Below are positions 1 through 39,906 of a stretch of 39,906 bases of DNA, piece after piece (positions within the stretch are counted from its first letter, which is position 1; every line of letters begins with the position of its first letter). The translations under genes were made by a program, and so were the position numbers. The notes beneath the pieces were generated by a model. That model did not search any database and was not told the DNA's origin. It was given only the letters and a program-made list of their open reading frames with translations. This stretch comes from a virus. Its lineage: Duplodnaviria > Caudoviricetes. The stretch covers positions 1 to 39,906 of IMG/VR virus record IMGVR_UViG_3300030107_003716. One strand, written 5' to 3'.

Positions 1-69
1 AACCTAGTATTGAAATAGGTGATAATTATTGCTATAAACATCATATTTGGGAAGATGTGAGAAGGAAAA

Positions 70-402
70 GTGAGTGAGACAAGTAAACCTAAGACGGCAA
101 GGAGTTATCGAGCAACTGTCGTTGGTGACAATACTGTTGTTAGCATTAACCTTAAATGGGCTGGGCAGGTACTTATACTTGTGGCTGGACTTGTCTATTC
201 GTACTTACAAGTTGAAAACAGAATTAAAGAACTTGAGCGAAGAGTGGAACTTGCTGATACCGAAATTGAAGAACTTGTCAGTAAGCATATAGCAGAAGAA
301 GAAGTAAAGATAGCACAAATGGAAGAACAATTAGATTGGTATCAAAAAGAATTAAATTTAAATCCATTAAGTTGGGGTAAGAAAAAAAGGAAAAGAAAGT
401 GA
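70..402 (+). CDS. Membrane-anchored coiled-coil protein of the lysis region (spanin/holin-accessory-like); diverged copy of 39349..39693
   Basis: One hydrophobic segment (WAGQVLILVAGLVYSYL), then a coiled coil and a basic tail; clustered with the endolysin. Confidence 0.6.
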   Translation: MSETSKPKTARSYRATVVGDNTVVSINLKWAGQVLILVAGLVYSYLQVENRIKELERRVELADTEIEELVSKHIAEEEVKIAQMEEQLDWYQKELNLNPLSWGKKKRKRK

Positions 403-665
403 CTTCTGATATTATAACATTAATACAAGAATTAGGATTCCCAGTTGCAATTAGTATTGGATTGGGTTTCGCTTTATATAGTGTAGTAAGATTTATTTTA
501 AAAGAAAAAGTAGAAGATACTTTAAATAGATTCGATGAAAAACATGAAAATTTACAACATAGATTAGATATAATTATGGATGAGATGGGTAAACTAAAAA
601 AATGGAATGCAGAAATTAAATCTGATTTAAAAGTTTATATTGATTTAACAATGAGGAACAAGTAA
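399..665 (+). CDS. Putative holin-like membrane protein
   Basis: N-terminal TM helix (LGFPVAISIGLGFALYSVV) plus coiled coil; start overlaps the upstream stop. Confidence 0.55.
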   Translation: MTSDIITLIQELGFPVAISIGLGFALYSVVRFILKEKVEDTLNRFDEKHENLQHRLDIIMDEMGKLKKWNAEIKSDLKVYIDLTMRNK

Positions 666-760
666 TGCCGATGCCATTTCATTGTATTGAGTGCGATAAA
701 CCAATACAACAAGCATTAAATGGTATATGTGATGATTGCAAGGATGAACAAGACGAATGA
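665..760 (+). CDS. 31-aa zinc-ribbon microprotein (MPMPFHCIECDKPIQQALNGICDDCKDEQDE)
   Basis: Not in the ORF track; two CxxC motifs; coupled to both neighbours (TAATG, ATGA). Confidence 0.55.
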   Translation: MPMPFHCIECDKPIQQALNGICDDCKDEQDE

Positions 761-978
761 GCCAGGAAAGACATACAGAAATTATGCAACATCTTACACA
801 GTTAAGTGAAAGGCAGTTCACATTATTTAAATCGATGAGTAAAATCGAAAAGCATTTAGAAAAAATCAATGGTCGCATTGAAAATCATGAGAAGGACATA
901 ATCGTTATTGAAACCTATGGTGCTATAGGTTTAATAGCATTACCAATAATAATAAACCTAATCATGAGGATACTATAA
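757..978 (+). CDS. Coiled-coil protein with C-terminal TM helix (XhlA/holin-like)
   Basis: Heptad region followed by a hydrophobic C-terminus; lysis cluster. Confidence 0.5.
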   Translation: MSQERHTEIMQHLTQLSERQFTLFKSMSKIEKHLEKINGRIENHEKDIIVIETYGAIGLIALPIIINLIMRIL

Positions 979-1206
979 ATGGATATAAAATCAATGTTAA
1001 TGCAAGTAGCAGAAAACCAGGCAAGTGAAATGCAAAATGAAATTGCGGCTTGGTTACAAAGCGAAGAGTTCGAAGAAAAGTTAGCAAATGCATTAGACTC
1101 TAAAATCAACATACCTTTTGTCAAAGACGAAAAAGAAGCTGAGATATTTAGAGATTTTGTAGATGTCGTAACAGATATTGTCTCAGGTCTTATTGGCAGA
1201 AAATGA
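979..1206 (+). CDS. Hypothetical protein
   Basis: GAGGA RBS; tightly packed ORF. Confidence 0.65.
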   Translation: MDIKSMLMQVAENQASEMQNEIAAWLQSEEFEEKLANALDSKINIPFVKDEKEAEIFRDFVDVVTDIVSGLIGRK

Positions 1207-1685
1207 GTAAGGAACAAATAAAGGACCTTATTAAAACAACCCTGGAATCCTTGGGTTCAAAATACGCCAGTAATGATGCCATAAACCTGGTATTTTGGAC
1301 TGGGTGTGTTGAGTCTAGGTATGAATATATTAAGCAGTTAGGATGGGGACCAGCCAGGTCATTTTGGCAAGTGGAACCTAATACGGCTGTAGATAATATA
1401 AAGTCATACTTAAAATTTCGTAAATCACTTAAAAAGAAGTGTGCAGAAATTACTCTTACGGACCCAAAAATATGGGATTCAGATGACACATCATTATGGT
1501 CCTGGGTACTAGAACATAATATGGCCGCTAGTGTGATTCATTGTCGCTTAAAATACTGGCGGTCACCAAAGCGTATGCCAGATAATATTGATGATGCCGC
1601 AAAGATGTGGAAAGAAGTATATAATAGTAGCGAAGGTGCTGGGACCATTAATAAATTTAAGAAGTTGGTTCATCACATGGACTAG
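1203..1685 (+). CDS. Putative endolysin (lysozyme-like fold)
   Basis: GCVES (catalytic Glu-Ser), GPARSFWQVEP and WKEVYNS motifs typical of phage lysozyme-like proteins; last gene of the membrane-protein cluster. Confidence 0.65.
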   Translation: MSKEQIKDLIKTTLESLGSKYASNDAINLVFWTGCVESRYEYIKQLGWGPARSFWQVEPNTAVDNIKSYLKFRKSLKKKCAEITLTDPKIWDSDDTSLWSWVLEHNMAASVIHCRLKYWRSPKRMPDNIDDAAKMWKEVYNSSEGAGTINKFKKLVHHMD

Positions 1686-1722
1686 GCCCTGGTTAAACCG
1701 TCCTTTCGCTGGGGCCTTTTTT
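1684..1722 (+). terminator. Rho-independent terminator after the endolysin
   Basis: AGGCCCTGG...CTGGGGCC stem followed by a T tract. Confidence 0.6.
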
Positions 1723-1724
1723 AT

Positions 1725-1746
1725 TTTGTGCCCACTTTGTGCCCAC
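1725..1746 (+). repeat. Tandem 11-bp repeat (TTTGTGCCCAC x2), left arm-type integrase site of attP
   Basis: Exact tandem repeat about 85 bp left of the att core; a matching pair lies at 1950..1971. Confidence 0.7.
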
Positions 1747-1831
1747 TCCAGAGACAAAACTATACCATATGAAGGTATGTAATCCCAAGCTTTATAGAGG
1801 AGAGTCCGCTTTTTAGAGGAGGGAGTATCTA

Positions 1832-1890
1832 CCTGCTAAGCGGGTATACGGTTTAGAGCCGTATCGAGGGTTCGAATCCCTCTCTCTCCA
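1832..1890 (+). mobile_element. attP core: 3' half of tRNA-Ser(GCT)
   Basis: Anticodon loop CTGCTAA, 3' anticodon strand GCGGG, long variable arm ATACGG/CCGTAT, T arm GAGGG-TTCGAAT-CCCTC and acceptor strand TCTCTCC. No matching 5' anticodon strand or D arm. The genome encodes a tyrosine integrase. Confidence 0.85.
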
Positions 1891-1902
1891 CGAGAAATCA
1901 AT

Positions 1903-1933
1903 AAAAAAGGGTCTAAATAATTAGGCCCTTTTT
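1903..1933. terminator. Bidirectional terminator between the att tRNA fragment and the repressor
   Basis: AAAAAAGGGTCTAA-ATAA-TTAGGCCCTTTTT. Confidence 0.75.
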
Positions 1934-1949
1934 AGTTTATTGGATTTGC

Positions 1950-1971
1950 TTTGTGCCCAATTTGTGCCCAC
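1950..1971 (+). repeat. Tandem 11-bp repeat (TTTGTGCCCAA TTTGTGCCCAC), right arm-type site of attP
   Basis: Same motif and orientation as 1725..1746. Confidence 0.7.
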
Positions 1972-1976
1972 TTGAA

Positions 1977-2300
1977 CTAGGATTTTCCAGTTATAGCTTT
2001 TTGTAATTGTTTTATTTTATACTTTTGTAATTCAATAATATATTTCAAATCAATAATATGATTACTTTGAGGTTCTTCTTGTTTTTGATTACTTAAAACA
2101 AATAAAGAACAGTATAATTTTTGTTCATTGCAATATTCTTTTATTTTTTGAATAACATCAACACCAGGCTTCATAATATTATTTTCATATTTATAAATTG
2201 AACCAGGGCTAATATTTAATATTTTGGCTAAGGCTTTTTGTGAAAGATTAGTCTCTACTCTGATAATCTGAAACAATAAACTATAATTTATTGTTTTCAT
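1977..2300 (-). CDS. XRE-family HTH repressor
   Basis: LSQKALAKILNISPGSIYKYENN..KP HTH signature; divergent from the excisionase-like gene. Confidence 0.85.
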   Translation of the reverse strand: MKTINYSLLFQIIRVETNLSQKALAKILNISPGSIYKYENNIMKPGVDVIQKIKEYCNEQKLYCSLFVLSNQKQEEPQSNHIIDLKYIIELQKYKIKQLQKAITGKS

Positions 2301-2424
2301 TACTACTGCCTTTCGAAGTCACTTAATGACTTCTGGTAAAACCCATTAAAGGGTTACTTAATATACCTTATTATACCATATAGTACCTCACAATACAAGT
2401 TATATATATTTTTATATTTTTATA

Positions 2425-2454
2425 TTGACTCACTTATAAATGTTATAATATAAT
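2425..2454 (+). promoter_or_regulatory. Putative sigma70 early promoter in the switch region
   Basis: TTGACT-18 nt-TATAAT; inverted repeat TATACTAT-AGA-ATAGTATA just downstream (about 2467..2485); the region is very AT-rich, so chance matches are possible. Confidence 0.45.
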
Positions 2455-2524
2455 CTAGTAGTATTTATATACTATAGAATAGTATAATAGGTATTGATTA
2501 ACCACATAATCAAAGGTAAGGTAA

Positions 2525-2719
2525 ATGAAGCAAAGAAGAAAATCCGAATTTTACAGCATCCGAGATATCTCCGAAATTTTAAATGTAGACTATAAAGTAG
2601 TATACCACAAGGTCACACTTGGAGAAATACCCAGTTTAAGATTAAGTAATAAACTTATTAGAATTAAAAAGACTGATTTCGAATCCTGGCTAGAATCAAA
2701 AGAGGTAATCCATGGGTAA
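2525..2719 (+). CDS. Excisionase-like HTH DNA-binding protein (HTH_17/MerR-like)
   Basis: YSIRDISEILNV...GEIPSLRL...IRIKKTDFESWL pattern. Confidence 0.8.
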   Translation: MKQRRKSEFYSIRDISEILNVDYKVVYHKVTLGEIPSLRLSNKLIRIKKTDFESWLESKEVIHG

Positions 2720-3572
2720 GGTAGATTTTAATAAGGGTGTTGAAATTAAAAGATTTGCAACTGAGGGCGGCAGATTCTACGGACCTACAGATTTAGATGT
2801 ATTTAATCAATATGAAAATCCATTAAAACCATCCTGGACCAATGTGGCTAGTGTGGAATCATCACCTGGATTATCTAATTGGTATAAGGAAAAAGGTAAG
2901 TGGGCAGATATTGATGGTCCCGTAACCGCTATCAAGGGTAGTCATATACATACTCATGTAGATTTTATGAATGATGGTGCTGAGATAACCACAGATAATA
3001 TTGTCGAAAGTCTTGATAATGAAGCTGACATTAGATGGAAGTTAGTATACCATAATAAATGGGCACTAATTGAAGAGATTAAAAAAGCATTAATGGAATA
3101 TCAGTTATGGTATGAGGAACATCAGCCAACCCTTTTAAAATCTGAAATAATGTTATGGCATCCAGATGTGCCTTACGCTGGTACTGCTGATATGATTTTA
3201 AAGATACATAACAAAAGGCAAGGCCAGGATATTTTAATGGTCGCTGATTTAAAAACGGGTAATGAAAATGATAAGCATTTTGTCCAGTGTATGGCCTATG
3301 CTATTCTACTAGAAAAGATATATGGATTAAAAGTTGGTGCTGTAGGGACCCTATATTGCAAAGGTCGATGGCGTGACCAACCTAAGCCAGGTAAAATGAA
3401 AGTGAAGGTCATACGAAATAAAGCTGGGGAATTCACAGATGATGCACAATTTTTAATGAATCGTGTTGTGAAGCTATATGAGTTATGGGAATCAAATCAG
3501 ACATACTCCCAACCAAAGATGAAGCCTAAGCTACCTAACAAATTTTCTTTAAACATAAAAAAAGGAGCCTAG
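2712..3572 (+). CDS. PD-(D/E)xK exonuclease (RecB/Cas4-like phage recombination nuclease)
   Basis: GSHIH, YAGTAD, DLKTG and QCMAY motifs. Confidence 0.8.
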   Translation: MGKVDFNKGVEIKRFATEGGRFYGPTDLDVFNQYENPLKPSWTNVASVESSPGLSNWYKEKGKWADIDGPVTAIKGSHIHTHVDFMNDGAEITTDNIVESLDNEADIRWKLVYHNKWALIEEIKKALMEYQLWYEEHQPTLLKSEIMLWHPDVPYAGTADMILKIHNKRQGQDILMVADLKTGNENDKHFVQCMAYAILLEKIYGLKVGAVGTLYCKGRWRDQPKPGKMKVKVIRNKAGEFTDDAQFLMNRVVKLYELWESNQTYSQPKMKPKLPNKFSLNIKKGA

Positions 3573-3575
3573 ATA

Positions 3576-3857
3576 ATGGCATCATATCAAGATAAGTACC
3601 AGGGAAAGCTATGGCCTAATGATGAGAAAAAAAGTCCATCAGACCCTGATTTTAAAGGAACCTTAAATACTGTTGAGGACCTTGCAAAAGTGTCCAAGAT
3701 GGTAGATGGGAAAAAGCAAATTGATTATTCAGCTATCCCTAGTGATAAAAAGCTGTCTATCAGTCTGTGGAAGAACCAAGGTAAGGATGGTAAGCCAACG
3801 CTTAACATCAAGATTGCTAAAAAAGTTGAGGACGGTGGGGACGATTTCCCTTTCTAA
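3576..3857 (+). CDS. Putative single-stranded DNA-binding protein (DUF736-like)
   Basis: PDFKG and SISLWKN motifs; acidic C-terminus ending DDFPF; follows the exonuclease. Confidence 0.65.
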   Translation: MASYQDKYQGKLWPNDEKKSPSDPDFKGTLNTVEDLAKVSKMVDGKKQIDYSAIPSDKKLSISLWKNQGKDGKPTLNIKIAKKVEDGGDDFPF

Positions 3858-3866
3858 CTAATAGCG

Positions 3867-4142
3867 ATGATTACCGAATTCGACATGGTCTTTGATAAAA
3901 TCTGTGAGGATGTATTTCCTAAGCTGAACAGCTATATACATGAGGAACATTTAGTAGATGAAGGCCATGTCGATATTCATGAGATAAAATCTTTTTTAAC
4001 CGATGAGGAAGGGTACGATACTGATATGACTCACCGTATTTGGGATAGTTATCAAATCAGTAACCACTTTAAAAAATTGCTCCATAGGGAGACAGATACT
4101 TTACCCCTTTCCCATACCAGAGAAAATAAAGTATCTGTATAA
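3867..4142 (+). CDS. Hypothetical protein
   Basis: ORF within the early operon. Confidence 0.55.
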   Translation: MITEFDMVFDKICEDVFPKLNSYIHEEHLVDEGHVDIHEIKSFLTDEEGYDTDMTHRIWDSYQISNHFKKLLHRETDTLPLSHTRENKVSV

Positions 4143-4218
4143 GGGGGTGTGATGGTCTTGTTTGAATTGTCCTTCTTGTTTGTCATCACATCCCCACACC
4201 AAACCACCCACATACCAT

Positions 4219-4650
4219 ATGCCAGAAATAAAATTAAACTTATCCGCAGACCAGATTGAGAATTTATTAACTCAATTACGCTACGGGAATAATAAACCAC
4301 AGAATTTTGATATAGACCTTTTACGGGGTCTAAATGGTGAGGTCGAAGCTTTAGATGTCTTAACGGGTAAACTAGAGGTTAAGACTGATTTTAGAGCGTA
4401 TAAGACTGGTAACCTGGCTATAGAAATAGAATGCCGTGGTAAGGCTAGTGGTATACAGACCAGTGAAGCTGACTGGTGGTTATTTAATATTCGCATCCCC
4501 AAGCGAGAGCCGCTTATGTTGATTATATCACTTGAGCGGCTCAAAAAGTTAGCTAGTAGACATCTACATATGAATCATGTTGTTATGGGTGGTGATGGTA
4601 AGGCCAGTAAGCTGGTCATCATTCCCGTATCTGAGGTTATTTGTGGATAA
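4219..4650 (+). CDS. Restriction-endonuclease-fold phage protein
   Basis: GE...EVKTD...TGNLAIE...SGI..SEADWW motif; likely start is ATG 4219 rather than 4162. Confidence 0.65.
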   Translation: MPEIKLNLSADQIENLLTQLRYGNNKPQNFDIDLLRGLNGEVEALDVLTGKLEVKTDFRAYKTGNLAIEIECRGKASGIQTSEADWWLFNIRIPKREPLMLIISLERLKKLASRHLHMNHVVMGGDGKASKLVIIPVSEVICG

Positions 4651-4657
4651 GGGTGTT

Positions 4658-5716
4658 ATGATACCAGAAGAGTTCTTAAATGGACCATTATGGAACAATG
4701 ATAAACCTTACAGCGAAGCCCAGGCTTATATACAATTTATGGTATGGGCTAATCAAATGGGGGGTGTTACCAAGTTCATTAATGGCAATATGATAACACT
4801 AAAACCTGGTGAATTCATTATGTCTCAGCGGAAGATAGCTGAATCACTAAATTGGACCCAGTCTACCGTCAATAGATTCCTTAAAAAACTTGTTACCTTG
4901 AATCAATGTTGCATCAACAATGAATCAAGAATGACTCGCATATCCCTTCTCATAAAAGAGCCTGAACCTGAATCAATAATGAATCAAGAGCCTAAAAAAG
5001 AAGATACTTTGTTTGATAACTTTATTGGGGGGCGTACTAATAGTACTAATAGTAGTAATAATTATAATATTATATATAATAATACTAGTACTAATAATAA
5101 TACAATACCTAATAATAATATTTTATCAAAAGATGATAAAAAACATTCTACTATTAAGGTTGGTAGGGGTAAGTCTGTTAAATATGTAGCTAAACCAAAA
5201 GACTTACAAATGGTAAAAGATTACTTCAAGGAAAAGGGATTAGAAGAATCTGAAGCTGTACGCTTTTATAGTCATTATGAATCTGTTGGATGGTATCGAG
5301 GTAAGACCAAAATAAAGAAATGGCGTATGGCTGTCAGTACCTGGCAAAAGAATATGTGGGAGAAACCAGCCGAGAAAAAGAAGCGGATTACCAGCGAGTA
5401 TAAATTAACACCTAGCGGTCAGTATCTTGTTTACTGTACCAATTCTAAATGTAAAGAGTATGGTTCATCATGCTTTGCAAAGAATGAATGGGATATACAA
5501 AAAGGCTGTTACCATTGTAGCAGTGATGTAACCCCCAAGAATCCTAAACCTAGTAAACCAATCAATAAGGAATTATATGAGCAAAAAAAAGAACCCCAAG
5601 AATATCAGAAGGGGCCGAAGGAACCGTCAACGGGGAGCAGAACTGCAACGGGAGACAGTGAACACATTTCGGACATATTCAGTGGAATGTTTCAATCGGG
5701 ACCGAGGGGGAGCTAA
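4658..5716 (+). CDS. Phage replication initiator / replisome organiser
   Basis: N-terminal HTH (SQRKIAESLNWTQSTVNRFLKKL), Asn-rich linker, FYSHYESVGW...KWRMAVSTW domain and a C-terminal Cys cluster; start taken at ATG 4658. Confidence 0.75.
   Translation: MIPEEFLNGPLWNNDKPYSEAQAYIQFMVWANQMGGVTKFINGNMITLKPGEFIMSQRKIAESLNWTQSTVNRFLKKLVTLNQCCINNESRMTRISLLIKEPEPESIMNQEPKKEDTLFDNFIGGRTNSTNSSNNYNIIYNNTSTNNNTIPNNNILSKDDKKHSTIKVGRGKSVKYVAKPKDLQMVKDYFKEKGLEESEAVRFYSHYESVGWYRGKTKIKKWRMAVSTWQKNMWEKPAEKKKRITSEYKLTPSGQYLVYCTNSKCKEYGSSCFAKNEWDIQKGCYHCSSDVTPKNPKPSKPINKELYEQKKEPQEYQKGPKEPSTGSRTATGDSEHISDIFSGMFQSGPRGS
4840..5125. other. Putative replication origin inside the initiator gene
   Basis: TGAATCA(A) repeats at about 4840, 4899, 4921, 4969 and 4980, followed by a very AT-rich tract (about 5035..5125); lambdoid ori layout. 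Confidence 0.6.
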
Positions 5717-5969
5717 TCATGAGAAAGGTGATGTTGAGGTTGCTGGTGTGTGGCTTGGTTGTAAAAGACGTTCTAGGGTACCCAGTTGGCTGGTGCCTGA
5801 GAAGACTGAGTTCGGTGTGGTATATCGTGGTGACCGAATGCCGCCTTTTATATCGTTACCACTGGGACCGTTTGCAAGATTAATTAGTGAAGCAATTGGA
5901 AAGGATATCGATGTCGAAGAAATCTTGGAATATCGGGTGGGTCCTGGAACAAATCGAGAAGAGTCGTAA
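5577..5969 (+). CDS. Holliday-junction-resolvase-like PD-(D/E)xK protein
   Basis: RQRGAELQRE...KGD...LGCKRR pattern; overlaps the 3' end of the initiator gene by 140 nt. Confidence 0.55.
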   Translation: MSKKKNPKNIRRGRRNRQRGAELQRETVNTFRTYSVECFNRDRGGANHEKGDVEVAGVWLGCKRRSRVPSWLVPEKTEFGVVYRGDRMPPFISLPLGPFARLISEAIGKDIDVEEILEYRVGPGTNREES

Positions 5970-6180
5970 GTATCCTGATAAATATATTAGAAAGAAAAAT
6001 TTTATCAATGAGAAAACATTGTACGCTTGTCCTAAGTGTAGATGTGCATGGGAGATTATTAAAAGGCCCAATAGCATTGAAATATATGAGGACTTTCCCA
6101 GCCTGGGATTAAAGAAGCGTATTTGTAATAAATGTGAGGAATTATGCCGAATAGAGAAGCAAAAAGAAGAAAACAATTAA
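5911..6180 (+). CDS. Zinc-finger hypothetical protein
   Basis: CPKC and CNKC motifs; start taken at ATG 5911 after AAGGA. Confidence 0.55.
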   Translation: MSKKSWNIGWVLEQIEKSRKYPDKYIRKKNFINEKTLYACPKCRCAWEIIKRPNSIEIYEDFPSLGLKKRICNKCEELCRIEKQKEENN

Positions 6181-6249
6181 AGCGACAGAAGAATTTAGAG
6201 AATAGCAAACTGGGTAGAACCAGGAAACAAAGAGATAGGAAGCGGAAAA

Positions 6250-6651
6250 ATGTCAAAGAAAAAACCATTTACAGTCCACATCGGTGAGGTAGGAGTACAC
6301 GCTGTTTTGAAAGATATATTATCTAATTATGATTATCAAATATTTAAGCCCGTAGTAGATGAAAGGGGATGTGACCTTATTGTAGAAAGAAGAAAGAAAG
6401 AATTTTTACGGGTCCAGGTAAAGACCATTACAGATATGAAAACAGAAACAGCTATTGAAGTTCGTTTGCATAAATATGTAAAGAAGGACCTTATTGATAT
6501 TGTTGCTGTGTACTACATAGAAAAAGATATTATTGCTTATGTACCTTACAATAATGAAGCCAGTATCAACTTGGCTTTAAAGCCTAGTAAGAATAATCAG
6601 CATAAAAATAGAAAGTTTTTTTATCAATATATGGAGTTCCCAATCGTATGA
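6250..6651 (+). CDS. PD-(D/E)xK endonuclease (PD-(D/E)XK_5 / homing-type)
   Basis: IGE...GCDLIVE...RVQVKT...IDIVAVY. Confidence 0.7.
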   Translation: MSKKKPFTVHIGEVGVHAVLKDILSNYDYQIFKPVVDERGCDLIVERRKKEFLRVQVKTITDMKTETAIEVRLHKYVKKDLIDIVAVYYIEKDIIAYVPYNNEASINLALKPSKNNQHKNRKFFYQYMEFPIV

Positions 6652-6782
6652 ATACAAGTTTAATCACCTTAGTAAAGTTCTATCGCAAATTAATGAATGA
6701 TGGTGTTTTTAAGTATGGCAGTGCCGCCCATCAAAGATTGCTAGAACTGCAAATGAAATTAAGTAAGCAAAGAGGATACTAA
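6648..6782 (+). CDS. 44-aa hypothetical protein
   Basis: ATGA overlap with the upstream stop; GGAG upstream; fills the gap. Confidence 0.45.
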   Translation: MNTSLITLVKFYRKLMNDGVFKYGSAAHQRLLELQMKLSKQRGY

Positions 6783-6785
6783 TCA

Positions 6786-7142
6786 ATGAGACTAGAAGAT
6801 TATAATAAGCTTATCCAGGATTTTAGGGATAGGGCTGATGCTATGGCAAATATGAAAAGAATTGAATATACAGAGTCCAGGGGGGACGAAGATGTACTAG
6901 AGAACTTTAAAGCTACTGGTAAAGATTTGAATCTGGACCCATTGAAAGTCTTAGGTATCTTTATGAAAAAGCACTGGTCCAGCATTATCAATTATATCAA
7001 GACTGGTAAGGTCTACAGCGATGAGAAAATTGAAGGTCGGATAATGGACCTTATTCAATACCTGGAATTAACCTATGCTTGTATTGAAGAAAAGCGTGTA
7101 AAGGAATCTAACAGAGGAATTCAAAACGACCAGGAGTGTTAA
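6786..7142 (+). CDS. Nucleotide-modification-associated / DUF1599-like helical protein
   Basis: KRIEY....D.LENFK...FMKKH...RIMDLIQY pattern (MazG-like all-alpha superfamily). Confidence 0.5.
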   Translation: MRLEDYNKLIQDFRDRADAMANMKRIEYTESRGDEDVLENFKATGKDLNLDPLKVLGIFMKKHWSSIINYIKTGKVYSDEKIEGRIMDLIQYLELTYACIEEKRVKESNRGIQNDQEC

Positions 7143-7143
7143 T

Positions 7144-7284
7144 ATGATTATGTTCATCATTATAACTATTTTATTTGTTATCCTTGGAATGTACATCATT
7201 GCATTGATGTATGAAGATAGGAAGTTCTATAATAGGGTTAAAAGGCGTAATGAATTGATTAAGCGATACACTAGTGAGGATTAA
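7144..7284 (+). CDS. 46-aa single-TM membrane protein
   Basis: AGGAG RBS; hydrophobic N-terminus and basic tail. Confidence 0.5.
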   Translation: MIMFIIITILFVILGMYIIALMYEDRKFYNRVKRRNELIKRYTSED

Positions 7285-7285
7285 C

Positions 7286-7312
7286 AAAAAAGGCCCAATT
7301 AAGGGCCTTTTT
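7286..7312. terminator. Bidirectional terminator between convergent operons
   Basis: AAAAAAGGCCC-AATTAA-GGGCCTTTTT. Confidence 0.85.
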
Positions 7313-7336
7313 CTTACTAGGGGATGGGCGTACTCT

Positions 7337-7462
7337 TTATTTTTTTATAAACCAAGTCCATCTATCTTTAGGGAATCCCTTATGATATTCTAACATCTCT
7401 TTAAAATCTGTCCATTCAAGCCGTGTTCCCCCAATATCCCTAGATACATATATTACTTTCAT
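7337..7462 (-). CDS. 41-aa hypothetical protein
   Basis: TAATG coupling to the upstream gene; ends just before the terminator. Confidence 0.45.
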   Translation of the reverse strand: MKVIYVSRDIGGTRLEWTDFKEMLEYHKGFPKDRWTWFIKK

Positions 7463-7686
7463 TACTCACCACCTTCCTGGACCAATTCACTATTAACATG
7501 ATTGTGACAATCCTGGCTAATCTGTTCTAGGTTATCTGTAAAATACTTTTCAAATACCTCACCAAGTAAATGTCCAGGTTGTTTATCCTGGGCCTTAGCA
7601 TGGATACTAAAAGCATTCCATTTTGTTTCAATTGACTTTGCATATATGCGGACCATTTTACCGCCTTTTATTTTTACCACTATCAT
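7462..7686 (-). CDS. Hypothetical protein (possibly ribbon-helix-helix-like)
   Basis: AAAGGAC..ATAATCATG RBS shared with the other operon genes; directly after the integrase. Confidence 0.6.
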   Translation of the reverse strand: MIVVKIKGGKMVRIYAKSIETKWNAFSIHAKAQDKQPGHLLGEVFEKYFTDNLEQISQDCHNHVNSELVQEGGE

Positions 7687-7688
7687 GA

Positions 7689-8831
7689 TTATATCGTCCT
7701 TTCATTTAGTGTTGATTTGGTTTTTGATACCTCACTAGCAATCTGATTTGCTATGTAAGTTTGTGTTACTTTACTGCCAAGCGTATGACCTAGCTGTCTT
7801 TGTACTGAGTCCAATGAATGACCATTGGAAATAAGATGGGTAGCTAATGAATGCCTGAATGAGTACTGGCTTAGCTTTTCGCCTTTGTTTTGTTTAATGC
7901 CCAATTTACGGCATACTTTTTTAAAGGCTACATTAGCATTGTCCTGGTCTTTATCTGAGCCACCTAGGCCCCAAATATCGTCTCCTAATGCCTGAATCCT
8001 ATCGCTGATAGGAGTAGCACTCTGTTTCCCAGTTTTGGCTCTATTGGTTATGATACAAGGAATTATCTCACCATTGTCCCCAATACCATTTAACAAATGC
8101 TTTCTCTTGTTTAAATTCCTAGCATCTACTGGTGATAGGGCGGTATCAATCATGATGGTCCAAAGCGTTCTTGTAAATTCATTTGGAGCATTGTCCACAA
8201 TCAATTCAGCTTGGTCCCTGGTCAATACCTGGTAAGGGGTTTTATCACTACCTGGTTTTTTTAATTTGCCTTTCCTGGCATAGTAATTATCCTTCAGGAT
8301 TTTCTCATTGGTTAACCAGGTGTACAGTGGGTTCAAATAGTTGTGTCGCTTTGTAACTGTTTCGGTCTTATTACCTTGAGCGTACTGGTCTGCATAGAAT
8401 CTATTAATATCAGCAGATGTCAATGCGGCCAGGTCAATCTCACAATCCTTTGCAATTCTCTTATCCTTGGTCCAATCTGATTCCTTGCCAAAGAAAACAA
8501 CAAACGGTTTGATGTTGAACAAGTCCCTTAACCAGGTCCTAGAGCGATTCTTTTCATGTGCGACCCAGTCATCGAATATATCTCTTAGTAGGATTGGCTG
8601 TTGCTCATCACTAGGTACATCTAAAACAATAGGGTCTAAACCATGTTTAAGATTAAAAGCCTTATTTTGAGCCTGGGCGTATCTTTCTTTAATTTGAGTA
8701 ACTGTACATTCACGAGAAGTCCCTAATGGAATCTGCATTCTTTTACCGTTTAAAGTGAACCTATATCTGTAGTCTATATACCCAGCAGACCTGACAATAT
8801 TTCTTAGGTTAGGTAGATTAATCTTCCTCAT
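7689..8831 (-). CDS. int: Tyrosine recombinase / phage integrase
   Basis: N-terminal arm-binding-like beta region (YRYRFTLNGKRMQIPLG); RAKTG, YSFRHS, LGH and TQTY catalytic motifs; start at 8831 after an AAAGGA RBS. Confidence 0.9.
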   Translation of the reverse strand: MRKINLPNLRNIVRSAGYIDYRYRFTLNGKRMQIPLGTSRECTVTQIKERYAQAQNKAFNLKHGLDPIVLDVPSDEQQPILLRDIFDDWVAHEKNRSRTWLRDLFNIKPFVVFFGKESDWTKDKRIAKDCEIDLAALTSADINRFYADQYAQGNKTETVTKRHNYLNPLYTWLTNEKILKDNYYARKGKLKKPGSDKTPYQVLTRDQAELIVDNAPNEFTRTLWTIMIDTALSPVDARNLNKRKHLLNGIGDNGEIIPCIITNRAKTGKQSATPISDRIQALGDDIWGLGGSDKDQDNANVAFKKVCRKLGIKQNKGEKLSQYSFRHSLATHLISNGHSLDSVQRQLGHTLGSKVTQTYIANQIASEVSKTKSTLNERTI

Positions 8832-8852
8832 TTTTTTGTCCTTTCTATTTTT

Positions 8853-8921
8853 GATTTCCATAGATACCCCAGTTGCCCAGGGTATTTCGGCCAGGTATCA
8901 CCTGGCTCTCATCGGTATGGA
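8853..8921 (-). ncRNA. Type I hammerhead ribozyme HHR3 (upstream of the integrase)
   Basis: Minus strand: UCCAUA CCGAUGA G A GCCAGGU-GAU-ACCUGGC C GAAA UACCCUGG-GCAA-CUGGGGUA UC|UAUGGA AAUC; predicted cleavage after AUC, between 8863 and 8862. Confidence 0.85.
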
Positions 8922-9470
8922 TTAGTGACTGCTTATATCAAGTTTTTCCTTATCAAAAAAGTTAAAACCAACTTCACCTTTTATAGAACTTATCTGCTTC
9001 CTTAATTCGTCTATCTTATCCTTCATTTCTTTTACATCCTTAAGTGCAGTACTAACCTTATCGATAGGGAATTCATGTACGGGCCAAGTCTTCTCAACAT
9101 CACCAGGTTTAGTATAGTCCCAGTCAGGTCCTAAGCGAACATATTCAGTAACTTTCTCCACTGCACCATTAGGGTAAGGATAGTATAAAATATCCAATTC
9201 TAAACATACACTCTTAGCATACCAGTGTTTAAAGCGAAATTCATATCCAGCATAGCCACGACTATGAAATACATTTTCAGACTGGCAAACGCCTTCAATA
9301 ATTGTCGCTATTTTGCTTTCCAATTTCTTTAACTGATGTGCCCTTAAAGAGTTGTCTTTCTTTTGCTTCCAGTTCTCTGTGAGCCACTCATTGACTCGCT
9401 TACCTACTGTCTGACAAACTACATGAAGTAGTTGTGTATTCCAGACTGAATTATGGTTAAATAGTATCAT
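8922..9470 (-). CDS. Hypothetical protein (182 aa) flanked by hammerheads
   Basis: AAAGGACAATAATCATG RBS; stop codon abuts HHR3. Confidence 0.8.
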   Translation of the reverse strand: MILFNHNSVWNTQLLHVVCQTVGKRVNEWLTENWKQKKDNSLRAHQLKKLESKIATIIEGVCQSENVFHSRGYAGYEFRFKHWYAKSVCLELDILYYPYPNGAVEKVTEYVRLGPDWDYTKPGDVEKTWPVHEFPIDKVSTALKDVKEMKDKIDELRKQISSIKGEVGFNFFDKEKLDISSH

Positions 9471-9592
9471 GATTATTGTCCTTTCTTGATTGTTATTTGA
9501 TTCAAATATGGTGCCAAACCAGTAACCCCTCTAGCGGCCAATTCTGGACCGTTAGAATTATAACTGTTGATGGTTATTTTTATTACTGTTTT

Positions 9593-9657
9593 CGCTTCCA
9601 TAGAAGCCCCAGGAAGGGGCTTTTCGACCAGGTGCGACCTGGTACTCATCGGTATGG
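9593..9657 (-). ncRNA. Type I hammerhead ribozyme HHR2
   Basis: Minus strand: CCAUA CCGAUGA G U ACCAGGU-CGC-ACCUGGU C GAAA AGCCCC-UUCCU-GGGGCU UC|UAUGG AAGCG; predicted cleavage after UUC, between 9603 and 9602. Confidence 0.85.
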
Positions 9658-10200
9658 TTATTTTAATAGCTTATTAGCTTTTCTAATCTCCATCCTAGCT
9701 AGGGCTTCACGGGCGTATCTGGTAACATAACCATCATCATCAAATGCACCAGGATTACCTTCAACTGGATAGGTGTAATGTATTCCATTAATACCAATAA
9801 CGAATTGAGCCTTAGAATCGTCAGCCCTATCACGCTCAGCTTTTGTTTCTACCTGGTAATCTTTGCCACCTACTACGATAGTTCTATTATGACTACCGCC
9901 TTTTTTAGCAGTGTGATATACTGGTGAGAAACGAGCATAACCAGCTTGTATCTCAGCATTGAGTACCTTTACTTGCCAATCAACAGCTTCTTGCCTTTCC
10001 TCAGTGCAGATTATTTTAGTTTCCTTCTTTGTGAAGCCGTCTCCATCTATCCAAACATAATCCCTTTCTTCTTCGACTTCTTTTTTGTCAAAGCTACCAA
10101 ATTCAGGGGTCCACTTATCACCTGGTAAGGCCCAGCCTGATTTAGTAGCGTTGCTTTCTTCAGTTTTGTGTAAAACTAAGAGAGTGTAATAGTTTTTCAT
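9658..10200 (-). CDS. Hypothetical protein (180 aa) flanked by hammerheads
   Basis: Likely start is ATG 10200 (MKNYY) after AAAGGACAATAATC; the longer ORF-track call runs through HHR1. Confidence 0.8.
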   Translation of the reverse strand: MKNYYTLLVLHKTEESNATKSGWALPGDKWTPEFGSFDKKEVEEERDYVWIDGDGFTKKETKIICTEERQEAVDWQVKVLNAEIQAGYARFSPVYHTAKKGGSHNRTIVVGGKDYQVETKAERDRADDSKAQFVIGINGIHYTYPVEGNPGAFDDDGYVTRYAREALARMEIRKANKLLK

Positions 10201-10227
10201 GATTATTGTCCTTTTCTTGTTTGTTTT

Positions 10228-10286
10228 AGTTTCCATAGACCCGTGGGTTTCGGCCCAGGAACCACCTGGGCCATCATCAGTATGGA
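10228..10286 (-). ncRNA. Type I hammerhead ribozyme HHR1
   Basis: Minus strand: UCCAUA CUGAUGA U GGCCCAGG-UGGUU-CCUGGGCC GAAA CC-CACG-GG UC|UAUGGA AACU; canonical core; cleavage after GUC, between 10238 and 10237. Confidence 0.9.
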
Positions 10287-10288
10287 TG

Positions 10289-10675
10289 TTACTCTTCTTC
10301 AGAACCAAACTCTCTGTTTTTATAATTTTGCACAGCACCATCAAGTACATCTTCTTCCTCAGTGAAGACTACGATTGTATTTTCAAGCTCCTTGCTGTAA
10401 TTGACTTGAGTAACAATGGGCCAGTCACCTGATTTTCTGCTGTATGCATCTGGGTGACTGTAATCAACTAGTCTAAGTGTACCCATCCAGTTCCAGATAG
10501 CTAGTTTTTCTGGGTTCTCAGCTACTTTGTAATTATGGATAAATTTGGCATCGAACCTGAATATGCCCTGGTCGATAGTTTTTAAGACATCATGGTCAAT
10601 AGACTTCTTAATGAACTTCTTCCAAGACTCGGTTGTGATGCTGGTTTCTACTTTGTAATCTGTGATGTAAAACAT
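10289..10675 (-). CDS. Hypothetical protein (128 aa), first gene of the integrase operon
   Basis: ATG 10675 (MFYIT) after AAAGGACAATAAAT. Confidence 0.75.
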   Translation of the reverse strand: MFYITDYKVETSITTESWKKFIKKSIDHDVLKTIDQGIFRFDAKFIHNYKVAENPEKLAIWNWMGTLRLVDYSHPDAYSRKSGDWPIVTQVNYSKELENTIVVFTEEEDVLDGAVQNYKNREFGSEEE

Positions 10676-10786
10676 ATTTATTGTCCTTTCTTGTGCCCAG
10701 AACAAAAGCTAAGTCCTGATATTGCTAGACTTACACACTCTGTGTCTCTCTGGTTCTCTTGGGCGTTGATTATTTTCATGTCCTAT

Positions 10787-10814
10787 GTTATAGTGTAACA
10801 CCTATATGTGTCAA
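10787..10814 (-). promoter_or_regulatory. Sigma70-type promoter of the ribozyme/integrase operon
   Basis: Minus strand TTGACA-16 nt-TATAAC, about 110 nt upstream of the first gene. Confidence 0.7.
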
Positions 10815-10907
10815 GTAGTTTTATAAATTAATATATTTGTACTGTAGGATAGTACTGCACCTATATATATACTCAGTGAATTTTATCAGGTAAAAAACAG
10901 GTAGCAC

Positions 10908-11384
10908 ATGAGTAATAAAGGTCAATTTAAAAAGGGACAATCTGGTAACCCACTCGGTAGGCCAAAGACATCAGCGAAGGACTTAGTCAGGATGCATCCC
11001 CAGAAGAATGAGTTAGTACAGAAGCTGTTTGATGTAGCGATGGATGACGGTGACAAAAGGCAAGTATCAGCCTGGCGTATCTTACTGCCAAAGATGGTCC
11101 CAGATTTAAAAGCGATGCAGATGGAAGTCGAGCAAAAGAACATTACTGGTGTCATTGTTCTACCGCCTAAAGTGGAATTGGACCCCAAGAAAATAAGTAC
11201 CAGCGGACAGAGCGAGAGCGAAACTTTTCTTAATCCAGGTCCAGGTGATGTTAGCCAGGCTGAATCCCAGGCCAATGGGCACAATGTGGGCACAAATCAG
11301 TCCTCACCGAGGGAAGGCACACGCTTACAGAGCGAGTCCAGCCCAGTCCCCGACCCAGATGTGCAAGTGAGTGCCGATGCATAA
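10908..11384 (+). CDS. Terminase small subunit-like protein
   Basis: FKKGQSGNPLGRPK N-terminal motif; upstream of the large terminase; low-complexity tail. Confidence 0.7.
   Translation: MSNKGQFKKGQSGNPLGRPKTSAKDLVRMHPQKNELVQKLFDVAMDDGDKRQVSAWRILLPKMVPDLKAMQMEVEQKNITGVIVLPPKVELDPKKISTSGQSESETFLNPGPGDVSQAESQANGHNVGTNQSSPREGTRLQSESSPVPDPDVQVSADA
11275..11296 (-). repeat. Third, inverted pair of the attP arm motif (TTTGTGCCCAC ATTGTGCCCAT)
   Basis: Reverse complement of ATGGGCACAATGTGGGCACAAA. Confidence 0.65.
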
Positions 11385-11496
11385 TTTAAAGGTGTTGCGA
11401 ACCATTATTATTGCGAGGGGGGCATCCGTCTCCTCGGGTCCCATCGGCCCCATATACCATTGGGACTCCTAGACAGAATATGAAAAACTTTTTCTA

Positions 11497-11637
11497 ATGA
11501 GAGCCACAGAGTACATCGACTTAATAACTAGGAAGGCCCTACCAGATAAAGATGAATATAGCCACTTAGAAATACATGACGAGGACGGGAAGCTAAAAAA
11601 GCAATATCGTGAAGCAAGAAAGAATTATAGAAAATGA
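11497..11637 (+). CDS. 46-aa hypothetical protein
   Basis: Open frame MRATEYIDL...; no clear RBS. Confidence 0.35.
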   Translation: MRATEYIDLITRKALPDKDEYSHLEIHDEDGKLKKQYREARKNYRK

Positions 11638-11734
11638 AAATCACCATCACCGTTACCTACCTAAAAATGGATAGCCCCACTGATATAACGCCCTATCCAG
11701 GACCCTGGAGAAAAAATAATAATATGAAAAATAT

Positions 11735-11941
11735 ATGTTTGAACCTTGCCCGAAAATAGATGATAGAATCTGTGCTTTAGCATCTAAAAGCACCTGGCAT
11801 CCACATAAACAGAGGTTTACGGACCAAAAGTACACATATTGCGGTTTGGCAAGTGGTTACGATAATCGGGTTAAAGCATTACCTAAATGTTGGAAAGACA
11901 TGACAACCTACCAACAAAACAAAGCAAAGAAAGGTTATTAA
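11735..11941 (+). CDS. Small Cys-rich hypothetical protein
   Basis: Four Cys residues; stop overlaps the terminase ATG. Confidence 0.55.
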   Translation: MFEPCPKIDDRICALASKSTWHPHKQRFTDQKYTYCGLASGYDNRVKALPKCWKDMTTYQQNKAKKGY

Positions 11942-13302
11942 TGCAAATACACTGGGAGCCACATCCGAGACAAGCATTTGCATTAGCTAGACAAGAATTT
12001 GAAATAGCATTTGGCGGCTCTAGGGGGGGTGGCAAATCGAGCTGTCTAATGGCCTGGATGGTAGACCCACAATATATAAATCACCCAGAATTTCGGGGCC
12101 TGGTCATAAGGCGTAACTATGACGATTTAAGGGACTATATCGATAGGGCTTCTACAATGTATAAGCATCTAGGTGTGGAAGTTGTAGGTAATCCAGCAGA
12201 ATTCCGCTTTCCAACGGGTGCAATCATTCGAACGGGTCACTTAATGGATAAACAAGCTTATCAGAAATACCAGGGCCATGAGTACCAAAAAATGGGGATA
12301 GAAGAAGCTACACTAATTGCAGATGAGGAAGATTACTTAAAGTTAATCTCTAGCTGTAGAAGTACGATAGGATTGACCCCACAAATATTTCTGACTTGTA
12401 ACCCAGGTGGACCAGGACATAATTGGTTTAAGTCCAGGTTTGTGAATAATGAACCTGAAAAAACCTTTTATGACCCCGTGACTAGTAGGACCAGAATATT
12501 TATACCGAGTAGAATCCATGATAATCCAACCTTAATGGAAGAAGACCCAGGATATATGGAAATGTTAAAGGGTTTACCAGATGAATTAAGAAGGGCCTGG
12601 TTAGATGGAGATTGGGATGTTTATTATGGTCAATATTTTGCATCCTGGCGTTATGATGTTCATGTATGTGAACCGTTTCCAATTCCAAGTACCTGGTACA
12701 AATATCGTGGTATTGATTATGGTTTTAAATCACCTTTTGCAGTTACCTGGTTGGCTGTAGACCCTCAAAAAAATGTTTATATGTATCGAGACTATTATGT
12801 ATCCGAATTAGAATTATCGGGCCATATGGATGCAATTAACGCTATGAGTGATGGTGAAGAGTATCGTGGCACATTAGGGGACCCAAGTATGTGGATACGA
12901 AATCCCCAAAATATGAATAAATCTGATGGCGTAGCTGGTAGTCATATGGCGATAGCAGATATTCTCAGAAAAGGGGGAATAAATTGCATAAAAGCAAATA
13001 ATAACCGCCTGAACGGTTGGAACCTTCTGCGAGAGTATCTAAAATGGGATGAAGAAACACCGCCTAAGTTTCATGTGTTTAAGACTTGTCGCAAGTTTAT
13101 TGAAACTTTACCAATGTTGGTTCATGATATTAGGCGGCCTGAAGATTTAGATACAAAAGGGCCTGACCATTTAGCGGATGCTTGTCGTTATGCCCTTATG
13201 AGTATTGGAAATCCAGAAATGGAAGAAGCTAAACCATGGATAGTAAAACTGATGCAGAAGTTCGAAGCAAACAAGACAGACACTCCAGGGTTAAGAGGGT
13301 AA
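11941..13302 (+). CDS. terL: Terminase large subunit
   Basis: Walker A GGSRGGGKS, Walker B GIEEA, coupling motif TCNPGG, nuclease GIDYG and DHLADACRY; start at ATG 11941. Confidence 0.95.
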   Translation: MQIHWEPHPRQAFALARQEFEIAFGGSRGGGKSSCLMAWMVDPQYINHPEFRGLVIRRNYDDLRDYIDRASTMYKHLGVEVVGNPAEFRFPTGAIIRTGHLMDKQAYQKYQGHEYQKMGIEEATLIADEEDYLKLISSCRSTIGLTPQIFLTCNPGGPGHNWFKSRFVNNEPEKTFYDPVTSRTRIFIPSRIHDNPTLMEEDPGYMEMLKGLPDELRRAWLDGDWDVYYGQYFASWRYDVHVCEPFPIPSTWYKYRGIDYGFKSPFAVTWLAVDPQKNVYMYRDYYVSELELSGHMDAINAMSDGEEYRGTLGDPSMWIRNPQNMNKSDGVAGSHMAIADILRKGGINCIKANNNRLNGWNLLREYLKWDEETPPKFHVFKTCRKFIETLPMLVHDIRRPEDLDTKGPDHLADACRYALMSIGNPEMEEAKPWIVKLMQKFEANKTDTPGLRG

Positions 13303-13466
13303 TAGAAAGATATGATTTTGAAAATGGAACATGGCATCGAGTGGAGTTATTCGAAGGCGATGAACTTATTGAGATGTCTGAGGATTTACGAGATGCATAT
13401 CTTGATATTATTACCAGTATCTCTGATATAATGTCATCTGGGTATAACTATAACGAGCAAAATTAA
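13236..13466 (+). CDS. Hypothetical protein (start uncertain)
   Basis: Fills the gap between terL and the portal; stop abuts the portal ATG. Confidence 0.5.
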   Translation: MDSKTDAEVRSKQDRHSRVKRVIERYDFENGTWHRVELFEGDELIEMSEDLRDAYLDIITSISDIMSSGYNYNEQN

Positions 13467-15245
13467 ATGGCAGAAAAATTCCAACCTAACCACAAAGAAA
13501 AAGAATTAATTAAAAAAGTTAACGCCATGATAGACCTGGCAAAAAGAGCCAGGGGGAAAACATCAAAGGTATGGCGTGAATCCGAAAAATTATATATGGG
13601 TGAACACTGGTCTGGTTTAAATATGCCAGAGTATAAAAATCAGCTTACGCTGGACATGATAGCGAATGTGATAGATACACAAATCCCTATTATGTCCTCG
13701 AAGCCACCCAAAATAGATGTTATACCCGTAGGGTCCACTGATGAATCAACATTTATCGCCAATACTCTCCAAGCACAACTGGACGATTTGTGGTATATGA
13801 GAGATATGGCAACACTTGTTCCAGAATGGCTTACTGACTATTTGGTATATGGGACTGGTATTGTCAAGCTAAATTGGAATATGCATGACGATTTACCAGA
13901 TTGCGACATGGTGGACCCTTTCTCATTTTATGTCAATCCTAGTGCTACCAAACTAGAAAATGCACAATGGATAATTCATATGGCTCCTAGGCCAATATAT
14001 GAGATAAGAGAATTATTTCCCGAAAAAGGTAAATATGTTGAATCGATGAGTAAGCTTAATGAACATGAAGCATTAAAGATTACAGATGTTCAGCAAGGAG
14101 ATAGGAATTTGGTCCAGGTAACTGATACTCAGGGGAAAGAAACTAATTACTTTGATGGCGAAACTGAAGCTATGCAAAACTTGGAAGAACGAGCCTTACT
14201 GGTTGAAGTGTATATGAGGGACGGGAGTCTTGAGTATACGAAAGAAGAAGCTGATGGTGAAAAGGTTGGCAAACCAAAATATCCAGGGGGTATACGAAAG
14301 ATTTGTATGGCTAACGATGTCATATTATACGATGGTCCGTCTAGATATCAGTTCCTGGATAAAATGAACAGATGTCCTTACCCATTTCCATTTGTTGTAA
14401 TGAAAAACGGTGGGTCCGCACATTCATTCTGGGGGAAGCCTGAACCAAAAAGATTAAAAAGTATTAATCTAGCATTGGATAGAATTGCATCCCAGGTTAT
14501 GGATAATATTCATCTTATGGCAAATCCTATGTGGGTGATTGATGAAACTAGCGATGTCCAGGACCAAATAAATAATAAGCCTGGCAGTGTTATTAGGAAA
14601 AGAGGGCCAGGTGCAGTAAATATGGTTCAACCCTCAAGTATGCCTGGATATGTTTTCAATTTTTATCAATTAATGGTTGATATGTTTGAAACAGTCTCTG
14701 GAGTTACTAGGTCCACGATGGGTAAGCAAGAACCAAATGTAACTAGTGGTATCCAAGCACAAACCTATCAAAAGGCGGCAACCAATAAAATTGATTTTAA
14801 AGCCAGGCAATTAGATGCGGCAATGCAGATACTGGGCCAGATGTGGATAGCGATGATTAAGAACATGGGAACAGAGATGCATTCATTGGCTATGACAGAT
14901 ACAGAAGGAAACCCAGCCCAGGTTAACTATATGGGAATGGAATTCAATGATGTAGATACAATGGTCAGGGCAAGGGTTGGTTCTATGTTGCCTGATAATC
15001 GTGCATATATTGAAGAAAAGATATTGACTTTAGCACAAGCTGGGCTAATTCAGGACCCAGAATATATATTAGAAAATATGCAATTGCCTGGTATGGAAAG
15101 ATTAATTGCTAAGATGCGAGAACAAAAACAACAACAACAAGCATCTCCAGAAGACTTTGAAGGAATGAGTGAGGATGAAATATTTAAGCAATTACAATCC
15201 AATCCTCAATTAATGCAAAACATGAATGGAGTTGATAATGCCTGA
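13467..15245 (+). CDS. Portal protein (P22-like)
   Basis: Size and position; YGTGIVK, VDPFSFYVNP and TSGIQ motifs; Q-rich C-terminus. Confidence 0.9.
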   Translation: MAEKFQPNHKEKELIKKVNAMIDLAKRARGKTSKVWRESEKLYMGEHWSGLNMPEYKNQLTLDMIANVIDTQIPIMSSKPPKIDVIPVGSTDESTFIANTLQAQLDDLWYMRDMATLVPEWLTDYLVYGTGIVKLNWNMHDDLPDCDMVDPFSFYVNPSATKLENAQWIIHMAPRPIYEIRELFPEKGKYVESMSKLNEHEALKITDVQQGDRNLVQVTDTQGKETNYFDGETEAMQNLEERALLVEVYMRDGSLEYTKEEADGEKVGKPKYPGGIRKICMANDVILYDGPSRYQFLDKMNRCPYPFPFVVMKNGGSAHSFWGKPEPKRLKSINLALDRIASQVMDNIHLMANPMWVIDETSDVQDQINNKPGSVIRKRGPGAVNMVQPSSMPGYVFNFYQLMVDMFETVSGVTRSTMGKQEPNVTSGIQAQTYQKAATNKIDFKARQLDAAMQILGQMWIAMIKNMGTEMHSLAMTDTEGNPAQVNYMGMEFNDVDTMVRARVGSMLPDNRAYIEEKILTLAQAGLIQDPEYILENMQLPGMERLIAKMREQKQQQQASPEDFEGMSEDEIFKQLQSNPQLMQNMNGVDNA

Positions 15246-15519
15246 CCATTATAACAAAGCCCTTAAAAAGAAAAAGAAAAAAAGAAAACTAAGAAAAATA
15301 AGTAATAAAAATAATGCTGGTTCTAAGATGATGGGTTCAACTGCTCAAACTATTGTTGCTGGTGTTACTGCAAATAAAGGTAAGAGTAGAAAACAAAGAT
15401 TGAAATTAGCTGGTAAAATGATGGTGGCTGGAGTCGCTGTTGACTTAGCTACTAGGGCTGGAGTAAAGGCTTATAATAAATATGTTGATAAAGTAAACAA
15501 AAAAAGAGGATATAAATAA
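15238..15519 (+). CDS. Highly basic small protein
   Basis: Poly-Lys/Arg N-terminus; GGAG RBS; between portal and scaffold. Confidence 0.55.
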   Translation: MPDHYNKALKKKKKKRKLRKISNKNNAGSKMMGSTAQTIVAGVTANKGKSRKQRLKLAGKMMVAGVAVDLATRAGVKAYNKYVDKVNKKRGYK

Positions 15520-15577
15520 AATGCCCGTTGGATACTTATGTTAACAACACAAAAATTTTAACATCATAGGAGATTAT

Positions 15578-16468
15578 ATGTCAGAAGATATATTAACTAG
15601 TTATAGTGGCGTAACCTTGACACCTGATGAGGTTGCTTCCTTAACTATTGACGAAAATTCCCCTATGGAGCAAGTGGGTGAGGAACAGACCCAAGAGCCA
15701 GAAGTCCAAAAAACGGACCAATCCGAGCAAGTAGAAACTGTACAAACAGAAGGCCAAGAAGAAAGTGTCAAAATTGACAGTCTAGAATTGAATGGGGAAA
15801 CCTATGAGATGTCTACGATTCAAGAAGCATTGGATGCACTAAAGAATAAAGAAGACTGGCAAAAGTCCAACACTGAAAAATCTCAATCCATCAGTGAGGA
15901 GAGGAAAGCTCTAGAAGCTGAACAATCTAAATGGAATGGGTTAAGAGATAATGAAGATGCAATTGAGGCATTGAAAGATGTACTCGATGAGGACCATCCG
16001 ATATTTTCTAAAGGCAAAGCGGAAGAGTTACCTAATCAGGACACGAAGGATGTAGATAGAATCCAGGAGTTGGAAGATAGGTTAAGCGAGTATGAAAAGG
16101 GCCAAGAACAGAAACAGTTGGAAGTAGAAGCCGACCAACAAGTTACTGCTGACCTTATGAAACTCAAGCAAAATCACCCTGAACTTGAAGACGAGAATTT
16201 AATGGATGAGGTTATCACCACAGCCATTGATAAAGGCTTTAATGGTCTTCAAGGATTAGAGGATGCTTTTGTTTTAGCTTATCATTCAGCGGCTGAAGAT
16301 AGTGCTTTTAAGACCGCAGTTAATCGAGTTCGAAATGCAAAAGCAATGAAGAGCGTTCCAGAGCCAGAAGGTGCTGTAAAGGGCCAACATGAAGAGCCAG
16401 TTAGAAAACCTAATAGCTATAAGGATGCTCGTAATGATGCATTGAAAAACTATAACTTTTTCGAATAA
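15578..16468 (+). CDS. Capsid scaffolding protein
   Basis: Acidic coiled-coil protein directly before the capsid gene; DWQKSNT..S motif. Confidence 0.75.
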   Translation: MSEDILTSYSGVTLTPDEVASLTIDENSPMEQVGEEQTQEPEVQKTDQSEQVETVQTEGQEESVKIDSLELNGETYEMSTIQEALDALKNKEDWQKSNTEKSQSISEERKALEAEQSKWNGLRDNEDAIEALKDVLDEDHPIFSKGKAEELPNQDTKDVDRIQELEDRLSEYEKGQEQKQLEVEADQQVTADLMKLKQNHPELEDENLMDEVITTAIDKGFNGLQGLEDAFVLAYHSAAEDSAFKTAVNRVRNAKAMKSVPEPEGAVKGQHEEPVRKPNSYKDARNDALKNYNFFE

Positions 16469-16480
16469 TAGGAAAATAAT

Positions 16481-17479
16481 ATGAGTATAAGTCCCGACAG
16501 TTTAACCGCTGTAACTAGAGACAAATTCATTCCTGTTCTCGTTGACAACATTTTTAACAGCAATATTTTAACACATAAGATGTTAAAAAGCTCTGAGCCA
16601 ACAGCCAGTGGTAACAAAGTGCTTCAGCCTATTGAGTATGCTAAGTCTGGTGCCAAGGGTTTTTACAGTGGTTATGATGTTCTAGATACAACTCCTCAAG
16701 AGTTGTTCACAGATGCAACATACGACTGGGTTCAGTGTCATGCTTCTATTACCTATTCAGGTAAAGAACAAGCGTTAAATAGTGGTGCTGAAAGGGTAGT
16801 CGATTTGATTTCTGCAAAAGTAAAAAATGCTGAGAAATCTCTTAAAGACCTTTTTGGTAGCCAGTTGTACAGTGATAACAGTGGTTCATCAGTATCAACC
16901 CCAGCCGATGCCGAGTCAGATGGCTTCGTTGGATTGCAACATATATGTGCAGTAGACCGTACCCTTGGTGGTATTAATTCTACTACATACACATGGTGGG
17001 ATTCTAATGTGAAAGCATTGTCTGGTACTCCAACATATGCAAACATGGTTGATTCAACCAATGCGGCATATGTCCCAAAAGTGATGCGAGAAATGTATGG
17101 TAATTGTTCTATTGATAACGATTCTCCAGACCTTATCGTAACCACTCAGGTAGTATTTGATGCTTATGAGGAAACATTGACTGCACAGAAGCGTTTTGCC
17201 GCTTCTAGTGAAGCTTTAGCTGATGCTGGTTTTAATAACCTTCTTTATAGAGGTACACCAGTCGTAGTTGATGACCATTGCCCAGATGGACATATGTATA
17301 TGCTGAATACGAAGTATATCAAATTCAGACATCATGGTTCAAGGAATTTCGCATTCCAGGGCTTTTCTAAACCCGTTAACCAAGATGCTTCAGTTGCACA
17401 TATCCTTTGGTTAGGTGCTTTAACTGTAAGTAATCCTAGAATGCTAGGCAAAGTTACTAACTTTGCTTCAGGCTATTAA
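16481..17479 (+). CDS. Major capsid protein (HK97 fold)
   Basis: 332 aa; PDLIVTT, AGFNNLLYRGTPVVVDDHCP and MYMLNT motifs; position. Confidence 0.9.
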   Translation: MSISPDSLTAVTRDKFIPVLVDNIFNSNILTHKMLKSSEPTASGNKVLQPIEYAKSGAKGFYSGYDVLDTTPQELFTDATYDWVQCHASITYSGKEQALNSGAERVVDLISAKVKNAEKSLKDLFGSQLYSDNSGSSVSTPADAESDGFVGLQHICAVDRTLGGINSTTYTWWDSNVKALSGTPTYANMVDSTNAAYVPKVMREMYGNCSIDNDSPDLIVTTQVVFDAYEETLTAQKRFAASSEALADAGFNNLLYRGTPVVVDDHCPDGHMYMLNTKYIKFRHHGSRNFAFQGFSKPVNQDASVAHILWLGALTVSNPRMLGKVTNFASGY

Positions 17480-17491
17480 TAGGGGGTAGAT

Positions 17492-17752
17492 ATGGCAATA
17501 GCACAAACACAAGCTGACAAAAAATCCGTAGGCATGGTATCAAAGGATGTTGGTGGTATATCAGTATTTTCAATAGGTGGAATTGATTTCGCTACTGGAA
17601 CTGGTGCCCCAACCGCTGGTGCTTCAGGAGACATGAAGGCGAGTCCTAAAGGTTCAATGTATTTGAACACGGCTCAACCTGACCTCTACTGTAAGACTAG
17701 TGCATCTGGTGACAATTGTGTATGGGAACTAGTTAGTGCCCAATCACTATAA
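17492..17752 (+). CDS. Putative capsid decoration / minor structural protein
   Basis: GTGAP...PKGSMYLNT...LYCK..W repeat-type motif; follows the capsid gene. Confidence 0.55.
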   Translation: MAIAQTQADKKSVGMVSKDVGGISVFSIGGIDFATGTGAPTAGASGDMKASPKGSMYLNTAQPDLYCKTSASGDNCVWELVSAQSL

Positions 17753-17806
17753 TACAGTTAAATAAGAGATAGAGTTAATCCCTGGTCCTGATGGGCCAGG
17801 GAACTC

Positions 17807-18463
17807 TTGAATGATATGACAAATACTGAAATGACAACCAAGCTAAATTTTCTCCTGGAAGATACTGGTGATGCTAATTTTTCAGGTGCATCAAAATTTA
17901 GTGCATTAAATACCGCCCAAAGAATGGTGGCTAATCTTTTACATGAGTCATATTTAACAGAACTAGAATATAAAGATACCGTTACTATTTCTGGTAGTAG
18001 TGGCTTAGTTACAATGGATGGAGCTTCCGCAAATAATAAATCAGCTAAGGTCCCTATTCGTAATAGTATAAGAAATTTTCAAACAGTGATAAGTGGTACT
18101 TATCGATATGCAATAAACATTCCTTTTTCGGATGTAAAAAAATTAGAAAATACCTACCTGGGTGCCGATATAGACAATCCAGTATTTTGGGTATTTGGTA
18201 ACAATCTACATTTTCGACCTATAACAAGTGTAACTAGTGTTGTGATTTATTATTTAATAGAACCAGCAGATATAGATGCAAATAATAGCTGTGTATTAAA
18301 TGTAGCACTACATGATATTGTAGTGGACCTAGCAGAATCAGAATTGTGGAGAATGGATAATAAATCAGATAGGTCTGCTCTAGCTAGGCAGTCCGCAATG
18401 GACCAAATAAAGATTTTAAATGATAGGTATGCAATTGAAGCACCTACGGGAGTAAATAAATGA
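17807..18463 (+). CDS. Head-tail adaptor / ring protein
   Basis: LNTAQ...HFRP...YYLIEP...HDIVVDLA pattern; position. Confidence 0.65.
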   Translation: MNDMTNTEMTTKLNFLLEDTGDANFSGASKFSALNTAQRMVANLLHESYLTELEYKDTVTISGSSGLVTMDGASANNKSAKVPIRNSIRNFQTVISGTYRYAINIPFSDVKKLENTYLGADIDNPVFWVFGNNLHFRPITSVTSVVIYYLIEPADIDANNSCVLNVALHDIVVDLAESELWRMDNKSDRSALARQSAMDQIKILNDRYAIEAPTGVNK

Positions 18464-19419
18464 CCTGGGATAAATTAATACAAAGAGCATTGGTCCCATT
18501 TGAGGGAAGGGCTGGTCAATTAGATAAGAGGGCTGGTTTATACATGGATGAAGCCCAGGAAGATTTTGCATTGCATACAAAGTGTTTTATAAAAAAGACA
18601 CATATGTACATCACAAATAATAAGACATATATTGACTTACCTACTGATTTTGTCGAAATAGCAGACCACCCAATTTTTCGTGGTAAGTGTCTGACAAAAT
18701 CTCCTAGCAATAGTTTTAATTATAGTAAGAATGTAGATACCAATCTTTTTAATACTGGCTCTGCTAGTGATTATTTTATTGAGAACAAGCGTTTGTATTT
18801 TTTACCAAGACCATCAACGGCTGGTATCTTAACACTTACTTATATTGCATCTCCAATTAGCCTAAGAACATCTTCAGGGTTAAAGCAGTTACGATTTGAT
18901 AATATTGTATCGGAATTCTTTGATGTTGGCGATGTGATTAAATCAAGGGTAGGTGGAAGTAATATTACAAATAGCCAGGCAACAGTAGAGAAGGTGGAGT
19001 ATGAAGACACGGTATCTGGTATACTAACACTATCTACTATTACAAATGGCTTTACAAATGATAATGAAGATTTTTTTGTTTCTGGTCCAGAATCGGCACA
19101 GTATGAAAGTACTTATGGGTCCAACTGGGAAAGCTTTAAAACAACCTGGAACAATTTAGGATTTGGTGGTATGGCAAAAACACAAGGGGTACAATTTGAC
19201 TATACAGATACAAAACCAGAAATACCAGATGTATATCATTACTTTTTAGTTGATTATGTAAAAGCAATGATAAACCAGGACTTGGGAAATAGCCAGGAGT
19301 TTCAAAATCATTTTAGTCTATATGTAGCTAACAGAGAAAAAGCCAGGGCCACTGTCGCAAATGCTGACCATGACCGTATGAGTTTTGTTGCTGATAGGTT
19401 GAGTGTTGGTGTTTTATAA
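18460..19419 (+). CDS. Second adaptor / ring protein with an internal insertion
   Basis: MDEAQ...DLPTDF...FLPRP...YIASP [insert] PEIPDVYHYFLVDY. Confidence 0.6.
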   Translation: MTWDKLIQRALVPFEGRAGQLDKRAGLYMDEAQEDFALHTKCFIKKTHMYITNNKTYIDLPTDFVEIADHPIFRGKCLTKSPSNSFNYSKNVDTNLFNTGSASDYFIENKRLYFLPRPSTAGILTLTYIASPISLRTSSGLKQLRFDNIVSEFFDVGDVIKSRVGGSNITNSQATVEKVEYEDTVSGILTLSTITNGFTNDNEDFFVSGPESAQYESTYGSNWESFKTTWNNLGFGGMAKTQGVQFDYTDTKPEIPDVYHYFLVDYVKAMINQDLGNSQEFQNHFSLYVANREKARATVANADHDRMSFVADRLSVGVL

Positions 19420-21728
19420 TGCTAATCGAAATCAAAGACTTTAAAGGATTCGCAACCAAAGCAGACCCAAATGATTTAGGTTTAGATTTTTCATTTAATA
19501 ATCAAAACTTTTTATTAGATACTCCAGGTGCATTAGTTAAAACAGAAGGTAGGGGTGGAGAAACCGCTGTAGCATCTGCACGGATGTCCTCATTATTATA
19601 CTGGTCCCCTTCTAATCTTAAAACAGATGGTACGGCTGTTAGTCCTATATGGATTGGTTATGATGCCCACAATGATATTTTAAGAATGATTACTTCTAAT
19701 TTTTCTTCTGCAAGTGATATAGGTACTGCATATGGTAGTAATAAGCCAGACAGCTTTGATTTACGGGACCATGGGATTGATTTTAGAATGGCTCCAGATA
19801 ATTTAAACCAGGTACCAAAGATTTTACAGTATATAGGAAGAAAATTCTTTGAGGGTGGGGTGACAGTAGATAATTATGTTTTTCAAGATGCGACACCAAG
19901 CCATCCTAGTGACAGTGAATTGCAATTAGATGCAGTTGAAGAAGTCTCTGTTGGTTCCGCATCTGGATTAGCACTAGGTAATGCCAGTGCATCTACAAGT
20001 TATAATTATAAGATATCTCCGATTTTTGATGGTTTCCAGGAGTTACCACTACAAGATAGTTATTTGAATTTAACATTAGCTACTGGATTAACTAAAGCTG
20101 GTAAAATTACTGTATCTTTTGCTAATCAAACTGCTGGTACTGGAACTGAGCCTAATAAAGTGTATGGGTTTAATCCTAGGATAACTAGTCTGAAGCTATA
20201 TCGAGAAACCGATAATAGCGGCCATTATTATGAAATAAAAGAAATCCCTATAAGTACATCTACTTCGGATGTAAATGTTGTTGCTGATGGTAGCGTAGAT
20301 AGTACTACTGCATTAAAAGGTGATGATTATGTTTATACTAGTACATTAATCGATGATGCGGATATGAGAGGTAATAGTGGAATATTTAGTATGCCAACGG
20401 TAACTCTTGGTTCAGACTATGCAAACCTTAGATATCAATGGTATGTTTTAATGGATAATGGTTCTGGAACACTTGATTCAATCAATAATCCAAATAATAG
20501 CCCAGCGGTATTTCAGGGTCCATTAGGGACTACAAGTGACAATAGAGAATTTACATTTTCTAGTGGGGGACCTTTGAACGATACAACATTTATGAATTTT
20601 GTAGCTAATGGAATTATGACGGTCTTAACAAATCCAAGTGAAGAGGATAGGGACCATAATTTTAACACAAAGACAAGAATAGCAAGGGTGCTGTACGGTC
20701 AGCCAGTAGGTGGTAGTGCGGCTATTTTAAATTCACCTAATACAACTGCGGATATTATAAATACAGTATGGCACGATAAAGCAATTATTTATAATATGGC
20801 TAATAGTAAACGATTTGGCCCAGGTGCGGCTAATGGCTATATCTCTGTTGACCATAGCGGTGGTGAGCATATAGTAATAGATAGCGTTGGTAAGGCTGTT
20901 AAATTAAATAACATAAGTACTTTTACCACGGGTCAAAATATTGACCTATTAAAAGATTATGTATTAACTATTGGTGCTAGTAAAACAAACATAGTTATTT
21001 ATGATATTGGATATTCAAATGGTTCTGTACAGCCTTATCCTGATGATTTGATTTTAAATACTAGATATAAGTACAGCCAAATGATTGGGGATAGGCTTTT
21101 TGTGGGTAATGTTAAATTGGACCCAAATGGTAATTCTGAGGACCATCCAGATTGGGTAGTGTATTCAGAGCCAAACCAGCCAGATATCTTACCCTCAATT
21201 AATTACATACAAATTAAGGACCAGCAAGGTGGGCACATCACTGGATTAAATAGGATATTGGATAACTTAGTAGTGTTTATGACCAGGGGAGTTTTTAGGC
21301 TAGATGTATCATCTGGTGACCCTTCATTATATACCTTAATGGAAGCGGATAAGAACCTGGGTTGTATTGCTCCAAAAGGAATCGTAAATGTAAAGGATAA
21401 TTTATTTTTCTGTGCCAGGGATAACATTTATCAAATTACACCAGATTTTAGATTTACTCCAATTACCTTACCAATAAAAGATATATATGAGGGGTCTGCA
21501 AATTTGGGGGATAGTATTCTTTTTTATGATATTAAGAAAAATAGGTTACTATGCAGATTCGGGTCTACAAAAACAACTTACTTTAGTTATGATTTAGAAA
21601 AGCAATCCTGGTACAGATATAAATTTACAGATAGCACTGCAAACTCAGGATATTCTGGACCTGATTTTTTTACTCACAACGATGAATTAAATGTATACAG
21701 TATTACTGTATATGATAAGAGTGAATAG
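19419..21728 (+). CDS. Tail nozzle / tubular protein B-like (P22 gp10-like)
   Basis: DRLFVGN, VVYSEP, ITGL and LGCIAP beta-propeller motifs; position. Confidence 0.7.
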   Translation: MLIEIKDFKGFATKADPNDLGLDFSFNNQNFLLDTPGALVKTEGRGGETAVASARMSSLLYWSPSNLKTDGTAVSPIWIGYDAHNDILRMITSNFSSASDIGTAYGSNKPDSFDLRDHGIDFRMAPDNLNQVPKILQYIGRKFFEGGVTVDNYVFQDATPSHPSDSELQLDAVEEVSVGSASGLALGNASASTSYNYKISPIFDGFQELPLQDSYLNLTLATGLTKAGKITVSFANQTAGTGTEPNKVYGFNPRITSLKLYRETDNSGHYYEIKEIPISTSTSDVNVVADGSVDSTTALKGDDYVYTSTLIDDADMRGNSGIFSMPTVTLGSDYANLRYQWYVLMDNGSGTLDSINNPNNSPAVFQGPLGTTSDNREFTFSSGGPLNDTTFMNFVANGIMTVLTNPSEEDRDHNFNTKTRIARVLYGQPVGGSAAILNSPNTTADIINTVWHDKAIIYNMANSKRFGPGAANGYISVDHSGGEHIVIDSVGKAVKLNNISTFTTGQNIDLLKDYVLTIGASKTNIVIYDIGYSNGSVQPYPDDLILNTRYKYSQMIGDRLFVGNVKLDPNGNSEDHPDWVVYSEPNQPDILPSINYIQIKDQQGGHITGLNRILDNLVVFMTRGVFRLDVSSGDPSLYTLMEADKNLGCIAPKGIVNVKDNLFFCARDNIYQITPDFRFTPITLPIKDIYEGSANLGDSILFYDIKKNRLLCRFGSTKTTYFSYDLEKQSWYRYKFTDSTANSGYSGPDFFTHNDELNVYSITVYDKSE

Positions 21729-21729
21729 T

Positions 21730-22104
21730 ATGGCGTATATCACATCAGTAAGAGAAGTAAATAGTAATGCAAGTGCAGAATCTGTCATTGGCATATATCA
21801 AACTGGAATTATTGATATTAGTAAATATGACAAACCAGCAATTATTAGAAGGATAAATCTGAATTATGAAAGCTATGCTGATATTACTTGTGAAGTATAT
21901 GGAGAGGGAAAAACTAGTGGGACTGCAATTTGCACTGTCACATTTCCAGCAAATAAATCTGGTGCTGGTTTGGATTCATCAAGAATTGTAAGTCGTAGGC
22001 CAGTAGCTGGAGCAAGGGCAAAAGCGATATCGGTGGTTTTAACAACACCAAATAGTAATGCATCAGTAATCATAAGAAAATTGGAGATAGAAATCGATGG
22101 CTAG
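21730..22104 (+). CDS. Tail protein resembling the C-terminal domain of nozzle proteins
   Basis: ATG 1 nt after the nozzle stop; beta-rich; TG.ID....K..IRRI pattern. Confidence 0.5.
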   Translation: MAYITSVREVNSNASAESVIGIYQTGIIDISKYDKPAIIRRINLNYESYADITCEVYGEGKTSGTAICTVTFPANKSGAGLDSSRIVSRRPVAGARAKAISVVLTTPNSNASVIIRKLEIEIDG

Positions 22105-22357
22105 AATAAAATTTACCAATCTTGAAGTAGATAAGAATGTAAGTCAAGTATCTAAATCAATTAAACAGAGACAGTCAAAAACTCGTATTACAGATGGTGT
22201 TGTATCACCAAGAGATATTGAGCGTGGAGAATTTGTATTCACTACAGTAAGAAAAGGTCAGGATGGTCCTTCTGGTCCAACTAATGACGAATCAAGAATT
22301 TATTTTAAAGACAATGACGGTAGCACATTTGTGTTTACTGGAACAAAGGTAGGATAG
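22097..22357 (+). CDS. Hypothetical structural protein
   Basis: GGAG RBS; overlaps the upstream gene. Confidence 0.6.
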   Translation: MARIKFTNLEVDKNVSQVSKSIKQRQSKTRITDGVVSPRDIERGEFVFTTVRKGQDGPSGPTNDESRIYFKDNDGSTFVFTGTKVG

Positions 22358-22361
22358 GATT

Positions 22362-22937
22362 ATGGACCCATATACTAGAGCATTAATGATGGCCGCACCA
22401 GGAATGGTTAAATCAATAGGTGGCTTATTTTCAAAACCCCCACAACAAAAAGTGGGTAACGATACGACCCAGTATTTAAATAAACTTAGAAATGTGAGTA
22501 AAGAAGGCTTGTATGGGCAAGATGTAAAAAATGAGGTTTCTACTGATATAGCACAAAGAAGCGATGACACACAAAATGCAATTAGGGCAAGTGCAATTAA
22601 GCAAGGTATAGAAAATAGTGGCGTAGTTGCACAGCAATTAATTAAAGAAGGTGGTAAAAGCACATTAACAGCGGCAAGAATGGCAAAAGAGATTGCTAAG
22701 GCAAATGAAGAATCAAAACTAAATGCTAGTAAAATGGCTTCTGAGGTAGGTCAAAGTATAGAGGACATTTATTATAATAATGCCTTAGCAAGGTTTAATC
22801 AGCGTAAAGAAGCTAAAGACTCTTTTTGGGATGCTGTAGGCACTGGCACAGAAGGGTATATAGCTGGAATGGATAAGAAGGCATATAGTAATATAGTTAA
22901 TGACAAAGATTTTTTACAGTGGCTATTAACTAGGTGA
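22362..22937 (+). CDS. Putative internal virion (ejection) protein
   Basis: Ala/Gly/Gln-rich helical protein in the podovirus ejection-gene position. Confidence 0.55.
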   Translation: MDPYTRALMMAAPGMVKSIGGLFSKPPQQKVGNDTTQYLNKLRNVSKEGLYGQDVKNEVSTDIAQRSDDTQNAIRASAIKQGIENSGVVAQQLIKEGGKSTLTAARMAKEIAKANEESKLNASKMASEVGQSIEDIYYNNALARFNQRKEAKDSFWDAVGTGTEGYIAGMDKKAYSNIVNDKDFLQWLLTR

Positions 22938-22944
22938 GGATAAA

Positions 22945-23664
22945 ATGAGTATAATAAATAAACTAAGTAGTAATCAGAGGGCCACATTTAACCAAGGTCA
23001 GTATCGTGAAACAGATATTGGCCTTCCTAAAAAAGAGATACCACCTGAGAAGCAAAAGAAGTTTGAAGAGTTTTATAATTCTTTACCAGCTAGTGAAAGA
23101 AATAAGCTAGATAGGATGATAAAGGCACAAAGGAAAGAAACCCAATCTAGTTTTGATAAAAATTATGAAGATATGCTAAAGCGTAATCGTGAACAGCGTA
23201 AAGAAAAAGCTGAGTTGGATTATAGAATTAAAAAAGATGCTCAAGATGCACAAGATAAAGCAGAGGCTAAACTATTAAAGGATAAAGAAGCGGCAAAGAA
23301 AAAACAAATATCTAAAGCAGAAAAAGACGAGACTAAAAGAGAGAACATGAAAATTGATTTAGATAAGATTGTTAAGGATGATGAACTTTTTAAAGTGGAA
23401 TTACAAAATGCGATAGATGAATATATAGATACTAAGACATATGGTCCTGATAAGCTTACAGAAGAGAATAATAAAGCTATAGCATCTCTAAAAGCTTCAC
23501 TTGAAAATAAACATAGGATTCAAAGGAATTACAATCTTATCAAAGCAGTTGAAGCCGCATTTAAAAAGTTTAACGGTGATGCTATGAAGGTAAGAGAATT
23601 TTTTAGGTCTAGAGGGCTAGAGAAAGATTTAGAATTAATCTTAAACAATATGCCTAGTCAATAA
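22945..23664 (+). CDS. Charged coiled-coil protein, putative ejection protein
   Basis: K/E-rich; coupled to the giant gene (TAATG). Confidence 0.55.
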   Translation: MSIINKLSSNQRATFNQGQYRETDIGLPKKEIPPEKQKKFEEFYNSLPASERNKLDRMIKAQRKETQSSFDKNYEDMLKRNREQRKEKAELDYRIKKDAQDAQDKAEAKLLKDKEAAKKKQISKAEKDETKRENMKIDLDKIVKDDELFKVELQNAIDEYIDTKTYGPDKLTEENNKAIASLKASLENKHRIQRNYNLIKAVEAAFKKFNGDAMKVREFFRSRGLEKDLELILNNMPSQ

Positions 23665-26600
23665 TGTCAGATTGGAGAACAGTATTATCTCAAAGCTTTA
23701 AGGATAATCCTATAGCAGAATCTAATAATCTAGATGATTCTGGAAATGATAAATCTATAGTTGATGTAATTCTTGAAGCTGAAAAAGACCCTAATATTCA
23801 TTTTGAGCCAGAGGACCAATACGGTTTACCAAAACAATTAAACACTATTACAAAGCTTAGAAAAGATGGCTGGGACAATTCCAGGATATTTAAGGCTATG
23901 GAATTGGAGACTGCTGAGCAAGATAAAGTTAGGAAGCCAGGTAGTTCGTTAGATACCCCCAAAGAAAAACCAAAACAAATTATAAAAAAAAATAAACGCT
24001 CTTTAGGTCAAAAGACAGCAGAGCAGTTTAGGCGTACAGCTACAAGTAGTAAGCTAGACCAAATGTATTTTCTATCTTTTACACAATCACCTGGCTCATT
24101 ACCATTAGAAGAGGTCCAGGAATTAATTGATGAATATGAAGAGATGGTAGAAAGGGACCCAATAGAAGCAGAGAATTGGGCTGAATATATAATGAATGCT
24201 ACGGGTGGTTTAGCTGGTACAATGGCAGAAGGTCTTAAAGCTGGTGTTCCTTGGGCAACCGCTGGTGCAACGGGAGCGGCAATGGTTGGAGCGGCTACTC
24301 CTATGATTCCAGATGAGTGGGCTACAGTGCCATTAAGTGCTGGTACTGGTATGGCAATTGGTTCTACAGTTTTTTGGACCCAGCAAGGCTCTGGTATGAT
24401 GCTACGAAATATGATAGATAGGGGTGTAGATGATAATACCGCACTTATGTTATCATCTTTAGGTGGTTTATTTTATGGTGCGATAGAACAAATGCAAGTT
24501 GGAAGGCTTATTCCAGAGGGTGTACAAAAAGAAGCAAACAAAGCTATTACGAATGGTGTAATTAAATTTGTTAAAAATGCTACTGATAGGTACGGTAAAG
24601 ATTGGGCACGAAATATAGCTGAGGAAGAATTACAGCTTGGGGTGGAAGTAATTACTACTGAATTAGGAGCAGTGTTAGAAGGTGTTGAAACAAGAGAAGC
24701 AAAAGATATTTGGGATGAAGCTGTAGAAACTGCTAAGCAAACAGCGGCTGGTTTATTACCAATGTATGGTGGAAAAGCGGCAGTCAATGTTGGGGTAGAT
24801 AAAGGACCAGCAACAATTGGTAAGATTGTGGGTAGCCTTGTTGATACTAGTAAGGAAATGGAATTACCTAGTAAAGTATCAAAAGAGGAAGCATTAACTG
24901 TAGAGTCCCAGGCCCAGCAAATCACTAATGATAAAGCAAATGATTTTAATATAGTATACAAAAAAGAAAATGATGGGTCTATGGAGATTTCGGAAGAAGA
25001 GCTATTAGCTACGGGATACAATATAGACCTTAATAAATTACCAGTATCAAGAGAGGATGAAAATGGAAACAAATTCTATGCAGTCAAAATTAAAGGCGAG
25101 ACAGATTCTCAAGGCAATATATCCATCAATAGCTCAGCGGATAGAAGCACACTTCTTGAAGAAACCGTTGAATCAAGACTTAAACAGCTCCAAAGGTCAA
25201 AAAATGCCGAAGACCAAGCCCTAGTTGAGCAAATCAGAATTTGGACCGATGCTGTTCGAAAAAAGGCTTCAGAACTGGGCCTAAATCTTCGTTTTGACGA
25301 GTCAGTCGAGGGTAACATTGAATTATTTTCAGATGCGATTTTATACACTGTTGGTGGCTTTAAAGGGCTATCGAAAGAATTTGAGGATACAATTTACATT
25401 CCTGAAGCACTTTCTAACGAATTTATAGCAAAATTCGGCAAAATGAGTGATGGTAGCAATGTTTTTGATATGCTGAAAGGTTCAGAGTCTGGAGTTACGG
25501 CCAAACGGGAATTTCAAAAAGGTGTAGATGAGGAAATTAAGTTTGAGAATTATATAAGGGATTCATTTGCCAGGCCGCCACCAGCCAAGCCTACTGCCAA
25601 ATCAAAGCTACAAAAGAAAACCAAACAAATGGTCCCAGGCGAAAATACAAAAACGCCATCTTTTAAAAATTGGTTTGGTGATTCTAAGGTATTAGATAAT
25701 AACAACCAACCCCTAGTTGTTTATCATGGGACCAATAAAGATTTTGATGAATTTAAAATAGGTGCTAATGAATCTGACCCAAAACAATTTGGATTTCATT
25801 TTGGTCCGCAAGAACAAGCAAATGCTAGAATTGATTCAGTTGTAAAGGCTGGAATAATGGCTAAGCGTGGAACAAATATAAAGCCAGTTTATTTATCCAT
25901 AAAAAATCCATTAAGGTTACCTGATTTAAGTCAGTGGACACCTTATCAAATTGGTGAAGCGTTAGATAGATATTATCCTGATTTATTTTTTGATTATGAG
26001 GGCGAGTCTCTTTTTGATGTATTAGCAGATTTCGAAGGTCAAGATAAGTATGATTATGATTCCGAAGCTATGGAATCTGACCAAATGGATTATGTAAGAA
26101 AGCTTATTCAATCTAAGGGTTATGATGGAGTGATTTACTCAAATCAGTATGAAGGGGAAAGCGGTATGCCATCCCCAATGTTTGGTCGACATATAGAGAC
26201 TATTAATGATTTAGGTAATAATTCATACATTGCTTTTAAACCAGAGCAAATCAAATCAGTATTCAATACAGACTTTGATGCTGGTTCTCCTACTTTTCAA
26301 TTAGAGCCAGGCGAAAATACTAAAACACCAGCATTTAAAAAATGGTTTGGTAAATCAGTGGTACAAAACGATGGTATTCCAGTTATGATGTATCATGGCT
26401 CCCCTTACAGTTTTGACAAATTTGCAACAGATAAAGATGGCTTAACTTGGTTTGGTGATGACCCAGAGATTGCAAATGTTTATGCGGAGCAAAGAGTAAG
26501 GGAGCTAGGAGAAGCGGATTATAGTGGTGCTGAGCAAGTATACCCAGTTTATTTAAAAGTTGAAAACCCACTTATATTAACTAAGGATTTAAATGATAAC

Positions 26601-29600
26601 TTATCAATAGAGGAGTTTAAAGAGCTAACTGGAATAGATGTTAGTGGGGTAACTGAATTAATAGGTAAGTCAGACATTACAGCTTTATGGGAGTTCCTTG
26701 CTGAGCCTGGTGTTCAAGATGCAATAAAAAAAGCTGGTTATGATGGTATTGCTGGAACAGAAAGCCATGGGAATAGAGATTTTAGCATGAATCAACTTGT
26801 GCAAGAAATTTTAAATGAGGATAGACCAGTTACTGAAGAAGAAGTTCGCAAAAGGTTACAAGCGAAATATAATAAATTTGCAACGATAGCCGTATTCGAA
26901 CCTACTCAAATAAAATCAGCATATAACCAGGGAACTTTTGACGAGTCGGACCCCAACATATCCTACCAGCTTGAGCCAGGAGTAGTAGATAAAGCAGTAG
27001 GTCTTTATCCAGATGTACTAGCTGATAAAAAGAAATCTGATAGGCTTAGATTAACAGTGGATAGAAGAAAAAAGGACCCTACTGTAGGAAGGCAGAAAAA
27101 TAATCGTGTAGAGTTTGAATTGGAAAATGGCGGTGTAATGATTTTAGGACGGGATAAAACCCCACAAGATTGGATTCGTCAAGTTGAAAGTGTATTGGAT
27201 GAGTCTGAAGTAATATCGGCAATGAATTGGTATGAGGAAGCTTATCCTTCATTCGTAGAGGAATTCGGAGAGGACCAGGCTATTCCTTACATGGTTGCTT
27301 GGCTTTTGGGAAATGTCCAGGCTAGTCCACAACAAGCATTATCAAATACCTTTTTAGGTGCAGAGCAATTAAAAGCGGAATTACCTTCTTTTAAATCTGC
27401 TGGTACTGGTCCAGTAGCAAAAAACATTAAGGATGTATTGCAAGGTAAAAGGGCTGAAAAGGGTGCTGGTGCAAAATTATATGATTTCTTAGATAGTGCT
27501 TTAGGGAAGGGGACCAGGACCATTATGCAAGATGACAAAAGAGGTCTTGCTCCAGTCGCTATTGATAGACACACTTTTAGAGATGCTGGTTTTGCAGATG
27601 CTATTATTAAAAATATTTTAAAAAGGTTAGCAATAGATAAAGATAGAGTAAAACGATTAAGATATGATACCAGGGGTTCAGCACCAAGTGATACTCAATA
27701 TGAGTATGCACTTGAATATATGAATAATTTAACCAGGGAATTAAATCAATTAGGCTATATGGGTGGTAACCTTAAACCTCACCAGGTCCAAGCTATTGGA
27801 TGGACAGCTATTGCAAGAATGTCTGAATCATCAGATGGGCAATCTATACCAGATGCGATGAGATTGCAACAGCCTACATTAGCATATGAAGTAGAATTTG
27901 GGAATAATACACCATATGCTCAAAAATATGGACCAGCGTGGAGCAAGTTACCGAGTTCAGAGCAGATAAAGGTCACTGATGACATTAATAAAAATATAGT
28001 ATCAAATCTAGCAAAAGAATTAGGGCTTACAATTAAGTCTACATCAACAAAAGCTTTAGGGTTTTGGGCAGATGAGTCTGCACCAAATGCTACTATTAAT
28101 GTTCGTGGTAGCAGTCAGGCAATTAAAGGTTTAATGAATTCTTTAGGTTATATCTTACAACAAGATGAAATAGGATTGATAAATAAAAGCCCCAAAAATA
28201 AGGGTCTTGGTTTGATTTATAGTCATCCTGAATTATCTAACCCCGATACCCAACAAGCTGTATATGATATTATTAGAGAAGCCACAGATGATAAAATAAC
28301 ACCTGGTGGATTATTTCAAATAGTAGATGGTACACCATCTATCCTTGTTTCAACATTTATCAATCAAGACAATGCTAATGACTATAAAGATGATATAGCA
28401 ATGGCTTTAGAAAATGTTAGGACAGAATTAGGAATGGAGTTAACTTTAAACAAGTTTGGAAGTAATTATGAAAGCACAAAAAACAACTGGAAACAAAACT
28501 CTGACGGTCAACGGTATCGAGATAAAATCAGTGAAACCCACAAGCACGATTTACTCGACAGACTCGACAATCATTATAGGCCGCAAGTTGAACAGTCCAT
28601 TGAATCAGCCCTCAAGCGAAACTCCGAACAACAGCGAAAAACTAGACAACTAGTACCCGACCCTGATTTAGCCGCTGAAATCAATGCGGCTGAGCAAGTA
28701 GACAAATCCCTAGAATTATCAGATGCAACGATATCTGATAGACTTAAAGAATTTATATTTGACACGATGCATCCTCTTGTATCTTGGCAAGGGGATATTC
28801 AGTCTCAATTCTTGGGGGATGCTAGAATTAGGGACCATCAAAATGTAACCCTAGCATCAGAATTATTTGTTGGTAAGGTCCCAGAAATTATTCGTGATAT
28901 TAATAAAGGCATTATTGATTCGGATAATCCAGAAAGCTTTATATCAAGGTTGGTAAATGCTGGTATTTCTACAGAGGATTTTAATACATATCTTCATGCA
29001 CTACACGCCCAAGAGCGTAATGACCATGTAGCTAAAAATAATGAGGAATTGCAAGATGGTGGTAGTGGCATGACCAATTCCCAGGCTAAATCATTAAAAA
29101 GAGAATTAAATAAAAAATATGGTTTAAAAAAGCTACGAACCTTTGTTAAGGAATTTAGAGAAAAAGTTATTGATGCTTCGCTAGATAAAAGATTAGAAGC
29201 TGGTTTAATAGACCAGGAATCTTATGATAGATTAAAAGCTACATATAAAAACTATGTTCCATTATTTAGAGTGATGGATAATAAACAAGCTATCTTAGAA
29301 GAGTCTAAAAGTAAAGTAGGGATGTTTGATGTTAAAGGTCCTGAATTTAAAAAATCTCGTGGTAGTACTAGAGAAGTTCAAAACATATTAGTTAGTGCTG
29401 TTGAACAGTTACATAGTGCTGTTGTTCGCTCAGAAAAGAACCTAGTTAATAAAAGATTATTAAGTCTAGTAGAATCATACCCTAGTGAGTCTTTTGAAGT
29501 TGTAGGTGTTCCACATAGGCCCGTTTATGATAAAGATGGTGAGATTGACTATATGGTCCCAATAGAAGGTGTTAGGGATAATGAGGATTATATTCATGTT

Positions 29601-31253
29601 AAGGTAGATGGGCAAACAAAGCGTATCATTTTTAAAGGGGAGCAAGGATTAAGAATAGCAAATGCTATGAAGGGTTTAGGGGTTTCAAGTGGCTCTAAAT
29701 ATCTTTATGCCATTAATAATTATTTACGATATGTCAATACAATAGCTAATCCAGAATTTATTGTTACTAATTTTGTTCGTGATGTTCAAACTGCTGGAGT
29801 AAATATTGGTGCAGAGCAAGGCTCTGCTGTTTTATTCCAGGCTTTATCCCCTAAAAACTTAAAGAATTCCTGGAAAGCTGTATTTAATGTAGTTAGGGGT
29901 GCAGATACAGAATCTGAATGGGCAGAATTATATGAAAGAATGAGGAGAGCTGGTGGGAAAACGGGCTTTTTTGATTATGAAAGTATCTCAGATAAGCTAA
30001 GCAAGTTAGAAAAAGATTTGCAAAGAGTTGAAGATAAGGGTATTGGTGTTAAATCGGCTGGTAAATCCATACTTAATTTTGTTGAGAATTTAAATGATGC
30101 GACAGAATCCGCAGTTAGGCTTACACTATTTAAGGCTATGTTAGATAATGGATATAGTGAAGAACAAGCGGCAAGTGGGGCAAAGAATGTTACAATCAAT
30201 TTTAATCGTAAGGGTCAAATAGGCGGCTGGTTAAATAGTCTATATTTATTTTCCAATGCTGGACTTCAAGGTAGTTATAGAATATTTGGAGTATTAAAAA
30301 ATTCTAAAGGTGCAAGAAGAGCAGTAGCTGGTTTAGCGGCATTAGGAGTTACAGAGTCTATATTTAATAATATGGCAAGTGAAGATGATGATGAATACGA
30401 AAAGTTAAGTGATTTTGAAAAAGATAATTATTACATCATGCGATATGGACCAGGGGACAAATATTTTAAAATGCGATTACCTTATGGATATAATGTATTT
30501 AAAGTAGTTGGAAATATCGCTGGTGATATTGCCTGGAATCAAATGCAAGGTAAGCCAATAGAAATGGATAGGCAAATGGCAAGGTTCTTAGGTGCTGTGA
30601 ATGCATCATTTAATCCACTTGGCTCAGGGCCTTTTGAGCAAATGATTGTGCCAACAATTGCTGAGCCTATTTTACAGCTAGGTACAAATAAGACTTTTTA
30701 TGGTGGACCTCTAAAGCCAGAAAACCCATATGGTCCAGAAAAAGCAGAAATAGAAAAGTATTGGGGCAAAACCCCAGATGTATATAAAAAATCTGCACAA
30801 TACTGGTTCAAGTTAACGGGTGGAAAGATTCGATATGATAAAAATGGTGAGATAGACCATGCTGTAAGAGGTTGGGGTGGTTGGTTAGGAGATTGGAGTC
30901 CAGAAACATTGGAATGGTGGGTAAACTACCTAGGTGGTGGATTAGGCCAGACTACTATTCGTTCTCTAAATACAGTAGGTGGTATTGCTACTGGTGAAGC
31001 TGATTTTAGTAAAGCTCCCTTCCTTAGACAGTTTTATGGTGAATTTAAAAAGGATTCAGAAAAACGAGCCTTGTATTATTATGAAAAACAAATGGGTCGG
31101 GAACTTTTTGATTCAGCTACTAGGTTAAAATATCACACATATTTAAAGTCGTTTAGAGATAAGGGAAACCTTACCCAAAAAGAATATGAACAAAGAAATA
31201 AAAAATTTATAAAAGCACAGAAAAAAGCAATGAATCTGACGAAAAGTAAATAA
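23664..31253 (+). CDS. Giant polyvalent internal virion protein with two ART-PolyVal-like modules and an LPD38-like C-terminus
   Basis: Two FK.WFG.S....P...YHG...GYDG...F.P.QIKS modules; NPEFIVTNFVRD, INFNRKG, LYLFSNA and RLPYG motifs; N-terminal Gly/Ala hydrophobic helices. Confidence 0.8.
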   Translation: MSDWRTVLSQSFKDNPIAESNNLDDSGNDKSIVDVILEAEKDPNIHFEPEDQYGLPKQLNTITKLRKDGWDNSRIFKAMELETAEQDKVRKPGSSLDTPKEKPKQIIKKNKRSLGQKTAEQFRRTATSSKLDQMYFLSFTQSPGSLPLEEVQELIDEYEEMVERDPIEAENWAEYIMNATGGLAGTMAEGLKAGVPWATAGATGAAMVGAATPMIPDEWATVPLSAGTGMAIGSTVFWTQQGSGMMLRNMIDRGVDDNTALMLSSLGGLFYGAIEQMQVGRLIPEGVQKEANKAITNGVIKFVKNATDRYGKDWARNIAEEELQLGVEVITTELGAVLEGVETREAKDIWDEAVETAKQTAAGLLPMYGGKAAVNVGVDKGPATIGKIVGSLVDTSKEMELPSKVSKEEALTVESQAQQITNDKANDFNIVYKKENDGSMEISEEELLATGYNIDLNKLPVSREDENGNKFYAVKIKGETDSQGNISINSSADRSTLLEETVESRLKQLQRSKNAEDQALVEQIRIWTDAVRKKASELGLNLRFDESVEGNIELFSDAILYTVGGFKGLSKEFEDTIYIPEALSNEFIAKFGKMSDGSNVFDMLKGSESGVTAKREFQKGVDEEIKFENYIRDSFARPPPAKPTAKSKLQKKTKQMVPGENTKTPSFKNWFGDSKVLDNNNQPLVVYHGTNKDFDEFKIGANESDPKQFGFHFGPQEQANARIDSVVKAGIMAKRGTNIKPVYLSIKNPLRLPDLSQWTPYQIGEALDRYYPDLFFDYEGESLFDVLADFEGQDKYDYDSEAMESDQMDYVRKLIQSKGYDGVIYSNQYEGESGMPSPMFGRHIETINDLGNNSYIAFKPEQIKSVFNTDFDAGSPTFQLEPGENTKTPAFKKWFGKSVVQNDGIPVMMYHGSPYSFDKFATDKDGLTWFGDDPEIANVYAEQRVRELGEADYSGAEQVYPVYLKVENPLILTKDLNDNLSIEEFKELTGIDVSGVTELIGKSDITALWEFLAEPGVQDAIKKAGYDGIAGTESHGNRDFSMNQLVQEILNEDRPVTEEEVRKRLQAKYNKFATIAVFEPTQIKSAYNQGTFDESDPNISYQLEPGVVDKAVGLYPDVLADKKKSDRLRLTVDRRKKDPTVGRQKNNRVEFELENGGVMILGRDKTPQDWIRQVESVLDESEVISAMNWYEEAYPSFVEEFGEDQAIPYMVAWLLGNVQASPQQALSNTFLGAEQLKAELPSFKSAGTGPVAKNIKDVLQGKRAEKGAGAKLYDFLDSALGKGTRTIMQDDKRGLAPVAIDRHTFRDAGFADAIIKNILKRLAIDKDRVKRLRYDTRGSAPSDTQYEYALEYMNNLTRELNQLGYMGGNLKPHQVQAIGWTAIARMSESSDGQSIPDAMRLQQPTLAYEVEFGNNTPYAQKYGPAWSKLPSSEQIKVTDDINKNIVSNLAKELGLTIKSTSTKALGFWADESAPNATINVRGSSQAIKGLMNSLGYILQQDEIGLINKSPKNKGLGLIYSHPELSNPDTQQAVYDIIREATDDKITPGGLFQIVDGTPSILVSTFINQDNANDYKDDIAMALENVRTELGMELTLNKFGSNYESTKNNWKQNSDGQRYRDKISETHKHDLLDRLDNHYRPQVEQSIESALKRNSEQQRKTRQLVPDPDLAAEINAAEQVDKSLELSDATISDRLKEFIFDTMHPLVSWQGDIQSQFLGDARIRDHQNVTLASELFVGKVPEIIRDINKGIIDSDNPESFISRLVNAGISTEDFNTYLHALHAQERNDHVAKNNEELQDGGSGMTNSQAKSLKRELNKKYGLKKLRTFVKEFREKVIDASLDKRLEAGLIDQESYDRLKATYKNYVPLFRVMDNKQAILEESKSKVGMFDVKGPEFKKSRGSTREVQNILVSAVEQLHSAVVRSEKNLVNKRLLSLVESYPSESFEVVGVPHRPVYDKDGEIDYMVPIEGVRDNEDYIHVKVDGQTKRIIFKGEQGLRIANAMKGLGVSSGSKYLYAINNYLRYVNTIANPEFIVTNFVRDVQTAGVNIGAEQGSAVLFQALSPKNLKNSWKAVFNVVRGADTESEWAELYERMRRAGGKTGFFDYESISDKLSKLEKDLQRVEDKGIGVKSAGKSILNFVENLNDATESAVRLTLFKAMLDNGYSEEQAASGAKNVTINFNRKGQIGGWLNSLYLFSNAGLQGSYRIFGVLKNSKGARRAVAGLAALGVTESIFNNMASEDDDEYEKLSDFEKDNYYIMRYGPGDKYFKMRLPYGYNVFKVVGNIAGDIAWNQMQGKPIEMDRQMARFLGAVNASFNPLGSGPFEQMIVPTIAEPILQLGTNKTFYGGPLKPENPYGPEKAEIEKYWGKTPDVYKKSAQYWFKLTGGKIRYDKNGEIDHAVRGWGGWLGDWSPETLEWWVNYLGGGLGQTTIRSLNTVGGIATGEADFSKAPFLRQFYGEFKKDSEKRALYYYEKQMGRELFDSATRLKYHTYLKSFRDKGNLTQKEYEQRNKKFIKAQKKAMNLTKSK

Positions 31254-31297
31254 TCATGTTTAATACTTCTGCACAGTATTGAAAATTTGGAGTAACC

Positions 31298-32113
31298 ATG
31301 GCATCTTTAATTAATAAAACACCAGCGGAAACCTACAAAGATTTATTAACCGTAGCATCCGCAACAAATAACCAGGGCCTAGAAAGCTCATTAAAAACTG
31401 TTTTTGATGGTGAGGGAATAGCATCTGCGATACAGCTTTCTACCACACACCTTAAAATACCTTCTGGTAAAACATTAGAAATCGCTGGGACATTAAGTTG
31501 TGTTGATGCAACACTTACGGGAGATTTAGCAGTAGGTGATGATTTAACCGTTACGGACCTTATTTCTGGTGCTAGTATGGTCCTAACTGGAAGTATGACC
31601 TCAGATAGTGCTACGATAGGCGGTGGATATGGTTCAACGGGTGTTACAATCACTTCTGCTGGAAATATCCAGGCAAATGGATTATTAGCAGTAGATGGCA
31701 CTTCTACATTAGCTGGTGAAGTTCAAATTGGTGGTGGACATGGAAGTACTGGGGTTACAATAACTACTACGGGAAATATTAGTATGGATGGTAATATTTC
31801 TTGTAATGAGTTAAAAACTACTTCGGGAAGTATTTTATCGGCAAGTGGTACTCCACCAAAAGTAAAGCTAGATGATGACACAAAAGTAAAATTAACAGTA
31901 ACAAAGTCTGGTGCTGATAAAGAAATCCTTACAGTTGAAAAAACGGGTACTGCAACATTTAAAGATGAGGATGGGGATACAAAATTTACAGTTAAGGATG
32001 ATGGAAGGTTAAAACTCAAAACTCTTACCACATCACAAAGAAATGCACTCAGTTCACCAGTGGTTGGTGAAATGGTTGCAGACGATAGTGGAAATATCCA
32101 CATATATATGTAA
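31298..32113 (+). CDS. Tail-associated beta-helical structural protein
   Basis: Internal repeat IGGG(Y/H)GSTGVTIT..GNI x2; LTTSQRNAL..P..G.MV C-terminal motif. Confidence 0.6.
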   Translation: MASLINKTPAETYKDLLTVASATNNQGLESSLKTVFDGEGIASAIQLSTTHLKIPSGKTLEIAGTLSCVDATLTGDLAVGDDLTVTDLISGASMVLTGSMTSDSATIGGGYGSTGVTITSAGNIQANGLLAVDGTSTLAGEVQIGGGHGSTGVTITTTGNISMDGNISCNELKTTSGSILSASGTPPKVKLDDDTKVKLTVTKSGADKEILTVEKTGTATFKDEDGDTKFTVKDDGRLKLKTLTTSQRNALSSPVVGEMVADDSGNIHIYM

Positions 32114-32125
32114 CAATAAAGGAGA

Positions 32126-32329
32126 ATGCACATGAATAAGCTAACTCAACAAGAAATGGAGTTCGTCATTCAGGCTATCGCAAATACACAAATCCAGGCA
32201 AAGGATTCTGCATTTGCACAAGGTGTTCTTGAAAAGCTAGGAGCAGAGTATCAAGCTATGCTTAAAGCTAATGAAAAGAGCAACAAGAAGCAGTCTGATA
32301 ACTCGAACTCAAAAAGTGCGAGTGCTTAA
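32126..32329 (+). CDS. Hypothetical protein
   Basis: AAGGAG RBS. Confidence 0.65.
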   Translation: MHMNKLTQQEMEFVIQAIANTQIQAKDSAFAQGVLEKLGAEYQAMLKANEKSNKKQSDNSNSKSASA

Positions 32330-32332
32330 AAG

Positions 32333-35300
32333 ATGGCTGAGTGGAAAAAGCTATTAGTAGCAAATCCTTCAGCTAGTGACATAGCATCTTCCCCAAGTTC
32401 GGGGAAGGTGCTAAAGGTCGGTAGTGGCGGTGCATTAGAATGGTCAACAGATTCTGGTGGTTCATTTACAACTAGTGGCACAGTAGCATCCTTTATTGGA
32501 ACAAAGACAGAGGTAAAAACAACTTCGGCAGATGCTATTGGAGTTGTATTAGAATTACTAAAACATTCTGCATCTCCAGCGAATAACGATGTTATCGGAA
32601 CGATTGCATTTGATAGTAATAATTGGGATTCAGATGGAAGTGAAGTAGACGGCAGTCAAAACTATGCACAAATAATAGCAACTGCTACAAATGTAGAATC
32701 TGGTGCTGGTGCTGGTAAACTTGAGTTTAAAGCAATTCATGCTGATACTTTAGCAACTAGATTAACGATTGATGGCACTAAAACTACATTTGGTGGTTAT
32801 GCAGTATTTGGAAGTGGTACTGCTATCGTAGGTAACAATAGTCTTATCGAAAGAATGGCTGAGTATCAAGGTAGGCAAGGAACAAATTCTAAAATTGAAA
32901 TGCATTCTACTGGGGATGTTAGCATACGAAGTAGTTCTACAGATGATGCTTTTTATATAAAAGATGATGGCAAGATTGGCATTGGCACAAACTCGCCTAG
33001 CAATACGCTTCATGTTAATGATTCTGCTGAAGTTACTGCAAAAATAACTTCAAGTAATTCAATCGGTACTCAATTAAGTCTTGATGCAGATGGTACTGGT
33101 GGTGGGGAATGGAAATTAGTTTCGGGTGCTAATGGTGCTGGTATAGGTGGTGGTTCTTTTGGCATATTTAATAATGCATATAGATTTAATATTTCTTCTA
33201 CTGGACTAGTTGGAATTGGAGTTGCAAGTCCCACAAATAGGCTCGATGTTGGTGGAGCTACTTTAATTGGCACTCACGATGGAGCATTTACAGTAGATGA
33301 AGGTTCAAATATGTTGGTTGTTAATTCAACTGACTCTCAGATTTTTTCATTAAGAAGAGCAGATGCAAACAAGCAATGGAATTTTGCTATTGGTTTAAGT
33401 GGTGAATTGACATTTAGAGAAAGGTCAAACGATACTGGGACTGGAAATAATCGTGTTACTATCTTAAAAGATGGTAAGGTTGGAATTGGAACTACTACAC
33501 CTAGTGATGCACTTCATATTTATAATGCTAGTTCTAGTCTTGCTTTAAAAGTAGAGAGGGATAATGGCTCAACTGCAATGGTTTCTGCTGGTGGGGCTAC
33601 TTCTTATTTTGGTACTAATGATGCTACAGATGTAGAAATAGGAACAAATTTAAGTGGTACTGCTCAAGTAATGATGTTCCTTGACCATTCTACAAACAAG
33701 ATTGGGATTGGTACAAGCTCTCCAGTGGAAAAATTGGATGTTAGGGGAGATATTTTATCGACTGGTGATATAACAATACTTTCAAATCAATATTTAAGAG
33801 CAGATAATAGTGCTGGTGCTGGAATAAATAGCAATAGAATAAAACTTAAAAATCATAGTACTGGTGATATGGAGTTTACTCTTGAGAGTAATGATTATGA
33901 TTTCGTATTTACAAATGGTCAAGTCGGGATAGGAACACTTTCACCCGAAACTGTTTTACACGCTGAAGGCACTGGTCATATATCTACTGTTGAAAGTACC
34001 AATACAGTTGCATATCAACAATTTTGGAATACAACTAGTGGAAACAATACAACTAATAACGGATTAACTGTTGGATTAAATGGTGCTGATGCTTATTTCC
34101 ATCATAGGGAAGATGGAAAAATATATTTAGGTACTAATGATACAACTAGAATGACAATCTATCACAATGGAACCAAATCTAGAGTTGGAATTAATCACAC
34201 TAGTCCCGATTATGCACTTGACATTATTAATGATGGAGACAATCAATTTAGGGTAGGTAGGTCAGCTAGTAAATTTGTTCGTATCAGCGATGATGTATTG
34301 GCATTTACTGGAATGACTGGTAATGGCATGAGGATTTTAACAACTGATGCTAGTGATATAAAAATAGGTACAAATGGCACTACTGATAAGCTTGTTATTA
34401 AATCTACTGGAAATGTTGGAATTGGAACAGATGCTCCTACTCAGAAACTAGTTGTTTGGGGTCAATTAATGCTTGACAGTTGGATTCGTGGCTATGAAGA
34501 TAGTAGTGGTCATACCTATGAGCGATATTGGATGAATTTTAATAGTGGTAATCCATTATACAGAACTGGTGGGGATGATAAATATCATAAGTTTGAAAGA
34601 TATACTGGCGATGAAGTTGTTATGGTTGTTGGTGGTACAAATAAGCGAGTTGGAATCGGAGTTACTTCTCCTACTGAAAAGCTCCATGTTGATGGAAATA
34701 TTTTATCTACTGGCTCGTTAACGGCAACATCTGGTTTAATAAAGCCATCAAGTGGCTCTGCTCAAGTAGTTATTGAAGGTCATGAAGATGCTAAATTAGT
34801 TATTAAATCAGATTTAGGTGGTGCCTTAGCAGATTGGTGGACTATAAAGGCACACGAATCACCCCAAGATTTAACTATTACAAATGGCAATAGTGAAAGA
34901 TGGAGACTTACTAATGGTGGAATAATAACTACAAAAACAGAAGGTAGTGCTTATCCATTAAATATTTATTCTTATGGAAGTTCTGCAAGAATAGGAATAA
35001 CTGCAACTAAAGGAACACTGGCTAGTCCAGTTGATATTGATGAAGATGGTTATTTATTAGGTGGCTTAGATTTTTATGGATGGGAATCTAGCAGTAACAG
35101 AAGAGGGGCATCTATACTTGGTTATACTGCTGGAGTTTGGAGTTCTACACAATATCCAACTGATTTAGCATTTCTTACTGTACCAACATCAAGCACAACA
35201 CCTACTGAAAGAATGCGAATTGCTTCATCGGGAAATGTCGGAATTGGAACTGATGCACCAGCAACTGACCTTCATGTTGCTAATGCTAGTGACCATGCAA

Positions 35301-38300
35301 TAATTAGAATAGAAGGTGCATCAAATAAAGATGCTACTTTACAAATGTTTGGAGATAGAGATTGGATTTTACAAAATGATGGAGATGGTACTTTAGGTAC
35401 AGCAGATTATTTTCACTTATATGATTTAACTGCTGGTGCTTCAAGAATAGTTGTTGATACATCTGGTCATATCGGGATGGGAACAGTAAGTCCAGCACAT
35501 CAATTAGATATTCAAGATATTGGAGTTACAGAGGCTAGGGTTAAGTCTACTAGTCATACTAGTGGAAGTGGTAGAGCAAGATTAATATTAGATGGAAAAG
35601 CTGATATTTCAGAAGTCTTTTTTGCAAATACTGGTACAAATAAAGCATCTATATATATGGACTCAAGTGCTAGTCCAAATAAGTTAGGAGTTTGGAGTTT
35701 TCTTAATAGTAGTGTTATAACTGTTTGGGATTTAACTAACGACCGAGTTGGGATTGGCACTCAAACGCCCACTGAAAAGCTTCATGTCGATGGTAATATT
35801 CTAACTACTGGTGAATTAAAATATAGTGGTAATGGTGCAATAAGAATGGGTGCCGCTAATAGTCTCTTTACTTTACAAGGTGGTACTGGTGCTAATGCTG
35901 GAATGGATGGAAAGATACAAGTATATGGTCAGTCTTCTAATTGGGGAAGGGTTGTAATTAACTATGGTTATCAAAATGCAAGTACAAAATTAAGTTTTAC
36001 TGTTGATGATACAGAAGAGGCAAAGATAGGAAGATATGGAAGTTTTCATGCTAATGTTAGAAATGTAAATAATGAAGGAATATTTATTGGAGCTAGTGCA
36101 AGTATTGTATGGGGTAATCCAGAATTAACATATAGAGTAAGTGCTGACCAAAAACATCGCTTTGATATTGATGGTTCTACTAAGATGTTATTAGAATCGG
36201 ATACTCTTAAATTATATACTGCAAGTTCATTTGACACTACTTCAGTAGCTACTATGATTTCTTCATCTGCTATGAATTTTGTAGGTGGGGATGATATGAG
36301 AATCCTATTTACTGAAGGGACTTCTACATATCGTGGAATGATAGGATACGAACACGCTGGTAGTACCTATGTGGGTATTTGGGATAGTGGTAGTTCTAGC
36401 ACTCCTTCTTTGGTATCTCAAGGGGGTAAAATCGGAATTGGTACGACCTCACCAGTAGAAAAGCTAGATATTTCTGCTGGTAATATACGACTCGATAATC
36501 AACAGATGTTAACATTTGCGACTACGGATTCAGAGAGTGGAAGGGTAGGTATCCAAGGCGATGAGAGTAGTGATTTTATAAGATTTAGAACTGACAATGC
36601 TAATAGAATGGCAATTACTAATAGTGGTGTTGGTATTGGAACAATCGCTCCTACACACCCTCTTGAACTACACGAGGCTGGGACTATGGGATTTTTTGAC
36701 CATGATTATACTGGCTTTGTTACCCAAAATGCTGGAGAATCTCCGAGACAGACTTTTATAAGGTCAAGAGGGACTAATGCATCTCCAACAGCAATTACAA
36801 GTGGAGATGTTTTAGGTGAAATTTGCTATTATGGGACTACTGCTACTGATAGCCTTAGAGAATCAGCAAAATTACGAGTAGTTTCAGAAGGAACTATTGG
36901 TAATGCCTCAATTCCATCATATTTTCAATTTTTAACAACTAAAGAAGGTGAAACAGCTTCAGCGGCAAGAATTAAAATAGACCATGCTGGTAGGATTCTT
37001 GTTGGAAGACAAGATGTAGGTTCTTCCGATTCTACTAATTTTTCTGCTCAGTTTACAGATACTTCTGGAACAAATGCTATTCATCAATTTGGACAACAGT
37101 ATACTAATTATAGGACTGAAGGTGCTTCTATTCAGTTAGGTAGACATGGGGGAACTACTGCAAGTAGAGCAGTTATAGCTGATACTGGGGCTGGTGATGG
37201 TACTGTATTAGGAACTTTAAATTTTAGAGCTTATTCGCCTGGTGGAGGGTCACCGACATTTCATTTAGCGGCTCAAATACAAGGTGTTGTAGATGGAAAT
37301 TTTGCTACTAATTCTGCTCCCGGTGCTTTAGTATTTCTTACTCATAAAGATTGGGCTACAAGTGGCAATAATGCTACTGAAAGAATGAGATTGACTGCAT
37401 CGGGTAGACTTGGAATTGGAACTGATTCTCCAATACAACCTCTTCATATTTATTCAAATAATAATAATTCTGATGTAAGTGTAATTATAGATAATGATAA
37501 TGCTGGTGGAACTTGTGGATTAGGGTTTGCAAGTGGTGTTGGGGATAATGTAGCAATAGGAATTGAAAAAGTTGGAAGTAACTTTGCAATAGAACAAGGT
37601 CTAGGACTGGCTGGTAGTGGAACAAGAATGTTGACGATTACTCCACAAGGCGGTGTTGGCATTGGAATAGATGCACCACATACTAAACTTCATGTTGAAT
37701 CGTCATCTAATGACATTTTACAGATTGAAAATAGCCAAACAGACCATAGCTCTGCGAGACAAGCAAATATAAGATTTGTAACTAATTCTACTATATCTAA
37801 TCTCAATATAGGAAACATCGGGTATCAATCAACTGATAATACTTGGGATGGTGTAAAATTTATTCAACAAATAAATAATGGAAATGCTGTTCAAACTATA
37901 GCTGAAAATATTCGTGGTAATACTTGGAAGTGGTTTACTGGTGGAACACAAAGAATGAGTATTGCCTCTGATGGTAAAGTCAAAATGGGTACGGATATAA
38001 CAACTACTGCTAGAGGATTTCTTGATGTAAAAGGCGATGGTCATAATCAAGGATTTTATGTTGGTGCTGGTTCTGTTTATCTACCAACTGATATAGGACA
38101 TTCTAGTGGTGGATATGGATTTGATATAAAAACAGTAAACCTTAGAATGGGTACTGATGGTCATGGCGATATAACTATCAAGTCAAAGTATGCTGGTAAT
38201 GATATGATTCTTGGTACTGCGACTCATCCAAAGGCATTAAGGATTGTAGATGAACACGCTGGATGGGTGCAAACTGGTAAAGAATTTACGGATGGTGGTT

Positions 38301-38707
38301 CTACTGACGATGACTCTGCTAAGATATTAAGATATGTTGTTAGCTGTGAGTCAACAAATGCTAGTGCTACTGATATGTTTTTAGATGGTCCTGGTGGAAG
38401 TCAAAGACTGGTAATTCCTAACAATACAACTTGGCTTTGGGAGTGCCATATCGTAGCAAGAAGATGTGATGCAGATGATGAACACGCTGGTTATACAATG
38501 ACGGGAGTTACTTATAATGATGGTGATAATGCCAATACAGAAGGCGATACAGTTGTTACTACATACGAAAGTAATTCAGCTTGGAGTCCACAAGCAGTTG
38601 ATGGTGGTAGTAGTGGGGCTAGGCATTTAAATATTCAAGGAGTAGGCGAGGAAAATAAAACCATTCGATGGGTATGCTCTATTAAAATAGTTCAAGTTCA
38701 AGGATAA
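32333..38707 (+). CDS. Long tail fibre / receptor-binding protein (2124 aa)
   Basis: More than a dozen G(N/K)VGIGTxxP..(K)L(H/D)V repeats separated by variable beta-rich modules. Confidence 0.85.
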   Translation: MAEWKKLLVANPSASDIASSPSSGKVLKVGSGGALEWSTDSGGSFTTSGTVASFIGTKTEVKTTSADAIGVVLELLKHSASPANNDVIGTIAFDSNNWDSDGSEVDGSQNYAQIIATATNVESGAGAGKLEFKAIHADTLATRLTIDGTKTTFGGYAVFGSGTAIVGNNSLIERMAEYQGRQGTNSKIEMHSTGDVSIRSSSTDDAFYIKDDGKIGIGTNSPSNTLHVNDSAEVTAKITSSNSIGTQLSLDADGTGGGEWKLVSGANGAGIGGGSFGIFNNAYRFNISSTGLVGIGVASPTNRLDVGGATLIGTHDGAFTVDEGSNMLVVNSTDSQIFSLRRADANKQWNFAIGLSGELTFRERSNDTGTGNNRVTILKDGKVGIGTTTPSDALHIYNASSSLALKVERDNGSTAMVSAGGATSYFGTNDATDVEIGTNLSGTAQVMMFLDHSTNKIGIGTSSPVEKLDVRGDILSTGDITILSNQYLRADNSAGAGINSNRIKLKNHSTGDMEFTLESNDYDFVFTNGQVGIGTLSPETVLHAEGTGHISTVESTNTVAYQQFWNTTSGNNTTNNGLTVGLNGADAYFHHREDGKIYLGTNDTTRMTIYHNGTKSRVGINHTSPDYALDIINDGDNQFRVGRSASKFVRISDDVLAFTGMTGNGMRILTTDASDIKIGTNGTTDKLVIKSTGNVGIGTDAPTQKLVVWGQLMLDSWIRGYEDSSGHTYERYWMNFNSGNPLYRTGGDDKYHKFERYTGDEVVMVVGGTNKRVGIGVTSPTEKLHVDGNILSTGSLTATSGLIKPSSGSAQVVIEGHEDAKLVIKSDLGGALADWWTIKAHESPQDLTITNGNSERWRLTNGGIITTKTEGSAYPLNIYSYGSSARIGITATKGTLASPVDIDEDGYLLGGLDFYGWESSSNRRGASILGYTAGVWSSTQYPTDLAFLTVPTSSTTPTERMRIASSGNVGIGTDAPATDLHVANASDHAIIRIEGASNKDATLQMFGDRDWILQNDGDGTLGTADYFHLYDLTAGASRIVVDTSGHIGMGTVSPAHQLDIQDIGVTEARVKSTSHTSGSGRARLILDGKADISEVFFANTGTNKASIYMDSSASPNKLGVWSFLNSSVITVWDLTNDRVGIGTQTPTEKLHVDGNILTTGELKYSGNGAIRMGAANSLFTLQGGTGANAGMDGKIQVYGQSSNWGRVVINYGYQNASTKLSFTVDDTEEAKIGRYGSFHANVRNVNNEGIFIGASASIVWGNPELTYRVSADQKHRFDIDGSTKMLLESDTLKLYTASSFDTTSVATMISSSAMNFVGGDDMRILFTEGTSTYRGMIGYEHAGSTYVGIWDSGSSSTPSLVSQGGKIGIGTTSPVEKLDISAGNIRLDNQQMLTFATTDSESGRVGIQGDESSDFIRFRTDNANRMAITNSGVGIGTIAPTHPLELHEAGTMGFFDHDYTGFVTQNAGESPRQTFIRSRGTNASPTAITSGDVLGEICYYGTTATDSLRESAKLRVVSEGTIGNASIPSYFQFLTTKEGETASAARIKIDHAGRILVGRQDVGSSDSTNFSAQFTDTSGTNAIHQFGQQYTNYRTEGASIQLGRHGGTTASRAVIADTGAGDGTVLGTLNFRAYSPGGGSPTFHLAAQIQGVVDGNFATNSAPGALVFLTHKDWATSGNNATERMRLTASGRLGIGTDSPIQPLHIYSNNNNSDVSVIIDNDNAGGTCGLGFASGVGDNVAIGIEKVGSNFAIEQGLGLAGSGTRMLTITPQGGVGIGIDAPHTKLHVESSSNDILQIENSQTDHSSARQANIRFVTNSTISNLNIGNIGYQSTDNTWDGVKFIQQINNGNAVQTIAENIRGNTWKWFTGGTQRMSIASDGKVKMGTDITTTARGFLDVKGDGHNQGFYVGAGSVYLPTDIGHSSGGYGFDIKTVNLRMGTDGHGDITIKSKYAGNDMILGTATHPKALRIVDEHAGWVQTGKEFTDGGSTDDDSAKILRYVVSCESTNASATDMFLDGPGGSQRLVIPNNTTWLWECHIVARRCDADDEHAGYTMTGVTYNDGDNANTEGDTVVTTYESNSAWSPQAVDGGSSGARHLNIQGVGEENKTIRWVCSIKIVQVQG

Positions 38708-38753
38708 AATTTGTCATGGTGACAATTAACAATAACAAAATAAGGAGTCTATA

Positions 38754-38996
38754 ATGGCTGATAAATACACAAAGAAAAAGGCTGAATCTTCTTCTCCAGT
38801 TGAACCCCCAGCAGATGCTTGGAAAGATGCAATTGTGGAGAAAGAACATCAACCAGCAAAGCAGAAGTCTGAAGTTTCATATCGTCAGATTGAAGAACAG
38901 ATTAATGGTATTGATGCTCAGGTTAAATCACTTGGTGAAATGAAAACTGCTTTAAGTGCTGAACTAGCTGAGATTAAAAAAGCTGTCGAAGCGTAA
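38754..38996 (+). CDS. Small coiled-coil protein (possible fibre chaperone)
   Basis: AAGGAG RBS; heptad C-terminus; follows the fibre gene. Confidence 0.6.
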   Translation: MADKYTKKKAESSSPVEPPADAWKDAIVEKEHQPAKQKSEVSYRQIEEQINGIDAQVKSLGEMKTALSAELAEIKKAVEA

Positions 38997-39023
38997 ACAC
39001 TCTTAGATACCTGGTAGGTTGAT

Positions 39024-39359
39024 ATGGATACAACGACTATCATTGAAGCCTGGGGTACATTAGGGGTAACTGGCGTAATGGCCGTCATGTTTGGATTCAT
39101 GATTGCCAATATTATTAAGAGCCAGAATTCCCAGAATGATACATTAGATAAATTAGCCGTATCCCAGGCTAAGAGTGAAGAGACAATGAATAACCTAGAA
39201 TCAATTGTTTTAAAACTTTTGGACCGCATACAGCGAGAATCAGAACAAGGCAATGATGAGCGTAATAGAAGGCACGAAGCAATCTCCAGGGATATTGCTG
39301 ATATGGATGCACAGCTTTCAGAAATCAAGGGAATAATTTCTAGACTCAATGGTAGCTAA
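39024..39359 (+). CDS. Holin-like membrane protein
   Basis: N-terminal TM helix (LGVTGVMAVMFGFMIA) plus coiled coil. Confidence 0.55.
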   Translation: MDTTTIIEAWGTLGVTGVMAVMFGFMIANIIKSQNSQNDTLDKLAVSQAKSEETMNNLESIVLKLLDRIQRESEQGNDERNRRHEAISRDIADMDAQLSEIKGIISRLNGS

Positions 39360-39693
39360 TGAGACAAATAAACCTAAAACGGCAAGGTCTTATAGAGCAT
39401 CTGTCATTGACGACAATCTGTCTTTGCATATTAATGCTAAATGGGCTTTACAAGTACTTGTACTTGTGGCTGGACTTGTCTATTCGTACTTACAAATTGA
39501 AAACAGAATTGCAGAGCTTGAGCGAAGAGTGGAATTATCTGATGCCGAAATTGCAGAACTTGTCAATAAGCATATAGCAGAAGAAGAAGTTAAAATAGCA
39601 CAAATGCAAGAGCAGTTAGAATGGTACGAAAAAGAATTATCTCTAGAATTAAATCCTTTAAACTGGGGAAAGAAAAGAAAGAAACGAAAATAA
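39349..39693 (+). CDS. Diverged copy of the 70..402 membrane protein
   Basis: KPKTARSYRA...LVAGLVYSYLQ.ENRI...LNPL.WGKK shared. Confidence 0.7.
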   Translation: MVANETNKPKTARSYRASVIDDNLSLHINAKWALQVLVLVAGLVYSYLQIENRIAELERRVELSDAEIAELVNKHIAEEEVKIAQMQEQLEWYEKELSLELNPLNWGKKRKKRK

Positions 39694-39745
39694 TGCAAGA
39701 TTTAAACAACTATATAAAATTTATGAAAATGGTGGGGAAAATATA

Positions 39746-39906
39746 ATGACTTCTGATGCTATAACATTAATACAAGAATTGGGATTTCCAATTGCTCTTA
39801 GCGTTGGATTAGCTTTTGCTTTATATAGTGTAGTAAGATTTATTTTAAAAGAAAAAGTAGAAGATACTTTAAATAGATTTGATGAAAAACATGAAAATTT
39901 ACAACA
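39746..39906 (+). CDS. Partial (truncated by window end) copy of the 399..665 holin-like gene
   Basis: MTSDAITLIQELGFP...FILKEKVEDTLNRFDEKHENLQ. Confidence 0.7.
   Translation, partial: MTSDAITLIQELGFPIALSVGLAFALYSVVRFILKEKVEDTLNRFDEKHENLQ

What the first reader, a model, noticed from the sequence alone, without database searches (positions are those of the whole stretch)
8853..10286. Ribozyme-punctuated operon: three hammerheads at consecutive gene boundaries, the last in front of the integrase
Seen: three minus-strand type I hammerhead folds (10228..10286, 9593..9657, 8853..8921). Each begins 0-3 nt after a stop codon and is followed by an AAAGGAC RBS. All have the catalytic core (CUGAUGA or CCGAUGA, GAAA, NUC), the same stem I (CCAUA/UAUGG), a shared CCAGG/CCUGG stem II core, and stems III that differ completely in sequence but still pair. 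A single TTGACA/TATAAC promoter at 10787..10814 would transcribe all of them in the coding sense. Established: hammerheads self-cleave to leave 2',3'-cyclic phosphate and 5'-OH ends, and isolated ones are known from phage and bacterial intergenic regions. Inference: the early/lysogeny polycistron processes itself, without protein, into single-gene RNAs. 5'-OH ends resist 5'-monophosphate-dependent decay, so this could set per-gene stability, including that of the integrase mRNA. I know of no characterised system with this arrangement, but could not search the literature.
Basis: partly seen in the sequence, partly recalled or inferred. Interest (0 to 1): 0.95.

Follow-up and report, generated by a model that had tools for sequence, protein, structure and literature searches.

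The report
Hammerhead ribozymes dividing a phage operon
Three hammerhead self-cutting RNA motifs sit at consecutive gene boundaries in a variable operon of an uncultured phage and likely chop its message into separately readable pieces; this layout was described in prophages in 2011, so it is a clean new example, not a new kind of system.

Summary
Three type I hammerhead folds lie on the minus strand, with predicted cuts at 10238/10237, 9603/9602 and 8863/8862; 298 of 300 shuffles gave none. The novelty claim fails: Perreault et al. 2011 describe hammerhead clusters flanking single genes in prophages, near integrases, and showed three arrays cleave. This scan also found the layout on other DNA (24 findings, at least 22 genomes). 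All 16 related operons spanned, the window's included, carry 1-4 hammerheads of two sequence families among changing genes. Only 3 of 16 have one directly before the integrase, so that placement is not a conserved feature. Best reading: protein-free cutting of a variable accessory operon into pieces, each with its own leader; whether this stabilises or destabilises them depends on the unknown host. One twist remains open (about 10%): the AUG one base after the cut is often in frame with the next gene, but copies without that AUG show similar spacing.

The parts
10785..10814 (-). Sigma70-like promoter of the leftward operon (TTGACA, 18 nt, TAACAT), overlapped by a 15-bp palindrome at 10786-10800 that is likely an operator
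   Evidence: 10 of 12; palindrome occurs once in the window; a site within 2 mismatches of the same consensus in 21 of 21 loci tested, consensus drawn from these same loci
10289..10675 (-). ORF A, 128 aa, unknown function; replaced by other genes in most relatives
   Evidence: no PHROG or Pfam family (scanned without its first 3 residues); 54-58% identical relatives in 3 loci
10227..10285 (-). HH1: type I hammerhead, CUGAUGA core plus extra U, 8-pair stem II, short stem III with CACG loop, GUC triplet, predicted cut 10238/10237; pseudoknot 10264-10261 with 10230-10227
9658..10200 (-). ORF B, 180 aa, unknown function; the stem I AUG of HH1 is in frame 12 codons upstream
   Evidence: only a weak PHROG hit of unknown function (E 0.008); 55% identical relative also flanked by hammerheads in L027
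9592..9657 (-). HH2: type I hammerhead, CCGAUGA core, UUC triplet, predicted cut 9603/9602; pseudoknot 9637-9634 with 9595-9592
9473..9601 (-). 42-codon frame opened by the stem I AUG of HH2, ending 2 nt before ORF C; travels with this hammerhead type
   Evidence: 60-63% identical peptide frames in 3 other loci
8922..9470 (-). ORF C, 182 aa, unknown function
   Evidence: one other protein among 26 candidates; no usable Atlas hit
8852..8920 (-). HH3: type I hammerhead, CCGAUGA core, 8-pair stem III with GCAA loop, AUC triplet, predicted cut 8863/8862; pseudoknot 8900-8897 with 8855-8852
7689..8831 (-). Tyrosine integrase, 380 aa; the stem I AUG of HH3 is in frame 10 codons upstream
   Evidence: PHROG 1 E 3.7e-32; PF00589 above cut-off; R, R-H, H and Y columns invariant in 9 of 9 aligned relatives
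7462..7686 (-). 74-aa protein behind the integrase, predicted ribbon-helix-helix; candidate repressor of the operon
   Evidence: strand-helix-helix model, pLDDT 79; Foldseek gives no E <= 0.001, top rows are ribbon-helix-helix proteins at E 1.9-3.4; no Pfam family
7337..7462 (-). 41-codon frame, last of the operon
7286..7312 (.). Likely two-way intrinsic terminator closing the operon (A-run, GGCCC/GGGCC hairpin, T-run)
   Evidence: read by eye; not listed by the scan

Best explanation
Three type I hammerhead folds, each with a small pseudoknot, sit at consecutive gene boundaries of a leftward phage operon and likely cut its one long message into four pieces, each with its own ribosome site. 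Shown in sequence and relatives: cores, stems, a covarying pseudoknot, position 0-6 nt after a stop codon, and 1-4 copies in every related operon spanned. Inferred: transcription from the promoter at 10814-10785 to the terminator near 7290; fast cleavage at cellular Mg2+, helped by the pseudoknot; pieces of about 540, 635, 740 and 1,580 nt. Each upstream piece would end in two hairpins and a cyclic phosphate, and each downstream piece would start with a 5'-OH and a short A-rich leader. The likely benefit is insulation: this operon gains and loses genes often, and a ribozyme-plus-leader unit would let each gene be translated and decay independently of whatever lies upstream. The integrase is a fixed late member of the operon, not the target of the arrangement.
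For: Rarity by chance. Alignment of 21 distinct copies: 98.1% of cells paired, 10 of 15 pairs with changes on both sides, pseudoknot helix 94% paired with 3 of its 4 pairs changed on both sides, 0 of 500 shuffles as high, slid controls at most 44% paired. 16 of 16 operons spanned from operator to integrase carry hammerheads: ten have 1, three 2, two 3, one 4. A second family with a different stem I and stem II stands in the same operon in L035, L040 and L107 (four copies in L107), so cleavage, not one sequence, is what is kept. All copies found in these operons are in the coding sense; 32 of 33 copies start 0-6 nt after a stop codon. Homologous arrays cleave in vitro and in E. coli, and such pseudoknots raise the rate by orders of magnitude (PMC3088659). 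DNA similarity between operons often begins at a hammerhead and runs through the next gene; 9 of 31 internal alignment ends fall at a hammerhead against 2.3 expected; contigs of related phages start or stop matching at 9657-9662 and 8848-8865.
Against: No cleavage assay and no RNA evidence for this phage. Core departures could slow cleavage: C4 in HH2 and HH3, extra U and short stem III in HH1. Four of 21 copies break one inner pseudoknot pair and one copy the outer pair, and one relative has a mismatch at the base of stem III (L012), so selection is not strict everywhere. Most gene boundaries in most relatives have no ribozyme. The pair counts include related sequences, so the shuffle figure is not a probability. 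The breakpoint excess is partly circular, because hammerheads are conserved islands, and phage mosaics break at gene boundaries generally (recalled). The insulation benefit itself is untested here and, per PMC6765202, unproven in bacteria.
Confidence: 0.7

Rival explanations
1. The cut makes a start codon usable: the 3' product begins U-AUG, and ribosomes would initiate there as on a leaderless mRNA, making N-extended forms of ORF B and the integrase and a 42-residue peptide coupled to ORF C.
For: The AUG is in frame and open to the Shine-Dalgarno-led start in 19 of 22 copies, 14 of 17 distinct spacers and 8 of 11 distinct length combinations (binomial p 0.009 against one third, post hoc); in-frame lengths are 27, 30, 33 and 36 nt. 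The five HH2-type copies keep an open frame of at least 41 codons up to the next start. Two loci of a Nitrosopumilus assembly have the same stem I, and there the AUG is the first codon of a 234-aa ORF. An engineered hammerhead-made leaderless virF RNA was translated in E. coli (PMC5101355, section 8).
Against: Control: the 7 copies without this AUG also have spacings divisible by three in 5 of 7 (4 of 6 combinations). L097 has lost the AUG by a compensatory change in stem I, and in L098 it is followed at once by a stop. The second family has no AUG. Outside the clade only 2 of 9 copies are in frame and open. Every downstream gene keeps its own Shine-Dalgarno start. Copies are related, so the counts are not independent. 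A 5' phosphate is reported as needed for leaderless translation in E. coli, and the cut leaves 5'-OH (PMC9031893).
Confidence: 0.1
2. Cleavage is a brake: it opens the downstream pieces to 5' exonuclease decay and uncouples translation, lowering expression of costly accessory genes and of the integrase, as glmS cleavage does in Bacillus.
For: RNase J1 degrades 5'-OH RNA after glmS self-cleavage (PMC3997798). The stop codon abuts stem I, so a terminating ribosome would be expected to disturb folding and tie cleavage to upstream translation (inference).
Against: Host and its nucleases are unknown. Each cut leaves an intact A-rich leader and ribosome site, which fits continued use of the piece. 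Tight packing alone could explain the short stop distance.
Confidence: 0.12
3. The elements matter mainly as DNA: conserved 55-65-bp linkers that allow homologous exchange of accessory genes, with cleavage incidental.
For: Identical hammerhead bodies precede different genes in different phages; alignment ends cluster at them; one contig joins HH3-like and HH2-like sides with a different stem III between (table 5c).
Against: Compensatory changes in stems I, II and the pseudoknot lower DNA identity while keeping the RNA fold; a second, dissimilar family fills the same role.
Confidence: 0.04
4. Pieces bounded by two hammerheads re-pair through the shared stem I and ligate into gene-sized circles, or skip genes by splicing.
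For: Stem I is identical in all three, so each inner piece can refold a full hammerhead from its own ends. In L042 and L060 the hybrid would keep its pseudoknot (read, 29 sequences).
Against: In the window both hybrids keep only 2 of 4 pseudoknot pairs (HH1 tail with HH2 loop, HH2 tail with HH3 loop; read). Ten of 16 operons have a single hammerhead. Perreault et al. looked for circles and spliced products and found none.
Confidence: 0.04

Closest known systems
Clustered prophage hammerheads of Perreault et al. 2011 (Clostridium scindens, Azorhizobium caulinodans, Agrobacterium tumefaciens triple array around ardA; PMC3088659)
   Same: Several hammerheads flank single genes or short blocks whose identity is not constant; integrase genes nearby; proposed to cut long phage transcripts into operon- or gene-length mRNAs; pseudoknot between stems I and II.
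   Different: Free uncultured phage of unknown host rather than an annotated prophage; flanked genes have no family (no ardA); all three copies are one type I family that Rfam 15 does not call. Whether this family was among that paper's 860 environmental type I hits could not be seen, because the supplement is cut before its alignments.
Type I hammerhead with pseudoknot (Perreault 2011, Figure 2B and S4)
   Same: Open stem I, closed stems II and III, consensus core, base-paired tertiary contact; about 40% of their examples use one.
   Different: Core variants C4 and an extra base after A9. Precedents exist in viroids: titles seen in reference lists; the exact positions are recalled, not read.
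HHphage of haloviruses HF1/HF2
   Same: Hammerhead just upstream of a gene start, with a mapped 5' end near the cut.
   Different: Single, salt-dependent variant in an archaeal virus, 13 nt from the start codon; here an array with 20-31 nt between stem I and the start.
glmS ribozyme
   Same: Self-cleavage in a bacterial leader leaves a 5'-OH mRNA.
   Different: Metabolite-triggered, one gene, unrelated fold; no sign of a ligand-binding part here.

Membership tests
Hammerhead ribozyme, type I | Core C3-N-G5-A6-N-G8-A9, G12-A13-A14-A15.1 and U16.1-H17 around a three-way junction | tested here: met
   position 4 is C in HH2 and HH3, and HH1 has an extra U after A9
Hammerhead ribozyme, type I | Stem I open, stems II and III closed by loops | tested here: met
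Hammerhead ribozyme, type I | Stems supported by compensatory change | tested here: met
   for stems I, II and pseudoknot in 21 copies; stem III varies in length and was checked per copy, not in the pair count
Hammerhead ribozyme, type I | [quoted passage not shown] | tested here: met
   4-pair loop II/tail pseudoknot, 94% of cells paired
Hammerhead ribozyme, type I | Self-cleavage after H17 | not testable with these tools
   no assay possible
Rfam hammerhead families (release 15) | Score at or above the gathering threshold | tested here: not met
   best 31.4 bits against 56.3 for RAGATH-1-hammerhead; 0 matches in 12 related loci
Clustered prophage hammerheads (Perreault 2011) | Two or more hammerheads close together, flanking single genes or short blocks in the coding sense | tested here: met
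Clustered prophage hammerheads (Perreault 2011) | Flanked genes not constant | tested here: met
Clustered prophage hammerheads (Perreault 2011) | Temperate phage context, integrase nearby | tested here: met
   integrase, repressor, terminase, portal, capsid; attP-like tRNA half
Clustered prophage hammerheads (Perreault 2011) | All ribozymes cleave a long transcript | not testable with these tools
   needs in vitro transcription or host RNA
Ribozyme-made leaderless mRNA | AUG at the cut required and kept in frame in all copies | tested here: not met
   7 of 33 copies lack it and 3 of 22 are out of frame

The most novel reading that the evidence does not exclude
In this phage clade the hammerhead cut is itself a translation switch: it frees a U-AUG end from stem I, ribosomes start there without a leader, and so cleavage turns on N-extended forms of the integrase and ORF B and a short peptide that delivers ribosomes to ORF C. 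This would be a natural ribozyme that makes leaderless mRNA in a bacterial virus, paralleling the archaeal case seen in L074/L084.
Probability: 0.1. Interest if true: 0.7.

Novelty: new member of a known kind. Interest (0 to 1): 0.3.

Why it matters
What hammerheads do in phages has been open since 2011 (PMC6765202; PMC6155905). This locus does not answer it, but the clade is a tidy natural panel: one operon with fixed ends, 1-4 ribozymes of two families, and swapped genes. It also gives a type I family with a covarying pseudoknot that Rfam misses. The unknown host and lack of RNA data limit direct testing to in vitro work and stand-in hosts. If the stem I AUG proved to be a real start, it would be a new way for a ribozyme to control translation.

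Tried and rejected
Expression: no RNA holder listed among 11 runs; the 4 runs laid were DNA contigs, one possibly the source of the window. Function of ORFs A-C: nothing from PHROGs, Pfam, homologue search or Atlas; the Atlas query for ORF B did not complete. A second ribozyme or conserved fold in the 125 nt after HH2: the five copies fold differently and Rfam has nothing there; rejected. Further or degenerate hammerheads in the window: none. Integrase-specific control: rejected on 3 of 16. Leaderless AUG at the operon's own start: an AUG lies 7-9 nt after the operator in 7 of 21 loci, in mixed frames (the script's start pick for the window was the TTG at 10705, the likely start is ATG 10675); not a conserved feature. 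Literature: searches listed no later paper that settles the function; searches listed none on natural ribozyme-made leaderless mRNA in phages. The library is open-access only, so this is not proof of absence. Rows dropped before counts: duplicate contigs, L047 (integrase 100% identical to the window's, same layout), and loci too short to span the operon; the script missed the copy in L046 and one at a contig end in L088.

Full report
Observation. The minus strand holds three type I hammerhead folds at 10285-10233, 9657-9598 and 8920-8858. A descriptor requiring the core, three stems and a UH triplet finds only these in the window, with C17 at 10238, 9603 and 8863, and found 0 in 298 and 1 in 2 of 300 shuffles. 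Each folds as predicted, with z-scores of -2.4 to -3.7. Rfam does not call them.

Setting. The window is a 39,906-base virus record rated complete, with repressor, replication genes, integrase, terminase, portal and capsid genes. The best-matching sequencing run is labelled marine metagenome and may be the source of the window. The ribozymes lie in a leftward operon between the small terminase gene and the replication genes: promoter-like site 10814-10785, ORF A, HH1, ORF B, HH2, a 42-codon frame, ORF C, HH3, integrase, a 74-aa protein, a 41-codon frame, and a terminator-like hairpin at 7286-7312. ORFs A-C have no known family. The 74-aa protein models as strand-helix-helix and its nearest, weak, structural neighbours are ribbon-helix-helix repressors. 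A 15-bp palindrome overlaps the -10 box in 21 of 21 loci tested (the consensus came from these loci), so the operon is likely repressible; which protein binds is untested.

Relatives. Pattern and protein scans gave a clade with 81-91% identical terminase. After dropping duplicates and short loci, 16 operons, the window's included, could be followed from operator to integrase. All 16 carry hammerheads: ten have one, three have two, two have three and one has four. The genes between them change. L035, L040 and L107 use a second type I family with another stem I. In 21 distinct copies of the window's family, 98.1% of cells pair, 10 of 15 pairs change on both sides, and the pseudoknot is 94% paired with 3 of 4 pairs changed on both sides; slid controls reach at most 44%. 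Relatedness inflates the shuffle contrast, but the three copies in the window already differ at the pseudoknot and still pair. In 32 of 33 copies stem I starts 0-6 nt after a stop codon.

Modularity. Long DNA matches between operons often start at a hammerhead and continue through the next gene (L041/L060, L033/L042, L033/window); 9 of 31 internal ends fall at a hammerhead against 2.3 expected. Contigs of related phages start or stop matching at the edges of HH2, HH3 and the promoter. This is partly circular, since hammerheads are conserved islands, but it fits ribozyme, leader and gene moving as a unit.

Mechanism. Most likely (0.7) the ribozymes cleave and divide one transcript into about 540, 635, 740 and 1,580 nt pieces (sizes, start site estimated). 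Each downstream piece would keep an A-rich leader and ribosome site, so genes in a fast-changing operon would be read and degraded independently of their neighbours. Folds, positions, covariation and distribution are shown; transcription, cleavage and benefit are inferred. Whether a 5'-OH end protects or exposes the RNA depends on the host: RNase J1 degrades such ends (PMC3997798, passages), and the host was not found.

The AUG lead. The 3' product of the window's family starts U-AUG. That AUG is in frame and open to the next gene in 19 of 22 copies and 8 of 11 distinct length combinations (p 0.009, post hoc), and opens a frame of 41 codons or more in the five HH2-type copies. Against it: copies without the AUG show spacings divisible by three in 5 of 7, L097 lost the AUG by a compensatory change, L098 has AUG-stop, and only 2 of 9 copies outside the clade are in frame and open. 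Papers point both ways: a 5' phosphate is reported as needed (PMC9031893, passages), yet a hammerhead-made leaderless RNA was translated in E. coli (PMC5101355, section 8). I give this 0.1.

Comparison with what is known. Perreault et al. 2011 (PMC3088659; I read parts 2 and 3 of 8, further passages, and the text of Figure S6; the data supplement is cut before its alignments) report hammerheads flanking single genes or short blocks in prophages with inconstant gene identity, many near integrase genes, propose processing into gene-length mRNAs, show cleavage of three tandem arrays in vitro and one in E. coli, found no circles or spliced products, and show pseudoknots are common and needed for speed. 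Weinberg et al. 2019 (PMC6765202, passages) and de la Pena 2017 (PMC6155905, passages) state that the role is still unproven. Precedents for C4 and for an extra core base come from viroid papers whose titles I saw in reference lists; their details are recalled. PMC13481778 (passages) and PMC3376415 (passages) added nothing decisive. This scan has noted the same layout in at least 22 other genomes.

Verdict. Real and well supported as RNA structure; a new member of a known kind. Its value is as a comparative panel and as a family missing from Rfam. Interest 0.3.

Noticed in passing
window 1726-1971: Likely attP: the 3' half of a tRNA-Ser(GCT)-like gene (1833-1892, from the anticodon loop on), flanked on both sides by paired TTGTGCCCA repeats that look like integrase arm sites. 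It lies beside the repressor, 5.8 kb from the integrase gene (identification by eye).
   Followed up: partly
window 10786-10800 and 20 related loci: 15-bp palindrome over the -10 box of the operon's promoter, conserved across the clade; the operon's late gene 7462-7686 is a candidate ribbon-helix-helix repressor.
   Followed up: partly
L074 and L084, 2300-3046 (-): Two loci of a Nitrosopumilus assembly where a type I hammerhead ends one base before the ATG of a 234-aa ORF with a hydrophobic N-terminus.
   Followed up: partly
L107, operon upstream of the terminase: A complete-length relative with four hammerheads of a second family at four gene boundaries.
   Followed up: partly
window 10678-10779 (-): A 33-codon frame starts at the estimated transcription start and stops 2 nt before ORF A, mirroring the 42-codon frame after HH2; an AUG at this place is seen in 7 of 21 loci, in mixed frames.
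   Followed up: partly
L044:3383-3452, L043:3536-3604, L012:1455-1523: Variant copies: A at core position 7 with an extra base in stem II, a UUA triplet, and a mismatch at the base of stem III.
   Followed up: no
L069, L071, L076, L083, L019, L003: Well-formed type I hammerheads with the same stem I in unrelated genomes and phages, two with longer loop II/tail pseudoknots.
   Followed up: no
L005/L028, 271-aa protein before the hammerhead: Looks like a fusion: N-terminal 78 residues resemble ORF B, the rest resembles the family to which ORF C is distantly related.
   Followed up: no

Follow-up and report, generated by a model that had tools for sequence, protein, structure and literature searches.

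Predicted type I hammerhead ribozymes with a co-varying loop II/3′-tail contact lie between the genes of a phage integrase operon

The window, meaning the whole stretch of DNA analysed here, is a complete virus record of 39,906 bases, and the runs that hold this DNA are labelled marine. Its repressor, replication, integrase, terminase, portal, head and tail-fibre genes indicate a temperate tailed phage. A DNA contig that is possibly the source of the window is identical to it over positions 7783-11000, and a further run from that study contains an exact match to HHR3, the hammerhead that precedes the integrase. A pattern scan of prokaryote genomes for the host returned mostly chance matches, the traceable descriptor matches being hammerheads with other stem II geometry. 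The hammerhead locus is a minus-strand run of three genes followed by the integrase, and no PHROG or Pfam family matched any of the three upstream genes. A weak sigma-70-like promoter match lies upstream of the operon, in a scan that found 23 such sites compared with 12 expected. The features of the locus are given below in the direction of transcription.

10785..10814, minus strand: weak sigma-70-like promoter match (10/12) upstream of the operon
10289..10675, minus strand: first gene of the operon, about 128 amino acids; its stop codon ends 3 nt before stem I of HHR1
10227..10286, minus strand: HHR1, predicted type I hammerhead with the canonical core CUGAUGA (C3 at 10280), an 8-bp stem II and a 3-bp stem III; loop II triplet GGU at 10263-10261, tail triplet ACU at 10230-10228, one of the pairs being G-U; predicted cut at 10238/10237
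9658..10200, minus strand: gene of 180 amino acids, function unassigned; start 37 nt past the HHR1 cut, stop directly abutting stem I of HHR2 (0 nt)
9592..9657, minus strand: HHR2, predicted type I hammerhead with a U4C core (at 9652); loop II triplet CGC at 9636-9634, tail triplet GCG at 9595-9593; predicted cut at 9603/9602
9471..9591, minus strand: long leader after HHR2, conserved along with HHR2 in the loci L009, L012, L044 and L068
8922..9470, minus strand: gene of 182 amino acids, function unassigned; start 132 nt past the HHR2 cut, stop 1 nt before stem I of HHR3
8852..8921, minus strand: HHR3, predicted type I hammerhead with a U4C core (at 8915); loop II triplet GAU at 8899-8897, tail triplet AUC at 8855-8853; predicted cut at 8863/8862
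7689..8831, minus strand: phage integrase of 380 amino acids (phrog_1, E 1e-32; PF00589); start 31 nt past the HHR3 cut

The structural hammerhead descriptor matches the window three times, compared with no match when the whole window was dinucleotide-shuffled 200 times. The minimum-energy fold of all three copies is a three-helix junction (z of -3.5 for HHR3, -2.2 for HHR2 and -2.4 for HHR1) in which stem I is open and stems II and III are closed, the topology of type I hammerheads. The core formed by C3-U4-G5-A6-N7-G8-A9, G12-A13-A14, A15.1-U16.1 and H17 is canonical in HHR1, and the sole deviation in HHR2 and HHR3 is U4C, at positions 9651 and 8914 of the minus strand, which gives the core CCGAUGA. 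U4C also occurs in nine of the 172 family members described below, seven of which carry a UAUGG stem I strand. According to the accessible text of PMC3088659, U4C is a tolerated natural variant whose activity is considerably lowered in vitro and is still enough in vivo for a viroid; HHR2 and HHR3 may therefore cut slowly or partly. In each copy UAUGG, the stem I strand, leads through an AA linker to the tail triplet, at positions 1.8-1.10, which is complementary to the copy's own loop II. Inspection of the minus strand agrees with the three triplet pairs and the preserved spacing reported in a preliminary description of the locus, the end coordinate of which, 10270, was too short, as HHR1 reaches 10286, and which made no mention of U4C. 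Loop II is better read as five nucleotides (U-NNN-W), and its flanking U can pair with A1.11 in HHR1-3, so that four to five contiguous pairs are possible. An extra nucleotide is present at the base of stem II (for example at 10273 and 8907 of the window), to be read as a U before G10.1 or as a bulge after G10.1; the stem II segment begins with UG in 77 of the 172 members.

Homologues were gathered through six pattern scans and an integrase search, which together yielded at least 540 records, the window included, and in these records the descriptor identified at least 216 distinct hammerheads. The family set comprises the 172 among the matches listed that have a stem II segment of 16-23 nt, at least five pairs and an odd loop; it was chosen without looking at the tail, and 44 of the 216 were set aside. 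Two of the pattern scans fixed GG-AA-NNN-A in the tail, and conservation of that tail is thus partly imposed. The 43 members found without a tail constraint, among them the three of the window, all have A1.7, and 39 have A1.11.

All three positions of the loop II/tail contact are paired in 149 of the 172 distinct homologues, compared with a mean of 61.9 and a maximum of 81 over 5000 shuffles of the tails, and slid registers leave 0-11 of the 172 fully paired. Full pairing is likewise displayed by 39 of the 43 members whose tail the search pattern left free. A shifted register accounts for about half of the 23 members that fail to pair in the fixed register. The members whose stem II segment measures 20 nt number 82, and pairs were counted in an alignment of 80 of them, two with a very long stem III being omitted: 97.1% of the 240 cells are paired and 53 cells are changed on both sides, a level reached in none of 500 shuffles and compared with 18-53% for slid registers. 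One triplet position shows four Watson-Crick pair types in this alignment. Stems I, II and III are all changed on both sides among the same 80 sequences, these being stems that the descriptor itself required. On a tree built without the six paired columns, which rests on 55 columns owing to the short sequences and was set against a null of our own making, both partners change on the same branch 10, 17 and 32 times at the three pairs, where the null averages 3.0, 1.9 and 7.0; on the same tree, none of six off-register controls was significant. No co-variation was found on the tree for the fourth and fifth pseudoknot pairs, the fourth being formed in 114 of the 172 members. As only three pairs co-vary and the fourth does not, the contact may need non-canonical support. 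The orthologues of HHR2 carry the loop/tail triplets AGC/GCU (L012), CGC/GCU (L044), CGC/GCC (L009) and CGC/GCG (window), a series that looks like compensation in progress. The covariation seen by the preliminary description in three copies thus extends to the homologues, where it strongly supports a selected tertiary pairing between loop II and the 3′-tail. The same description had taken the compensatory changes as a sign of selection for active cleavage; selection for the pairing is upheld by the co-variation, and active cleavage is likely, though indicated only indirectly, with U4C perhaps slowing two of the copies.

Pseudoknots of this kind have a precedent. As described in the accessible text of Perreault 2011 (PMC3088659), hammerhead pseudoknots occur in all three types and in about 40% of representatives, where they replace the loop-loop contacts of stems I and II; mutation and rescue established that the pseudoknot of a type II example is required for fast cleavage. 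The same text reports that three tandem arrays cleave during transcription and that tandem hammerheads flank single genes, often near integrases, for which processing of polycistronic RNA was proposed. The hammerheads described here resemble those of PMC3088659 in the pairing of loop II with an extension of stem I, backed by co-variation, and in their tandem arrangement near an integrase. In contrast to the ribozyme tested there, a type II hammerhead with a six-pair pseudoknot, they display a stem II of 6-8 bp, a co-varying contact of three pairs and a fixed AA linker. The pseudoknot count in that source required at least four pairs, while the window copies allow four to five and the fourth pair of the family (114/172) is without co-variation. 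The pseudoknot principle and the tandem arrangement being already published, the finding extends a known class and opens no new one.

What appears to be new is a subfamily that falls below every Rfam hammerhead gathering score and in which stem I is located within 0-5 nt of the upstream stop codon in 95 of 165 members. A literature search, covering for the most part papers outside subscription and leaving aside the Perreault type I alignment (Dataset S1), found nothing on the loop-tail subfamily or on the abutting of stop codons. No Rfam hammerhead model matched at its gathering score in the window or in 20 loci holding subfamily members, and the best sub-threshold match is the RAGATH-1 hammerhead RF03152, with 31.4, 25.7 and 21.8 bits compared with a gathering score of 56.3. 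From the accessible text of Zhan et al. 2024 (PMC11300833) we infer that RAGATH-1 (RF03152) is the PK hammerhead of PDB entry 8YDC, which has the same core and an open stem I. In contrast, 8YDC is described there as replacing helix II by a pseudoknot with an upstream hairpin, whereas the window copies have a real helix II and the partner of the loop is the 3′ tail. Membership of the RAGATH-1/PK group was rejected, given a stem II that is a co-varying helix of 6-8 bp and scores of 22-31 bits compared with 56.3. The type I hammerheads reported to act in eukaryotic translation initiation are alike in topology, in their place before ORFs and, in some cases, in a helix II of 6-8 bp but, unlike the window's copies, are reportedly without clear loop-loop contacts.

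The main reading, to which we assign a probability of roughly 80%, is that the locus holds three type I hammerheads in which loop II pairs with the copy's own tail at 1.8-1.10, that this co-varying pseudoknot likely docks stems I and II, that each ribozyme cuts the transcript of the integrase operon between genes, and that the loop/tail triplet pairs, or keys, drift and do not insulate the copies. The computed basis consists of the sequence, the fold prediction, the co-variation, the sharing of keys between neighbours and the placement from stop to start codon; pairing in three dimensions, the effect on rate, cleavage in vivo and purpose would follow by analogy with hammerhead biochemistry. 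The three loop II/tail pairs would dock stem II onto the tail of stem I, and each ribozyme would cut after C17, leaving 5′-OH and cyclic-phosphate ends. The operon message would be split in this way into single-gene RNAs of 635 nt and 740 nt and an integrase RNA, and each product would begin with a 5′-OH and have both a short leader and a ribosome-binding site of its own. The purpose proposed is that the mRNA of each gene has its own stability or is translated separately. Any complementary triplet would presumably work and the loop/tail pair could drift by compensated steps, which would explain why the keys differ between copies. The subfamily forms a compact, well-aligned test set for a swappable three-pair tertiary contact with many natural compensated versions; the scaffold also occurs naturally with U4C, and its position relative to stop codons follows a sharp rule.

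The placement rule is seen in the 165 members with enough flank, in 95 of which the stop codon of an ORF of at least 60 amino acids ends 0-5 nt before stem I (62 at 0-1 nt), with a background of 1-7 members per later 6-nt window and of 1.8% at random positions. These tight placements span 96 distinct upstream C-termini, and the spacings in the window are 3, 0 and 1 nt (10286-10288, 9657/9658 and 8921). The tendency to abut a stop codon is shared by the short-stem type I hammerheads (11/29). On the downstream side, a start codon with a ribosome-binding-like motif follows in 162 of the 172 members, at a median of 39 nt past the cut. The placement flush with the stop might be functional, with the terminating ribosome covering the 5′ strand of stem I and either gating its folding or stripping the products apart, so that cleavage becomes irreversible; such a role, which would be added to the pseudoknot and the cutting and would not replace them, is conceivable and on balance doubtful. 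The tight spacing in the family and in the window speaks for it when compared with terminator-like hairpins of the same loci, 1/16 of which lie within 0-5 nt of a stop (median 21 nt), this control being small, since a stop lay nearby for 16 of the 43 hairpins, and limited, as terminators carry their own need for distance. The argument further relies on the length of the ribosome footprint, and the tight spacing is absent in 70 of the 165 members. If abutting carries no cost, compaction by itself would lead to an identical arrangement, and it explains the abutting as well as ribosome coupling does. The stem I strand of HHR3 and HHR1 contains an AUG (8859-8861 and 10234-10236, minus strand) from which an open frame leads into the integrase and the 180-residue gene, respectively. 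Within the UAUGG group such an open, in-frame AUG precedes 12 of the 22 distinct downstream genes, the 22 being related, and UAUGG is absent from 129 of the 172 members, so that a near-leaderless start at this AUG is at most a possible reading. The leader at 9471-9591 (minus strand) holds a 42-codon ORF that extends from the stem I AUG to just before the start of the next gene.

Comparison with relatives suggests that the ribozyme and its leader form portable units. Among the marine relatives the integrase is constant and the genes between the ribozymes vary, with near-identical ribozymes preceding different genes, and similarity to relatives often spans the edge of stem I to a point near the next start codon. 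In a related contig HHR2 and its leader are followed by 260 other letters and then by the integrase. One related contig departs from the window exactly at 9657. It is tempting, at long odds, to view this widespread phage hammerhead subfamily as a translation-coupled punctuation cassette, flush with the stop, in which the terminating ribosome would gate the cut or separate the products and the unit of ribozyme and ribosome-binding site would double as a joint for swapping accessory genes before the integrase; if so, RNA self-cleavage would tune the expression of the integrase and the accessory genes. A role chiefly in DNA, in which the motifs would persist mainly as repeated linkers of ribozyme and ribosome-binding site for accessory-gene swaps upstream of the integrase and U4C cleavage may be weak, is improbable. 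Such a role could call on the variable genes, the span of similarity and the contig with 260 other letters described above and on the precedent of the PeSL cassettes of T4-type phages (accessible text of PMC2839356), which are likewise repeated small intergenic units among variable accessory genes. PeSLs are, by that account, promoter-terminator units and not ribozymes, and at the window hammerheads recombination is something we infer. The conserved catalytic core and the compensated pseudoknot are unexplained by linkers acting only as DNA, and conserved RNA between divergent genes yields the same BLAST pattern without recombination.

Two further explanations concern the relation between neighbouring copies, in which 25 of 41 adjacent pairs have an identical stem I, compared with 8% between arrays. 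The first of these, rated as quite improbable, is that each pair of ribozymes frees a gene unit, which then closes into a circle; ligation would be favoured by identical stem I strands together with compatible keys, or else mismatched keys would protect the circle. Key-compatible junctions in 27/41 neighbours accompany the identical stem I strands, and in the Schistosoma hammerhead tertiary contacts raise the ligation rate 2000-fold (accessible text of PMC6155905). In contrast, both junctions of the window are incompatible, and the accessible text of Perreault 2011 (PMC3088659) states that spliced or circular products were sought and none detected. Selection for circularisation was rejected as the junctions display no directional bias, 8 being circle-only and 4 skip-only (p 0.39), and shared ancestry thus explains the compatibility of the keys.

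The second, proposed in the preliminary description and now very improbable, is that selection has kept the keys distinct to prevent copies with identical stem I strands from assembling into fully active cross-paired ribozymes. The three keys of the window do all differ, that of HHR2 is incompatible with both others, and pairing is poor at both junctions expected from a released window gene closing on itself. Random draws of three keys from members with the window's stem I, however, yield keys that differ 42% of the time, and the loop of HHR1 pairs with the tail of HHR3 at all five positions, leaving HHR2 alone isolated in the window. Across 28 distinct tandem arrays the tail key is common to 19/41 adjacent pairs compared with 16% between arrays; 12/25 neighbours with the same stem I share the key, 21/25 cross-pair in at least one direction, and in 10/28 arrays two members agree in both stem I and key. 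Although independence does not hold for every array, the direction of key sharing is opposite to that predicted by insulation. Re-picking the register gives 18/39 neighbours and 13/25 same-stem-I neighbours sharing a key; this floating-register count re-keyed five arrays, and the fixed-register counts, which lead to the same conclusion, are preferred. Mutually incompatible pairs with the same stem I, counted for fully paired members in 23 of the 28 arrays, amount to 3/32 within arrays, or 1/29 without the window's array, compared with 13-18% between arrays. Insulation by a copy's own key was rejected at the family level on the key sharing of neighbours (19/41 against 16%) and the incompatible pairs (1/29). 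Since neighbouring copies in other phages often share a key, the differing keys of the window look like drift.

Other elements were noted in the homologous loci and elsewhere in the window. A second type I group with a short stem II of 4-5 bp is present at L050, L091, L092, L110, L171, L217, L242, L290 and L364, several of its members being in tandem and some on marine genome-bin contigs labelled Nitrosopumilus. A pistol ribozyme (69 bits) at L368:4477-4546, minus strand, belongs to the same array as three hammerheads of the loop-tail subfamily. A weak tRNA-like Rfam match (29.5 bits) lies at 1818-1890 on the plus strand of the window, where ARAGORN calls no tRNA, and is possibly a degenerate tRNA. 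Between convergent gene runs, at 7290-7315, a hairpin preceded by A-runs and followed by T-runs has the look of a two-way terminator.
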